A stretch of DNA of 64,000 nucleotides from Ostreococcus lucimarinus (GCA_000092065.1 CP000593.1); one strand, 5' to 3'; positions 1-64,000 are shown, counted from the stretch's first letter. Numbers and translations: made by a program. The notes: generated by a model from the letters alone, not told the origin.

Positions 1-717
1 CTCTCGCTCGACGCCGGCGTCGCCGTCTTCCTCAGCACCACTTCCATCTCTTGTTCCATTCCTAAATCTATGTTTTCGATCGCGCGCGCGCCCGTGGGCG
101 TCCCTCCTCGGCCTCGTCTCGCGTCCGCCCACTCGTCGTCGTCCTCGGCGAGGAGCGACCGCCAGAGTTCGGAGAACCATCCGCGCACCGTCGCCGGTGG
201 CGCCGTTCGTCGCGCCGGCGTCGTCGCGCTCGACGACCGCATCAACGGCGACGACTCGCCGCGACGCGCGGGCGTATTCGCGTCGTCCTTCGACGTCGAC
301 GCGTCGTCGACGACGCGACGGCGATTGGCGTAATCTTCATCTAAAAACAGCGACGCGAGCTCGTCTATGACGTCGGATGACGGCCGACGACGCGCATCGT
401 CTTCGTTCGCGTCGTCTGATGTCATCGTGTCGACGAACGACGGCGCTCGCGCGCCATGCGCGGCGACGATTGACGCCCCATTCGCGAGCGCGCGGGGCCG
501 AAACGGCGCTCGCTTCCGGCTCGACGCGAGTGAAATAATACGTCGATCGCTTATTACAACATCATTTGACGAATATAATGCAAAACAACACTCGACGACG
601 GCGCTCGCATCACCTCGCGGTGCCGCGCGCGCCGTCTACGAGGGCGACGTCTTGAGAAAGCCATCGGCGTCGCGTCGTCAAAACATTCGACTTTGCGAAC
701 GCTCACCATTGGAGCGC

Positions 718-1017
718 TTACGCGACGACGGCGGTGATGGCGTGGATGGTGGCGTTGTCAACCTTGATGTCGTTCTTCTTGTAGTTGAACGTGGACGTGG
801 CGACAGTCTTACCCGACACCATGGTGACCTCCGCCGGCATGTTCGCCGCGGTGAACGCGCCCTTGGCGACGTGGTTCAAGACGACGTCCTTGAGGCCGTC
901 GTAGGTCATGATTTCAACCTTGGACAAGCCTTGCGCCTTGCAGAAATCGGCGAACGCGTCATCGTTCGGCGCGAACACGGTGATCGGGCCCTCGCACGTG
1001 AATTCAGCCTCAACGCC
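718..1017 (-). CDS. Exon encoding a fasciclin (FAS1) domain; an upstream signal-peptide exon is presumably required
   Basis: The minus-strand translation is SGVEAEFTCEGPITVFAPNDDAF...LNHV...NATIHAITAVVA, a FAS1-domain signature. The frame is bounded by an upstream in-frame stop at 1018-1020 and opens with GTG, not ATG. It is therefore most likely an internal or last exon of a spliced gene. Confidence 0.45.
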   Translation of the reverse strand, partial: GVEAEFTCEGPITVFAPNDDAFADFCKAQGLSKVEIMTYDGLKDVVLNHVAKGAFTAANMPAEVTMVSGKTVATSTFNYKKNDIKVDNATIHAITAVVA

Positions 1018-2170
1018 GGACTACGATTCGTCAACGCGCTCAGTCAGTCACGGGCGTCATCATCGCGTCTTCTTTTCCGGGTGTTTCGCCACGCCCCGAC
1101 AGCGCCACCGCATCGCGCGCGCGCCCCCGTCTCGCGCCCGCGCGACGGTGCCGCCGTCCCGCGCGCGCGCTCCAATCGACGCGAAATAATTTTCCCATTC
1201 GTTCGCGCGCTCGCGCGCTCGCTCGCGCGCCCGCGCGCGCGCGCGACGACCCCTCATGCGATGCCGCGCGCGTCGATCGCTTATCCACACGCGGTCGCGC
1301 GCGCGCGGGTTTTCCGTCGACGCACCTTGGTGATCGCGGCGCCGAAGAGGGAGTACGACGCAGCCTTGGCGATCATACCGAACGCATCGTTGTTGTACGC
1401 GCGCTGTGCGATTCGGATCGATCCACCGTCGTCAGTCGCGCGCGCTTCGCGTCGTCGTCGGCGTCATCGTCGCGGTAATCATCATCATCGCGCGTCGCGT
1501 CGTCGTCGTCGTCGTGGACGCACCGCGCCTTCTTCGCCACCCTTGGAGTTACGGCGAACGATGGAGTTACCGCGCTTGGCGACGGTGTGCTTGGTCGTGG
1601 CGACGGCCTTGGCGGAGACGGTGAACTTTTGGGCGAGCATGGCGAATGTGTGCGTGAAAGAGTGCGGGGCGACGCGCGCGCGCGACGGCGCGGACGACGT
1701 GCGATCGCGCGTCCGATCGCGTCCGATCGTCGCATTGGAGATGCTTTCAGACCCATGTGTGCGCGCGCGAGTGGTGAAAAAATACCGCCCACCGAATCCG
1801 ACGTCGTGGCGCACTGAATGCGCATACGCGTGTGGGTATCGCCGAATGTCCGAACGACGCGTCGCGCCCGCGCGCGCGAATGCGCCGAAAGCGCCGCGCG
1901 CGGCAGAGCGCGCGCGACGACGGACGCGCGCGCTTCCGAGACGAGAGCGCGCGCGCGTCGAATAACGCGTTGAGAGGTTCGCGCGCGGAGGCGGGTCGCG
2001 CCCGCGCGGGCCGCGTCGAGCGACGCGCGCGGGACGCGGACGGATTTCGATTCGTTCGATTGCGATTCGTCGCGATTGCGTTTGGTCGGCGAATCGCGCG
2101 CGCGCGCGGGCGAATCGCGATCGAGCGCGGGACGCGCGCGCGGTGACGAAGGCGCGATCGCGCGGACGTC

Positions 2171-4762
2171 ATGGTGGCGATCGGGACGTCGAACAGCCGA
2201 GCGGGGGATAGCGAGGAGGCGCGCGTGCGCAAGCTCGTGCGGGACAGAAAGACCGCGAGCGCGGAGACGCGAAAGGCGAAGTCTCGAGGTCGAGGACGAT
2301 TGACGACGTCGCTGGCGTCGTTCAAGGAGTCCAGCGCGCGGGAAAACGATGGAGAGGGAGATGAGGATGAACAAAGCGGGTACGGGATTCTTTCGATTGA
2401 TAAGTTGATTTCGCTGTCGCCGACCGAGGCGGTGAAGCGGCTGGTGGCTTTCGGCGAGGATTTGAGGGGAAATTTCGTGGGATTGGCGGAACGCGCGGGG
2501 AGCGCGCGAGAGTGGGCGCGACAGGCGTGGCGCGATGGCGAGTTGTATCATCAATCGCTGGTGCAGATAGTGATACGTTTGGAGCATAAGCGGCTGTTGG
2601 ACGAGCGCAGGTTCGCCGCGCTCGATCAAGTTTACGCGCAGACGAGCAAGAATCCAGACGAAGCCGAGCTGAATGCCGCGATTGGCAAGTTTGATTCGAT
2701 CGTGCGGCGCTTCACGAGCGATCGCGAACACATCGACAATTTGTATCGGACAAAAGATGCGGCGGCGGAGGCTGCGAAGCGGGCGTACACGAAAGAGATG
2801 GAAAGCGCGATGAATGCGACGTCGCCGTCCGGCGAGTCGAATACGCCGAGGGATCGCCTCGGAGACGCGTACGGAGACGAGGACGACGATGTGTCCGAGG
2901 ATTTCACGGACGATGCAGAGAAGTCGCAAAACTCCGATGACGTCAGGTACGACGAGTTGGCGGAAGAGTTGAAGAACTCGCCCCTTTTACAAACGGCGAG
3001 CGGCAAGGTGGCGCGGTCCAAACTCACACACGCCGCGTCCGTGGACGATGGCCCTGCGTCGTCGTCGCGACAGCGCGATGATGCGCTCGCCGCAGCCGTC
3101 GAATCGGACGACACGATGACGCAAGTAGGGCGGAACTTGAGCGAAATTGCGAAAACAATGCTGAGCGAAGAAGAACCGTCAAAAGGGGAAGTTTCTAGAC
3201 GTCCAAACCTCGCGCCGATGCTCGGCAAGAGTTTGAGCTTCTACTCCTCAACGTCGGTCAACGATGACAACGACGCGCGTAACGTGCTCAGTTCGTTTGG
3301 ACGTACGGTGAACGAACTGTCAGATAAGGAGTTGCGTTCGACCATCGTTCGACTGGTGCGAAGTTCGATTTGGAACGCGTTTGAAAACGTCACCTCTTCG
3401 CCCTTTGCGTACTGGCTCGCCGTGTTTTACATCACGCTCATCTTTGCATCGTCGCTTTCGTTTTGCATTGAGACGTTGCCGGAATACAAAAATGGCAAGT
3501 CCAAGAACGTGTTCTACGGTATCGAGTTATTCTCAGTCATCATGTTTACGATTGAGTACGTCTTGCGGTCGCTGTGTTGTCCAAACTATCGAAAGTTTGT
3601 CAGGCAACCTCTGAACGTGGTTGATTTGTGCGCCATTCTTCCGTTTTATCTCGAAGCTATTTTTCCGCTTTCGGTATCCAGTCTTCAGATTATTCGTACG
3701 ATTCGTTTGGTGAGAGTGCTGCGAATCGTCCGGCTTGGGGTGAAATTCGGACGCTTATCCATCATCGGATCGTCGATCAGGGAATGCATCGACATGCTGT
3801 TGGTTTCGCTCGCCATCGGTTCAGTGTGCACGGTGATTTTTTCGACGCTCATCTACTATGCTGAACACGGCGATTACGTGGCGAGCTTGGACATTTACGC
3901 GCGGAGAACGGACGTTTATTGTGAAGGACTGAGCCAGAGCGTCACATCTATCTATCAAAGCGACGGTACGCTTGTGAGTGGATGCACGCACGTGGAGAGC
4001 CCGTACAAGAGCATCCCCGCGAGCTTCTGGTGGTGCATGGTGACATTGATGACAGTCGGCTATGGCGACCACGTGCCGGCGACAGGTTGGGGTAAACTTG
4101 TGGCGTGTCTCACAATGGTGACGTCGGTATTATTATTAGCCTTGCCGATTTCAGTCATCGGCACAGAGTTCACTCGTCAGTGGCTCAATTATAAAGTCGA
4201 CTCCGAGTTCGAAAGGGATAAAAAAACCGTCACGCCGAGGTGTTACAGATTGTTCAAAGCGTTAAAGGAGCAAACCCGCAACGCACAAGACGCGCAACAG
4301 GACTTGCGTCAAAGAGCTTTAGATTTGGACGATCGAGTGCAGACTATAAAGGCGCTCGTGTCTCGTAGAAACGCTGAGACCGCCTTTCTTCATAGAAAAA
4401 TTGCCGGTCGTTCGACGTTTTCGACGTCGGGCATGGAAAAAGTGCAAGGGGCGCTCGACATGGATGACTTGGATAGCGAGATGCATCAAATGTTCATGAG
4501 CCACAGAGATTACAGAGCGACCGCGCGCGAAGTAAAAACTATTTGGAGTGGGCATAAGCTCCTAAAGTTTACCGAGTTCCTGATCTCCGCTGAGCACGTT
4601 TTGGACGGGTTGTGCAATGACGATTACGACATGGTGACCCAGGAGTTGGACTCGTTATTCTTTGACGTGTGGCGCGCGCGTGCAAAGTTGGCGGCGACGT
4701 TCGGAAATGAACGACGAGGGACTGCCGCTCCGGCGAGTGTCGCGACTGAGGGCGGCGCGTGA
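2171..4762 (+). CDS. Voltage-gated (Shaker/Kv-like) 6TM potassium channel with a long hydrophilic N-terminus and a C-terminal coiled coil
   Basis: ATG at 2171. S1-S6 hydrophobic segments are present. S4 voltage sensor IIRTIRLVRVLRIVRLGVKFGRL has Arg at every third position. The pore has the TVGYGD selectivity filter. S5 and the pore are separated by an unusually long loop (YYAEHGDYVASLDIYARRTDVYCEGLSQSVTSIYQSDGTLVSGCTHVESPYKSIP). Confidence 0.8.
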   Translation: MVAIGTSNSRAGDSEEARVRKLVRDRKTASAETRKAKSRGRGRLTTSLASFKESSARENDGEGDEDEQSGYGILSIDKLISLSPTEAVKRLVAFGEDLRGNFVGLAERAGSAREWARQAWRDGELYHQSLVQIVIRLEHKRLLDERRFAALDQVYAQTSKNPDEAELNAAIGKFDSIVRRFTSDREHIDNLYRTKDAAAEAAKRAYTKEMESAMNATSPSGESNTPRDRLGDAYGDEDDDVSEDFTDDAEKSQNSDDVRYDELAEELKNSPLLQTASGKVARSKLTHAASVDDGPASSSRQRDDALAAAVESDDTMTQVGRNLSEIAKTMLSEEEPSKGEVSRRPNLAPMLGKSLSFYSSTSVNDDNDARNVLSSFGRTVNELSDKELRSTIVRLVRSSIWNAFENVTSSPFAYWLAVFYITLIFASSLSFCIETLPEYKNGKSKNVFYGIELFSVIMFTIEYVLRSLCCPNYRKFVRQPLNVVDLCAILPFYLEAIFPLSVSSLQIIRTIRLVRVLRIVRLGVKFGRLSIIGSSIRECIDMLLVSLAIGSVCTVIFSTLIYYAEHGDYVASLDIYARRTDVYCEGLSQSVTSIYQSDGTLVSGCTHVESPYKSIPASFWWCMVTLMTVGYGDHVPATGWGKLVACLTMVTSVLLLALPISVIGTEFTRQWLNYKVDSEFERDKKTVTPRCYRLFKALKEQTRNAQDAQQDLRQRALDLDDRVQTIKALVSRRNAETAFLHRKIAGRSTFSTSGMEKVQGALDMDDLDSEMHQMFMSHRDYRATAREVKTIWSGHKLLKFTEFLISAEHVLDGLCNDDYDMVTQELDSLFFDVWRARAKLAATFGNERRGTAAPASVATEGGA

Positions 4763-4816
4763 GGAGATAAGTACCGTAGTATTAATTAATATCAACGCAA
4801 CAACGCGACTTTGCTT

Positions 4817-6541
4817 TCACAGCGCGTACAAGGCGATGCGCGTCGGTCCTTCACCCGACGGGTTTTTGACGCGATACTCGAGCGACACGTCGTAAGCACG
4901 CGGTCTGGACTTTGATTTAACCATAGATATTCTTCCCACGATGGAGTCCGTCGCTTGATCGCCCAACGTGATCGGTTCGCGGAAGTGAAGCATCGTTTGC
5001 ACCCAGTGCGTCTTTTTCGCCTCCGGGCTCGTCGACAACATCACGGCGAGGTCGGCGCAAAATCTCTTTGAAAACTCAGTGTCAAACCACAACACGATGC
5101 CGTGAGTTTCTTCCCCTATACGACCGTCTTTCGCCGACAACGAAAATTCCGTGGTGAACTCTGTGTCGGCGATGGAACACGTGGCGAGGTCGAGCTCGCA
5201 CACTTGCGAACCGGACGTCGTCAAGCGCGCGCCGTCTACGTGCGTCACCACCGCCGTCTTCATCGCGCCCTGAAACAGCTGCTTCTTGATTTCTGGCATC
5301 TCGAACCCGTACACGTCCTCCCAAAACGGGAAGTCAGTAGCCTTGCGATCGAAACCAGCGATATGAATCGTGGCTATGTCGGGCAACACCGCGCCCCCGG
5401 GCTTTAAAAAGCGATTCCTCGCCACGAGGACGGTGTCGAGCATTGACTCGAAAAGCAAACCGTAGCCCATCCATTCGGAAACCAACACATCAAACGGTGC
5501 ACCTGGAATATCACCTTCTATATCTTCCAATTTCCCGTAAACTATTTGAATGCGATCGCTAAATCCATTGTGCTTCACGTTTGCCTTGGCGACTTCGGCG
5601 ATGTGCTTGGCGCCGTCGACTCCGACGACGGCGCTCGCGCCCCCTCTGGCGGCAAACATGCTTAAAATCCCCGTCCCACACCCAATATCGAGAACACGTT
5701 TCCCTTGGATGAGCGTCGGGTTCTTTTCGAGCGCGTCTCTGTACGCATCCGTGCGCGCGGTGTCCCCGATCATGTCGCGATGAATGTCAAAGTAGGAGTA
5801 CGAGTCAAAGTACCCGTCGTCGACCTCTTGCTTCAGTCTCTCCTCCGCCGTCGTCGGCGCGCGTCGTCGACTCGTCGCCGGCATCGACACCATCGATTCA
5901 GCGGCGCTCTTCTTCACCGCCGCCGACGTCCCTCGACCGAGCGTCTCCGTTCCCTCGGCGACGACTGGCGAAAACGCCTCCGCCACGCTCGCCTCGTCCA
6001 CCATCCCCGCCGCCGTCATCACCTCACACAATCGCACCCTCAGCGCCTCGTTCTCGACTCGCAACTTTCGCGCCATTTCCTCCTTCGACGGCGTTCCGTC
6101 CTCGTCTTCCCCGTCCTCGTTCTCTTCCTCTTCCTCTTCCTCTTCCTCTCGTCCCTCCACGTACGCCTCCCATCCGAAGAGCGCCCCGTCGTCCTCCAGC
6201 GTCGGCTTCAGGTACGCGTCGTCGTCCCACGCCCGCGCCTTCGCCCCCGCTCGAATCGCCTCAACCATCGCTTCCTTCGTCATCGTCCCTCGCTTTTTCT
6301 CCGCCTCCGCGCGCACGTAATTCAACCACTTCACGACGTCGTAGTGCGCCTCCTCGCACCCGCGTCCCCGCGCGACGTCTCGCGCGTCCAGCCCGTGCGC
6401 GTCCCGCGCTCGCCGCAGCGCCGCCGTCGCGCTCGCGTGCGCGACGTCGGCGTCGATCAGGTCGCGCACCGCGTCCTCGAGCGCGTCGTCCTCGCCGTCG
6501 TCGTACGCGTCGGCGTCGTCGTCGTCGCTCGAGCGCGACAT
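4817..6541 (-). CDS. Type I protein arginine N-methyltransferase (PRMT1/3-like) with an acidic/poly-Glu N-terminal extension
   Basis: AdoMet motif I is VLDIGCGTGILSMFAARGGA, followed by the double-E loop region. The C-terminal THW loop (KKTHWVQT) is present. Start is taken as the first non-low-complexity ATG, complement of 6539-6541 (MSRSSDDDD...). The ORF-track extension to 7471 is an R-rich GC artefact. Confidence 0.85.
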   Translation of the reverse strand: MSRSSDDDDADAYDDGEDDALEDAVRDLIDADVAHASATAALRRARDAHGLDARDVARGRGCEEAHYDVVKWLNYVRAEAEKKRGTMTKEAMVEAIRAGAKARAWDDDAYLKPTLEDDGALFGWEAYVEGREEEEEEEEENEDGEDEDGTPSKEEMARKLRVENEALRVRLCEVMTAAGMVDEASVAEAFSPVVAEGTETLGRGTSAAVKKSAAESMVSMPATSRRRAPTTAEERLKQEVDDGYFDSYSYFDIHRDMIGDTARTDAYRDALEKNPTLIQGKRVLDIGCGTGILSMFAARGGASAVVGVDGAKHIAEVAKANVKHNGFSDRIQIVYGKLEDIEGDIPGAPFDVLVSEWMGYGLLFESMLDTVLVARNRFLKPGGAVLPDIATIHIAGFDRKATDFPFWEDVYGFEMPEIKKQLFQGAMKTAVVTHVDGARLTTSGSQVCELDLATCSIADTEFTTEFSLSAKDGRIGEETHGIVLWFDTEFSKRFCADLAVMLSTSPEAKKTHWVQTMLHFREPITLGDQATDSIVGRISMVKSKSRPRAYDVSLEYRVKNPSGEGPTRIALYAL

Positions 6542-6982
6542 GGCGGCGGCGACGAAACGACGCGCTCGAGGACGACGCGCGGGATCACGAGCGGTCGCGC
6601 GTCGACGCGCGACGCGCGCGGCGCCGGTCTCGCGATTCGCGCGCGCGTCGGCGTCGCGTCGCGCGTCGATCGGCGCGCGGCGGTGTGGCGACGGCGGCGC
6701 CACTCGTCGGCGCGAATCGCGCGCGCGCGACGCGCGCGATGGACGCGGCGCGCGCGAAGCGGCGCGAGCGGGCGCACAAACTGCGCGCGCGCGATCACGA
6801 GGCGCGTGACGGCGCGCGCGACGCGACGCGAGGGCGACGCGTTCGGGAATTCGCGACGCGGCTGGGATTTCGCGACGACGCGCGGGGACGCGGGCGCGAC
6901 GAAAGGATCGAGGCGCGCGACGGCGCGAGCGCGCGACTGACGAGGGCGAAAGATTCGCGCGCGCGCGCAGAACGACGCGCAC
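6542..6982. promoter_or_regulatory. Putative bidirectional promoter region between divergent PRMT (-) and SWI3-like (+) genes
   Basis: Head-to-head gene arrangement with about 440 bp between them. Only positional inference. Confidence 0.25.
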
Positions 6983-9616
6983 TTGAAGAGGCTGGATGCG
7001 ATTTTGGGTCGATTGCGGCGCGCGCAGCCGACGCTCTCGGCGACGTTCGACGCGGCGGCGCTGTCGAAACAGATCCAACGCCTGCTGACGGCGGAGGATA
7101 AGGTGCTGGGAAGCGGTGGATGCGGAGAGACGTCGACGTCGGGACGCGGACGGCGAGATGGGTGCGTGCGGGTGCCGCACGAATTGTGGCGAGACGCGAC
7201 GCCGCGAGGGGCGCTGTTCGAGGCGCTGCAGACGTACGTGGAGTGGCGACGGGAGGGGAAGCTGGCGAAGGACGCGAGCGATGACGACGGGCGCGAAGAG
7301 TTCGAGGGATACTTTCGAGCGGTGCGGGAAAAGTTGATCGAGCGCGGACATTTGGGGTTTGTGAAAATTTACATCGCCGACGACGTGGAACGCGCGAGGG
7401 AATTGAAGACGCTGGCGAGGGCGATGCGGGCGACGTTGGCGGCGTCCGCGGATGAGCCAGGGGTGACGCACGTCCTACGCACGGATGATTCGGTGAATGA
7501 CGACGAGATCGAGGACGGCGCGTTGTGGCGAATCACGGAGACGAGAGTGGCGACGTCGAGTGGAAAGACGGAGCAAAGGTTACACTTTTGGTTTTATCCG
7601 GATTCGTACGACGCCTGGTACGCGGATTCGTCGATTAGTGGTAAGGGGAAAGCGCCGTGGGCGCCGGAGACGAGCGTGATTTTGAGAAATAAAGCGGAGA
7701 AGAGAAACGACCTGCCGCACAACGTGCGCGCGCGATGGTTGCGCGACAGTCACACGTTTAACGAGTGGATGAACGAGCTCGATTACGAGTACGACGTGAC
7801 GCGCGAAATGTTGAGCGCGCCGCGGCACGCGTGGGATCCATCGAACGCGCCACAAAACAAACGCGCGCGTGCGCCCGAAAACTTTGAGGGTGATGCCGAA
7901 ATTCTCGCTCCAGGAGAAGAGGAACGCGTGCCGTGGGGGTTTGCCGTCACGCGTCGTCGCGTCGTTCGCGCGCATCCAGTCGTCGCGGCGGCGGCGAGTC
8001 AAGACGACGGCGCACTCGTCTTGCAAGACGACGAAGAACTAATCACGAAAGAGTTCATGATTGCGAAAACGCTACGCATGCAGAATATCTCGGTGGATCA
8101 GTTGCCGTGGAATGCGACGCCGTCAATGCGCAAAGCCGAGCGTAAAGCCGAGCCTTTAACGGAGTACAGAGTGCCGACGCACAGCGCTTGGTTCAAATGG
8201 GGCGAAGTTCACGCCATCGAAAGACGTGCGTTGCCAGAATTCTTCGACGATGATGACACGTGTCAAAAGTACATCGCGTGTCGAAACGAAATCATGAATC
8301 AGTTTCGCTTCAAAGGCCAAGAGGTTACGTTGCATGAAGTGTCTTCGTCAAGAACGACAAAAAATATTGTCGACGCCGCCGCGCATCAGAGAATTTTCTC
8401 ATTTCTCGAGCAGTGGGGATTGATTAATTGGCAATTCACATCCGGACGTGATGTGATTGACTTGAAACAAAAACCTCTCGCCGCGTGGCGTCGCATCGTC
8501 ACTGGCGAGGATGGCGCGGCGCGTGTCGAGAAGACGGATCCCTTAGCCGCCTTCAAAGGGACGTTGTTCGAGTTTTCGAAATGTCGTGCGACGACTGCGA
8601 GTGGTTTACACCCGCTCGAACCGCAGTCGAGATATGCGCCGTCTTCGGAAACGCAACTCGAGCGTCAATCTTTGGATGCGTTGTTTGCCTCTCACGACGC
8701 GCTGTCAAAGCGTGGGGTCGACGTCAAGTTTGCGTGCAACGCGTGCGGCGCTGATTTAAAGAGCACTGGCGTTTTTTACCACGCGTTTCTCACGCGTGAT
8801 TTTGATTTGTGCCCATCGTGCTTTTCCAAAGGCGTGTACCCGCACGGCCAAGCGAGCGGCGACTTTGTCAAGGCAATGTACCCAGACTTTCACGCCGAAG
8901 CCGTCTCGGCGGACGAAATCGTCGACGACGCCGAGTGGACGCCGCAGGAGGTCGCCGCCCTGCTCGATGCAATTTCGCAGTCGAATGAGTTAAATTGGAA
9001 CGATATTGCTTCTGCGGTCGGGACAAAGAGCGAGGATGAGTGCTTGAAGCACTTCGCGCGCATGCCCATCGAAGACGCCGCGATTGAAAACATAGAGCGC
9101 GAGTTACTTGTGCCGCGCGGCGCCATCATCGATGATGAGGGAGCCAAGATCCTCGATCCTGTGCCTTTCTCATTCGCCCCAAACCCCACGATGGCTCAGC
9201 TCGAGTTTTTGGTGAGCATGATCTCCCCTCGCGTCGCCGCTGCGTCGGCGAAAGCCGCGCTGACGAAAATCGCGCTCGGCGGGTCGCTCGACGCCGCCGA
9301 CCTCAACGTCGACGGTCTCGCCGCTGCCGCCATTCAAGCCAAGATCCTGGCCCAAGACGAAGAACACGAAGTTCATCGCATCATCGCCAGTGCTCTGGAC
9401 GTCTTGCTGAAAAAGCTCGAAATTAAGCTCAGATTCCTCGGCCGACTGGTCGACGACGAGCCGGAGACGGCGAGCCGTCTCGCCAAGCTTCGAGAGGAGT
9501 CCGCGCGCAATCGAACGAACGATCTGTACACGCGCGACGTGCAATCCGCGCGACACAAGGAACACATAGCCACGATTCATCGTTTACGACAGCAGCTCGC
9601 CGGTCTGTCGTCTTAG
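6983..9616 (+). CDS. SWI/SNF complex subunit SWI3/SMARCC-like (SWIRM + ZZ zinc finger + SANT + C-terminal coiled coil)
   Basis: SWIRM domain: EYRVPTHSAWFKWGEVHAIERRALPEFF...YIACRNEIMNQF. ZZ finger: CNACGADLKSTGVFYHAFLTRDFDLCPSCFSKGVYPHG. SANT: WTPQEVAALLDAISQSNELNWNDIASAV. C-terminal coiled coil. The ORF opens with TTG at 6983 and the first in-frame ATG is about 440 nt downstream. The true 5' end is therefore uncertain, and may be an upstream exon or a non-AUG start. Confidence 0.7.
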   Translation: MKRLDAILGRLRRAQPTLSATFDAAALSKQIQRLLTAEDKVLGSGGCGETSTSGRGRRDGCVRVPHELWRDATPRGALFEALQTYVEWRREGKLAKDASDDDGREEFEGYFRAVREKLIERGHLGFVKIYIADDVERARELKTLARAMRATLAASADEPGVTHVLRTDDSVNDDEIEDGALWRITETRVATSSGKTEQRLHFWFYPDSYDAWYADSSISGKGKAPWAPETSVILRNKAEKRNDLPHNVRARWLRDSHTFNEWMNELDYEYDVTREMLSAPRHAWDPSNAPQNKRARAPENFEGDAEILAPGEEERVPWGFAVTRRRVVRAHPVVAAAASQDDGALVLQDDEELITKEFMIAKTLRMQNISVDQLPWNATPSMRKAERKAEPLTEYRVPTHSAWFKWGEVHAIERRALPEFFDDDDTCQKYIACRNEIMNQFRFKGQEVTLHEVSSSRTTKNIVDAAAHQRIFSFLEQWGLINWQFTSGRDVIDLKQKPLAAWRRIVTGEDGAARVEKTDPLAAFKGTLFEFSKCRATTASGLHPLEPQSRYAPSSETQLERQSLDALFASHDALSKRGVDVKFACNACGADLKSTGVFYHAFLTRDFDLCPSCFSKGVYPHGQASGDFVKAMYPDFHAEAVSADEIVDDAEWTPQEVAALLDAISQSNELNWNDIASAVGTKSEDECLKHFARMPIEDAAIENIERELLVPRGAIIDDEGAKILDPVPFSFAPNPTMAQLEFLVSMISPRVAAASAKAALTKIALGGSLDAADLNVDGLAAAAIQAKILAQDEEHEVHRIIASALDVLLKKLEIKLRFLGRLVDDEPETASRLAKLREESARNRTNDLYTRDVQSARHKEHIATIHRLRQQLAGLSS

Positions 9617-9675
9617 TCGCCTCGCGCTTGCAGCAACAAAGCCGTAAGCCGTCACAACTCGCCTCGCCTCGAAAC

Positions 9676-10413
9676 ATGACCACCCGGCAGTTGACGATCC
9701 AAATCGTCTCCGACGTCGTGTGACCTTGGTGTTACGTCGGCGTGAAGAACCTCGACCGCGCGCGCGCCGCGCTTCGTCCCGACGTCGCGTCCTCCCGGGC
9801 CGTTTGGCGACCATTTCAGCTCGTGAGTTCTCATGATTGGCGGCGAATGGGCGCCGACGTCGCGCGCGCGGGCGTGAACAAGCGCTCGTGGTACAACGAA
9901 CGATTCGGCGCCGATACGGTGGCGACGTTCGAGCCCAGGCTCGCGAGCGCGTTCGCGAAGGCGGGGATCGAGGGCGCGTACACGCTCGACGGCAACACCG
10001 GCGACACGAGACCTGCGCACCGCGTCGCGGCTTACGCCGAGGAAACGCACGGCCCGGCGGCGCAGGACGCCTTCATGCGCGCCATGTTCCACAGATACTT
10101 CATCGAAGCGCTCGCGCCGTGCGACGAAGCCGTGATGAGAGACGCGGCGAGCGCCGCGGGTTTGGACGAAGCGGCGGTTTCCAAAGTGCTCGCCGACGGC
10201 GAGGCGTCGCCGTTCGAGACGGTCGTGGAGGAGCAAATGTCGGCGACGCGCGCGCGCGTTCGCGGCGTGCCGCACTTCATCATCACGTGCGACGGCGACG
10301 GTGCGTCGCGAAAGATTGAGATCGGCGGCGCGCAACCGCCCGAGGCGTTTTTGGACGCGTTCGCCGAGCTTTTGGATTTGGACGCCGACGACGTCGCAGC
10401 GACGAAGTCCTAA
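9676..10413 (+). CDS. DsbA/FrnE-family thioredoxin-fold oxidoreductase with in-frame TGA (9721-9723) at the first position of the CxxC motif; putative selenoprotein (UPWC)
   Basis: Reading from ATG 9676 gives M T T R Q L T I Q I V S D V V [TGA] P W C Y V G V K N L D... The same frame continues into the ORF-track ORF at 9742, whose 'start' is GTG. The pattern I-x-I-x-S-D-x-V-[C]-P-[FW]-C-Y-x-G is the canonical N-terminal active-site motif of DsbA-like/FrnE proteins. The TGA lies precisely at the catalytic Cys position. Downstream, ...VWRPFQL... and ...GVPHFII... match the same family. Confidence 0.7.
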
Positions 10414-10424
10414 AACGACCGGCG

Positions 10425-10480
10425 ACGATAACGTGACCGCGGTGGTTCGTAAACGCGCGCGTCGACGCGCGCGCGAGAGC
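10425..10480 (+). promoter_or_regulatory. Candidate SECIS-like stem-loop in the 3' UTR of the putative selenoprotein gene
   Basis: The sequence is ...gauaacGUGAc cgcggugguucgu AAA cgcgcgcguc GA cgcg... It has a UGA-type quartet (GUGA instead of the commoner AUGA), about 13 nt to an apical AAA, and a 3' GA with CG-rich arms able to pair. This was folded by eye only. Confidence 0.3.
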
Positions 10481-10580
10481 ACCGCGCGATTAATTCCATC
10501 GACACTCGCCGTCGCGGCTCCTGCGCCTCGCCGGCGCCCGCGTCCACACTTCCAGCCTCCTCGCGCGCGCGCGCGTCGTC

Positions 10581-11105
10581 ATGTCCGTCGCGAACGCGCT
10601 CGCATCGACGCAGCGCATCGTCCGTAACCTTCGGAACGTCCCCGTCGCGTCCTCGCGCGCGACGCGCGCGCGCGCGATGCGCGCGACGCGCACAAAGTCG
10701 CTCGCTGAAGAAATCGAGATACAGGGCGTCCATCACGTCGCGGTGATTTGCGACGACCTCGAGCGCTCCATGGCGTTCTACGGCGGATTGCTCGGATTGA
10801 AAATTAACCCCGAGCGTCCGGAGGATAAATTGCCGTACCGCGGGGCGTGGTTGTGGATCGGGCCGGAGATGATTCACTTGATGGAGCTGCCGAACCCCGA
10901 CTGCGCGCACGCCGAGTTTCGTCCGACGCACGGGGGGCGAGATCGACACTTTTGCATCGGAGTGAAACGCATCCAGCCCTTGATCGATGCGTTAGAGCGA
11001 GAAAATATCGCGTACACGGCGAGTAAGTCGGGGAGGCCGGCGATATTCTTTCGGGATCCAGATTGCAACACGCTCGAGGTCGTCGAGGGGCTGGAGTGGC
11101 GTTGA
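10581..11105 (+). CDS. VOC-family (glyoxalase I/lactoylglutathione-lyase-like) protein with an N-terminal targeting-like extension
   Basis: ATG at 10581. Motifs are VHHVAVICDDLERSMAFYGGLLGLK ... HFCIGVKRIQPLIDALERENIAY...PAIFFRDPDCNTLEVVE, the paired beta-alpha-beta-beta-beta modules of glyoxalase/bleomycin-resistance/dioxygenase proteins. Confidence 0.75.
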   Translation: MSVANALASTQRIVRNLRNVPVASSRATRARAMRATRTKSLAEEIEIQGVHHVAVICDDLERSMAFYGGLLGLKINPERPEDKLPYRGAWLWIGPEMIHLMELPNPDCAHAEFRPTHGGRDRHFCIGVKRIQPLIDALERENIAYTASKSGRPAIFFRDPDCNTLEVVEGLEWR

Positions 11106-11220
11106 GCGGCAGACTTTGGCAGGGGGTACGTTAGAGCGTAGGGCGCGAATTATATGTATGCTATAGTAGAAATATTCAAAGAATTTGGTTCGTTTACTAG
11201 GTGCTAACTCGTTGGTTTCA

Positions 11221-12507
11221 CTACTCAACGGACGTCGCGTCGACACCGCAGAGCGTCGTCGGCGGCTTTTCGATAACGTGCCCGGGGCCCCAGAATCCCA
11301 TGCAATCTCCCGCGCACGTCGCGAGCTCGCGCCCGGAGTTGCGACAAAACGCGACGTCACGGCGATCGCACGCACCGCCCGCCTCGCGACGTTTGAGCTC
11401 GGCTTCCATGCGCGTAAAACATTTGCGAAGCGTGCGTCGCTTGTTCGCCGTCGATTTTGGATCCGCGTCGAAGAGCTCCCGCTCCATGCACTTCATGCGT
11501 TCGATCCGCGCCGTCAAGTCCTCTGCCGTTAAATGAGGGACAGCATACATGGAGTATACGCCATCGAGATTGGCGTGGTGCGAACACGTCCACTCGCCGC
11601 GATTCGACGTCGACGTTTGACACCGCTCGCAGAGGACGAGTGGGAATCTGCAGACGACGCAAACTGCGCAGCTTCGAAGCTTTGGTTCACCGTCTCGACA
11701 TCGCTGACAGTTCCACACCTCTCCGTCGCAATCGACCTTCCCGCTCTTTGGCATCACCCCGCGCTTATCGAACGTAAAATTCTTCCCGAGAAACAAACAT
11801 TCCTCGCTCCCGCCGTACGCTTCCAAGTACTCGTGAATGCCGCCTTGTAACTGATAAACTTTCGCGACATCCGGCGCTTTCTTCTCTAAATAAATCGCCG
11901 CTTTCTCACACCGAATGCCTCCGGTGCAATACATGAACACCTCCTTCCCCGAACTCTCTCGCGCCGCCGAATCCAAAAACCGTCCGAGCTCTTGCATGTT
12001 CCTCGCGTCCGGGCATCTCGCGCCTCTAAATTTCCCCACGATGCTCTCGTTTTCGTTCCTCAGATCCAACACCGTCGCCTCGCCGTCGCGCGCCTTCAAC
12101 GCTTCGTGGAACTCTTTCGGGCTCAGGTGCACCACTTTTTCGCGTCGTTCGTGCGCCAATCGCTCGCCCCATCCCACGAGTTCGCGCACCGTCTCGACGC
12201 GCGCGTCGTGGAACACTTGCTCGCTCGCGAGTGACGTCTTGTAAGGCATCGTCTCGCACCCCGGCACGAGCTCGCGGAGCAGCGCCTGGAACATCGGCAG
12301 CGCGCCGGACCGTCGCGATCCGCACGCGGTGCCGTTGACGCCCTCGCGCGCGACCAGCACGCGACCTTTAAAGTGCGCCGCGTGTTCGGCAAAGAAACTT
12401 TTGAGCGTCGACGCCACGGCGTCCGGGCGCTCGATCGCGGTGTAGGCGTAGAAGAGCACGACGTCGTGGACGTCGTCGCCGTCGGGCGCGGCGGCGTCGG
12501 GCGCCAT
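11221..12507 (-). CDS. Rhodanese-domain protein of the UPF0176/TrhO (tRNA U34 hydroxylase, YceA/TSTD2-like) family with a C-terminal Cys-rich extension
   Basis: ATG is the complement of 12505-12507. N-terminal VVLFYAYTAIERPDAV...FKGRVLVAREGVNGT is UPF0176-like. Rhodanese active-site loop is FMYCTGGIRCEKAAIYL. Then CQRCRDGEPKLRSCAVCVVCRFPLVLCERCQ...CSHH. Confidence 0.7.
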   Translation of the reverse strand: MAPDAAAPDGDDVHDVVLFYAYTAIERPDAVASTLKSFFAEHAAHFKGRVLVAREGVNGTACGSRRSGALPMFQALLRELVPGCETMPYKTSLASEQVFHDARVETVRELVGWGERLAHERREKVVHLSPKEFHEALKARDGEATVLDLRNENESIVGKFRGARCPDARNMQELGRFLDSAARESSGKEVFMYCTGGIRCEKAAIYLEKKAPDVAKVYQLQGGIHEYLEAYGGSEECLFLGKNFTFDKRGVMPKSGKVDCDGEVWNCQRCRDGEPKLRSCAVCVVCRFPLVLCERCQTSTSNRGEWTCSHHANLDGVYSMYAVPHLTAEDLTARIERMKCMERELFDADPKSTANKRRTLRKCFTRMEAELKRREAGGACDRRDVAFCRNSGRELATCAGDCMGFWGPGHVIEKPPTTLCGVDATSVE

Positions 12508-12645
12508 CGCGCTGGGCGTCGCGCGAGGCGCGACGCGTTGTACGGCGACGGCGGGCGGCGGCTGCGGGACGGAGGAACGAAGGAGGAACGACTATCGAGC
12601 GCTGGGCGCGTCCCTACAAACAAATGATTCTAACGTCGCGCGCGC

Positions 12646-14511
12646 TCAAAACGTGTGCGAGCTGGTGTCGGTGTTGGGCATGTCGCGGCCTTCGGGAGAT
12701 TTCGTGTACAGACTCTCCTGTAGGTACGTCGCGATGCGCGACGACACGGGCCGAATGTCGGGATCGTTCTTGGCGTCCAACTTTGGAAGAAACTCTCGAT
12801 GGATGAGTTCGAGGACTTTGACGAACTGACCGCGATACGCCGCGTACATGCGAAAGCCGGCGATTTTGAGGAATGAGTCCAGAGCCACCGCGGTGTGGCG
12901 ATTGGGCGGACATCTGTTCAACAGACGCGCGAGCCATCGCCACGCGGCGTCGACGCCGTGTGGGTGATTCGGCGCGTCGACTTGTAAAAACGCGGCGTAA
13001 AAGAGCATGCTACCCGTCATGCGATCGACGTAGGAATCCGTGGTTTCGAACGCCGTGCCTTCATCGTTTTTGACGTACCCCATGAGACTGTAGTATTCGT
13101 CGTCGGTGGCGTAACGTCCCGGAACAAACGGGTAATACTTCGGCACCGCGTTGACGCAAACCTCGTGTATGAGGGCGACGAGCAAGACACCAAACCTCGG
13201 TACGTCGATCGCGATACTCACCGCGACTTCGGCGAGCGCAAACGCGTAGCGATTGAGTTTGGCCACCTGCACGTCGCACTGCGAGAGCATCTTTTTCGCG
13301 ATGCTCATCAACGCGAACGTCTTTTGAGGCTCCTGCAATTGCACCAGCAGCATCATGATGTCTCGACTCTTCTTATTGATTTGCTCCTTCGTCGCCGCGA
13401 TTTGTTGCACGTGCACCACGATGGTGTTCGTGAGTTTCCGGCGTTCCAATTTCGCCGTCGGATGCGACTGATACTCGGCCACCATCGCGCGCGCCTCGAC
13501 GAGCGTCTTGGCCAAGTTCGTTTCCTGCTCCAACGCCTCCGCCGCCGCGGCGACGCGCGGGATTTCTCCCGTGGCTTTACCACTGACGTAATCGCTCGCC
13601 GCCTGCTTGCGCTTCGCTTCCTCTTCGCGCGCCTTTTCCTTCGCCTCTTCCTCCGCTCGCTTCTTCGCCGCCTCGGCGTCCTCCTCCGCCTTTTTCCTCG
13701 CCGCCTCCTCCGCCTCTTGCCGCCGCTTTTCCTCCTCAACTCTCGCGCGCTCCGCCGCTTCCTTCGCCTCCGCATCCGCCGCGACCGCGCGCATGACGAG
13801 CGCGTCCGTCTCCTCTCTCGCCAGTTGCGCCGCCGCCGCGCGCGCCTCCCGCGCCCGTCGCGCGTCGTCGAACAGCGCCTCATCCGCCGCCCGCAACCGC
13901 GCCCCGATCGATTTTACGGTTTCTAAATTCATCGCCAACTCTCGGGTTTCCATCTCTCGCGCCACCGCGAGCTCCAACTCCAACGACGCGATTCGTTTCG
14001 CCGCCGTCGCGCGCGCGCGTTCCCGTCTCGCCCTCGCTCGTTCAAACGCATCCTGTCTCGCTCGTCCGACGGCGATGATCGTCCTCGATCCAATCGCGTT
14101 CGCGACCGTGTCCACGGAGCCATCATCGCTCGATCCATCGCCGTCGGCTTTCGCTCGCGCCTTCGCTCGCGCGTCTTCGTCGTCGTCTTCGTCCTCGTCC
14201 GACGCCTCCGGCGCGCGCACGCGCCTCGCGCGCCACGTACGACGTCCGCGCGCGCCACCGATGACGACCGGCGCGCACACGTCCTCGTCATCGCTCGACG
14301 ACGTCGACGTCGACGCCACGGCGTCGTCGAACGTCAACGTTCTCGACATGCGCGCGATTTCGCGAATCAATTCCCTCGCCTCGTCGTCGTTCGCGCGCGC
14401 TCGCGCGCCGCGCCCCTCGTCGTCGCGCCGCGCGCGCGTCGCGTCGACGTCGACCGCGATTCGCGCGCGCTCGGCGCCGCGCCGCGCGTCGAGGCGTCGT
14501 GTGAGGATCAT
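12646..14511 (-). CDS. Coiled-coil protein with a conserved C-terminal domain, possibly GLE1-like mRNA export factor
   Basis: E/K/R/A-rich coiled coil (RRQEAEEAARKKAEEDAEAAKKRAEEEAKEKAREEEAKRKQ). This is followed by a roughly 300-aa globular C-terminus (..LVALIHEVCVNAVPKYYPF...MLFYAAFLQVD...) whose architecture resembles GLE1. The GLE1 assignment is from memory and is weak. Start is the first plausible ATG (complement of 14509-14511). The ORF-track N-terminal extension is R/P-rich low complexity. Confidence 0.4.
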   Translation of the reverse strand: MILTRRLDARRGAERARIAVDVDATRARRDDEGRGARARANDDEARELIREIARMSRTLTFDDAVASTSTSSSDDEDVCAPVVIGGARGRRTWRARRVRAPEASDEDEDDDEDARAKARAKADGDGSSDDGSVDTVANAIGSRTIIAVGRARQDAFERARARRERARATAAKRIASLELELAVAREMETRELAMNLETVKSIGARLRAADEALFDDARRAREARAAAAQLAREETDALVMRAVAADAEAKEAAERARVEEEKRRQEAEEAARKKAEEDAEAAKKRAEEEAKEKAREEEAKRKQAASDYVSGKATGEIPRVAAAAEALEQETNLAKTLVEARAMVAEYQSHPTAKLERRKLTNTIVVHVQQIAATKEQINKKSRDIMMLLVQLQEPQKTFALMSIAKKMLSQCDVQVAKLNRYAFALAEVAVSIAIDVPRFGVLLVALIHEVCVNAVPKYYPFVPGRYATDDEYYSLMGYVKNDEGTAFETTDSYVDRMTGSMLFYAAFLQVDAPNHPHGVDAAWRWLARLLNRCPPNRHTAVALDSFLKIAGFRMYAAYRGQFVKVLELIHREFLPKLDAKNDPDIRPVSSRIATYLQESLYTKSPEGRDMPNTDTSSHTF

Positions 14512-14735
14512 TCTGCAAAGATACCGAGGTCGCGTCGTCAGTTTCCGACGCGCGGCGCGCGCTCGCGGCGCCGGACGACGTCTCGCGGCGCGCGCGCGCG
14601 CGCGATCGACGCGCGCGTCCCGTCGCGCGCGCGACGCGGCGGAACGCGCCGGCGCGCGCGCGCGACGCCGCGGAACGCGACCGACCGCTCGCGCGCGTCG
14701 GCGGGTCGTCGCGCGCGCGCGCGACGGTCGACGCC

Positions 14736-17231
14736 ATGGCGGTCGCGCGCGGCGCGCGCGCGGTGATGGCGACGGCGCGCGCGCGATCGGGGACGCGGCG
14801 AGGCGGACGCGCGCGAACGACGCGCGCGGGAGGGGTCGGGACGACGCGCGAGGTCTCGGCGCGGCGGCGCGCGCGCGAGGGAGGGATCTCGCGCGCGATT
14901 CAGGCCGATCACGGCGTGCGAGCGGAATCTGGGGACTCGAACGATGACGCGCGAAGCGCGGCGAGCGTGCGACGGGCGCTGGAGCGCGTGCGTGAGGTTC
15001 GAGATGGGTTGTTGGAGATTGCGGGGGAGGGCGCGTCGAGCGAGACGGAGACGTACGAGAAAAGAGTGGCGTTGATGGACGAACTAGAGATCGTTCGCGC
15101 GTGGGTCGAACGCGGAGGCGCGGTGGTGGCGATGAGCGAGACGATGTCGCCAAGAGAGCGGTATTTGGTGCGCGCGTGCGTGGCGTGCGGGCAGGCGCAC
15201 CTGTTTGACTTTCAAGACGACGACGACGCGGGAGAAGACGCGCTCGAGGGTCGAATCGCGCGTTTGGTCGCGGTGTTGGGCAAAGTAGAAACGTTTTATG
15301 ACATGCTCGGCGGTGTCGTGGGGTATCAGTGCACGGCGCTGGAGCTTTGCTTGGAATACGCCACGGGGGAGCCGGCGATGTTGCACAGCGGGGCGGATTG
15401 CTACGGCGTGGATTGCTACGGCGTTCCGGGAGACGTGGATTTTCACGTCCCCCCGGGCGTTGATCTGAGAGCGAGCGATGGTGCGTTCGCAGCCACGGCT
15501 GCGCGTTGGGGATTGGAAGAGCTTCCGAACATGGCGGAGATTTATCCGCTCGGCGGCGCCGGCGACAGGCTCGGGTTGGTGGACGCCGAAACCGGCGAGA
15601 GCTTGCCCGCAGCGCTCTTGCCGTACAACGGGCGGCCTCTCATCGAAGGCCTCGTCCGCGATTTGACCGCTCGAGAGTGGTTGTACTACAAATTGACTGG
15701 TGAGCACCACAAAACACCGGTGGCGGTCATGACGAGCGCCGCAAAGGGTAACCACAGACGGATCACGGCTTTGCTCAAAGAGAACAACTGGTTCGGTAGA
15801 GGTGAGGAAAACTATCGACTGTTCGAGCAACCACTCGTTCCAGTGATCAGTATGGATGGCGGCCGTTGGGTGAGAGAAGGCTTCTCGCAAATGGCGCTCA
15901 AGCCCGGGGGACACGGCGCCATTTGGAAGCTCATGCACGACGACGGCGTGTTTGATTGGTTGGAGTCTCGCGACCGAACAGGCGGGATCGTGCGCCAAAT
16001 AACGAATCCGATGGCGGGAACGGATACCACACTTCTATCCCTTTCAGGCGTCGGCATTAAGGGCGACAAAGCGCTCGGATTCGCGAGTTGCGAGAGACAC
16101 GTGGGCGCCTCAGAAGGCGTCAACGTGCTCATCGAAAAGAAGAATGCTCTGACGGATGAATTTGTGTACGGCGTGTCCAACATCGAGTACACCGATCTCG
16201 ATCGACTGGGCGTGAGTGATAAAGCGAACGGTGACGGCGGTACGGAAAGTGCGTATCCCGCAAACACGAATGTTTTGTACGTTGGATTGAAGCACATACG
16301 GGACGCGCTCGTCGGTTCGTCTCGCGCGGCGTTTCCGGGCATGTTGATAAACCTCACGAAACCGGTGCTGGCGAACGGCACTAAAGGTGGTCGCCTCGAG
16401 TGCTCGATGCAAAACATCGCGGACGCGCTCATGCGCCGATCGAGCCATCGACTTGGTCCGGAAGATTTCGATAATTTGCCAACGTTTGTCCTGTACACGC
16501 TTCGCCGACGCATCACCAGTAGCGCGAAGAAGAAGCGAGCACCGGAATCGATGAATCTCGCGCAAACCCCCGATGGCTCATTTTTGGATTTACTTCGCAA
16601 CGCGAGCGATCTGCTGAAGCGTTGTAACGTCGCCCACCCACCGCCGGACGATCAACCCTTGGAGGAGTACTTGAGCGACGGACCAGAGTTCATCTACAGC
16701 GCCCTTCCTAGCATCGGCCCGCTTTGGGATGTCGTAGAGCAAAAAATTCAAGGCGGCGAAATCAAGAAAGGCTCAGAAGTGCGCTTAGAGATCGCGGAGA
16801 TTGAATGGCGTGACGTTTCTGTGCAAGGATCACTCTTCGTCGAGTCGTCCTCGCCGTTTGGTACTACTTCAGCCGAGAGCGTGTGCTTTGACGAATCCGC
16901 GTGCGGCCGTTGTCGATTGAACAACGTCGTCGTCTCAAACGCTGGAATCGATTGGAGCGAAGCGTCAAACGTATACTGGAGTAACTTCATCACGCGCCGC
17001 GAGCGTTGCTCCATCGTCGTCGAAGGCAACGGTGAATTCGACGCCAAAGACGTCGCTCTCGAAGGCGACGTGCGTTACGTCGTTCCGACCGGTAAGCGAC
17101 TGATGTTGCGACCGGACGGCGCGGGTGGCGTTCAAGAAACATGGAGCGATATTTCGATGCCATCATGGCGCTGGAAGTATACGTTCGGTGACGACGACCG
17201 CGTCAACGTCGTCATGGAAGAACTGAGTTGA
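14736..17231 (+). CDS. UDPGP-family nucleotidyltransferase (UDP-sugar / UDP-GlcNAc pyrophosphorylase-like)
   Basis: ATG at 14736. Nucleotide-binding loop is PLGGAGDRLGL and the catalytic region is KPGGHGAIWKL, followed by the characteristic C-terminal beta-helix region. This is a family-level call only. There is an Arg/Ala-rich N-terminus that may be a targeting sequence or over-extension. Confidence 0.7.
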   Translation: MAVARGARAVMATARARSGTRRGGRARTTRAGGVGTTREVSARRRAREGGISRAIQADHGVRAESGDSNDDARSAASVRRALERVREVRDGLLEIAGEGASSETETYEKRVALMDELEIVRAWVERGGAVVAMSETMSPRERYLVRACVACGQAHLFDFQDDDDAGEDALEGRIARLVAVLGKVETFYDMLGGVVGYQCTALELCLEYATGEPAMLHSGADCYGVDCYGVPGDVDFHVPPGVDLRASDGAFAATAARWGLEELPNMAEIYPLGGAGDRLGLVDAETGESLPAALLPYNGRPLIEGLVRDLTAREWLYYKLTGEHHKTPVAVMTSAAKGNHRRITALLKENNWFGRGEENYRLFEQPLVPVISMDGGRWVREGFSQMALKPGGHGAIWKLMHDDGVFDWLESRDRTGGIVRQITNPMAGTDTTLLSLSGVGIKGDKALGFASCERHVGASEGVNVLIEKKNALTDEFVYGVSNIEYTDLDRLGVSDKANGDGGTESAYPANTNVLYVGLKHIRDALVGSSRAAFPGMLINLTKPVLANGTKGGRLECSMQNIADALMRRSSHRLGPEDFDNLPTFVLYTLRRRITSSAKKKRAPESMNLAQTPDGSFLDLLRNASDLLKRCNVAHPPPDDQPLEEYLSDGPEFIYSALPSIGPLWDVVEQKIQGGEIKKGSEVRLEIAEIEWRDVSVQGSLFVESSSPFGTTSAESVCFDESACGRCRLNNVVVSNAGIDWSEASNVYWSNFITRRERCSIVVEGNGEFDAKDVALEGDVRYVVPTGKRLMLRPDGAGGVQETWSDISMPSWRWKYTFGDDDRVNVVMEELS

Positions 17232-17372
17232 GGCGTAACGACGCATCAACAACCTCAAGCAATTTGTCTCGCACGCGCAACGCGCACCTCCCTTGCCCAA
17301 TTCAATATGTAAAACGAAAATTTATACATTGACGTCAACGTGCAATAGTGTCTACGTCGTCGTGTTACAAGG

Positions 17373-18236
17373 CTAAGTTTGTACTCGCGGCAAAAACCCC
17401 GGCGGCACGTCGGAATGCGAGGCCTCGACGGCGTTGGAAATGGCCTCCGCCGCGGCGACGATTGGTGATTTTCTACGCTCGCGCGGCGTCATGAACTTTG
17501 ACGCAGGGTCGTCTAGCTCGTCGAAACTTGCGTTGAGCTCGTTCGTCGCCAGCGCCATGGGCACGAAGAGCGCGCGAGCGCTCTTCTCGTCCAAGTATGA
17601 AAATTTTTCTCTTCCGATGGCCGTCGTCAAGCGAGCGTTGATCCCGCGTTTACAGCTTGAAATGCACTTCCCACTGCCTCGACATTTCCACCCACGAGGT
17701 AATTCCGCATTCAACGCGTCGACGATCGCTTCTGAACCGCTTTTGCGGCAATCCTTGCCCGTGCAAATCTCCACGACGGCGATGGGCACCTCTCGCGTGG
17801 CGTCGCCTAAAACCACGGGCGATACGAGCGGACACGCGCCGAGCGTGGCCAGCGCCGTCGGTTGCCGCGTCTCTTTCGTCGCCGTCGTCGAGGACGCGGT
17901 CACGTCGAGCACCGCCAAACCGGCGCCCAAGGCGTCCGCCCTGAGCGTCTCCTCGTAACACTTTTGCGACACCAACTTTCCTAGTTTCGCCTCGAGCGAA
18001 AACTTATGCCTCCTCTTGCCCGAAGGTCCGTTCTTTTTCTCCTTACCCGCCTTGCCCGATTTCTTCATCTTCATCGTGGACTTTGAAGATTTCGCCTTAC
18101 GCTTCGCCTTGCTCGCCTTCCTGACGACGTCCGCCAACGCGTCTCGTAGCTTGTTCGCGTTATCCGCCGCCTTTCGCGACGACCTTCGACCGCACGCCGA
18201 ATCGCTCTCACTCGACGACGACGACGACGACGACGA

Positions 18237-18282
<46 letters not shown>

Positions 18283-18737
18283 GAACTCGACCCGCCGCGA
18301 TTCTTCTTCTTCTTCTTCTTCTTCGTCTCGTCCTCGCCCTTCGCCCTCGTCGCCTTCCTCGCCCGCTTCGTCCTCACCCCCTCGTACTGCGTCTCGTGCG
18401 AATCATCCGCGAACCCACCACACGCCTTCCTCGCCCGCGCGCGCGCGTCCCTTCGCGTCTTTCGCCCTCGCTCGCCTCGCGTCGCGCTCGCCCTCGCGCG
18501 TTCGCCCTCGCCCTCGCTCGCCCGCGCCCGCGTCGCGCCCGCGGACCTTCGCGCGTCCCGCGTCTCCCACCGCGTCGTCTCCGCGTCGTCTCCGCGCGCG
18601 CGCGCGCGTTCCGCGTCCCGTCGTCGCCGTCCCGTCGTCGTCGTCGTCGTCGTCGTTCGCGTCCCTCGTCGCGTCGTCGTCGTCCATCGCGCCGTCGCCG
18701 CCGGCGCCGTCCATCGCGACGCCGTCGCCGTCGCCAT
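17373..18737 (-). CDS. Lys/Ser-rich low-complexity protein with a C-terminal Cys cluster (CX4C...CX5CX3C, thioredoxin-like [2Fe-2S]-ferredoxin-like?)
   Basis: ATG is the complement of 18735-18737. It contains a 26-residue poly-Ser run encoded by the (ctg)n microsatellite, and KKKKKK, KAKRKAKSSK tracts. The C-terminal segment is EICTGKDCRKSGSEAIVDALNAEL...CRGSGKCISSCKRG. Gene reality and boundaries are uncertain. Confidence 0.3.
18241..18290. repeat. (CTG)n/(CAG)n trinucleotide microsatellite (about 16 units), followed by a (TTC)n run at about 18300-18325
   Basis: Direct reading gives ctgctgctg... It encodes poly-Ser in the minus-strand ORF. Confidence 0.9.
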
Positions 18738-19134
18738 CGCCGCTCGCGCGCGCGCGTCGCGTCGCGTCGCGGTCCGGCGCGCGGCGTCGACGCGCGCGCC
18801 GGATCGAGTGGATAGCGATCGACGGGTCGCGACCCATCGATGGGGGGGTCATGCCGAATGTCCGAACCACGCGCCATCGTACGCGCGCAAACAGTACGCA
18901 ATGGATAAACGCGTTCGGGTCCGCGATCGGTAATATTTGGATCCTCTGTGTGTGTGTTTATTTTTACCGCGCGACGGCGTGGATGGCATCCATCGCGCGC
19001 GCGCGCGACACACGACGGCGCGCGCGATCGATCGAGACGGTCGAGTCGTTCGCGCGCGCGACGGACGCGAACGCGACGGACGCGACGGGAATCGAACGAA
19101 TCGGCGCGAACGAAGGAAAGGAAAGGAAAGGAAG

Positions 19135-19185
19135 GATCGAATCGAATCGAATCGAATCGAATCGAATCGAATCGCGACGGAAACG
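19135..19185. repeat. (GAATC)n pentanucleotide microsatellite, about 9-10 units
   Basis: Reads ggatcgaatcgaatcgaatcgaatcgaatcgaatcgaatcgc, and is preceded by (ggaaa)n-like ggaaaggaaaggaaagg at about 19117-19133. Confidence 0.9.
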
Positions 19186-19566
19186 CGACGAAAGGGCGAC
19201 GAAAGGTCGACCGCGGCGATGGTGCGAGCGACGGGGCGCGCGCGCGCGGAACGCGGGACGCGGGAGGCGCGCGCGCGACGGCGAGAGTCGAGCGAGGGTG
19301 GTTCGCGGGACGAGGACGCGGCGACGACGACGGCGACGACGAGCGGACGCGAGACGGGCGCGCGCGAGACGGAAACGGCGGCGCGAACGCGCGAGGGGAA
19401 TGACGAAGAGGGACGGGCGGGCGTCGAGGGCGAGGAGACGGCGGGACGCGATGGGGAGGAGGAGGGACGCGGCGGCGACGGAGACGCGAGGGAGGGAGAC
19501 GCGCTCACGGGGGAGGAGTTGGACGTGTTGAAGGCGAACACGACGGGCACGAAGCACGTTCGAGGG

Positions 19567-21147
19567 ATGGGGATGAATGGACACGTCATGCTCGAGGCGA
19601 CGACGTCGAGCGGTGACGGGAGGGGCGGAGATCAGCCGCCGGCAAAGGCGCGGAAAATCGTCGCCGCGCCGAAAGGGTTGGGACCGCACGCGATGAAGAA
19701 TGTGCCTTCGAGCGTGTTGGACGAGTCGGAGAGGAAATTGAGACGACCGAAGGTGCAAACGCACGAGGTGTATGGATTACTGCGGGCGCATTACGATTTA
19801 GGCGACATCGACCGCGAATCTTTGAAGGAGCTTCCGTCGTACGACGATAAGAATTGGTACTTTTGCGCGTACACGGACGATCCCAAGACGGGCGAGAAGG
19901 TCAAGCACGAGTACGTCGCCAAGGTACACAACGGTATGGACTCCTCTGGAGTCAGTCGCGGCGTACTCGCGGCGCAAGAGCGTATCATAGGGTACCTCGC
20001 CGCGCACGGCGTCGAGGTTCCAAACGTCGTCAAGTCGAAACTCGCGATGTACACCACGCCTGGTCCGAACGGGACGGTGAATCTCGTCTCCGAGGGCACG
20101 CCCGGCGCGAAGCGCGAGTTTTGCACGCGCGTGACGTTTCTCGCCAGCAACCAAGTCGCGCACACCATGCGCGTGTTGACGTATGTGCGAGGCAAAACCA
20201 TCGTGCAGGTGCCGATGCCGCACTCGATCGACTTTGTGCGAAGGAGCGGCTTATTCGTCGGACAAGTGTGCCACGCGTTGTCCAAGTGGCCTACGCCGAA
20301 AGAGATGGAAATCCAGCAGGATCGGCGCGAACTGGGAGACGCCGTTACGCTGCCTTACGTAGAGCAGCACGCGATGTGCTGGAAGGTGCTCACAAGTCGC
20401 TCGCGCTTGTGGGATCTTCGCTTCTTCATGGACGTGCAGCACTTCATGACGGATCTCATCATGCGCGAACTCTTCGAAGACGAAACGCGCATCATGATGT
20501 GCAACACCGTCTTCAACGCCTTCAAACACTTGGTGCTTCCGGTGGCGGACAAACTTCGCATCGGCATCTTGCACAACGACTTGAACGAGCAAAACATCAT
20601 CGCGTTGGAATCAGGGCCAGATCCCGTCAAGTTTCCAGCGAATGTAAAGTTTGCTGCGATTGATTTTGGAGACGTCGTCGTGTCGTGGCGCGTAAACGAA
20701 ATTGCCGTCGCGTGCGCGTACTGCGCTCTGGACAAGGAAGACCCCGTGCACGACATGTCGATGATGCTGGCGGGGATTCAATCCGTCTATCCGCTCACGC
20801 CGCTCGAGATGCGCGTCTTGCCGTGTCTCATCGCCGCTCGTTTGGTCACGTCGCTCATCATGGGCATGTACTCGTACCATATGCAAATTGTGGGTGAACA
20901 AAACGATCACGCGTCTGACGCCGCCGCCGGGCAAGCGAACTCGAACGCGGACCCGAGCGGCGAACCAGCCAGCGCGGATACGCCGAGGGGCAACGTGTAC
21001 GTACTCACGACTCAAAAATCTGCTTGGACTGCGCTGACTCGCATCTTAACCGTCGGCGCGGAGACGATGTTCAAGAGATTCATCATCGATGCCTACTCTG
21101 AAGGGTCGAGCGTCGTCGTCCCGCAAGCGGCTGGGTATCCCGCCTAG
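19567..21147 (+). CDS. Aminoglycoside-phosphotransferase-fold (APH) kinase, hydroxylysine-kinase/AGPHD1-like
   Basis: Catalytic loop ILHNDLNEQNII matches H-x-D-x4-N of APH-family kinases (IIHGDLNEQNIL in hydroxylysine kinase). A downstream DFGD metal-binding motif is present (AIDFGDVVVS). The ORF-track ORF opens with TTG at 18937 and has an R/E/G-rich N-terminus. The first ATG after the low-complexity region is 19567. Confidence 0.7.
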   Translation: MGMNGHVMLEATTSSGDGRGGDQPPAKARKIVAAPKGLGPHAMKNVPSSVLDESERKLRRPKVQTHEVYGLLRAHYDLGDIDRESLKELPSYDDKNWYFCAYTDDPKTGEKVKHEYVAKVHNGMDSSGVSRGVLAAQERIIGYLAAHGVEVPNVVKSKLAMYTTPGPNGTVNLVSEGTPGAKREFCTRVTFLASNQVAHTMRVLTYVRGKTIVQVPMPHSIDFVRRSGLFVGQVCHALSKWPTPKEMEIQQDRRELGDAVTLPYVEQHAMCWKVLTSRSRLWDLRFFMDVQHFMTDLIMRELFEDETRIMMCNTVFNAFKHLVLPVADKLRIGILHNDLNEQNIIALESGPDPVKFPANVKFAAIDFGDVVVSWRVNEIAVACAYCALDKEDPVHDMSMMLAGIQSVYPLTPLEMRVLPCLIAARLVTSLIMGMYSYHMQIVGEQNDHASDAAAGQANSNADPSGEPASADTPRGNVYVLTTQKSAWTALTRILTVGAETMFKRFIIDAYSEGSSVVVPQAAGYPA

Positions 21148-21312
21148 ACGGTTCGCGCGGACGCCGCGATCGCGACGTATGAGGACGACGAGTCGATGAT
21201 GCGCGCGAAAAACTAATAAATGATAACATTTAATGTGCAACAGTTTCGTATACTTGTAGTCTTATTAAAAAATCCGTTCAATGATGGAGCGCCGGGACGA
21301 CGTGAGACGCAG

Positions 21313-22146
21313 TTAAACCTCGAGCGCGCCGACCAACTCCGCATCGTTGTTGATGGGGTTCTTCGGCTCGAGCTTGACGAGTTCGATCGGCTTCTTGCCC
21401 GTTCCATTCGTCGCCGTCTTATCGCAACCCTTTTCCAAGAGCGCCTTGACCGCGAACGGCTTGCCGTACCCGCACGCGTAGTGCAGAGGCGTGTTCTTCT
21501 TCTCATCCGTCGCCGTCAAATCCGCGCCGGCTTCGAGCAAGAGATTGAAGATTTCTTCCCCGGCGTCTCCTTTGCCGAACGCGATGGCGTAGTGAATGGG
21601 CGTTCGCGAGGACGAATCGCGCGCGTTGATATCCTTGCCGACGGCGATGAAGTCTTCCACCGCCTCGACGTCGCCGTATCGCGCGGCGTCGTGCAACGTC
21701 TCAACCTCGGGCGCTTGCACCGCCGCCGGCGCCGCGGCCGCTTCCGGCGGTGCGATCCCTCCCGCCGCGGCGCGAATCGCATCCTCCCCACCCAACGCGT
21801 CGTTCAATCGCTGCAAGAAATCCTGATCGTTCGCCCACTTCATCATCGCCCCCGGTCCGTTTTTCCTCAAATCGTCAAAGAAATCCGCGAACGCGGGATC
21901 ATCCTTCAAACTTGCGATCCTCTTTTGCATGTCGGGATTCGCCACCATGTTATTCATCGCCTGCATCTGCTGCTGCACCATCGGATTCGACATCATGCCT
22001 TGCATCTGCGCCATCTGCGCCTTCACCTTTTTCGCCGTCTCGGGATCCTTCATCGCCTCCGCGTACGCCTTTTGCATCTCCGCCATCTTCTTCGGGTCCA
22101 TGTTCGGCGGCATCCCCGGCATCCCTCCTCCCGGCGGCAGCATCAT
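21313..22146 (-). CDS. AKR2-like protein: STI1/DP-type Met/Gln-rich helical domain plus C-terminal ankyrin repeats
   Basis: N-terminus is MMLPPGGGMPGMPPNMDPKKMAEMQKAYAEAMKDPETAKKVKAQMAQMQGMMSNPMVQQQMQAMNNMVANPDMQ (STI1-like). The C-terminus has 3-4 ankyrin repeats (TPIHYAIAFGKGDAGEEIFNLLLEAGADLTATDEKKNTPLHYACGYGKPFAVKALLEKG). This domain order matches plant AKR2 chaperones. ATG is the complement of 22144-22146. Confidence 0.7.
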   Translation of the reverse strand: MMLPPGGGMPGMPPNMDPKKMAEMQKAYAEAMKDPETAKKVKAQMAQMQGMMSNPMVQQQMQAMNNMVANPDMQKRIASLKDDPAFADFFDDLRKNGPGAMMKWANDQDFLQRLNDALGGEDAIRAAAGGIAPPEAAAAPAAVQAPEVETLHDAARYGDVEAVEDFIAVGKDINARDSSSRTPIHYAIAFGKGDAGEEIFNLLLEAGADLTATDEKKNTPLHYACGYGKPFAVKALLEKGCDKTATNGTGKKPIELVKLEPKNPINNDAELVGALEV

Positions 22147-22679
22147 TCGCACCGCCGCGCGTCCCCGTCGCGTCGTCGTCGCGCGCCCCGTCGCCGCGCC
22201 CCAGCCAGGGTTGCGCGTCGACGTCGTCCCGCCCATCGCGCGCCGTCCGCCGAGCGCCGTCGCGCGCGTCGCGCGCGTCGCGCCGGTCGTCGCCATCGCC
22301 ATCGCCATCGTTCGCGCGCGCGCGATTCGCTCGCTCGCGCGTCGCGCCGCGCCGCGGTCTCGCGCGCCGCCTCGTCGCGCGCGCGGCGCGACGGCGATCG
22401 ACGCGCGATGGGATGCGCGATCGGATGCGCGATCGCGCGACCCTCGAGCCGAGGTTCGATTCGCCGAGACGAACCTCGCCCGAGGGTCGACGCGACGATC
22501 GACGTCGCGCGCGTCGATCGCGTCGACGCGCGTCGCAAAGCGATCGACGCGCGCGGTCACTTTCACGCGCGGTCGCGCCCGTCGCGCTCGACGCCGACAC
22601 GACGCCGCGGAGCTCGCGCGCGCGCGACGCGCTGCGCACGCTCGGACGCGCGACGCGCGTCGACGCGCGCGCGCGCGCG
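22147..22679. promoter_or_regulatory. Putative bidirectional promoter between AKR2-like (-) and PreP (+)
   Basis: Head-to-head gene arrangement with about 530 bp between them. Positional inference only. Confidence 0.25.
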
Positions 22680-22696
22680 ATGGATGCGCGCGCGAT

Positions 22697-22730
<34 letters not shown>

Positions 22731-22797
22731 GCGCGATGGACGGCGACGCGGGCGCGGCGAAGCGCGAACGCGAAGTGCGGCGCGCGACGAGGATTCG

Positions 22798-22837
<40 letters not shown>

Positions 22838-25823
22838 GGCGATCGCGAACGAAGCGAACGAGACGAGGGTGGATTATAAATCCATGCGCGCGCCGACGAC
22901 GACGCACGGGTTTAGGCTCGTCAGGGAGGATTACATCGCGGAGTACGACGCGAAGGCGTTCTTGTTTAAGCACGAAAAAACCGGCGCGGAGGTGATGTCG
23001 TTGAGCAATGAGGATGAGAATAAAACGTTCGGGGTGACGTTTCGAACGCCGCCGAGTAACTCGACGGGGATACCGCACATTTTGGAACACTCGGTGCTGT
23101 GCGGGTCGAGAAAGTATCCGATCAAGGAACCGTTCGTGGAGTTGATCAAGGGGTCGTTGAACACGTTTTTGAACGCGATGACGTGGCCCGATAAGACGGC
23201 GTATCCGGTGGCGTCGTGTAACTTGCAAGATTTCAGAAACTTGACGGACGTGTACCTGGACGCGGTGTTTCATCCGCGGTGCATCTCGAACGAAAAGACG
23301 TTTGAGCAAGAGGGGTGGCACTACGAGCTCGACGACGCGAGCGGGCCGATGACATTCAAGGGGGTGGTTTTCAACGAGATGAAGGGGGTGTATTCATCGC
23401 CGGATTCCGTGCTCGCGCGCGAGTGCCAGCAAGCGCTTTTTCCAGACAACACGTACGGCGTGGACTCGGGCGGCGACCCCACGGTGATTCCCGAGTTGAC
23501 GTTTGCCGAGTTTAAGGAATTCCACGCCAAGTTTTATCACCCGAGCAACTCGCGCATGTGGTTTTACGGCGACGACGACGTGGAGGAGCGCTTGAAAATT
23601 TTGGCGTCTTTCCTTGACGAGTTCGATCGTCGCGAAGTGGACAGCACGATCGCTACTCAAAAGTTTTTCACCGAGCCTCGACGCGTCGTCAAGACGTACT
23701 CCACGGGCGAGGGCGAGGACGCTCAAAAGTCCTTCGTCCAAGTCAACTGGTTGCTCAGCGAAGAGCCGTTCGATCCCGAAACTGGCCTCGCCGTTGGTTT
23801 CTTGGACCATTTATTGATGGGTTCGCAATCTGCACCGCTTCGCTTGGCGCTCGAAGAGTCTGGTCTCGGTGAAGCCATCGTCGGCTACGGATTGGAGGAC
23901 GAGCTCCGCCAGCCGACGTACGCGCTCGGCTTGCGAGGCGTGGCGCAAGAAGACATCCCAAAGGTTGAAAAGCTGATTCACGACACCATCGCCGCGATCG
24001 CGGAGGAAGGTTTCTCGAACGAAGCGATCGAAGCGGCGATTAACTCGATCGAATTCAGCTTGCGCGAAAACAACACTGGTCGGTTCCCGCGAGGTTTGTC
24101 GCTCATGTTCCGCTCGATGAGCACGTGGCTGTACGAGGGCGATCCTTTCGAGCCGCTGCGATTCGAAGAACCGCTCGCGAAGCTTAAGGCTAGAATCGCC
24201 GCCGGCGATATCTTCCGTCCTCTGATGCGTCGATTGCTCATCGAAAACACGCACCAAGTCACCGTCGAACTCAACCCGGATTCCACGCTCGCCGAAAAAG
24301 AGGCGGCGGAGGAACAGAGTAAGCTGGACGCTAAGCGCGCGAGCATGACCCCGGAAGAGCTCGAAAAGATGGTGCAAGCGACGAAAGAGCTCAAGGAGCT
24401 CCAAGAGACGTCCGATTCTCCCGAAGCGCTCGCTTGCGTGCCCACGCTCGCCATCAGCGACATCCCGAAGGAGGCCAAGGGCATCCCCACGGATATCTCC
24501 GCCGTCGGCGCCACCAAGGTGTTAACGCACGACTTGTTCACGAACGATATCTTGTATGCCGAGCACTTGCTCGACCTGAAGACGGTGCCGGCACACTTGT
24601 TGCCGCTCATCCCGCTGTGGACTCGCGCTCTCGGTCGCATGGGCACCAAGACGAAATCTTTCATCGAATTCGATCAGCTCATCAGCGCGCAAACGGGCGG
24701 CATTTCCGTGTCTCCGTTTACGTCTGGCATGCGCGACTCGGATGAGATGGCAGCCTTCATGGTCGTTCGCGGTAAAGCCACGAGCGACAAAGTTGGCGTG
24801 ATGCACGAACTCATGTCCGAACTCATGCTCGAGGCGAAGTTTGACGACAAGAACATCTTCAAGCAACTCGTGCTTGAGACGCGCGCGGGGATGGAATCTC
24901 GCGTGCAAGGCTCGGGCCACAGCGTCGCCGCCGGTCGCCTTGATGCCCAAGACTCGGTCGCGGGCTGGGTGAGCGAACAGATGGGGGGGTTGGCGCAGCT
25001 CGATTACCTTCGTGAGCTCGTGAAGCGCGTCGACAACGACTGGGACGGCGTGTTGGCGGATCTTTACACGATTTCGGCGTGCCTGAACAACCGCGCTGGA
25101 AGCGTCACCAACTTGACGGCGGATGCAAAGACGCTGGATCTCTCCATGCCTTCGGTCGAGGCGTTCTTGAACTCTTTACCCGCCACGGGCGCTGGCAAGT
25201 CTGAACAATGGACCGGGATCAACGCCAAGCAAAACGAAATCCTCACCGTCCCGACGCAAGTCAACTACGTCGGCAAGGCGGCCAACTTGTACAAGGCGGG
25301 GTACGAACTTCACGGAAGCTCTTACGTCATCAACAAATTGCTCGGCACGACGTGGTTGTGGGATCGCGTGCGCGTTTCCGGCGGTGCTTACGGCGGCTTC
25401 AGCGATTTCGACTCGCACAGCGGTATGTTCACCTACCTCTCCTACCGCGATCCGAACTTGTTGAAGACGCTCGACAACTACGACGCCACCGTTGACTTTT
25501 TGCGCAACCTCGAAATCGGCAAGGAGGAGCTCACGAAGAGCATCATCGGTACCATCGGCGACGTCGACTCGTACCAACTTCCCGACTCAAAGGGTTACAC
25601 CGCGTTGATGCGACACTTGCTCAAGGTGACGGACGAAGAGCGTCAAGAGCGTCGTGATCAAATTTTGGGCACGACGCAAAAGGACTTCAAGGACTTCGCC
25701 GACGCGCTCGAAACCGTGCGTGGCGCCGACGCGACGAGCGTCAGCGTCGCCTCGGTCGAGGCGGCGAAGACCGCCGTCGCCGAACGACCGGATCTCAACT
25801 TTGTCGTCAAGAGCGTTATGTGA
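22680..25823 (+). CDS. PREP: Presequence protease PreP (pitrilysin-family M16C zinc metalloprotease) with a poly-Thr-containing N-terminal transit-peptide-like region
   Basis: Inverted zinc-binding motif HILEHSVLCGSRKYP (HxxEH) is followed by ...FVELIKGSLNTFLNAMTWPDKTAYPVAS... There are four M16 domains over about 1000 aa. In-frame ATGs at 22680 (MDARAMTTTTTT...) and 22884 (MRAPTTTHGFRL...) are candidate starts. The ORF-track extension from 21750 is low-complexity and antisense to the AKR2-like gene. Confidence 0.9.
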
Positions 25824-25941
25824 GAGCGTTTAGATAATCTACAACTCAACCTATAGTAGCCGCAATCTAAAGAGAAAAAATGAATTTAATCCGACGAGCC
25901 GTCATCCACAATGCGACGCGTCGGCGTCGGCGGCTCCGCGA

Positions 25942-26616
25942 TCAACATCCGCCCACCGCGATCTGCCCCTCGATGTCCAGCGTCGGGTTCTGACACAGCT
26001 TTCGCGCGTCGCTCAATGACAACAGCGCGCCCTCGAACTCCGCGCCCTCCACGTTCGCCCATCGTCCATCCTCGCCCTTGCCGAAGCTCGCGTTCGACAG
26101 CAGCGCGTTCGCGAAATTCGCCCCTCTCAAATCCGACCCATCGAATCGCGCCTCGTACGCGTTCGCGCTCGCAAAGTTCACCCCGCGCAGATTCGAATTT
26201 CGCGCCGACGTCCGGCTCATCTCCGTCTCAGAGGCGTCGGCGTTTTCAAAATTCGTCCCGTCCATGACGACGCCGGAAAGAATTTTCCCTCGCAGCTGCT
26301 TCCCCGAGTAATCGCACCCCGTAAGCGTGAGCACCGCCTCCGGCAGCGCGCCCGTGGACACCTCGAGAGAAAACTTCGCGCGCACGTCCGAGAACGCGTC
26401 GAGCGCGCGCAGCGTGCATCCCTCGGGCGTGGAGATCGTCGGCGGTGGTTTCTGACCCACCGAGGCGACCGCGTCGGCGTCGAGCGGCGACGTCGCGAGC
26501 GCGAGCGAGAGCGCGACCGCGGCGACGCGCGAATGCGCGGGCGTCGTCGTCGCGCGCGTCGTCGCGCGCGCGCTCGGCGCGAACGGCGCCGCGCGGGCGA
26601 AGGCGACGCGCGTCAT
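25942..26616 (-). CDS. Pentapeptide-repeat protein (thylakoid-lumen TL15/TL17-like) with an N-terminal targeting peptide
   Basis: ATG is the complement of 26614-26616. Tandem pentapeptide repeats (A[DN]LxG/A(N/D)FxN) read LRGVNFASANAYEARFDGSDLRGANFANALLSNASFG. The Ala/Arg/Thr-rich N-terminus has a hydrophobic stretch (AAVALSLALATSPLDADA) resembling a lumenal targeting domain. Confidence 0.8.
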   Translation of the reverse strand: MTRVAFARAAPFAPSARATTRATTTPAHSRVAAVALSLALATSPLDADAVASVGQKPPPTISTPEGCTLRALDAFSDVRAKFSLEVSTGALPEAVLTLTGCDYSGKQLRGKILSGVVMDGTNFENADASETEMSRTSARNSNLRGVNFASANAYEARFDGSDLRGANFANALLSNASFGKGEDGRWANVEGAEFEGALLSLSDARKLCQNPTLDIEGQIAVGGC

Positions 26617-26720
26617 GATGCGGCGTCGAGTCTGTCTAGTCGGCGTCTTCGCTACAAACGCGTCGTTCGTCGCCGGTCGTCGCTCATCGCGCCGCGGATT
26701 TCTCCGTCGAAGATTCCCTC

Positions 26721-26766
26721 TTCTTCTCCTTCTTCTCCTTCTTCTCCTTCTTCTCCTTCTTCGCCT
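26721..26766. repeat. 9-bp tandem repeat (ctccttctt)n, about 5 units, encoding (KEKKEKKEK)n on the minus strand
   Basis: Direct reading gives ctccttcttctccttcttctccttcttctccttcttc. Confidence 0.85.
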
Positions 26767-27419
26767 TCTTTTCTTTCGCCGCGCTCGGCGACGCGTCGTT
26801 CTCGTCGTCGTCGCCGCGCGCCTCGAAACCGTCGTCGCTCGCCTCTAATCTTCGCGTCAGCGTCAGTTCCCGCGCGATCCCGACGCTCGACGCCGTCAAC
26901 AGCGACGCATTATTTTCATCGCCATCGCTCGCGTCCGCGACGTCGTACGCGCGCGCGATCGTTCTCCCGAAATCTCCGAGTCTGTATTCGCTCGTCGTCG
27001 CCGCGTCGTCCCGCCGTCCCCCGCGCGTCGTCGTCGTCGTCATCACCAGCCCGTCCACGTCCGCCAGCCTGACGTCTCCCGGCACGCGCACGAGCACCAA
27101 ACTCGACTCGATTCTTTCGTCGTCGTCGTCTTCCGCGTCGTCGTCGCGCGTCGTCACGACGCGATGTCGCCCCGGGACGTCCGCGGCGGCGGCGCGAATT
27201 CCTTCGTACGTCGCGTCGTACATCGCGCGCGCGCGCGCGTCCACGAGCGCGCCGATCGTCGTCGTCGTCCCTCGCGTCGTCGTCGTCATCGCGCGTCGTC
27301 GCGTCGTCGCGTCGTCGTCCGCGTCGTCGTGTGACGATTCGACGCCGCATTCGTCACACGGCGACGCGATGCGCGCGCGCGCGCGATCGAGGCGCGCGAG
27401 GCGCGCGCGCGCGCTCGCG

Positions 27420-30374
27420 ATGCGCGTCGCCGTCGTCGCGGCGTGCGCGGTCGAGCGCGCGCGCGCGACGCGCGAGGACGCGGTCGGGACGAAAGATTTC
27501 GCGCTCGAGCGCGTCGGCGACGCGCGCGCGTGCGTCGCGCGGCTGTGCGCGTCGAGCGACGCGATCGCGAGCGTCGACGCGGCGACGGGCGCGATCGAGT
27601 GGCGCGTCGCGAGCGAGGACGCGATCGAGACGTTCGCGGCGGACGCGGCGCGCGGCGTGGCGACGACGACGTCGGGACGGGCGGACGCGCGAGGGAAGAC
27701 GATCCGTGGATACGATCTGCGCGACGCCCCGGGAGCGCTGCTGTGGGAAGATGTCAGCTACGGGGACGCGCACGAGAGCGAGCGGGCGATGCGGGAGGCG
27801 GAGACGCACGCGAGGGACGCGCCGGACGCGGCGGCGGGCGACGGGACGACGACGACGCTGGCGAGGGGGGAAGTGGTGATGCGAGAGACGCGCTCGGGGG
27901 AGGTTTTGTGGCGAGCGAAGGTGCGAGAGGCGGTGGTGGACGTGGCGTGGGCGCGGGTGTTCGTGGAGACGACGCGAGAGACGGCGTACGCGGTGGGGCG
28001 CGCGAGAGACGGCGGCGCGCCGTGCGCGGCGGCGATTCGCGTCGCGGACGGCTCGATCATCGGCGCCAAGTGCGCGGGTTCGAAGCACGCCGGCGTCGAG
28101 GGCGCGTTCACGATCGTCAGCGGTGAGAAAAAGTCGAGCGCGCTGGCGAGGATGGCGAATGGAAAATTGGTCGTCGTCGACGTCGACGCGTTGGCTCGCG
28201 GAAGCGCTCTCTTCGGCGCGGCGACGATCTCGAGCTTTCCAGCGCACGTTTACGGCGACGTCGACGCGTTGGAACCGCTGCGGGGACACGACGTGCGCGC
28301 GCAAGAGGCGGCGCAGACGCACGGTTTCGCCGTCGCGCGCGCGGGCGACGCGTGCGCGTTGATTCGCGTCGAGGCGGACACCGGCGCGATGCGCGTCGTC
28401 GCGAGATACGACGACGCGTGTCCCGCGTTCACGTCCGTGCACGTGCGCTCGGGGAAAGGGAAATTTGGTCTCGACGCCATCACCATCGGCGTCGTGCGCT
28501 CGAACGTCGTCGGTGAGGGTGTGAGAGAGTACGAGCGGTTCGCCATCTCAGTCGCGGACGGCGCGACGCGACGAGTCGGAACTTCTCGCCGCGGCGACGC
28601 GCGCGCGCGTGCGGGGCCGCCTGCGCGAGCCTTCTTCACATCGGATGACGCGGATGCGATGATCGTGGTCGACGAGGACGCGACGATGACGTACCACGAA
28701 GGGAACGTCGTGCGCTGGACGCGAGAAGAGGCTACCTCGCAAGCCGTTCAAGTCATCTTCGGCGACCTTCCCGAGAAGACGGACGCCGCGGGCGGCGTCC
28801 AGTTCACGAAACTCTCCTTGCGCGATCGCTCCGAGCTGCAATTGCTCGCGCTTAAGGCGCGATTCCAGCTCGCCGGGCCGAGAGAGATGGCGCGACTGAT
28901 CCATCTCCGCAGCGCGGACGCGACCAAGTTACTCGCCAAGAGAGACGCCAACGGATTTCGTAAATCCATCTTGACGCTCTCCGAGCGAGGTGCGATCGTG
29001 GCGTTGCACAACGGTGACGGAAGAACGCTTTGGCGTCAATATCTGGGTGGAAAATCCGTTGGGACGTTCAAGAGTCTGATGAAGTGGAAACCAATCGGCG
29101 GCGACGACGAAGTCGACTACGCACTCGCGATGGCGAAATCGTCGACGACGACGACCTTCTTCGTCGTCAACCAATTCACCGGAGAACTATTCGGCAAGCC
29201 TACGATCGTGGACGTCGCTGCGGCGCACGTGTTGCCCTTCACTCTACCCACAGGCGAAGACGCGCTGATCGTCGTCGACGCCGAAGGCCGCGCGGCGACG
29301 TACCCGAAGCGGGCCGAGCCGAGCGCGTTGGACGCGCTCAATAGTCTGTCGTACTACAAAGTCGATCAAACGACGAACGAGGTGCGAGGGTACAAACTTC
29401 GCAAAGCCTCGGATGGAATGACGACGATGGATTCTCTGCACACGTGGACGGTGTCGTTCCCACCAGCAGCCGGTTCCATCGTTGGATTCGCAAACAAGCC
29501 CACGTCTGAAGAACGCGTCAACTCGTGGACGCGCGTGCCGGGCGATCGCTCGACACTCTTCAAGTATCTCAATCCAAACACCATCTTCGTCGCCACGAGC
29601 GACGGAACCGCGGTGCACGTGAGCTTGATCGACGGCGTCACGGGAAGGATATTGTATCGCGTTCGCCACGGCGACGCGCGCGGACCGGTAAAAGCCGTGG
29701 TATGCGAAAATTGGGTGGCGTATCACTACTTCAACACGCGAGCGAAGCGGTACGCGATGAGCGTGCTCGAAATGTTCGATGACGGCGAAGAACGGCGAAA
29801 CTTAGCGGTGGGCGATTTACTGTACGATTCAATTTTGGGAAAAACGCGAAACGAGACGTCCAGCTCGTTGAATCCGCCACCCTTGCGCATCATCGGTCAG
29901 AGCTATTACGTTCGCCCGGAAGCCAAGATGATTTCCGTGACGCGTTCGAAGCGGGGCGTCACCGAGCCGGCGGTTCTGCTCGCCACGGCGAACGATCAAG
30001 TCGCGGCAATCGATAAGCGATTCTTAGATCCAAGGCGCCCGAACAAACCATCGGCGGCGGACCGAGAGGAAGGTTTGATCCCGTACACCGAAGTCATTCC
30101 GATTTTTCCCGGAAGCTGGGTCACGCACAAGCGCGTCGTACACGGCCTTCGCGGTCTCGTCACGGCGCCCGCCGAGCTCGAATCGTCTATTCACTTCGTC
30201 GCTCATGGTTTGGACTTGTTTTACGCCCGCATCACCCCGAGTCAATCCTTTGACGCCTTGGACGATGATTTCAATTATGTATTGCTCGTCTTCACCTTGG
30301 TCGCGCTCGCCGTCGGCGCTTTCGTGACAAAGCGCGCGGCGGATGCGGCTGACGCGAATCACGCGTGGCGATGA
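27420..30374 (+). CDS. ER membrane protein complex subunit 1 (EMC1)-like type I membrane protein
   Basis: ATG at 27420 is followed by signal-peptide-like MRVAVVAACAVERARA. A long lumenal region of about 900 aa has WD/PQQ-like beta-propeller character. The conserved C-terminal block (VCENWVAYHYFN...SVLEMFD...LLATANDQVAAIDKRFLDPRRP...) is followed by a single TM (YVLLVFTLVALAVGAFV) and a short basic tail. This architecture is that of EMC1. The identity is from memory and not computed. Confidence 0.55.
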   Translation: MRVAVVAACAVERARATREDAVGTKDFALERVGDARACVARLCASSDAIASVDAATGAIEWRVASEDAIETFAADAARGVATTTSGRADARGKTIRGYDLRDAPGALLWEDVSYGDAHESERAMREAETHARDAPDAAAGDGTTTTLARGEVVMRETRSGEVLWRAKVREAVVDVAWARVFVETTRETAYAVGRARDGGAPCAAAIRVADGSIIGAKCAGSKHAGVEGAFTIVSGEKKSSALARMANGKLVVVDVDALARGSALFGAATISSFPAHVYGDVDALEPLRGHDVRAQEAAQTHGFAVARAGDACALIRVEADTGAMRVVARYDDACPAFTSVHVRSGKGKFGLDAITIGVVRSNVVGEGVREYERFAISVADGATRRVGTSRRGDARARAGPPARAFFTSDDADAMIVVDEDATMTYHEGNVVRWTREEATSQAVQVIFGDLPEKTDAAGGVQFTKLSLRDRSELQLLALKARFQLAGPREMARLIHLRSADATKLLAKRDANGFRKSILTLSERGAIVALHNGDGRTLWRQYLGGKSVGTFKSLMKWKPIGGDDEVDYALAMAKSSTTTTFFVVNQFTGELFGKPTIVDVAAAHVLPFTLPTGEDALIVVDAEGRAATYPKRAEPSALDALNSLSYYKVDQTTNEVRGYKLRKASDGMTTMDSLHTWTVSFPPAAGSIVGFANKPTSEERVNSWTRVPGDRSTLFKYLNPNTIFVATSDGTAVHVSLIDGVTGRILYRVRHGDARGPVKAVVCENWVAYHYFNTRAKRYAMSVLEMFDDGEERRNLAVGDLLYDSILGKTRNETSSSLNPPPLRIIGQSYYVRPEAKMISVTRSKRGVTEPAVLLATANDQVAAIDKRFLDPRRPNKPSAADREEGLIPYTEVIPIFPGSWVTHKRVVHGLRGLVTAPAELESSIHFVAHGLDLFYARITPSQSFDALDDDFNYVLLVFTLVALAVGAFVTKRAADAADANHAWR

Positions 30375-30459
30375 TCGCGCTTTACCTCGATGCGCGTGGT
30401 CTCGATTAGCTATAGTTACAGCAAGCTGGTTGTGAAATCTAAAATCTATCGTCATTTCG

Positions 30460-31536
30460 CTACGCGCCGAATTTCTCACACACACCCTTGGCGAACCAAA
30501 AGTCGACGCCGTCGTGCTCGTCGCGCGCTCGTTCGCGAGATTTTCGGCAGTACACGCGAGGGTCGTTGTAATCGCGCGACTTCACTCCCGCGTATCCATC
30601 CAACGTGGTTCCAGCATCGATGAGCCCCCAGCCTTTGGAGTTGATGCGATCTTGCGCGCTCAAAATCGCGGTCTTCGCCGCCATACCGGCCGCCATGATG
30701 ACCACCGGCGGCTCGTCGAACGCGTCGCCGATTTCGAAAATTCGCTGTACGACGGAATCCGCGGCGCCGTCGCCGCCCATCCCCTTCCCACTCGCGTCTA
30801 CGAACGCGCTGTGCCCTATGAACGGCAACCCCTCGACGTGAGGTGGCCCCACTAAAATCACCTTGCGCTTTGCCTCGCGAACGACGTTGATGTACCCGTC
30901 GACGCCGTTCTCCTTCCACATCGACCTATCGTCGTCCCCCGGATCACCCATCGGCAAGAAAAAAAACGCGTGCCCGATCGTATCGTTCACGTCCACGCCG
31001 TCCATCGCCGCGTTCCAATTATTCCGCAGCGCCCCGTTGCACAGCCAGTGCACGCCGACGTTGAGCACGCAGTTCGGCGTCGCGCTCACGCTCATCAGCG
31101 CCCGCACCGCCAGTCGCATCGGCGACCCATCCCTCGCGCTCGAAATCATCTCCGCGTCTCCCCAGCGCGCCCATCCGAATCCGACGCGCGCGCGCGTCCT
31201 CCGTTCGACCTCTCTCACGAGCGCGAAGTCGCGCGTCGCGAACCGTCCTCGCACGTCGCGCTCGTTCGTGCACGCGCCCTCGTCTTTCGCCCCCGCGAGC
31301 AGCGTCGCCTTCAGCGTCGACCGCGTCGCGTCGTCTCGCGCCGCCGTCGCCGCTTCCGCGCCCTCGCGCGCGTCGTCGTCGACGGACGTCGTCGCGCTCG
31401 ACGTCGACGCCGTCGACGACGCCTCGCCGCCGGACCGCCACCGCGCGCCGACGGTGACGCACGCGACGAGCGCGAGGGCGCACGCGAGCGCGCGCTTCGC
31501 CGCGCGCGCGCCGCGCGCGCGTCGTCGCGTCGCCAT
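30460..31536 (-). CDS. Hypothetical signal-anchored (type II membrane or secreted) protein, function unknown
   Basis: Second ATG is the complement of 31534-31536. N-terminal hydrophobic anchor is RALACALALVACVTVGA. The remainder has a conserved-looking globular region (...ILVGPPHVEGLPFIGHSAFVDASGKGMGG...GWGLIDAGTTLDGYAGV...). I cannot assign a family. Confidence 0.35.
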   Translation of the reverse strand: MATRRRARGARAAKRALACALALVACVTVGARWRSGGEASSTASTSSATTSVDDDAREGAEAATAARDDATRSTLKATLLAGAKDEGACTNERDVRGRFATRDFALVREVERRTRARVGFGWARWGDAEMISSARDGSPMRLAVRALMSVSATPNCVLNVGVHWLCNGALRNNWNAAMDGVDVNDTIGHAFFFLPMGDPGDDDRSMWKENGVDGYINVVREAKRKVILVGPPHVEGLPFIGHSAFVDASGKGMGGDGAADSVVQRIFEIGDAFDEPPVVIMAAGMAAKTAILSAQDRINSKGWGLIDAGTTLDGYAGVKSRDYNDPRVYCRKSRERARDEHDGVDFWFAKGVCEKFGA

Positions 31537-31911
31537 GCGTCGCCGCGCGCGCGCGCGATGGATGGATGCGTCGCGCCTTCGATCATAAATTACACGCACT
31601 CACTGTATACACATACCCGAACGTCCGAAGATTTGGATATATAAATACACGCATTCGAGCGCTCGATCGCCCATGACGCGATCGTGCCCTCGCCCGCGCG
31701 TCTCGCGGCGACGGCGCGCGCCGCGCACCGCGACGCGTCGCCGCGATCGACGCGCGAATCGCGACGGGCGCGACGCGCGCGAGGCGTGGATCACCGCCGA
31801 CCGTCACGTCGCGAGCGCGCGAATCGCGCGCCGCGGCGACGTCGCGAGAGGATTCGATCGCCGCGCGATCGAGATCGCATCTTCTTTAATTTCCGCGCCG
31901 ACGAACGCGAC

Positions 31912-34900
31912 ATGAGCGACGACGCGAGCGATGCGGCGGTGAAAACGACGGAGGAGGCGGCGGGCGTCGTCGAGGCGGCGGGCGCGGCGAGCGAGGCGAC
32001 GGCGGCGATGGAAGAGACGACGACGACGGAGGCGGCGGCGGCGGCGGCGGACGACGACGCGGACGAACCGCGAGTCGACGCGAACGACGGTTCGGGGAAG
32101 GCGGAGAGAATGGATGAGGACGAAGACAGCGATAGCGAAGACGCGGGGATTCGACGACGACGGAGAAAGCGGGCGATGGAGTTGGATGAGGAAGATTACG
32201 AATTGCTCGAGGATAACCAAGTCACCGGGTTCAAGCGCAAGGAGAAGAAGAAACGGATTCAGACGGCGGCCGAGCGCGAGGGCGCGAGCGCGGGAGCGAA
32301 AGCGCCCGGGACGATCGCCGATCTCGAGCGTGGGTTGTTCGGGGACGACGACGAGGAGGCGGACGCCGGGGGGGAAGCGGCGGCGGACGAGGGCGCGGCG
32401 GCTGGGGCGGCGGACGAGGCGGCGAAACCGCCGCCGGCGCAGCAAGGTTTAGGGTACAGCGATGACAGTGAAGACGAGATGGACGACTTCATCGTTCGCG
32501 ACGAGACGGATGGCCCGCGAGAGACGAAGGAGGAACGTCAGCGAAGATACGCGTCCGCCATTCCCGGTTTGCGGCGCGATCAGCTCCAAGACGCGGCGGA
32601 CATCTTTGGCGACACCGATGAGTTGCATCGTATGTTCGCCGCTCGTAATCGCACTGGTGGCGCCAAAGAAGACGTCGTGGAAGAATTGAGTGAGGACGAA
32701 GAGAGTGATGGCGACGAATTGGACACGTTTATCGAAAAGGACGGAGCCACCGAGGAAGACTACGAACAGGCCAAGGCCGCGAGTGATGCGCGAAAAGCGG
32801 CCAAGGCGGCGAGAAAGAGTGCAGGGCGAAAGTCATCGGGCGGCGAAACCAAGGATTGGGCATCTCAAACCTTCGAACCGTCCGTCATCAAGGAACAGAT
32901 GTTGACTGCGAAGGATGACGCGATTCGTGCGCAAGATTTACCAGAGCGTCAGCAACTCAAGCCACGTCCCGCGCACGCGCCGACGGATTGGGGCATGGAA
33001 GCGATGTGGATTTTTGATCGCATCATGGGTAGAGACTCGATCCAAAACAAGCCGACCGTGGAAGGTTATTCCCTTCTGTACGGGGTGGCAGATTACGAAA
33101 ACGAAAACGACCGCAACAATCGACAAGAGCAAATTGCAGGCCTGCAGGAAAGTTTGCCGCAAGAAGAAGAAGAGGAAATCACGCGATGCATCGCGTTATT
33201 ACTCACTCTCACTTTTGACCACCACTTGGAGATTCCGTACATCGTCTCGCAACGTCGCGATGATTTGCTGCCTCTGTTGCGAGGGCGCGCCGAGGAAGCG
33301 CGTCCGGCGCTGACTGAGGATGGCGACAACTACCAACGACTTCTGAGACGTTTCGATGTCATCGATGCCATAATGGAATGGGACGAACGATACGTGAAAC
33401 TGGAACTTCGCAAGGCGAGAATCGCGTCGGCGCTTGAACAAGCCGCGAACGAGAAGGGTGAAAGCGAGCAAGGCCACGTCGCACGCCAGTGCATGGAATT
33501 GGTGCGAGTCGCGTACTTGGATAAGCACGTCGACGATGCCGAAGCCAAGGCAAACTTGTTCTTTGCTTCACTCGATGCAAACTCAAAGCTTCGTCGACCG
33601 GGTCGCAAGACGCAATACGACGCGCACGTCAAGCGAGGCATTCGCGACCTCGTCAACATGTCTGGCCCCACCGCGGAAGCTTTCGGCGAAGCCATCAAGA
33701 GTGGAATCCCCAGCGAACTCATGGCAAACTTGACGCCAGAAGATGTTGCCAAGGTGTACTTTGACCAAGGGTATGCGAACAGCGATGAAGTGATGCAGGC
33801 ATTTGTGAACGTGGCGGCGACGGAGATTGGCGCAGAGTCCGAAGTGCGCAAATGGTTCCGGGATGAATTTTTGGGCCATGCCACCATCACGACGCAGCCT
33901 ACGCCGGAAGGCACGGATATCATCGATCCATGGCATCCAATTGCTCCGGTGAAGCGCTTATTGAAGATGCCCGTGTACATTCTCCAAGGTGAACAATTCG
34001 CGCAGATTCTCGAAGGCAAGCGTCGAGGGCTACTCAAGGTCGACATTGGTTTCGGCGACGAGCGCTTGACCAGCGTGATTGAGCGCATGGAAAAAGCGTA
34101 CTTGAGTGAAAGCATGAGTGATCTCGCGTCGACTTGGAACGAAGTACGTCGCAGAGTGATTCGGGCCGCGCTCGAAGAGCACCTACTTCCGACGTTTTCG
34201 CGCGAGACGGCGAGTCAGCTTGCGCTAGATGCAAGAGACGCATTGAATCGCGCGTGCGCTGACGGCGCATGGAACTACATTTGTCACGCCCCTTGGCGTC
34301 CGGCGAACACGGAAGACCAAGATATCGAAGTGCGCGTCGTCGCCGCCGTCTCTGGTTCGCCCGCCACATTCGTCGCGCTCGATTCAGCCGGCGAGCTTGT
34401 CGACTTCATTCAATGTCATACCCTCGGGCGCAACATCGGCGGGCCCGGAAACGTCGGTGGCGCGCAAATGATGAATCAACAGGATGAGATTCAAGCGCTC
34501 ATGGATTTTATCGTTCAACACCGTCCTCACGTGTGTTGCGTCGGCGCGAGCGGTATGGATTCAAAGCGCGTGAAAGAGTCGCTCAACCTTGTCGTCGGTC
34601 GCATCATCGAAGAGCAACCGCGCGCGATTCCAGAAGAAGTTTCCGAAATTGCAGTTCACTTTGTGGACGATTCTGTCGCGAAATTGTGCGAAAACGCGAA
34701 AGAGACCAAGGCAGAGATGCCCGAGCAGCAGCCGTCTGTGTTGCGCGCCGTGGCGTTGGGTAGAGGTCTGCTGAACCCCGCCGCCGTGGTGGCTTCTCTC
34801 GTGAGCGGTGGCGAAGTCGCTTCGTTGAGAATGTGTCCGCTACAAGATTCGATGCTGAGCAAAGACGATCGCGTCGCCATCGTCGAACGCCAGCTCATAA

Positions 34901-36510
34901 ACCTTGTGAACCAAGTCGGCGTCGACGTCAACATGGCTAGCGCGCATCCATGGTGCAGCGTGTTGCTTCGTTACGTCGGTGGTCTCGGCCCTCGCAAGGC
35001 AACCTTAGTGATAAACGCTGTGCGCACGACCGAAGGTGGCGTCGTTGACTCGCGAGAAGATTTGAAATCGGCTTTGGGCGAGGTTGTCTTTAGGAATGCG
35101 GCGAGCTTCTTGCGAATCACCGAGGCGGACATGCTTGATTCCACGCGTTGCCACCCCGAGCGTTACGAGCAAGCGATGGCGATCGTAGTGAATGCTTTAG
35201 AACTCGAGGCCAACCTTGCGGCGATGGATAAGTACGAACGCGAGCGTATCTTACAAAAAGTGTTCGATCCGAAAACGTGGGAGCAAAAGGTGGCGCCGCT
35301 CATCCTCGAAGAGTATGCCGAGTATTTGGAGTCGGAAGGCGCGGGTAAATCTTTGGAGGCACTTCGCGAGATTCGCATAGAGTTCCGTCATCCATTTGAG
35401 GAGCTTCGTCCGCCGTGGATGCCACTCACCGCTGAAGACGAATTCGCTTTACTTACCGGAGAAACCATGCACACGCTGAGCGCGGGTAAACTCATCCAGT
35501 GTACGGTGAAGAAGATTGAAGGTCCTCGTGATGGCCGAGGCGCACGCGCCGTCTGTACACTCGACAGTGGCCTCACTGGTTACGTCGAAAAGTACGACGT
35601 GAGCGACGATCAAAGCTTCAGCCGCATCGAAGAAAAAGTCGCCCTCGGTCAAGTCATCACGGCGCGCGTCAAGCCGGACGGCGTCGACGTGCACAACTTT
35701 TCCGTCCAACTCGCGTGCAGTTCTTCGGCGCTGCATCCCGATGAGACGCTCCAGTGGGAGCAACACTTGCATTACACGGAAGCAAACGGTTACTACAGCA
35801 TGGTGAAGCAGCCGGGCGAGGTGCGATTGAAGAAGCAAAAGTCGAAGAAGGATATGCAAAAGAGAACCTTCGTGCCGCGTAACATCGATCACCCCAACTT
35901 CCAAAACGTCAGTTGGGCAGAAGCCGTGGAACGACTCGATACCGCGGACATCGGAGAAGTCATCATTCGTCCGAGTGGAAGAGGCACGAAAAACATCGAT
36001 TGCTCTATCAAAGTGTACGACGGCGTTGTCTCTAACATCAACATCAAAGAGACAAAGAAGGACTCTGGCGTTGGCAACCTCGGTCTCGGTACTCCGCTCA
36101 TCATCGACGACGAAGAGTACGAAGACTTGGATGAAGTCATGGCGAGACATATCGAACCGATCGTGTCCAACGTCAAGCATATGCTCAAGCACCGCAAGTT
36201 TATGCGCGGATCGGCGGAGGACATCGACAACGCCCTGAAACAGCAACTTGCCCGTAACCCGGGTATCCGCCCGTACGCCCTCGGCGTAGTCGAGCAGCGA
36301 GTGAACAAAGGCATGGTGTTGTTCTGCATCTCATTCATCATGAGTTCCAGTGGTCGTGTGCACCATGAGTACATTAAGGTCATCCCCGCGGGCTTCTACT
36401 ACCGCAAGATGGAGTTCCCGTCCGTCGATCGTATGTTGGCCTACTTCAAAGTCAACTGCTCCAAGCCGCCCCCGGGCGCGCGCGATATGGACAACGGCGG
36501 ATGGAACTAA
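31912..36510 (+). CDS. SPT6: Transcription elongation factor SPT6
   Basis: Acidic N-terminus (DEDEDSDSEDAG..., EEDYELLEDNQ). Central HtH/YqgF(RuvC-like)/HhH region. S1 domain (..LTGYVEKYDVSDDQSF...GQVITARVKPDGVDVHNFSVQLACSS). C-terminal SH2 (FVPRNIDHPNFQNVSWAEAVERL...IIRPSGRGTKNIDCSIKV). About 1530 aa in a single exon. ATG at 31912 (MSDDASDAAVKTTEE) is preferred over the ORF-track start at 31684, which is R-rich. Confidence 0.9.
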   Translation: MSDDASDAAVKTTEEAAGVVEAAGAASEATAAMEETTTTEAAAAAADDDADEPRVDANDGSGKAERMDEDEDSDSEDAGIRRRRRKRAMELDEEDYELLEDNQVTGFKRKEKKKRIQTAAEREGASAGAKAPGTIADLERGLFGDDDEEADAGGEAAADEGAAAGAADEAAKPPPAQQGLGYSDDSEDEMDDFIVRDETDGPRETKEERQRRYASAIPGLRRDQLQDAADIFGDTDELHRMFAARNRTGGAKEDVVEELSEDEESDGDELDTFIEKDGATEEDYEQAKAASDARKAAKAARKSAGRKSSGGETKDWASQTFEPSVIKEQMLTAKDDAIRAQDLPERQQLKPRPAHAPTDWGMEAMWIFDRIMGRDSIQNKPTVEGYSLLYGVADYENENDRNNRQEQIAGLQESLPQEEEEEITRCIALLLTLTFDHHLEIPYIVSQRRDDLLPLLRGRAEEARPALTEDGDNYQRLLRRFDVIDAIMEWDERYVKLELRKARIASALEQAANEKGESEQGHVARQCMELVRVAYLDKHVDDAEAKANLFFASLDANSKLRRPGRKTQYDAHVKRGIRDLVNMSGPTAEAFGEAIKSGIPSELMANLTPEDVAKVYFDQGYANSDEVMQAFVNVAATEIGAESEVRKWFRDEFLGHATITTQPTPEGTDIIDPWHPIAPVKRLLKMPVYILQGEQFAQILEGKRRGLLKVDIGFGDERLTSVIERMEKAYLSESMSDLASTWNEVRRRVIRAALEEHLLPTFSRETASQLALDARDALNRACADGAWNYICHAPWRPANTEDQDIEVRVVAAVSGSPATFVALDSAGELVDFIQCHTLGRNIGGPGNVGGAQMMNQQDEIQALMDFIVQHRPHVCCVGASGMDSKRVKESLNLVVGRIIEEQPRAIPEEVSEIAVHFVDDSVAKLCENAKETKAEMPEQQPSVLRAVALGRGLLNPAAVVASLVSGGEVASLRMCPLQDSMLSKDDRVAIVERQLINLVNQVGVDVNMASAHPWCSVLLRYVGGLGPRKATLVINAVRTTEGGVVDSREDLKSALGEVVFRNAASFLRITEADMLDSTRCHPERYEQAMAIVVNALELEANLAAMDKYERERILQKVFDPKTWEQKVAPLILEEYAEYLESEGAGKSLEALREIRIEFRHPFEELRPPWMPLTAEDEFALLTGETMHTLSAGKLIQCTVKKIEGPRDGRGARAVCTLDSGLTGYVEKYDVSDDQSFSRIEEKVALGQVITARVKPDGVDVHNFSVQLACSSSALHPDETLQWEQHLHYTEANGYYSMVKQPGEVRLKKQKSKKDMQKRTFVPRNIDHPNFQNVSWAEAVERLDTADIGEVIIRPSGRGTKNIDCSIKVYDGVVSNINIKETKKDSGVGNLGLGTPLIIDDEEYEDLDEVMARHIEPIVSNVKHMLKHRKFMRGSAEDIDNALKQQLARNPGIRPYALGVVEQRVNKGMVLFCISFIMSSSGRVHHEYIKVIPAGFYYRKMEFPSVDRMLAYFKVNCSKPPPGARDMDNGGWN

Positions 36511-36565
36511 TCAGCACACACACACAAACACACACAAACACACAAAACAAAAAACCTACATTAGT
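36511..36565. repeat. CA-rich low-complexity tract (acacacaaacacacacaaacacacaaaacaaaaaac) in the SPT6-SPO11 intergenic region
   Basis: Direct reading immediately after the SPT6 stop codon. Confidence 0.8.
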
Positions 36566-36688
36566 AAATACGTTGCAATCACGACGCGTACAAATCTTAG
36601 CATCTTAGCGATTCGGCCTCCGAGACGGCCCTCGACCGCACACTCCCGCGCGACCGGTTTCGTGCCGACGCGCGACGTCTCGCCGCGC

Positions 36689-38065
36689 ATGACTGACGAC
36701 CTCGAATGCGTCGATTTCGCGCCCCCGCGCTCGCCCGCGACGCTCGAGCACGACGGTGGACGATTCTTTGACGACGATTCGCAAGACTTTGCAAACTTTG
36801 TCGGCGACGGCGACGACGAGGACGAGGACGACGTGTTCGATACCGTATTCTCCGCGCAAACCCGCATGCGCGCGCGCGTACTGGAGCGCATTGAGTTACT
36901 TGCGTGTAAGTTCGCGCAGGACGCCCTGCGCGCGGGCGATGGTGCGAGTGGGGGAATGCCCGTCGTGCGCGGCGATCGCCTCTCGAGATCGAATCGGCGC
37001 TACGAGAACGGGGAGGCGATCGATGAGGATGACCCGAGCGATAGCGACGAGAACGACGACATCGGAGGCAAAAGAAACGATGAATCACGAACATCTTGCG
37101 TTGTCGCCAGGTTTACGGGCGATGGAAACGCGTACGAGCGGTTTTGGGATGTTTTGAGCGTGCTCGCCAACGCGTTGCGACGGACCGATTGCGAGAGCGG
37201 CATGTCGCTGCGCGAGCTTTATTACGTGATGAATAGTCGCGGTCGACGCGGTGGTTGGCCAAGTGGTTCGACGCAAACGCGCGTGACGGAACATCAAATC
37301 GCGGCGACGATTCGGAAAATATCACAAGCTCTGGGTGCGCCCAGAATTGCCCTCGGAATCGTTGCGGCTTCGAAGGGGCAGGTGGCTGGTCGATGTCACA
37401 TCGAAACCGCCTCGGGCGCTCGATTCGATTGCACCGCGTGCGGGAACGATGGGTGGGCAATTACGGGTGATTTATTTGAGCTCGACGCGACGAAGATTCA
37501 CAGCGACGCAGCGTACGTGATCGTCGTAGAGAAGGACGCCGTGTTTAATCGTTTGTGCGCCGAACGCGTCTTTGAAAAGTTGCCGTGCGTGCTCGTCACA
37601 GCGAAAGGATTTCCAGATTTGGCGACTAGGAAATTTCTCCACTTGTTGCGACGCGCGCTCGAGGACAACGACCGCGGGAACGAGGCGCAGTTTTTCGGGC
37701 TCGTCGATTGGAATCCGTCGGGTTGCTGGATTCTGTCTACGTACACAGTCGGAAACTCGTCGAGCGCAATGGACGTGTCAGAATACGTCACGCCGCTGAA
37801 ATGGATCGGTTTACGTTCGCAAGATTTGTATTTGATCCCCGAGTGCGCGTTTCAGGCGTTGTCGAGCCGAGACGAGGCGATGATTAACAACGCGCTGAAC
37901 GAAACCGCGGCGACGCATCCGCTGAGACCTTTCGCGAGCGAGTTAGAAGTGATGCAGGCGCGAGGTCAGAAGGCTGAGATCGAAGCGTTATACGCGAATG
38001 ATGACATCTCTTTCTTGCTCACCGACTTCGTGTCGTCCAAGATTGCGGCGTTCGAGGAGGAGTGA
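36689..38065 (+). CDS. SPO11: Meiotic recombination protein SPO11 / topoisomerase VI subunit A homologue
   Basis: ATG at 36689. Winged-helix/5Y-CAP region has the catalytic Tyr context (..MSLRELYYVMNSR..). The Toprim domain reads AAYVIVVEKDAVFNRLCAERVFEKLPCVLVTAKGFPDLATRKFLHLL with the acidic metal-binding residues (..GLVDWNPSG..). The ORF-track extension back to 36350 overlaps the SPT6 3' end and is not coding. Confidence 0.85.
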   Translation: MTDDLECVDFAPPRSPATLEHDGGRFFDDDSQDFANFVGDGDDEDEDDVFDTVFSAQTRMRARVLERIELLACKFAQDALRAGDGASGGMPVVRGDRLSRSNRRYENGEAIDEDDPSDSDENDDIGGKRNDESRTSCVVARFTGDGNAYERFWDVLSVLANALRRTDCESGMSLRELYYVMNSRGRRGGWPSGSTQTRVTEHQIAATIRKISQALGAPRIALGIVAASKGQVAGRCHIETASGARFDCTACGNDGWAITGDLFELDATKIHSDAAYVIVVEKDAVFNRLCAERVFEKLPCVLVTAKGFPDLATRKFLHLLRRALEDNDRGNEAQFFGLVDWNPSGCWILSTYTVGNSSSAMDVSEYVTPLKWIGLRSQDLYLIPECAFQALSSRDEAMINNALNETAATHPLRPFASELEVMQARGQKAEIEALYANDDISFLLTDFVSSKIAAFEEE

Positions 38066-38180
38066 CGGCGCGTCTTCATCGTAAATCTTTCCAATCATAT
38101 AGTATTACCATTCGTTCGTTTTCATTCGCGCTTAAAAATCATATCAACTGTTTTACTGTACGCATCACATCGCATCGCAT

Positions 38181-39218
38181 TTATTCATCCGTCGCGCGCT
38201 CGTCGGCGTCCAAGTTATCGAGCGAAAAGGTTTGCTCGGCCTCGTACGTTTGGTACGCTTTTCGCGCCATTTCTTCGAGTTCTCCGCCGCACAATTCTGA
38301 AATCTCGCGCCAGAGCGGCTTAGGAAGCTGAATCACTTGTTTCAGCGACAACTCCTTGGCTGCGGCGACTGGAAACCACACCCCACGCTCGCACTCGCTC
38401 TCTAGCTGCCCGGGCGCCCAGCCGCAATATCGGGCGAAAAATTTAAATTCGTCGGCGTGACACGTCGAGCCGTCTTGCTGCACCAATTCACACGCGCTGT
38501 CGTAGCCGCCGAGATACACCCCGGGTAAGACCTCGACGCTCCCCTTCACGTCCTCTCTGCCGTGCAAAAAACTCACGGTGCCATCGCCGACGTCACCGCC
38601 AAAATACAACGCGTTCTTCGCGAACGGCCCGTTTGCTTCCCCGCTCACGTACCCCATGTCGTACTGCGTCGGCCGGTTCAAAATAACCCCCATCGACCCA
38701 TTCTCGTGATGTTCGAGCACCAAGATGACCGCTTGATGAAAATACTGCTGCGACATCCTAAACTCGTGATCGGCCGCGACGAGCAAGCACCCCTTCTCCG
38801 GCGCGCCGATGACGTGCGCCCACGGCGCCGACGCCGCCAGCCTCGGATTTTGCGTCTCCAGCACCTTCAAATTTTCCTCCGACACCGCCGCCGCGCGCGC
38901 CCGCTCTTCCTCCGGCGTCACCGCGCGCTCGCGCGCCAACAACTGCGCCCGAAATTCCCGCCAATCGCTCTCCAGCGCCGGCGCCACGTCCTGCGTTCGT
39001 CGCTCCGCGCGCGTCCTCGTCAGTCCCCCATCGTCCCTCGCCCCCACCGCGCGCGTCGCGTCGTCCCGCGCGCGTCGCGTCGTCGCGTCATCACGCACGT
39101 CGCTCTCCGGCGCGCCCTCGCCCTTCGCCGCGCGCGTCGTCCGCCGTCGTCGTCGCGCGCGTCCGCATCGCGACGCGACCACCGTCGTCGTCGTCATCGC
39201 GCGTCCCGTCGTCGCCAT
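38181..39218 (-). CDS. YqgE/AlgH-family protein (UPF0301/DUF179) with an organellar-type N-terminal extension
   Basis: ATG is the complement of 39216-39218. The core GCLLVAADHEFRMSQQYFHQAVILVLEHHENGSMGVILNRPT...YFGGDVG matches the DUF179 signature. The roughly 140-aa Arg/Thr/Ala-rich N-terminus is consistent with plastid/mitochondrial targeting, as in plant homologues. Confidence 0.8.
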   Translation of the reverse strand: MATTGRAMTTTTVVASRCGRARRRRRTTRAAKGEGAPESDVRDDATTRRARDDATRAVGARDDGGLTRTRAERRTQDVAPALESDWREFRAQLLARERAVTPEEERARAAAVSEENLKVLETQNPRLAASAPWAHVIGAPEKGCLLVAADHEFRMSQQYFHQAVILVLEHHENGSMGVILNRPTQYDMGYVSGEANGPFAKNALYFGGDVGDGTVSFLHGREDVKGSVEVLPGVYLGGYDSACELVQQDGSTCHADEFKFFARYCGWAPGQLESECERGVWFPVAAAKELSLKQVIQLPKPLWREISELCGGELEEMARKAYQTYEAEQTFSLDNLDADERATDE

Positions 39219-39906
39219 CGCGCGCGGTCGGCGCGCCGATCGACGGCGTCGTCGTCGTCGTCGTCGCGTTCGCGTCCGTCGCGACGCGCGCGCCGCCGTC
39301 GTCGCGCGTCGCGATGCGCGCGCGTCGCCGCGACGAACGGTCGACGTCGTCGCGCGCGGTGTTTAGCTATCCATATACCATAGCATAGATACCGCAAACG
39401 TATCCTGAAATACAGCGTTACGTGCGTTGTACGTGACGGGAGTATTTAATGACGAACCGTCGATGGGACTCCAGACGTTTACAATACGATGTGGGACGTC
39501 ATAAAATTTAGAGGCCGCGCGCGGCGCCGACGCGCGGTCGTTGCGCGCGCGTCGCGCGTCGCGCGTCGCTCGTCGTCGCGCGCGTCGCGCGTCGCGCGTC
39601 CCCGCGCGCGGCGCCATGCGCGGCGGCGCGCGCCGCGACGGACGACCGCCGCGCGGCGCGAACGACGACGGCATCGACGATGATTTCGACGACGACGTCG
39701 AGCCGCCGCTTCGCGCGACGACGAAATCGCCGGTGCGGTTCGGCATGGCGCCGCACCCGACGCTGTGCGCGTCCGTGCCGGAGGATCTGAAGAATTACGG
39801 CCGGCGCGGGCGCGCGAGCGCCGGGACGCATCGGTGTCCGTGCGCGCACGCGGCGCGGGACGAGACGCGGGACGACGACGACGCGAGGACGTGCGCGGGA
39901 AGCGCG

Positions 39907-41217
39907 ATGGAAACGGCGCGGCGAGGGTTCGCGGCGGCGTACGCGACGCGGGCGGGGATAAGTTTGGCGGCGCACGTCGTCAGGACGCTCAGGCGCGGGT
40001 CGGCGAGGAAGTGCTTGGATTTGGGTCACCTGGTGGGGGAGGAGACGTTGAGGTATCGGGAAGACGCGGCGCGGTTCGGATTGTTCGCGGGCGGGTTCGC
40101 GGGGACGTACTCGGCGACGCGGTGTTGGCTGTGTTACGTCACGGCGCCGAGCGGGGGGGAGGAGGGCGCGGAGACGGTGGAGAAGGGCGCGGAAAAGGGC
40201 GCGGACGCCGTCGTCGAGCGGTCGGCGAGGGAGCCGTTCACGCCCGAGTCCGCGGCGTCCATCGCGGGCGGCGTCGCGGGGCTGTCCATATTCTTCCTCA
40301 AACCGAAGTATCGTCGCGCGTTTTCGCTGTATCTTCTCGCCAAGCTCGCGCAGGCGAGCTGGGCGAGCGCGCAGAAGGAGCATCCTTGGATGAAGGAGCG
40401 AGGTCCGGCGGCGTGGAGGCACACGAATTTCGCGCTCTTCACGCTTTCGTCCGCGCAAATCATGTACGCGTACGTCATGCGACCCGATACGCTCGATCCA
40501 GGGTTTTGGAACTTTATCGTGAACGCCGGGCCGATCGACAAGCAGACGCTCGGCGCCGTGCGCGAGAGCGTGCGAAGCGGCGCGAGCGCCGCCGTGGTGG
40601 GGTGCGACCACACGCACGGAAGCACGGGCGCGCTGTGGTGCTCATCCCACGTCGCTGCGTCATCGTTTTCCACTTTCAAAAAGTGTTTTCCGTTTTACTT
40701 TTCGATTCATTACGTGCCATACGTGGTTCTTAATTTAAGCAAAGCGGTGCAGAAGCCGCTGTCGACGCTGTATCGCGCGACCAAGGCGACGGTGCGCTCG
40801 TCCACGATGATTTCCACGTACGTTGGTTTATATATGAGCACGGTGTGTTTGCATCGAAACTCCGGTCTCCGCGATCACCGCGCGCTGTACTATCTCGCCG
40901 GGGTCGTCGCCAGCGGCGCGTTGTTGGTCGAAGACGAAGGCAGGCGCACCGACTTGACTCTTTGGATTGTACCGCGCGCCGTTGATTCCCTCGTATTAGT
41001 CTTGGTGCGCAAAGGCATACTTCCGCACGTCGCGAATTTCGAAAGTTATTTATTCGCTCTCGTGATGAGCGGCGTGATGAACCTTTACGAGAGAGAACCG
41101 GACGTGTTGGAGCGCAATTTAACGCGCTTCATCGCTCGCTTCGTCGAACCGCCGACGGCGACCAGTGTCGGGCGCTTATCGAGCATCTCCCGCGACGCCA
41201 GCGTCTCGCTCATGTGA
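39907..41217 (+). CDS. Multi-pass membrane protein, TMEM135/Tim17-like (start uncertain; alternative ATG at 39616)
   Basis: Several hydrophobic helices with Gly-rich Tim17-like segments (FGLFAGGFAGTYSATRCW, ...LYLLAKLAQASWASA...). The family call is from memory and is weak. The ORF-track start at 39541 is TTG within an R-rich tract. Confidence 0.4.
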   Translation: METARRGFAAAYATRAGISLAAHVVRTLRRGSARKCLDLGHLVGEETLRYREDAARFGLFAGGFAGTYSATRCWLCYVTAPSGGEEGAETVEKGAEKGADAVVERSAREPFTPESAASIAGGVAGLSIFFLKPKYRRAFSLYLLAKLAQASWASAQKEHPWMKERGPAAWRHTNFALFTLSSAQIMYAYVMRPDTLDPGFWNFIVNAGPIDKQTLGAVRESVRSGASAAVVGCDHTHGSTGALWCSSHVAASSFSTFKKCFPFYFSIHYVPYVVLNLSKAVQKPLSTLYRATKATVRSSTMISTYVGLYMSTVCLHRNSGLRDHRALYYLAGVVASGALLVEDEGRRTDLTLWIVPRAVDSLVLVLVRKGILPHVANFESYLFALVMSGVMNLYEREPDVLERNLTRFIARFVEPPTATSVGRLSSISRDASVSLM

Positions 41218-41355
41218 AAGTATATATTCGTGTTGTCCACACTCATCGTCTCAGCCTCGCCGCGTCGCGTTCGACGCGACTCGCGCGTTCGCGGCGTCCC
41301 GTTCGCGGCGCCCCGCGCGGGCTTCACACGCCGCCGCGCCCGAACGCCGCGCGCG

Positions 41356-42555
41356 ATGTCCACCATCGTCATCGACGACAAGTACGCGTTGAGTGACTCG
41401 GACTCTGTCGACGCCGACGCCCCGCGATGCGCGAACTGCGGCGTCGCGAGCGACCGACTCAAAAAGTGCGCCAAGTGCCGGCGCGCGCACTTTTGCAACG
41501 CCGCGTGCCAGCGCGCGGCGTGGGACGCGCACGCGCGCGAGTGCGTCGCGGATGCGAACGCGAAACCGGCGTACAAACCGCCCGAACCGCCGCGAATGCC
41601 GACGAAGGCGGAAAAGGAAGAGGCGAAGGAGAGCGAGACGCGGCGAATTCGCGAGACGACGTTGCCGCGAGCGCGCGCGGCGTTGCGAAGAGATGGCGTC
41701 TCGACAACGGTAGATTTAGACGAGTTGATCGAGGGATTAGAAGACGCGATCGTGTTCGCGATCGGGGAGGAGGATCAGGGGTTGACTCGCGAGGTGCGGT
41801 TGGTGCTGGCGAGGGCGTATTTAGAGGCGAAGCGCGCGGATGAATGTTTGCACTATTTGGCGCCGGCGCTGGAGGAGGCGCGAAAGGAGGGCGGGGCGGC
41901 GAGCGCGGACGCGCACACGCTCGCGGCGAAGGCGCATTGCGCGAAGGGCGAGAAAGAACAGTGTCGCAAGGAATTGACGGCGGCGTTGGATTGCGCGAGC
42001 GAATCGACGAGCGACGAAGCGCAGTGCGATACGTTGCTCGACGCGGGGATTATTTTACACGATCTCGGTGACTGGGAGCGATGTGCGCCGTTGCTCAGCA
42101 CCGCGGGCGAGGCGGCAGAAAAACTCGGTCGCTTGCGCGAGGCGGCGCGCGCGTATAATCGCGCGGGTTCGGCACTTTTGCGTTCGGGTCGGCCCGACTA
42201 CGCCGGGCGATGCTGGACTCGAGAGCTGCGAGTGCTAGAGGCGGACGATTCCACCGATCCAGGGACGTTGGCGCAGGCTTTCGCGAACTGTGCGAGCGCT
42301 TTTTTACTCACTCGCGGCGAAGACGATGATGCGTTCAACTTACACAAGAAGTCCGCGCTCACGAAGGCCCGCGAGTCTGGAAATGACGCTGAGGCTCGCG
42401 TTTACTTGCAATTAGGCAACGCTTACAAACTCGCCGGAGACGCGATAGATGATAGTTTAGCGCGCGCGAAAGATTGTTTCGAGAAAGCAAAGTCGTTATC
42501 GGCGACCGATGCTGGCGAGATCGCTTCGCGGGCTTTAGAAATGCTTAGTCTGTAA
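41356..42555 (+). CDS. MYND zinc-finger + TPR-repeat protein
   Basis: ATG at 41356. MYND finger is CANCGVASDRLKKCAKCRRAHFCNAACQRAAWDAHAREC. The C-terminal half has TPR-like helical repeats (..AYNRAGSALLRSGRPDYAGRCW.., ..YLQLGNAYKLAGDAIDDSLARAKDCFEKAKSL..). Confidence 0.7.
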   Translation: MSTIVIDDKYALSDSDSVDADAPRCANCGVASDRLKKCAKCRRAHFCNAACQRAAWDAHARECVADANAKPAYKPPEPPRMPTKAEKEEAKESETRRIRETTLPRARAALRRDGVSTTVDLDELIEGLEDAIVFAIGEEDQGLTREVRLVLARAYLEAKRADECLHYLAPALEEARKEGGAASADAHTLAAKAHCAKGEKEQCRKELTAALDCASESTSDEAQCDTLLDAGIILHDLGDWERCAPLLSTAGEAAEKLGRLREAARAYNRAGSALLRSGRPDYAGRCWTRELRVLEADDSTDPGTLAQAFANCASAFLLTRGEDDDAFNLHKKSALTKARESGNDAEARVYLQLGNAYKLAGDAIDDSLARAKDCFEKAKSLSATDAGEIASRALEMLSL

Positions 42556-42685
42556 TCATGATTGCAAAGCTGAGCGTTTCGTGTGAAACGCGCTTTGGCG
42601 AAGCGCCCTACTAATCTACTGTGTCGTTCACCGTCGGTACTGCATCGATGAAAGCGGCGTGCGCGTTAAAGCGTATGCAACGATG

Positions 42686-44242
42686 TTATCCATCGAGCAT
42701 TTGTAAAAATTCATCGTTGGGGAAATTGGACAAATTAAACTCCGTCGACGCCGAAGTCGAGAGGCAGCCGTGCTTGAGCGCCCAGTCGCGAAGTTCAAAG
42801 TTGCCCTCTTCCGTGGCTTTCTGAATCGTCCAACCGTCCCAAGGGCATCCGTGCTGACGAAGCCATTTTAAGACGTCCAAGTGTCCGCCTATAGCGGCGA
42901 ACGCGCACGTGCGTGAGTTCCACAAGCACCCGTGCTGACGCGCCCACTTCAAAATGTGCAAATTTCCCTCCCACGCGCTGTACTCGCACGTGTACATGTT
43001 CCATGGACAACCGCGCGCGCGCGCCCACTGCAGCACGCTCAAGTGACCACCGAGCGCGGCGTGCGCGCACGTTTGTTCATCCCAAGGCACTTCTTCGGCG
43101 CGAAGGTACTCGAGCAACTCGACGTGACCGCCGTACGCCGCGGCGGCGCACACGCGCGCGTCGACGGGGCACCCCTGTTTATGCGCCCACTTCAACACCT
43201 CGAGATGGCCGTGTCGCGCCGCTTGCACGGGCGTCCACAAGTTCCAGGGGCAGCCTTGCATTCGTAACCACTTGAGCATGTCCAAATGCCCACCCACCGC
43301 GGCTTCTTGGCACGTCCAGTCGTGCAGGATCCCCCCTTGCGAGTGCAAAAACTTGAGGCAGTCGAGGTGGCCGAAGCGCGCGGCGACGTCGCCCGCCGAG
43401 TGCGGCCATGGACAGTTCTCCGCTCGCAACCACTCGAGAACGTGTAAGTGTCCGCCCTTGGCCGCGTCCCACACCGCTTGCTCGTCCCAGGTCTCGCCCT
43501 CCGCGCGCAACCACTTCAGCGCCTCCAAGTGCCCGCCCTCGCACGCGTACTGAATCGCGCTCGAGTGCCAGTGGAAGTTGTGTCGTTTCAGCCACTTCAG
43601 CACCGCGAGCTGGCCGTTCTTCGCCGCCTTCGCGCACACCGCGCTTCCCCACGGACACCCTTCCGCCTTTAACCAGCGTAAAATCTCCAAATGCCCTCCT
43701 CGAGCGGCGCAAATCGGCGTCAATTCGTCCCACGGACACCCCACCTCGCGAAGCCAGCACATCATTTCAAAGTACCCCCCGTTCGCCGCGTTCGCGAACA
43801 CCGCCGAGTTCAACGGGCACCCGTGCGCGTGCGCCCACTTCAAAATATCCAAGTGCCCTCCCCGCGCCGCCGCCACGCACGTGTCCGCCGTCCACGGGCA
43901 CCCGTTTCGATACCCCCACTCCTCCGGTTTCGGCCCCGCGTAGAACCCCTGCTCGCGCAGCCACTGCACGCTCTCCAGCTTCCCGCTCGCCGCCGCCGCG
44001 CGACACAACCGCCAATCCCACGGCACGCCCTGCGTCTGCGCCCACCTCAACATCGCCGGCGAGTGCACGAACTTACTCACCCGCATCGCGCACACCGGAT
44101 CGCGTCCCGACTCGATCACCGCGTCCAGGCACCCGTGCGACACGCGCGACAGCACGTTGCAATCCGTGTCGTCCAGGTACTTCATGATGTACTGCTGGAA
44201 CACGTCCGGCAGCATTCCCTGCGACACCAATCGCTTCGGCAT
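42686..44242 (-). CDS. Protein composed of about 14 tandem 33-aa GCPW-type (degenerate ankyrin-like) repeats
   Basis: ATG is the complement of 44240-44242. The unit W(D/N)xxxCxxAAxGGHLxxLxW(A/L)(R/H)xxGCPW is repeated throughout. The periodicity is also visible at the DNA level, as roughly 99-bp units across about 42750-43950. Confidence 0.7.
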   Translation of the reverse strand: MPKRLVSQGMLPDVFQQYIMKYLDDTDCNVLSRVSHGCLDAVIESGRDPVCAMRVSKFVHSPAMLRWAQTQGVPWDWRLCRAAAASGKLESVQWLREQGFYAGPKPEEWGYRNGCPWTADTCVAAARGGHLDILKWAHAHGCPLNSAVFANAANGGYFEMMCWLREVGCPWDELTPICAARGGHLEILRWLKAEGCPWGSAVCAKAAKNGQLAVLKWLKRHNFHWHSSAIQYACEGGHLEALKWLRAEGETWDEQAVWDAAKGGHLHVLEWLRAENCPWPHSAGDVAARFGHLDCLKFLHSQGGILHDWTCQEAAVGGHLDMLKWLRMQGCPWNLWTPVQAARHGHLEVLKWAHKQGCPVDARVCAAAAYGGHVELLEYLRAEEVPWDEQTCAHAALGGHLSVLQWARARGCPWNMYTCEYSAWEGNLHILKWARQHGCLWNSRTCAFAAIGGHLDVLKWLRQHGCPWDGWTIQKATEEGNFELRDWALKHGCLSTSASTEFNLSNFPNDEFLQMLDG

Positions 44243-44630
44243 CGTTCACTCGACGCGCGGAAGAGCGCCGCTCGCGTCGCGTCGCGTCGCGTCCCGCGTC
44301 CGCGCGCGCCGTCGTCCGGACGCCGTCGTCCGCGGTATGCCGTCGCGTCCCGCGTCGCGTCCCTCTTCGCGTCGCGCGCGTCGCGTCGCGTTCGCGCACG
44401 GCGCGCGCGGTGATTCGAGCGCGTCGCGTCGCGTCGATCGACGCCGTCGATCGGCGCTCGCGGCGTCGCGCGCGCGTGTCGCGTCGACGCGCGCGATGAG
44501 GGTGGCTCCCTCGCGCGCGCTTTTTCTGTGTGTCCGTGTTGTCGTCTCAGTCTCAGGAGTCGCCGTGTCGAGTCATGACTCGACGCGAGTTATGGCTGGA
44601 CGCGAGTTATGACTGTTTGCGCATACGCGT

Positions 44631-44672
44631 GGGGCGACCGACCGCGACCGACCGACCGACCGACCGAATCGC
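44631..44672. repeat. (CGAC)n tetranucleotide repeat in the divergent intergenic region upstream of MLO
   Basis: Reads cgaccgaccgcgaccgaccgaccgaccgaccgaatc. Confidence 0.85.
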
Positions 44673-44790
44673 GCGTCCCTCGGCGGCGCGCCGCGCGACG
44701 ACGGCGCTCGCGCGCGCGCCAAAGAACGACCGGGTCGACGACCGGATCGACGACGCGCGATCGCAAACGCGCCGACGCTTAACGCGCGCC

Positions 44791-46671
44791 ATGGCGGGCG
44801 GCGGCGGCGCGGGATGGAGCGCGACGAAGGGGTATAAACTCGGCGGTTTGTTTCTCGCGCTCGCGCTGCTCTCCATCGCGCTCGCGCGCGCGAACGTCGT
44901 CGTCGGACGAACGCTGAGGAAACACAAGCGGAGCGCGATGCTGCACGTGTTCGAACACCTGCAGCTGGAGCTGATGCTGCTGGGGACGCTGTCGCTGCTG
45001 CTGACGGCGCTGCAGGACGCGCTGATGAAGATTTGCGTGAAGGAGGAGGGGTCGTACGGGACGGATGAGTGCCCAAAAGGCGAGGGACCGCTGTGGAGCG
45101 CGACGACGCTGCATCAGACGCATATTTTCATATTCATTTTGGCGTGCACGCACGTGAGTTACGTGGCGGTGAGCGCGTACGTGTGCTCGTGGAAGCTGCG
45201 GCAGTGGCGGCGTTGGGAGACGGAGGGGGAGGTGAAGGTGCACGCGTTGAATCCGAAGATTAACCCGAGGAACGCGACGGGGATTGTGCATTTGGTGTGG
45301 CGCGCGTTTTGGTCGCAGTTTCGATTCGCGGTGGACAAGGGGATGTACTTGTCGTTGCGAAGATTGTTTTTGGAGCGCACGGGGGCGACGCACGATTTCA
45401 ACTTTTACGATTACTTGCGCGAGTCCATGGAGGAAGACATGAGCTCGCTCATCGGGATGACGGTGTTGATGTGGTCGATGGCTACGATTTTCGTGACGGT
45501 GCCGCAGGCGTTGTTCTTATCCGCGGGGATCGTGTGTCTGGGCGTCATGCTCTTCGTGGGGACGATGCTCGAGAGCGTGGCGTTGCGTCTCGCGCAAGCT
45601 GCGTACGAACGTTTCGCCGACGAGAACGAACTCGAAGAGAGGTTGGCGGAAGAAGAGCTAGACATTTCTATCGAAAAATCACCCACTGTGCGGCGACGCG
45701 AGCTGCGAAAAGAGATTGATTCGCAAAATTTCTTTTGGTTGGGTCGACCGCGTTTGCTGCTCAAAGTTTACCAATTCGTGTTGTTTGAAAACGCCATTTC
45801 ACTATCCATGCTCATCTTCAGCATGTGGCAAGATAAAAAGTGGTTGACCTACAACGCGAGTATGTCGGTCGGCACCGCCTGGGCGCTGTTTGCCGTCGAC
45901 GTCTGCGTGTTGATGCACAGCGCTTTGTTCATTCTTCCCGTGTACGCCATCACGTCGACCGTTGGTTCACATTGCGCGACTTCTTTGCAAGAATACGCCG
46001 ATAAACTCGGCATCACGCGCGAGGCCGCTTTACAAGCGTATTTAGAACGCGCCAATGAGTCGATGTCCACAGCTGACGCCGCAGAGGTGGCGGCGTACGA
46101 TTTGAGTTTACTCGGGCGTGACGTCAAGGAGGTCGTCTCGAGCGGAGATTTCGATCAAGAAGCCGTGCCAGTTTCGGCGCTACCTAAAGACTTACAAGCT
46201 GTCGCGGGTGCGTCTAGTCGTCAATTATCCGCTGGTCTCAAAGATATCCAGGCCAGAGGCCAGGCGCGAAAATCGTGGGCGAAGGCGGCGGGCAAGCTCG
46301 CGGCTGGGCAAAAAGATTACTCGCGAGAGAATGAAAAATCAATCACCAGTTTGCTCGGCGCTATCTTGTCAAATCAAATGAAAGCCGAGCTCGCAAAGCA
46401 AAAGCGAGAAAAAGAAGCGAAAGAAGCGGCAAGAGCGGCGAGTCCTGGTGTTGTCGGAGCGTTGCAGCGAACATTTTCGAAGAAGGATATAGCCACGATG
46501 TCCGTCGGTCAACCATCCGCCGACGACGTCACCGAAGACTCGCCAATTCCAAGTTCGAAGGTCTTGGTTAGTAAACCGTCGATGAAGGACGTCTTTAGCA
46601 TGGCCTCGCCTCCTCCTAAGCCAACAATGCGTAGCTCGCTCGACGAAGAAAAAATCGTGGAGGAGCCGTAA
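44791..46671 (+). CDS. MLO: MLO-family seven-transmembrane protein
   Basis: ATG at 44791. MLO signature blocks: LELMLLGTLSLLLTALQDALMKICV, the conserved Cys-containing extracellular loop (CPKGEGPLWS), HQTHIFIFILACTHVSYVAVSAY, and WRRWETE. Seven hydrophobic helices are followed by a long cytoplasmic C-terminus with a basic amphipathic calmodulin-binding-like stretch. Confidence 0.8.
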   Translation: MAGGGGAGWSATKGYKLGGLFLALALLSIALARANVVVGRTLRKHKRSAMLHVFEHLQLELMLLGTLSLLLTALQDALMKICVKEEGSYGTDECPKGEGPLWSATTLHQTHIFIFILACTHVSYVAVSAYVCSWKLRQWRRWETEGEVKVHALNPKINPRNATGIVHLVWRAFWSQFRFAVDKGMYLSLRRLFLERTGATHDFNFYDYLRESMEEDMSSLIGMTVLMWSMATIFVTVPQALFLSAGIVCLGVMLFVGTMLESVALRLAQAAYERFADENELEERLAEEELDISIEKSPTVRRRELRKEIDSQNFFWLGRPRLLLKVYQFVLFENAISLSMLIFSMWQDKKWLTYNASMSVGTAWALFAVDVCVLMHSALFILPVYAITSTVGSHCATSLQEYADKLGITREAALQAYLERANESMSTADAAEVAAYDLSLLGRDVKEVVSSGDFDQEAVPVSALPKDLQAVAGASSRQLSAGLKDIQARGQARKSWAKAAGKLAAGQKDYSRENEKSITSLLGAILSNQMKAELAKQKREKEAKEAARAASPGVVGALQRTFSKKDIATMSVGQPSADDVTEDSPIPSSKVLVSKPSMKDVFSMASPPPKPTMRSSLDEEKIVEEP

Positions 46672-46748
46672 GATGAGACGTCTGAATGAATCGCGAAACG
46701 CGTAAACGTGTTGATATTATCCTAATACGATCAAACCTTATTATTAAA

Positions 46749-48506
46749 TTACGGAATGCAACACGACACGATGCCGAGACGAGCCGTGGAACACGGCGCT
46801 ACTTCCCGCCACTTGTTCGCGCGCACATCGTACACCTCCACCGCCGCGATGGCACTCACGCCGTCGAAACCGCCGATGGCGTAGACGGCGTCACCGGAAG
46901 GATCCACCACGGTGGCGTGCAATTGTCGACGATAATGCATCGGGGCTAAGTCCCACCATCCTCGCTTTGCTTCGCGAGGATCGTGTGCCTCGACAAGGTT
47001 CAAGACGCTTCGTTCGTCGCGTCCGCCGACGGTGAGCATCATCCCTCGCGCGTTCAAGCTCGCCACGCCCAGATCCCGACGCTTATGCTTCAAAGGTTGA
47101 CCAGTCGTCCACGTATCCGCGCGCGGGTCATACACCTCGCACAGATCTAATATTTCTCCCGTGCCGCTGAATCCACCAACGGCGTAGAGCTTCCCGCCAA
47201 GGTTGGCGACGCCGAGCGTGGCGCGACCTTCGCTCATCGGAGCGCAGGTGACCCAGGACGACGAAGGTTGCGAACCCACACCGCTAGCGTCCGCGCCGAG
47301 ACCTTCGCCGTAATCGAACGAACCGAACGTCTTGTTCGCTTCCATGGAGTGTAAGTAGTACTCCCCGTCGTATCCTCCGCACGCAAACGTCACGCCGTCG
47401 ATCATCGTCGACGCGCACCAAATGCGCGGAACGCTCATGGGATCTACGACGCGCCACTTCCCCACGCTCTCGCGGTATTCTTCAACGCTTCTCAGTGCTT
47501 CGTTCCCATCGCTACCACCGATGACGACGGTACCTCCTATAGCGGTCGTGGAACACGCCGCGTACGCTCGCGGCGTATTGAGCGACGCGAACGGCTTCCA
47601 ACTCAGGTACCCCCTCGCGTCCGCCTCGCCCGGTCTCATGTACTCCACGTCACTCAAAGGAATGTCGCTTCCACGCTCTAGTCCTCCGATGCACAAAACG
47701 CGTCCGACGAGATCTATGCCGTCCAACGCCGACGCGCGCGCGGATTCTGGAACGACGCCCGCCGCCGCGTTTGTTTGGGCGGTTTTCGTCAGCGACGCGT
47801 TCTCCACCGCTCGCGTCAACGTCGTCACCTTATCCTTCGCCCTCTTCCATCGACTCGTCGTCCCCACCGCCGGCGACCCAGCGATCGTTTCTTCCATCGC
47901 TTCGTCCACCCACGCCGCGACTTTCGCGTCGTCGCCGCGCGCCGGTTCGAAGCCTCTCGACTCGCCGTCGACGTCCTCCCCTCCGAAACTCTGACTCGCC
48001 GCGTACGACATCGACCGCGCGCTCATCGACCCCCCGGTCGCTCGCGCGTACCTCTCGTGCACCTTGATTTCGGTGTCAAACTTTATCCTCTCCGCCTCGA
48101 ATCGCATCCGTTCCCTCTCGAACGCCTCGCGTTCGTCTCGCAGCGCCGCGTACGCCCGCTCCAACTCATCCTCCTGCATCATCCTTCGCGCGTCGAAATC
48201 CCGCCGCTCGCGTTCGAGCAAATCCTTCCCTCGCAGCACCTCTCGCCGCGTCTCTTCGATCCTCTCCAGCGCTTCTTCGCGCTCCGCGTCGATCTCTCTT
48301 CGCGTCGCCTCCGCCGCGCGCCGCGCGTCTCGCGCGTAATCCGCCGCCACCGCCTCCATGCGTTCGTACGCCGCTCGCACGCGCGTCGGCGCGCCGTCAT
48401 CGCGCGTCCATCGCGTTCGCGCGTCTTCCTCGTCGCTCTCGCGCGATCGCGTCGCTCTCGCGCCGCGCGCGTCGTCGTCGTCCGACGCGTCACCGTTCCA
48501 ACGCAT
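46749..48506 (-). CDS. Kelch-repeat beta-propeller protein with an N-terminal coiled-coil region
   Basis: The C-terminal half has at least 5 Kelch repeats with GG/Y/W landmarks (..LYAVGGFSGTGE.., ..VYAIGGFDGVSAIAAVEVYDVRANKW.., ..MLTVGGRDERSV..). The N-terminal half has E/R-rich heptad-like coiled coil (AEREEALERIEETRREVLRGKDLLERERRDFDARRMMQEDELERAYAALRDEREAFERER). Start is taken at the ATG complementary to 48504-48506. The upstream ORF extension is Arg/Ser low complexity. Confidence 0.6.
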   Translation of the reverse strand: MRWNGDASDDDDARGARATRSRESDEEDARTRWTRDDGAPTRVRAAYERMEAVAADYARDARRAAEATRREIDAEREEALERIEETRREVLRGKDLLERERRDFDARRMMQEDELERAYAALRDEREAFERERMRFEAERIKFDTEIKVHERYARATGGSMSARSMSYAASQSFGGEDVDGESRGFEPARGDDAKVAAWVDEAMEETIAGSPAVGTTSRWKRAKDKVTTLTRAVENASLTKTAQTNAAAGVVPESARASALDGIDLVGRVLCIGGLERGSDIPLSDVEYMRPGEADARGYLSWKPFASLNTPRAYAACSTTAIGGTVVIGGSDGNEALRSVEEYRESVGKWRVVDPMSVPRIWCASTMIDGVTFACGGYDGEYYLHSMEANKTFGSFDYGEGLGADASGVGSQPSSSWVTCAPMSEGRATLGVANLGGKLYAVGGFSGTGEILDLCEVYDPRADTWTTGQPLKHKRRDLGVASLNARGMMLTVGGRDERSVLNLVEAHDPREAKRGWWDLAPMHYRRQLHATVVDPSGDAVYAIGGFDGVSAIAAVEVYDVRANKWREVAPCSTARLGIVSCCIP

Positions 48507-49054
48507 CCATTCGCTTTTGTCGCGCTCGCGTCGCGTCGCGCGCGCGCGTCGCGCGTCCGAGCGCGCGGACGCGCGCGAGCGCGCGTCGTCGTCGTCGTCC
48601 GCGCGCGTCGGACGCGCGCGCGTCGCGCGCATCGACGCCGGCGCGCGATGTGCGATCGCGCGCGCGACGACCAATGCGGCATCGCGCGACGCGCCGACGC
48701 CGGCGCGTCCGCGCGCGCGCCGCTCGATCGCGCGCGATGTTCCGCGAGTCCGCGCACTGCGCCGCGGCGATCGCGCTCGCGAGCGCGTTCGCGCTGGAGA
48801 TGCATTGCGAATTTCGCGCGATCGGTGGGACGGACGCGGACGCGAAGACGACGACGGCGACGACGGCGACGACGACGACGACGCGGACGCGCGCGGACGA
48901 TGCGGTGGAATCACTCGATCGCGCGGACGCGTCGGACGTCGAGCGCGGGACGCGAGGACGGGGTGAGGATGGATGGACGACGCGGGAGGGCGACGACGAC
49001 GACGACGACGACGACGAGGCGAGGAAGGAACGAAGCGCGAAAAGTCGGACGTTC

Positions 49055-50428
49055 ATGGCGTCGAACGGCGTGCAATGCGCGATGCTGCGGCCGAGGGCGC
49101 TGCGGGAGAGTCGGCGGGCGGTGCAGGCGTGGGCGGAGCTGGGGGTGATTATGTTTTTGTTTTGGTTTTGCGACCGAAGCGGGGCGGTGCGGGAGGCGAA
49201 GAAGTCGTACGATCGGGATTTGTTATTCGCGGTGTTCGCGTTGCTCGGGACGTACGGGTGGAAGACGACGCTGAAGGAGTCGAAGACGCACGCGCCGTTG
49301 CACAGGGAACAGACGGAGGAGATGAAGGGATGGATGCAGGTATTGTTCTTGTTGTATCACTACTTTGACGCGGGGGAAATGTACAACTTGATTCGAGTCT
49401 TCATCGCGGCGTACGTGTGGATGACTGGCTTCGGTAACTTTTCCTTTTATTACGTCAAGAAGGATTTCTCCGCGGTCAGGTTCGCGCAGATGATGTGGCG
49501 GTTGAACTTTTTCGTCTTTGTGACGTGCGCGGTGATGAAGAACGACTACATGCTGTATTACATTTGCCCGATGCACACGCTGTTCACGTTGCTCGTGTAC
49601 GGCGCGCTCGCGATCGCTCGAGAGAAGAATTCTGAGCCAAAATGGATCTATGGAAAGTTCATTGCATGTTTCGCCATCGTAGCGGCGGTTTGGGAAATTC
49701 CTGGGGCGTTTAAGAGGATTTTCACGCCGTTTACGTTTTTGTTTAGATACGTCAATCCGGCGAAACCAGACGTGCATCCGTTGCACGAGTGGCAGTTCCG
49801 GTCTGGATTGGATCGTTACGTGTGGATTTACGGCATGGCGTGCGCGTACTTTCACCCGAAATATGAGTTGACGATGAAATGGATCGACGAGCGTTCGACG
49901 ACGCGAGAGCGGATGATGTATCAGGGTGGCGTCGTCGCCCTCGCGAGCGGCGCGCTGTACTGGTGGTGGGTGACGTTTTTCACATTGGACAAGGTTGAGT
50001 ACAACAAGTACCATCCTTACACGAGTTGGATCCCAATAACTGCGTTCTTTGTCTTGCGAAACTCTACGAAGAAGCTCCGCGAGAATCATATCGAATTATT
50101 TTGCATATGTGGCAAGGTGACGCTCGAGACATACATCGCGCAGTTTCACATTTGGTTGTCGACGTCGCAGATGCCGAACGCTCAGCCGAAAATGTTGATG
50201 TCTCTCGTCCCGGGCTATCCTCTACTCAATCTTATGGTGTGCTCGTACATTTATATTGGAATTTCGCACCGTATCTTTGACGTCACGAATGTTCTAAAAT
50301 CGGCGTGCATTCCGAGTAAGGCGGATAATGCGACTCTCGCAAACAACGCGATTTTTGGCGGCATCGTCGTCGCAACGGCGCTCGGTCTCGGCACATTCAC
50401 GTCCCTGATATTCACTGGAAAAACATAG
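49055..50428 (+). CDS. CAS1-domain multi-pass O-acetyltransferase (Cas1p/CASD1/RWA-like)
   Basis: ATG at 49055. The Cas1_AcylT signature region is WMQVLFLLYHYFDAGEMYNLIRVFIAAYVWMTGFGNFSFYY, within about 10 TM helices. Confidence 0.75.
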   Translation: MASNGVQCAMLRPRALRESRRAVQAWAELGVIMFLFWFCDRSGAVREAKKSYDRDLLFAVFALLGTYGWKTTLKESKTHAPLHREQTEEMKGWMQVLFLLYHYFDAGEMYNLIRVFIAAYVWMTGFGNFSFYYVKKDFSAVRFAQMMWRLNFFVFVTCAVMKNDYMLYYICPMHTLFTLLVYGALAIAREKNSEPKWIYGKFIACFAIVAAVWEIPGAFKRIFTPFTFLFRYVNPAKPDVHPLHEWQFRSGLDRYVWIYGMACAYFHPKYELTMKWIDERSTTRERMMYQGGVVALASGALYWWWVTFFTLDKVEYNKYHPYTSWIPITAFFVLRNSTKKLRENHIELFCICGKVTLETYIAQFHIWLSTSQMPNAQPKMLMSLVPGYPLLNLMVCSYIYIGISHRIFDVTNVLKSACIPSKADNATLANNAIFGGIVVATALGLGTFTSLIFTGKT

Positions 50429-50538
50429 CTAGCGCTAGACGACGCTTGAATTAATTATTCTGAATTCGTACGTGTACTGGTATTATAACTCGACCGAATC
50501 GAAATTGTCGTCGCGAAAGTCGACGTCGGGGAGCGGCG

Positions 50539-50925
50539 TCAGGACTCAGAGACACCTCTGAGTATTTTATAGGTCTCTAATCGCCTCTGAAATATCGTCG
50601 CTGAATCACTATTCTTCGTGCCGACGAATGCACCAGCGACGACAAAGACACACGTGATAGCCACCAGACCGACGATCGCGCAAACAGCCATTATGGCTTC
50701 AAACTTTTGGCAAGCTTCGTCGTTGTCGTCGTCGTCGTCGACGAACGCTCCGACGTCGTCGACGAAATCCGTTTGCGCCGAGCACGACGTGAGTGGTGGA
50801 GCAGAAGGTCGCGTCGTGTCATCCGACGTTTCATTCATCGTTAAGGCGCCATCGGACGTCATCGTGGCGAATTGTGGGGAGTCTCTCGGCTCGTCACGGC
50901 GACATCGGAGTGTGCGATGGGACAC
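50539..50925 (-). CDS. Small hypothetical single-pass membrane protein (acidic region + one TM)
   Basis: The ORF sits between the 3' ends of two convergent genes. It has a poly-Asp stretch (FVDDDDDNDEAC) and one hydrophobic helix (IMAVCAIVGLVAITCVFVVAGAFVG). It could equally be 3' UTR of the neighbouring channel gene. Confidence 0.2.
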   Translation of the reverse strand: MSHRTLRCRRDEPRDSPQFATMTSDGALTMNETSDDTTRPSAPPLTSCSAQTDFVDDVGAFVDDDDDNDEACQKFEAIMAVCAIVGLVAITCVFVVAGAFVGTKNSDSATIFQRRLETYKILRGVSES

Positions 50926-53557
50926 CGGACCTCGTCGAGCGGAGTTGCTTCCTTTCTCGGATCACTTTCGCGCAACCAGGGTTCCCACTGATGTTAGCGA
51001 CATCCTCGGCTGATCTTCCGTCTTTATCCAACAAGTTATCTTCAATCCCAGCGTCGAATAAAATCCTCAAGATGGTCGGCATTCCCAGCCTCGCCGCGAC
51101 GTGGAGCGCCGTGCTCCCTTGATAGTCTTGGCTTGACAAATTCACCCCGGCGACGATCAAAAGTTTTATTCTCTGCACTTGATCCTGTGAGATTGCGGAG
51201 TGAAGCACGGTTTGGTCGTCAGGGGAGTGATAGAGACCGCCTGCGGTGACAAGAATCTTCACCAATGGAAGACTTCCTACCGAGACGGCGCGCGATAGCG
51301 GCGAATACCCAGCCTTGCTCATGGCATTGGGATCTGCGCCCCACTTGAGGAGTAGCTTCACGACGTTATTCTGCTTGTTTTCGACAGCTACCATGAGGAG
51401 TGTGCGTCCAGCACTATCTGTGAGATGCGCATTCCGTGGCTCATCCGCAAGCGCCATGTCGAGCGCCGTCGTATCGCCCGTCACCGCCGCGACGTTGAGC
51501 TCGTGCAATTCACTTTCATACAGATCAGTAGACTTTTGGTCGAGCGCTTGCACAAAGTTGGTGTAAAGTTCGAAACCATCTTCCGCGCGGGGTCCCATCG
51601 CACTCAGCTCAAGCAAATACTTCTCTTTCAACGTACGCAAAATTTGTTTGACATCTCGAGGAAAACGTGCGAGGACGTTGTCGAGCTTGCTCGAGGAGAC
51701 GACTAAAACTTTGCACGTAGACGTCACGATGCTAGTGTGGAAGCAAGTTCGACGACAAAGCACGGCTGCGATGTTTAACCATTCACCGGGCAAGATCGTG
51801 TTAATCTTGTTACTCAGCGTTGGTTCGCGCACGTATTTTTCAGATACGATGTCCACCTTGCCGAGGCACACGTAATACATCGCCGTCGCGTCCAAGCCCT
51901 TGGACGTGAGCAGCGTTCCGGGATGATAGTACTCCACTGTTATACACTCCAAAAAGTATTGAATAAATACCGCCGACGCATTGGAGAATATCCCGCATCG
52001 ATTAATGTAGTGTTGATAGATTGCGTGTCTCAGCTCGGATTGAATCGTCGGCGGACAAAAATTCAGCACCGCTTCGTCGTCTCGACAACGCATATCGTAC
52101 TCGAGCTGCATATGTGCGTTGATCTTCTCTCTAACGGCTCTTGGAATATCGTTCCGTCGCATGAAACGTTGAAGGGACGCGATGTGATCGCGAAAGTCCA
52201 TGATTGTCGAATCGTCCTTGGTGACGATTTGCGTGACGTTACCTAAAATATACGCCGTGACGCCCATGTTCAAAATCATGATAATCATGGAAAACGCTCG
52301 CTCGAGGTTACTCACGGGAGATATGTCGCCGTACCCCACGGTGGTGAGCGTTACGGTCGCCCAGTACAGTGAAGTGGTGTATTTGTCGCTAAACGTACGG
52401 CTAGGAAGATCCGGATCGTACGCGTACACCCAAGTGTTTTCATCAAACTTTTGCCAACGAGCGAGGTAGTACAAAAAGCATGCACTCCAATGACTCGCCA
52501 ACGCGATCAACAGTGCAAATTTGAGCGCTACGAACCCCAAGTACGGCAGATTAGGGTTGCCTTCGAGCTCGCTCATCATGCGTCGGATGCGATACAATCG
52601 AAGCAGGCGAAGCATGCCCAACGCAGCCAGTACTCTCGCCGCCACCGTGCCTGGAGTGGTGGCACCGGCAAACATGAGATCAATCGGTAGCGACGCGAGC
52701 AAGTCAATGACGAACCATCCTCCAAGATATTTCATCGCAATCGCGTGCTTGTCCCAAATCAATTTGCCATACTTCTCAATTGGACGATAAAAGTTGATTG
52801 CGATGTCGGCTATGAAGATGATGTCGAAACAAATCTCCATGACTTCGTTCCAAGCTAGGCGTGCCGAGCGATGCTCGCCCTTGAATGCTAAAACCGCCGG
52901 TTCCGTGAAAGCGACGATTAGAATAAATATGTTCACCGTCCGCGTCCACGCGCGCGCGTACGCACTCGCGGGATGACACAGTAGACTCCTAAAACCGTAC
53001 GTGTCATTTTCATCCAATCGCTTGCTCCCGAACGTGTCTACCCGGCGGACTTTTTCCGTCATCCGCTTGACGTAAGTCGCAGACGGAACTAACATACGGG
53101 AGATCATACTCGGCTTTTTGCGCTCGTTCGTCTGCTCGTTCGTCTGCTCGTCGTCTTCCGCTTTCGCCGACACTGCCTTCTTCGACCACGGTAGTTTAAG
53201 CCTTTTCTTCGAATCTTTCTCCGAGTCACTCTCCAAGAACCACGAATTCCTCCTTTGCAAACCTCTGTCTTCGTCCTCGTCGTCCCACGTGCCCAACTCC
53301 GCCGCCGTCGAAGACGTCGGCTTTCTTTCCGTGCGCTCACCGAACGACGATAACGACCCCGAAGAAGTCTCCGCGGTCCCGCCCGGCGCGTCCGCGCTCT
53401 CGCCCTCCGCCCGCGCGCGCGTCGTCGTTCTCTCGTCGTCGTCTCCCTCGTCCTCGTCCCGACTCGACAGCGCGGGATTCTTCGCGCGTTCCTCCACCCC
53501 GCGTCGATCGTCCTCGCTCGGCCCTCGCCGCCGCGACGCGCTCGCCTCGTCGCGCAT
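50894..53557 (-). CDS. Plant/AKT-type (Shaker-like) K+ channel: 6TM + cyclic-nucleotide-binding domain + C-terminal ankyrin repeats
   Basis: S4 is LGMLRLLRLYRIRRM and the pore is TVTLTTVGYGDISPV. C-linker plus CNBD reads ..FIQYFLECITVEYYHPGTLLTSKGLDATAMYYVCLGKVDIV.. There are at least 4 ankyrin repeats at the C-terminus (..LLKWGADPNAMSKAGYSPLSRAVSVGSLPLVKILVTAGG.., ..GSTALHVAARLGMPTILRILFDAG..). First in-frame ATG is the complement of 53555-53557. The ORF-track start at 53914 is GTG. Confidence 0.85.
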   Translation of the reverse strand: MRDEASASRRRGPSEDDRRGVEERAKNPALSSRDEDEGDDDERTTTRARAEGESADAPGGTAETSSGSLSSFGERTERKPTSSTAAELGTWDDEDEDRGLQRRNSWFLESDSEKDSKKRLKLPWSKKAVSAKAEDDEQTNEQTNERKKPSMISRMLVPSATYVKRMTEKVRRVDTFGSKRLDENDTYGFRSLLCHPASAYARAWTRTVNIFILIVAFTEPAVLAFKGEHRSARLAWNEVMEICFDIIFIADIAINFYRPIEKYGKLIWDKHAIAMKYLGGWFVIDLLASLPIDLMFAGATTPGTVAARVLAALGMLRLLRLYRIRRMMSELEGNPNLPYLGFVALKFALLIALASHWSACFLYYLARWQKFDENTWVYAYDPDLPSRTFSDKYTTSLYWATVTLTTVGYGDISPVSNLERAFSMIIMILNMGVTAYILGNVTQIVTKDDSTIMDFRDHIASLQRFMRRNDIPRAVREKINAHMQLEYDMRCRDDEAVLNFCPPTIQSELRHAIYQHYINRCGIFSNASAVFIQYFLECITVEYYHPGTLLTSKGLDATAMYYVCLGKVDIVSEKYVREPTLSNKINTILPGEWLNIAAVLCRRTCFHTSIVTSTCKVLVVSSSKLDNVLARFPRDVKQILRTLKEKYLLELSAMGPRAEDGFELYTNFVQALDQKSTDLYESELHELNVAAVTGDTTALDMALADEPRNAHLTDSAGRTLLMVAVENKQNNVVKLLLKWGADPNAMSKAGYSPLSRAVSVGSLPLVKILVTAGGLYHSPDDQTVLHSAISQDQVQRIKLLIVAGVNLSSQDYQGSTALHVAARLGMPTILRILFDAGIEDNLLDKDGRSAEDVANISGNPGCAKVIRERKQLRSTRSGVPSHTPMSP

Positions 53558-53825
53558 CTTCGTCGATTCACAATTCACGAATCGCGTTCGGCGCTCGTTC
53601 GTCCGCGCTCGGCGCTCGCCGTCGCGCGACGCGCGCGCGCGCGTCGCGTCGTCGCCGCGCGGTCCGCGATCCCGGGTCTCGTCGTCGTCGTCGTCGTCGC
53701 GCGCGACGGTCGACCTCTCGACGCGCGCGAGAGTGGCGGATGGCGACGCGCGGCGCGGGACGGCACTTCGCGCCGCGCGTCGCGCGCGCGATGAGCGCGC
53801 CGAGCGAGAGCTATAACTGGTGCGT

Positions 53826-53866
53826 CGCGCGGACGGCGCGCGGACGGCGCGCGGACGGCGCGCGAG
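53826..53866. repeat. 13-bp direct repeat x3 (gcgcggacggcgc)
   Basis: Reads cgcgcggacggcgcgcggacggcgcgcggacggcgcgcg in the divergent intergenic region between the AKT-type channel and the LMBR1-like gene. Confidence 0.8.
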
Positions 53867-54048
53867 GTCGTCGCGCGGCGCGGTGGGCGCGAACGCGTTC
53901 GGAATGTGGGACACGCGGCGCGATCGAGATCGAAAAACGCGACGGTGACGACGCGCGCGCGCGCGGATGCGAGATCGCGCGCGCGCGCGCGGTGTGATGC
54001 GCGTCGACGCGCGGACTGACGGCGGGCGAGGCGCGCGCGCGCAGGTTC

Positions 54049-55611
54049 TTGATCGTCGTGGCGATCGTGGTGACGGCGCTGGCGCTCGCGTGCAACGTCT
54101 ACGTGCTCGTGCACTTTCAACACCCGGATGATCGCAATCAGGCGTGGTTTCCGAAGATCGTCGTCGTCACTGGATTGACGCTGTCGGTGTTGTCGATATT
54201 GTTGCTGCCGCTGGACGTGGCGAACAGAGCGGCGTGCGATGAAGCGATTATAGAGAGCGCGTGTCGGTACACGCTGCCGATGGAGGACTTTTGGTACGCG
54301 ACGTATTTGACGATGTTTGCGTACATGTTCGTCTTGGTGCCGTGGACGTTGTTTTATTACGAGCAAGATTCCGAGGCGACGCTCGGAAAGAAGCTGGTGA
54401 GCTCGTCGATTTGGAGCGTGGCGACGCTGTTTGTTTTGTTGATGGCGATGTTGCTGGCGTATTACGTGGGCGGCGAAGCCGAGTTTGAGTTGAAGAGCGT
54501 CAAGTCAGGGATGGCGTTGATTGGCAACTCGGCGTTGAATGGTGCGACGTCATGTATAGCGTTACCTTCATCGCCAACGACGGTGACGAATTTCGCGACT
54601 TACACCGCGACGATGAGCGGGATGGATTGCGACGCCTACGGCCCAAACGTCGGAACGGAAACGTTCACCGTCCGACCGACGTTTATCGTGTACATGATCG
54701 CCGTGGCGTCCATTATATCCTGGTTCATTTTCTTAGTGTACGCTGGCGTCGGCATCGTCGCCCTGCCGGTGGATATGATCAAGGGGTTCATGAACCGTCC
54801 GCAAAAAGTCATCCCGAAGAGCGAGTACATTCGGTGCGCGACGATTTTAGCTCGTGACGCGCAAGCGATACATCAGCAAATTAAGAACGTTCAGAAGGAG
54901 CAGCGCGAAACTGGACGGACGAAAAAGACTAAAAAAGATTTGAAAGAGCTTCAGGTGAAGCTCTCCCAGCTCGAGGATGACGAAGTGGAGCTGATGACTG
55001 TGTTTCCGCAAGGCGAACAACGCGAGGCCACGTGGTTGATGACTGTGTTAGCGTACTACATACAGTGCTTCCTCGGTGGCTTGAGTGTCATCTTGAGCAC
55101 GCTGTGGACGTTACACATCATCATCACAGTGCTCGTCAAGCCCGCGGCGCACCCGTTCCTGAACTCGTTCTTCATATGGTTGGATAGTGGTTGGTCGCTC
55201 CTCGGCACGGCTGCGTTTGCGCTGTTTTGCTTTTATTTGGTGTTTTGCGTCATCAAGGGTAACACACGGTTGGGTCTTCGATTCTTTTTCATGAAGTTGT
55301 ATCCCATGAAATTAGGTCGCACGAGCATGAGTTCGTTGCTGTTCAACACAGGATTGATTATGTTGGGCTCGATTTCAATCGTGCAATTTTGCGCGCAAGT
55401 CTTCAACGTTTACGCGGCTGAAACGGCGGTGACGGATATCTTCGGCGGCAACATCGAAAACCTAAAAGGTTTAGGATATCTTTTCAAGTACAACGTGTTC
55501 ATATACTCGTTCTTCGCGATGATTTGTTTGTCATGCATCATCATTCCATTTGAAACATGGAAAACGCCGAAACCGAAAAAAACTTGGGAAAGAGACTCGG
55601 GTCGCATCTAG
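54049..55611 (+). CDS. LMBR1-domain (LIMR/LMBD-family) multi-pass membrane protein
   Basis: Nine hydrophobic helices. The N-terminal block IVVAIVVTALALACNVYVLVHFQHPDDRNQAWFPKIVVVTGLTLSVLSILLLPLDVAN is typical of LMBR1-like proteins. There is a central cytoplasmic coiled-coil loop (..KNVQKEQRETGRTKKTKKDLKELQVKLSQLEDDE..). The ORF opens with TTG, and no in-frame ATG precedes the first TM, so the initiator is probably in a short upstream exon. Confidence 0.6.
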   Translation: MIVVAIVVTALALACNVYVLVHFQHPDDRNQAWFPKIVVVTGLTLSVLSILLLPLDVANRAACDEAIIESACRYTLPMEDFWYATYLTMFAYMFVLVPWTLFYYEQDSEATLGKKLVSSSIWSVATLFVLLMAMLLAYYVGGEAEFELKSVKSGMALIGNSALNGATSCIALPSSPTTVTNFATYTATMSGMDCDAYGPNVGTETFTVRPTFIVYMIAVASIISWFIFLVYAGVGIVALPVDMIKGFMNRPQKVIPKSEYIRCATILARDAQAIHQQIKNVQKEQRETGRTKKTKKDLKELQVKLSQLEDDEVELMTVFPQGEQREATWLMTVLAYYIQCFLGGLSVILSTLWTLHIIITVLVKPAAHPFLNSFFIWLDSGWSLLGTAAFALFCFYLVFCVIKGNTRLGLRFFFMKLYPMKLGRTSMSSLLFNTGLIMLGSISIVQFCAQVFNVYAAETAVTDIFGGNIENLKGLGYLFKYNVFIYSFFAMICLSCIIIPFETWKTPKPKKTWERDSGRI

Positions 55612-55666
55612 CAGCAAATTTTCGTTGTACACAAAACTCATCACATTTCGCTAATCTATCGATGTA

Positions 55667-56959
55667 TCACGTCAAATCTATCACATCGTCGTTCGCGGCT
55701 GGAGCACTAGCCAACGCGCCTTCCTCTTCGACGCGCGGCTTCTTGACCCTCGGGGATTGAGAAGACGGTTTGAAAAAGTTGACGACTCGACTTGACAAAT
55801 TCATGAGCATCCCCGCAGGGCGCTCAGCCGGTTCGCTCGATCCTGGCGCGTTCGATGCCTGCGGTGCGTTCGACGCCTGCGGCGCTCCTCCCTGCGGCGC
55901 GCTCGACCCCGCACCGGACTGCGGCGGCGGCCTCGTACTCGTGGAATCAAAAATCTTACTCGCATTTCCCGCCTCGAAGCCTTCGCGTAAGTCGCACTCC
56001 TGAAGTTCTTCGAACGACTTGTCTGCGTTCTGCGGTTTCGGTAAGCGCTGCACGAATTCCACGTACGATCCCGGCAAACCGTAATCTTTGAACGTGTCCT
56101 CATGGTCCTCCTGTCCGTAACGATCTTGCGTGACGATCGTCTTCTTGTACAATTCATACCTGTGCGGCACCGACATGAGCGCACTCTGTGCGAGAAGCCC
56201 CGAAGGTGAGCGTTTAATCCGCCCACCGCTCTCGTTCCACCTGATCCTACTAAACGCCGCGTTGCTCGCGAACGACGTCTCCAGATCCTCCAGCGTCCGC
56301 AACGGCGTCTCCGGATACATCTTACGCAACTGAAACAAACTCAGCGCCACGTGATTCACCGCATATCCGTGCAACAGCGTCCAACTCGCGTATTCGCTCA
56401 ACCGTTCCACCTTGGCGTACACGCTCGCCGGCGGCAATTGCCATCGCGCGTTTCGCCCCTTCGCCCACTCCATGCTCCGCAACACCTTCCCCTCCCCCAC
56501 GCGCTCGAAGTGTTGCGTCAGATATCCCTTCAACTCCTCGTCGCACGCATCGACGACCAACTCCGAGACGAATATCCTCGGCAGCGGCGTCTCTCCTCGC
56601 GGCGTCTTCGGCGGTTTCATCCATCGCGCGCGCACGCGCTTCTCCGTAAACTCCAATCGTCCGCCCTCGCTCGCGCTCACCGTCTCCCATCCGAGCCGTT
56701 CGAACACCTCGCACACGCCCTCGACGCCGTAATCCTCGTGCGCGAACGAGCGATACGCGATGTGATCCAGCGGCGCGAGACGCGCGAGTCCGTCGTCCGC
56801 GAGATCTTCCATCGTCGCCCCCGACGCGCGCATCGCGTGCGTCAACGCGCGCTTCGCGACTTCATTGTGCGCCAGGTACCGCGAGACGACGCTCGCGATC
56901 GACGCCTCGGCGATTCGGTGCGTTTTACGCGTCGCCGCGTCGTCGGCGTCGGCGCGCAT
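55667..56959 (-). CDS. Conserved hypothetical protein (possibly DUF1338/VOC-like fold), function unknown
   Basis: ATG is the complement of 56957-56959. It is a 430-aa non-repetitive globular sequence (..LDHIAYRSFAHEDYGVEGVCEVFERLGWE.., ..LLHGYAVNHVALSLFQL..). The family assignment is tentative and from memory. Confidence 0.35.
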   Translation of the reverse strand: MRADADDAATRKTHRIAEASIASVVSRYLAHNEVAKRALTHAMRASGATMEDLADDGLARLAPLDHIAYRSFAHEDYGVEGVCEVFERLGWETVSASEGGRLEFTEKRVRARWMKPPKTPRGETPLPRIFVSELVVDACDEELKGYLTQHFERVGEGKVLRSMEWAKGRNARWQLPPASVYAKVERLSEYASWTLLHGYAVNHVALSLFQLRKMYPETPLRTLEDLETSFASNAAFSRIRWNESGGRIKRSPSGLLAQSALMSVPHRYELYKKTIVTQDRYGQEDHEDTFKDYGLPGSYVEFVQRLPKPQNADKSFEELQECDLREGFEAGNASKIFDSTSTRPPPQSGAGSSAPQGGAPQASNAPQASNAPGSSEPAERPAGMLMNLSSRVVNFFKPSSQSPRVKKPRVEEEGALASAPAANDDVIDLT

Positions 56960-57037
56960 GCGTCGCGATGTGATGCGGGCACCGCGCGCGCGTCACATCG
57001 CGACGCGTCGGCGCGCGCGCCGTCTCGCGTCGCGCGC

Positions 57038-58240
57038 ATGCGCGCGCTGTTCGTCTGCGCGCTCGCGCTCGCGTGCGTCGACGCGGCGGGCGCGATCGGC
57101 GGCGCGCGCGACGCGTCGGCTGTGTCGTCGGCGTCGCGACGCGCGTTGGATTTGACGAAACATAAATCGCCGATCGCGCTCGTGCACGGCGCGGTGACGA
57201 TCGAGGGCGCGTCGAACGTCTCGGACGACGACGCCGCGTGCTGCGTCGTCGTGACGTGCGAGGCGGGCGGGGAGACGCACGCGAGTCGGTTGTGCGGGGA
57301 GGGGGGCGGAAACGCGGCACCGATCGGCGACGCGCGCGAGGGACGAACGAATCGGTCGATCGAACGAGGGGGGGCGGCGAAGGCGGCGACGGTGGCGCGG
57401 CATTTTGGGTTTGGAATCGGACGTTCCATCGTGGGACGGCGCGTGGTGGTGCGGGCGACGATGGGGGGGGGGTGCGAGGCGAGGTCGCGGCGAACGGGGG
57501 CGATCGAGACGGCGGCGATCGAGGACGCGGCGACGGCGATCGAGGATGCGCATTTCGTCGATTTTCCAGTCGTTTTCGCGAGCGTCGACGGCGGAGGACG
57601 ACGAATGGCGATTGGGGGGGATGGTGAGCTCGTTTTGGCGCTCGCGAGCGTGGTGGCGCTGGCGTTGGTGAACGCGGCGTTGAAGGCGGTTCGCGGCGCG
57701 CGATTCGCGGGCGAAGTCGCGAACGACGACGCGCCGGCGAGTGCGGAGAGCGTTCCGTGGCAAGAGCTCGTGGGCGAAATGAACGCCTTGAAAGTGAAAC
57801 AAATCGTGCGCGAACAGCGGGAGCGTGCCGCGCATCTTGCGCCGACGGCGGAGTGGACGGTGACGGCCAAATCGCCGGCGCTGGATTACTTTGCGCCGCG
57901 AACGAACACGCGCGATTTGGTGTTTGACTTCTTGACTTCGCACCCGTTTTCCATCGCACCCAAACACGTCGATCGTGAGTGGGATTCCGACGCAGACAGT
58001 TGCGACGGCAACGACGCCGTACCGTGGCTCTCCACACATGGCCTCGAGACGTCGGACGTCGATTCGGCGATGGAGTACGACTTGTTCGGCACTGCTTTTC
58101 ATCCGGGTGCGGATTTCTCGATGACCATTCGAGGTCACGGTCCACCACCCGTCGCTCGAAAAGTAATGTCTGACATTGCGTCGTGCAGGCACTTCACTGA
58201 TATGGATTTAAAATTCTTCGAGGATAAACACGAAGAATGA
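57038..58240 (+). CDS. Hypothetical secreted protein (cleavable signal peptide)
   Basis: ATG at 57038 gives MRALFVCALALACVDAAGA, a classic signal peptide. The remainder is Gly/Ala-rich with a distinctive C-terminal region (..WTVTAKSPALDYFAPRTNTRDLVFDFLTSHPFS..). The ORF-track start at 56351 is antisense to the previous gene. Confidence 0.35.
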   Translation: MRALFVCALALACVDAAGAIGGARDASAVSSASRRALDLTKHKSPIALVHGAVTIEGASNVSDDDAACCVVVTCEAGGETHASRLCGEGGGNAAPIGDAREGRTNRSIERGGAAKAATVARHFGFGIGRSIVGRRVVVRATMGGGCEARSRRTGAIETAAIEDAATAIEDAHFVDFPVVFASVDGGGRRMAIGGDGELVLALASVVALALVNAALKAVRGARFAGEVANDDAPASAESVPWQELVGEMNALKVKQIVREQRERAAHLAPTAEWTVTAKSPALDYFAPRTNTRDLVFDFLTSHPFSIAPKHVDREWDSDADSCDGNDAVPWLSTHGLETSDVDSAMEYDLFGTAFHPGADFSMTIRGHGPPPVARKVMSDIASCRHFTDMDLKFFEDKHEE

Positions 58241-58390
58241 GCGAGTCGAGCGCGAGCGACGGCGTGGCGCCGAAACGCGCGGCGACGTCCTGACGCCTGT
58301 TTTCTTTCGCCGAAGACAAAGTATGTGTATGATATGTATTACAACACGCGAGCACTAGTTATGTTTCAATGAGTAATCATCCATCGCGAC

Positions 58391-59629
58391 TCACTTCTTC
58401 GACGTGAACGGGTTGGAGAAAGAATTAAACGCGTTCTTCAGAGCGCTTGTATCGATGGTCGGCATCGCGAATCCGCTCGACGAAGCGCCGCCCGAAGGTT
58501 CTTCTGCTTCCTTTACTGTTACCGACGGCAACGTGAGCGCGCAATACGCCGCCTCTCGAGCGGCGATCAAAGCTTTGACTTCGTCCGCCTCTTGCTGATG
58601 ACGCACCACCACTTTTTCAAACGCCGATTTGGCGGCTAAATATTCCTTTTCAAACCGCATCAAATCGTCCCGCTTCTTCGACATCTTCGTCTCGATCTCG
58701 TGAATTTTCGATGGTTCGAGAACGGCGCCGTCGCTAGTCTTTGTGCCGACGACGAAAATTTCGAACTCAAACTTGCACTTGTCGAAAAAGTTGTCGCCGT
58801 ACACTCCGAACACGTGCTCTCCCGGCGATATGCTCACGCACTCCCTCGGCGTCCAATTATCGAGCGCGTGGAACATCGCCAAATCTCGCGATTCCAATTT
58901 GCTCATCTTTATCAACTCGAATGGTTCGTAGTTGTAACTCTTGTGCCCCGTGAAGTAAAATCCCGCGTGCGACCGCTTCGGCTTGACGGAATCAAACTTC
59001 GCGCTCACCTCTTGTAACGAAAGCTCCAGTCCCCCATCCCCGTTCGACGCGCGATCAAACTTTAAAAGCTTAAACTTATCCCCGCTCGGCGACGTCGCGC
59101 TCACCACCACCCCTCGCCTCACGTCTTCCTCGCTGAGCGCGCATCGAAACAATCGAATCTCTCCCTTTCTCGCGCTCTCGCTCAATTTACACCCCATCGT
59201 CGCGTCCACCACGCCGCCGGTCGTTTCTCCTCGTCGCACCGCCTCCAGCGCTTTCACCGGCACCGCCGTCTTGATGTTCACGCCCAACGAACTGATGACG
59301 CTCGCCACGAGCGTGTTCGCGAAGCCAACCTCGCTGATGTCGATCTCCGTCTCCAGCGCGTCGCGCGCGTCCTCGCCTTCGACGCCTCCGCTCGCATCGT
59401 ACGCCGCGCGTCGCTCGGCGTCGCCGAGGATCTTGTACGCCATCGCGACGCGCTTGAACGCGCGCGAATCACCGTCGTTCTTGTCGGGATGCGTCGCGAG
59501 CGCCATGCGTCGGTACGCGGATTTCACGCGCGCCGCGTCGATGGACGCGCGCTCGGCGGCGTCGAGACCGAGCGCGGCGTACGCATCGAACGGTGGGGTC
59601 GCGGCGGGGGCGTCGTCGGAGGGCGACAT
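58391..59629 (-). CDS. DnaJ (J-domain) protein with a non-canonical C-terminal domain
   Basis: ATG is the complement of 59627-59629. N-terminal J domain is DAYAALGLDAAERASIDAARVKSAYRRMALATHPDKNDGDSRAFKRVAMAYKILGDAERRAAYD, with the HPD motif. The C-terminal roughly 300 aa has no DnaJ CTD or Zn-finger repeats. Confidence 0.75.
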   Translation of the reverse strand: MSPSDDAPAATPPFDAYAALGLDAAERASIDAARVKSAYRRMALATHPDKNDGDSRAFKRVAMAYKILGDAERRAAYDASGGVEGEDARDALETEIDISEVGFANTLVASVISSLGVNIKTAVPVKALEAVRRGETTGGVVDATMGCKLSESARKGEIRLFRCALSEEDVRRGVVVSATSPSGDKFKLLKFDRASNGDGGLELSLQEVSAKFDSVKPKRSHAGFYFTGHKSYNYEPFELIKMSKLESRDLAMFHALDNWTPRECVSISPGEHVFGVYGDNFFDKCKFEFEIFVVGTKTSDGAVLEPSKIHEIETKMSKKRDDLMRFEKEYLAAKSAFEKVVVRHQQEADEVKALIAAREAAYCALTLPSVTVKEAEEPSGGASSSGFAMPTIDTSALKNAFNSFSNPFTSKK

Positions 59630-59699
59630 CGCGGACGCGGCGACGAGTGCGGCGCGCGCGCGGGCGCGGGCGCGGGGCTACGGGTCGTATGGTATAACA

Positions 59700-60554
59700 T
59701 CAATTCTCGCGCGACGCGACGACGTGTCGCTTCTGGTCTTGTTTCTCGCGAATGAACTCGCGAATATCTTTCCCAGTGCCTAATTTCACGACGACGCCGT
59801 CCTCCATGTACGCCGCGCCGTCCGCGAACTCTAACTCTTCTAACCGGTGCGTCACCCAAAGCGCGGTGACGCGACCGTCGCTCTCGTCCACGGCGCGGCG
59901 CACCGCCTCTATCACCCCTCGCTGATCGGCCTCGTCTAAAAATGTCGTCAACTCGTCTAACAGCAACAGCTCGGGCTCCTCCACGAGCGCGCCCGCGATG
60001 GCGACGCGTTGTTTCTGCCCCCCGCTCAGCGTCGCCACCTGTCGCTCAAACGCGTCGTCGTCCGTTAAATTCACCGTTCGCAGCGCTCGCACGACGCGTT
60101 CGCGGACGTCGTCTTCGCTCAGAGTGTGATCATTGCCCAATCCAAACCCGACGTCCGCGCCGACGGTCGGCATGATGACTTGATGATCGGGATTTTGAAA
60201 CACGAACGCCTTGCGCTCGGGCGCCTCGAGCGCGCCCGCGTCCGTCTTCACCAGTCCCGCCAGCGCTCGCAGCAGCGTGCTCTTACCGCACCCGTTCGGG
60301 CCGAGCAGCATGAACAACGTGCCTCGAGGCACGCGCAGGGACGCGCCGCGGAGCGCGCGGACGACGCCGTCGGCGTCACCGCGCGGAAACGTGACGCAGG
60401 CTTGGTTCACGTCGACGCCCCACGGCGACGCCGACGACGACGCCGACGACGCGCGCGGGATCGCGACGACGCGGGCGCGACGTCGAGGATGTCGTCGTCG
60501 CGACGTGGACGACGCGCGCGGTCGAGCGGACGCGGACGACGCCGCGGCGCGCAT
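59700..60554 (-). CDS. ABC-transporter ATP-binding protein (ECF/CbiO-like, plant ABCI-type) with an N-terminal targeting-like peptide
   Basis: Walker A is LLGPNGCGKSTLLRALAGL. ABC signature is LSGGQKQRVAIAGALV. Walker B is LLLLDELTTFLD. The H-loop is LWVTHRLEEL. Start is taken at the ATG complementary to 60552-60554, because the ORF-track start at 60926 would overlap the 3' end of the upstream TAF6 CDS. Confidence 0.85.
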   Translation of the reverse strand: MRAAASSASARPRASSTSRRRHPRRRARVVAIPRASSASSSASPWGVDVNQACVTFPRGDADGVVRALRGASLRVPRGTLFMLLGPNGCGKSTLLRALAGLVKTDAGALEAPERKAFVFQNPDHQVIMPTVGADVGFGLGNDHTLSEDDVRERVVRALRTVNLTDDDAFERQVATLSGGQKQRVAIAGALVEEPELLLLDELTTFLDEADQRGVIEAVRRAVDESDGRVTALWVTHRLEELEFADGAAYMEDGVVVKLGTGKDIREFIREKQDQKRHVVASREN

Positions 60555-60660
60555 CGGCGCGGAGGCGGCGTGTGCGGCGCGCGGCGGCGAGGAGGCGAGG
60601 CGAACGCGTCGATTTAAAAGTCTACCGAGACGCACTGCTATCGATACCGGGCGAGTGTCA

Positions 60661-62178
60661 TCACACGTGCGTCTCCGAAGCCGCGATGTTCGGGGCGTGC
60701 GCGCTGGCGACGTCGCCCAGGGCGTCGGTGTCGTCGTCTGGGGTCGAGCCGCGGCGAGCGCGACGGCTTCGCACGAGCGCGGGCGCCTTGGGGACGACGG
60801 CGGATTTCGCCGCGGGTTCAGCCTTCTTGGCGGCGTCTTTGCCTGATTTCGACGCACGTTTCGTCGGTGACGCGGGCTCGGTGACTTCGTCGCCGTCGGC
60901 GGTGTCTTTTTCGAATCTATCGCCATCTTGGGTTCTGTGCCAACGCATGAGTTGGTCGGCGAGACGGGATTCGCGAGCGCGGTCTTCGGCGACGCCGACT
61001 TCGTCTTGAACGCACGCGCCGACGGCGTCTTGTAAGGCGCCCATGACGCGCTGAGCGTCGCTATGACGAATCACCGCGAGCTTAGCTTTGGCGATCGCGG
61101 TGTTTCGCTCTTCATCGCTCATTTTTTCGAGCGAGCTCGGGTCGTTCGGCGTCGGCGGTTCGAGCAACGGCTCGAGCGTGTTCAAGTACGAGCGCAAGTT
61201 GGGCATCACCGTCTCTCGCACGACCTTGGGACCGAGAGCGTGCAAGCCTCGAATCGCGCCGTAGTGCGTGGTCATTGGTTTGGTATCCAATAACGCCCGC
61301 AACAACGTGCGCGTGATCCTAGGTCGAATGCTTGGATAGGCGTCGCCGAACTTGCCGCAAATGAACGCCATGGTGTACGCCGCGTCGTCTCGCAGCGACC
61401 AGTGGTCTTCGTCCAAATTTTGACATAAACGCTTCGCCACCACGCACGTCACCACGCTCGGCATGAGCTGGTGTAAATACAGCTCCACGTTTATGTCGGG
61501 GTTGGAAATTAACGCCCGAATCATCTGAATCAACACTCGCAACCGCGGCAAATCCCTCAGGTTTTGCGTCGTCTCCTCGGTGATGAACTGCGTAAAGTAA
61601 GGCATCAAATTGTGCAGACCGACGTCCGCGCTCAGCGATCGCAGCGCGGTGGAGAGCAATTCAACTTCACGGTCGCTCGCATCGGCGCGTCCAGCCTGTC
61701 GAATCAGCGCCGTGACCTTGTCGAAATAAAACTGCAATTCCCGGCTCAGCGTGTGCGACACCACGGGTAACAATCCTCCCGCGTCCGGATCCCCACCATT
61801 CTCTTTCGCCCCCATCGCTCGCGGCCGCGGCCGTTTCATCCCACGCGGAGGTTCGATCGCCACCGGTTCCGCCGCGGGCACCATCGGGTTCTCTGGAATC
61901 ATCGGCTGCACTCCCTCCACCGCCAACCAGTGCGGCACCAAGTTCACCTCGATCGGCGGTCTCGGCAACTTCCTCGTCAGCAATTCCCGCATGTCGATCT
62001 CTCGGTCCTCCACGTAAAACACATCCGGATCCTCGCGCGTCTGTTTATATTCATAATCGCTCGTTCCCGCCCCGAATCCATACAGCGGTTCGCAATTTCT
62101 CAATCGCAGCGCCGCGTTGACGTCCTGCGCGCGTTCGATCGACGTCGTCGTCGTCCGATTCGTCAGTCCGTCGTCCAT
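60661..62178 (-). CDS. TAF6: TFIID subunit TAF6-like
   Basis: ATG is the complement of 62176-62178. The conserved TAF6 C-terminal HEAT-repeat domain is LHNLMPYFTQFITEE...NLRDLPRLRVLIQMIRALISNPDINVELYLHQLMPSVVTCVVAKRLC. The C-terminal tail is Ala/Lys-rich. Confidence 0.65.
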   Translation of the reverse strand: MDDGLTNRTTTTSIERAQDVNAALRLRNCEPLYGFGAGTSDYEYKQTREDPDVFYVEDREIDMRELLTRKLPRPPIEVNLVPHWLAVEGVQPMIPENPMVPAAEPVAIEPPRGMKRPRPRAMGAKENGGDPDAGGLLPVVSHTLSRELQFYFDKVTALIRQAGRADASDREVELLSTALRSLSADVGLHNLMPYFTQFITEETTQNLRDLPRLRVLIQMIRALISNPDINVELYLHQLMPSVVTCVVAKRLCQNLDEDHWSLRDDAAYTMAFICGKFGDAYPSIRPRITRTLLRALLDTKPMTTHYGAIRGLHALGPKVVRETVMPNLRSYLNTLEPLLEPPTPNDPSSLEKMSDEERNTAIAKAKLAVIRHSDAQRVMGALQDAVGACVQDEVGVAEDRARESRLADQLMRWHRTQDGDRFEKDTADGDEVTEPASPTKRASKSGKDAAKKAEPAAKSAVVPKAPALVRSRRARRGSTPDDDTDALGDVASAHAPNIAASETHV

Positions 62179-62532
62179 CGGTCCATCCCGCGTCGATCGC
62201 GCGCGCGTCTCGTCATCGTCGTCGTTCGCATCGCGTCTTCGCGCGCGTCTTCGCGCGCACCTCGGCCGAGAGCGTCGTTCGTTTCGACGCCCGCATGCAT
62301 TTCATCGCGTCTTGAAACACCTGTCGCAGCCGGTACTCGCAATCGCTCGCCAGCGCGCGCGCGGCGTCGGCGTCCACGGGCGGCGCGCCGATCGTCGCCG
62401 CGATCGCGCGCACGGAATCGACGTGCACGCGGCTCGGCGCGCTCATCGTCGACGATCGATTCGATTCGCGGCGCGATGTGACGCGCACTCGTCGTGGTTT
62501 TCGCGACACAGCGCGACGCGGCGGCGCGCGGG
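62179..62532. promoter_or_regulatory. Putative bidirectional promoter between TAF6-like (-) and PhyH-like (+)
   Basis: Head-to-head arrangement with about 350 bp between them. Positional inference only. Confidence 0.25.
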
Positions 62533-63723
62533 ATGGGCGCGCGAGACGCGGCGTCGCCCGTGCGCTCGCTCGACGTCGCGCGCGCGCGCGCGACGTGGAC
62601 GGCGCTGGACGAGGCGATTCGAGGCGACGCCGGCGCGTGGACGTTCGACGACGACGACGACGACGCGCGCGCGACGACGAGCGGACGCGAAGAGCGCGAC
62701 GCCGGTGATGCGATTCGCGCGCTCGGGTACGCGATCGTGCCGCGATGCGCGAACCGAGCGCTGGCGAGGCGAGTGGCGACGCTCGCGCGCGGGTTGGCGG
62801 CGCGAGGCCTGGATCCGACGTACGTTTTCGTGTACGAGGACGCGTGGACGCTGTTGCGAACGATAGAAACGGCGTGCAAAAGTCGAGGATGCTTTGGTGG
62901 GTTAATCATGAATTACGACGTGCTGGCGTGGTGCGTGGATCCGGTGAGCGATGGGGAGGCGACGACGGCGTTTTGTCCGCACCGGGATCGACAGCCGGAC
63001 GACTCGCCGGGATCGTTTTCGGAGAATGGGGACGCGAAGTACGCCACAGCGTGGGTCGCGTTGGCGAATGATGCGACGCCGGAGAATTCGTGTTTGTACT
63101 GCGTGCCGAGACCGCACGATCCGGGTTATTACGACGGCGATGATGACGACGCGAACGCGAAGGATCCCTTGAGCGTGGCCTTGGACTCAAAAAAAGCGTT
63201 TCAATACGTTCGCGCGTTGCCGTGTAAAGCGGGCGATGGCGTGGTTTTCACCCATCGGTTGATACATTGGGGATCGATAGGCGAGGGGCGCGAGGACAGG
63301 CCGAGGATTAACATCAGTTTTGGATTCGCCTGCGAAAGCTTTGAACCGGCGTACCTGACGAGTCGCTCGCGCGTGCCCAGTTTCGACGAACGACTTGCCC
63401 TCGTCGCAGGGCAGTTGATATGCTATCACGAAAGGTTTCCACCGAACGCGAAAGAACTTGGTGTGTTGAAGAAGCTATTCGACGGCATGAAGTCGAGCTT
63501 CGACGACGCGTACGTTCGAAAGGTGAATAAAGAATTCGCAAACGCCGCGCTGCGCGGCGAGAACGACGACGAGGTCGAAGAAGACGCGCTCGACGCCATG
63601 CTCGACGCCGCCGATGATTTTGACGACGATTTTGATGATTTTGAAGATGGCGTCGAAGGTGATGCGTACGGACGAGTCGCCGACGGAGATGACGCTCTGG
63701 CGAAACGATCGAAAAGGAAGTGA
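62533..63723 (+). CDS. Phytanoyl-CoA dioxygenase (PhyH)-family Fe(II)/2-oxoglutarate oxygenase-like protein
   Basis: First ATG is at 62533, because the ORF-track start at 62494 is GTG. A candidate 2-His-1-carboxylate triad and distal His are present (..AFCPHRDRQPDD.., ..VVFTHRLIHWGS..), and the overall length is PhyH-like. This is a family-level call only. Confidence 0.55.
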   Translation: MGARDAASPVRSLDVARARATWTALDEAIRGDAGAWTFDDDDDDARATTSGREERDAGDAIRALGYAIVPRCANRALARRVATLARGLAARGLDPTYVFVYEDAWTLLRTIETACKSRGCFGGLIMNYDVLAWCVDPVSDGEATTAFCPHRDRQPDDSPGSFSENGDAKYATAWVALANDATPENSCLYCVPRPHDPGYYDGDDDDANAKDPLSVALDSKKAFQYVRALPCKAGDGVVFTHRLIHWGSIGEGREDRPRINISFGFACESFEPAYLTSRSRVPSFDERLALVAGQLICYHERFPPNAKELGVLKKLFDGMKSSFDDAYVRKVNKEFANAALRGENDDEVEEDALDAMLDAADDFDDDFDDFEDGVEGDAYGRVADGDDALAKRSKRK

Positions 63724-64000
63724 TAGTCGATTGAGAGGACGAGCGTGTGTTGGATAGCGCGTGTAATGAATAGATTTCGGCGTCTTTGTAACTGTGAAAT
63801 TATTACAACGACGCGTGTCACACTTGACTGTGGGAGTGTCACGTCTACGCGAGACGCAAAACGAGGTCTTGAATTGATTGATGCGCGTCGAAAAACAACG
63901 CAAAGGGCTTTTCGTCGACGCCCGAAGGCGTCAGTGGAAAGCTCGTCTGAACGGATGAACTTGGTTTGAAAATGTCGGCTTTTAAAACTCGCCTCATCTT

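Follow-up and report, generated by a model that had tools for sequence, protein, structure and literature searches.

SPO11 is the DNA-cutting enzyme that starts meiotic recombination. Within this family, the proteins closest to the one described here are the SPO11-2 proteins of plants and algae, such as AtSPO11-2 (Q9M4A1), with which it shares the motifs R-E-L-[FY]-Y, VEK[DH]A, AKG[FY]PD and VDWNP. The last of these contains a DxN in place of the DxD of the Toprim motif, a substitution that is invariable in plant SPO11-2 and is sometimes found in protists (Allen & Maxwell 2024, PMC11302465). While land-plant SPO11-2 has SPO11-1 as its partner, no SPO11-1 has been reported in chlorophytes, so that a homodimer is expected there. 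The Mamiellales have been described as lacking SPO11-1 but possessing a DxN SPO11-2 (Allen & Maxwell 2024, PMC11302465), the same conclusion was reached for chlorophytes, which were found to have no SPO11-1 (Thangavel et al. 2023, PMC9957857), and the authors of these surveys already note a probable DxN/DxN SPO11-2 homodimer.

Other members of the superfamily are more distant. Yeast and animal Spo11 and AtSPO11-1 are expected to share a Tyr-linked double-strand break chemistry with the protein described here, which also matches the yeast core complex (8urq) in structure; the SPO11-1 clade differs in possessing DxD rather than DxN and in its weaker sequence similarity, and the protein falls outside it. 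SPO11-3 of Ostreococcus lucimarinus and plant TOP6A have in common with it the superfamily, the fold, the catalytic Tyr and the Glu and first Asp of the Toprim domain, but are set apart by the motifs TKRDLFYTD, LLVEKDAAF, AKGQPDV and D-A-D, and by strong TP6A_N (80 bits) and Topo_VI_alpha matches. Among solved structures, archaeal Top6A proteins (Methanocaldococcus jannaschii 1D3Y, S. shibatae 2ZBK and M. mazei 2Q2E) match the 5Y-CAP and Toprim domains best, but are only 18-24% identical and are true ATP-dependent topoisomerase subunits with DxD, whereas the O. lucimarinus protein has the DxN of SPO11-2 together with eukaryote-specific N-terminal additions.

In Ostreococcus, the family has been discussed in connection with sex. 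The literature on the first O. tauri genome lists Spo11, Hop1, Hop2, Mnd1, Dmc1 and Msh5, and reads them as evidence for an undescribed sexual cycle (PMC2488364, PMC8557840). Every sequenced member of the Mamiellophyceae, O. lucimarinus among them, has since been described as carrying meiosis genes, together with population-genetic evidence for recombination, while neither meiosis nor a sexual cycle has ever been observed in Ostreococcus (PMC8557840). Here we examine a SPO11-family gene within a 64,000-nucleotide stretch of DNA (GCA_000092065.1 CP000593.1), hereafter the window, from O. lucimarinus, a tiny marine green alga. We conclude that the gene is very probably its SPO11-2 orthologue, SPO11-2 being the paralogue of the topoisomerase VI A subunit that acts in meiosis.

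An intact SPO11-family gene lies immediately downstream of SPT6

The gene and its upstream surroundings comprise the following features:

31912-36510, + strand: SPT6, the upstream neighbour, given as context (Pfam SH2_2 at E 2.7e-61, HHH_7, YqgF and Spt6_S1)
36511-36688, + strand: intergenic spacer of 178 nt (from the sequence and an alignment of four Ostreococcus lineages)
36689-38065, + strand: SPO11-2 coding sequence (from the ORF, the Pfam Toprim match, identity to XP_001420895, dN/dS and clade)

An earlier note, made from the sequence of the window alone, had proposed that a full-length, intact Spo11-family ORF lies just 3' of SPT6, and both the ORF call and its translation bear this out: the frame runs uninterrupted and without an intron for 458 codons plus the stop, which is included in position 38065. 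Reading on from the end of SPT6, the first ATG in frame is at position 36689, and the start it gives, MTDDL..., is also that of the SPO11-2 proteins of two related lineages (L005 and L006). Pfam matches confirmed the identity of the neighbour, and since SPT6 ends at 36510 and the ATG lies at 36689, 178 nt separate stop and start, which is the 179 bp of the earlier note in that note's way of counting. SPT6 encodes 1532 aa as called on a Logan contig that shares 13.4 kb of identical sequence with the window. The gene order EMC1-SPT6-SPO11-DUF179-zfMYND is common to the window and to O. tauri chromosome 13, where the 'Putative SPO11 protein' (P0013) is the positional orthologue, with the same domain layout and a DWNP motif; the O. 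tauri protein likewise has Toprim as its sole Pfam match, but is 410 aa long, has a different N-terminal region and shares 50% of its residues with the O. lucimarinus protein.

As a separate observation on this neighbourhood, the DUF179 and zf-MYND genes flank an ORF at 39541-41217 (+), whose length on the identical Logan contig is called as about 533 aa. The sole Pfam signal of this ORF is a weak TMEM135 match (E 0.005), and no gene is called in the syntenic interval of O. tauri.

Over 287 aa, the 458-aa ORF matches XP_001420895/ABO99188 of O. lucimarinus CCE9901, deposited as a "predicted protein", with 100% identity. The start of this deposited model is M172, only seven residues ahead of the catalytic Tyr, and the model is therefore N-terminally truncated relative to the ORF, with the segment 36689-37201 missing. 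The 171 residues N-terminal of M172 are conserved in related lineages. Because these upstream residues are conserved, are under purifying selection and include a confidently predicted helix, the 458-aa reading is to be preferred over the public model.

The protein combines a diverged winged-helix domain with a DxN Toprim domain

An AlphaFold model of the protein built on 42 homologues (pLDDT 76, pTM 0.73) was used, together with alignments and Pfam searches, to divide the coding sequence as follows:

36689-36820, + strand: residues 1-44, poorly conserved N-terminal tail with predicted disorder (AlphaFold pLDDT 30-40)
36824-36940, + strand: residues 46-84, long N-terminal helix with R67-I-E69 (AlphaFold pLDDT 78-90)
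36944-37099, + strand: residues 86-137, acidic disordered insertion (...DEDDPSDSDENDD...; pLDDT <50)
37124-37498, + strand: residues 146-270, winged-helix (5Y-CAP) domain of diverged sequence, carrying R175 and the catalytic Y179 (alignment, fold and dN/dS)
37499-38062, + strand: residues 271-458, Toprim domain (Pfam PF21180, E 1.9e-33 at residues 276-452)

The N-terminal tail varies among Ostreococcus clades and is longer than that of plant SPO11-2. In the helix that follows it, R67 and E69 vary hardly at all among SPO11-2 and fungal Spo11 proteins. Since binding of TOPOVIBL needs the N-terminal helix of Spo11 (PMC9665070), the helix at residues 46-84 with its R-I-E motif is, by analogy, where a TopoVI-B-like subunit probably docks. 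The 52-residue acidic disordered insertion (...NGEAIDEDDPSDSDENDDIGGKRNDES...), a further addition relative to plant SPO11-2, is specific to Ostreococcus-type SPO11-2, being absent in Micromonas, streptophyte and fungal homologues.

The winged-helix domain has diverged so far that it falls below the Pfam threshold, again in contrast with plant SPO11-2, from which the gene also differs in being intron-free; TP6A_N gave a sub-threshold 11.6 bits (cut-off 26) at residues 152-224. A Foldseek search against the PDB nevertheless returned M. jannaschii Top6A (1d3y) at E 2e-15 and TM 0.74 over about 320 columns, a match that spans the catalytic winged-helix domain and shows it to be present despite its diverged sequence. 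Further matches were 2zbk (E 1.9e-14) and yeast Spo11 8urq (E 4.8e-11), and no fold other than Top6A/Spo11 was returned from the PDB below E 0.4. By sequence, M. jannaschii Top6A matched the protein at E 1e-14, with R175-E-L-Y-Y179 aligned to LREAYY of the archaeal protein.

The catalytic residues can be placed precisely within this framework. The Y179 codon occupies 37223-37225, that of E281 37529-37531, and those of D340-W-N342 37706-37714. R175, Y179, E281, K282 and D340 are invariant among the 42 homologues, as are P343 and G345 of the Toprim domain in the family alignment. The catalytic Tyr that the earlier note had read as conserved is thus confirmed, as Y179 in R-E-L-Y-Y, invariant in 42 sequences, and the inactivated Tyr by which that note would have recognised a pseudogene is not what the gene encodes. 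Its second reading, that the Toprim acidic residues are conserved, is right for E281 and D340 but not for the second Asp of DxD, which is Asn in this protein (D340-W-N342). DxN is a known exception of SPO11-2 (PMC11302465), so that the lack of DxD does not by itself exclude the protein from the superfamily.

Phylogeny places the protein with SPO11-2

The earlier note had left the distinction between Spo11-1/2 and Spo11-3 to phylogeny. In pairwise BLAST comparisons the best match of the protein was AtSPO11-2 (Q9M4A1), at 190 bits and 36% identity over 292 aa, followed by Physcomitrium TOP6A (138 bits), O. lucimarinus SPO11-3 (132), AtSPO11-1 (108), M. jannaschii Top6A (80) and yeast Spo11 (24 bits), with the AtSPO11-1 and AtSPO11-2 reference sequences taken from PMC9957857. 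An exhaustive phmmer search yielded 2124 relatives, and a neighbour-joining (NJ) tree of 136 sequences and 317 trimmed columns was built, with 300 bootstraps, from a sample of the listed top matches to which references were added; this is a distance method applied to a sample enriched for the best matches of the query. In this tree, the protein grouped with AtSPO11-2 and with an SPO11-2-like protein of Physcomitrium, to the exclusion of every SPO11-1 and SPO11-3 reference, in 248/300 bootstraps (83%), a placement also obtained in 171/200 bootstraps of an earlier NJ run. The SPO11-3 reference clade excluded the protein in all 300 bootstraps; the protein lay closer to SPO11-3 than SPO11-2 in 18/300 only, and AtSPO11-1 was a closer neighbour than the SPO11-2 references in 24/300 only.

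The motifs follow the same division. DxN was present in 99 of the 100 members of the SPO11-2 clade versus 2 of the 31 sequences outside it, while a search of the protein for the SPO11-3 motifs TKRDLFYTD, LLVEKDAA and DxD found none of them, and it gave no match to Topo_VI_alpha (PF20768), which is present in O. lucimarinus SPO11-3. The SPO11-3 references came from a plant TOP6A search. A word-index profile search with Arabidopsis SPO11-1 and SPO11-3 baits, which served as search aids only and lie outside the evidence, found SPO11-1 of Arabidopsis and Capsella and no SPO11-3.

O. lucimarinus possesses a separate, canonical SPO11-3

A second family member, ABO95960/XP_001417667, was identified on another O. 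lucimarinus contig of 847,696 bp. This protein is a canonical SPO11-3/TOP6A: it is 72% identical to Physcomitrium TOP6A, carries TKRDLFYTD and D-A-D, and strongly matches all three Pfam domains. Ostreococcus SPO11-3 was not among the best 120 of the 1669 matches to plant TOP6A, and was recovered through a metagenome scan followed by exact cluster look-up; O. tauri figures among the eukaryotes with topoisomerase VI sequences. SPO11-3 is 93-96% identical among Ostreococcus clades, versus 50-56% for SPO11-2.

The deposited SPO11-3 model (XP_001417667, 339 aa), judged by its sequence, also looks N-terminally short; two metagenome contigs (L074/L076, 4001-5167) carry a 424-aa SPO11-3 ORF that is identical to it over all 339 aa. 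More broadly, the intron-free SPO11-3/TOP6A genes on marine metagenome contigs (L025-L086) form distinct groups, two of which (56-63% GC) match O. lucimarinus and O. mediterraneus in exact cluster look-ups, while others have 42-46% and 56-67% GC. The encoded proteins are 85-96% identical across genera, and so are far more conserved than SPO11-2.

SPO11-2 is maintained by purifying selection

Intact SPO11-2 orthologues were found in at least eight Ostreococcus-type lineages. Nei-Gojobori dN/dS for the gene was 0.23 in comparison with a 93%-identical lineage, 0.16 with an 81%-identical lineage and 0.20 with O. tauri, which shows that it is under purifying selection. The winged-helix domain is its most constrained part (dN/dS 0.06-0.13), and residues 1-145, which lie upstream of the deposited start, are under purifying selection as well (0.24-0.53). 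Read from the sequence, the 50% amino acid identity between O. lucimarinus and O. tauri might possibly reflect some relaxation of constraint. We also considered whether SPO11-2 had diverged exceptionally, and rejected this, as the neighbouring EMC1, at 52% identity to O. tauri, has diverged to a similar degree; the divergence of the gene is locally unexceptional.

A conserved non-coding block lies in the short spacer

The 178-nt spacer must hold both the 3' end of SPT6 and the promoter and 5' UTR of SPO11-2. A CA-rich tract, to which the earlier note had drawn attention, is indeed found there at about 36513-36555. This tract behaves like a microsatellite and not like a conserved signal. As an observation on its length in close relatives, lineage L005 (400-460) has an expanded CACACCTA repeat while L006 has almost none.

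Conservation is found instead in a non-coding block of about 55 nt, at about 36544-36601 of the spacer (...AAACAA..ACCTACATTAGTAAATACGTTGCAATCACGACGCGTACAAATCTTAG...). Three O. lucimarinus-like lineages retain most of the block, and it can still be made out in O. tauri, at a distance where dS is about 1.9 and synonymous sites are saturated. It may represent the polyadenylation region of SPT6, the core promoter of SPO11-2, or both. An ACGCGT within this block that resembles a MluI box was considered as a cell-cycle or meiotic element and rejected, since L006 reads ACTCGT.

A model for SPO11-2 function and its alternatives

As inferred from the family, two copies of SPO11-2 would dimerise. The dimer is probably a homodimer with two DxN sites, as opposed to the SPO11-1/SPO11-2 heterodimer of land plants, since published surveys of chlorophytes and Mamiellales have turned up no SPO11-1 (PMC11302465, PMC9665070, PMC9957857). 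The N-terminal helix would hold this dimer to a TopoVI-B-like subunit, again as in other members of the family. Each Tyr179 would then attack a single strand of the DNA, while the Toprim residues of the other subunit (E281/D340/N342) hold Mg2+, to give a double-strand break that is covalently capped through 5' protein-DNA links. By the same family precedent, this break would start meiotic recombination in a sexual cycle that has gone unobserved in culture.

The earlier note had weighed the meiotic reading against that of a TopoVI-A paralogue used for endoreduplication, as for SPO11-3. A canonical topoisomerase VI A subunit, acting with TOP6B in decatenation or endoreduplication and outside meiosis, would fit the family-level fold, for which archaeal Top6A gives the best structural matches, and BLAST scores to TOP6A still reach 132-138 bits. 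Yet the best pairwise match is AtSPO11-2, the SPO11-3 clade left the protein out in every bootstrap replicate, with a nearer placement to SPO11-3 in just 18, and the Toprim motif is DxN, with TKRDLFYTD, DxD and Topo_VI_alpha all lacking; moreover, the species has a highly conserved SPO11-3 of its own, ABO95960, on another contig. On these grounds, and as far as sequence can tell, we reject the topoisomerase reading, which we consider highly improbable, and favour the meiotic one: the protein groups with SPO11-2 and never with the SPO11-3/Top6A clade. A relic whose frame is open but whose function has been lost is so improbable as to be practically negligible. The diverged winged-helix domain, the long disordered acidic insertion and the 50% identity to O. 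tauri might suggest decay, but dN/dS of 0.16-0.23 in three comparisons, falling to 0.06-0.13 over the catalytic domain, and catalytic residues that are all invariant led us to reject a pseudogene, and the gene has intact orthologues in at least eight Ostreococcus-type lineages and a divergence similar to that of EMC1 (52%).

A different question is whether a true SPO11-2 might have a role outside or beyond meiosis, through programmed breaks in vegetative cells or as a heterodimer with SPO11-3, along the lines proposed for Plasmodium SPO11-2. Membership of the clade is not in itself proof of a meiotic role, since Plasmodium reportedly cannot do without SPO11-2 in its asexual stages (Allen & Maxwell, PMC11302465); the sexual cycle of Ostreococcus has never been seen (PMC8557840), and purifying selection maintains the gene in many wild lineages. 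Against this, Ostreococcus possesses the other members of the meiotic toolkit according to the literature cited above, population data indicate recombination (PMC8557840), plant SPO11-2 has been needed for meiotic breaks wherever tested (PMC11302465, PMC9957857), and the sequence itself gives no sign of a new activity, so that we regard such a role as unlikely. There is, by the same token, only a small chance that the Mamiellales SPO11-2, which is fast-evolving and combines DxN with a diverged 5Y-CAP domain and an acidic insertion, acts vegetatively or pairs with SPO11-3/TOP6B instead of a TopoVI-B-like subunit. If it did, the presence of SPO11-2 would be no evidence for meiosis.

Discussion

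The gene described here, which we take with high confidence to be an SPO11-2, is real and intact, and is already described in the literature. ABO99188 and ABO95960 appear as "Ol2" and "Ol3", respectively, in the SPO11 tree of Shingu et al. 2012 (PMC3273433), and with the identity of ABO99188 as SPO11-2, the absence of SPO11-1 from Mamiellales, the DxN motif and the argument for cryptic sex all published, the locus was known. The earlier note was right to suspect that its source was an organism without a described sexual cycle, as holds for Ostreococcus (PMC8557840). Its suggestion that an intact SPO11 constitutes evidence for cryptic meiosis is not new, however, as Spo11 and other meiosis genes of Ostreococcus were reported in 2006-2010 and have been discussed repeatedly since.

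The only additions made here are the corrected, N-terminally extended gene model and the conserved block in the 178-nt spacer. The public SPO11-2 model should grow from 287 to 458 aa, because in its present form the N-terminal helix is missing and the catalytic winged-helix domain is cut to half, although the practical value of this change is small. The SPO11-2 gene itself forms part of the standard argument for unobserved sex in the smallest free-living eukaryotes.
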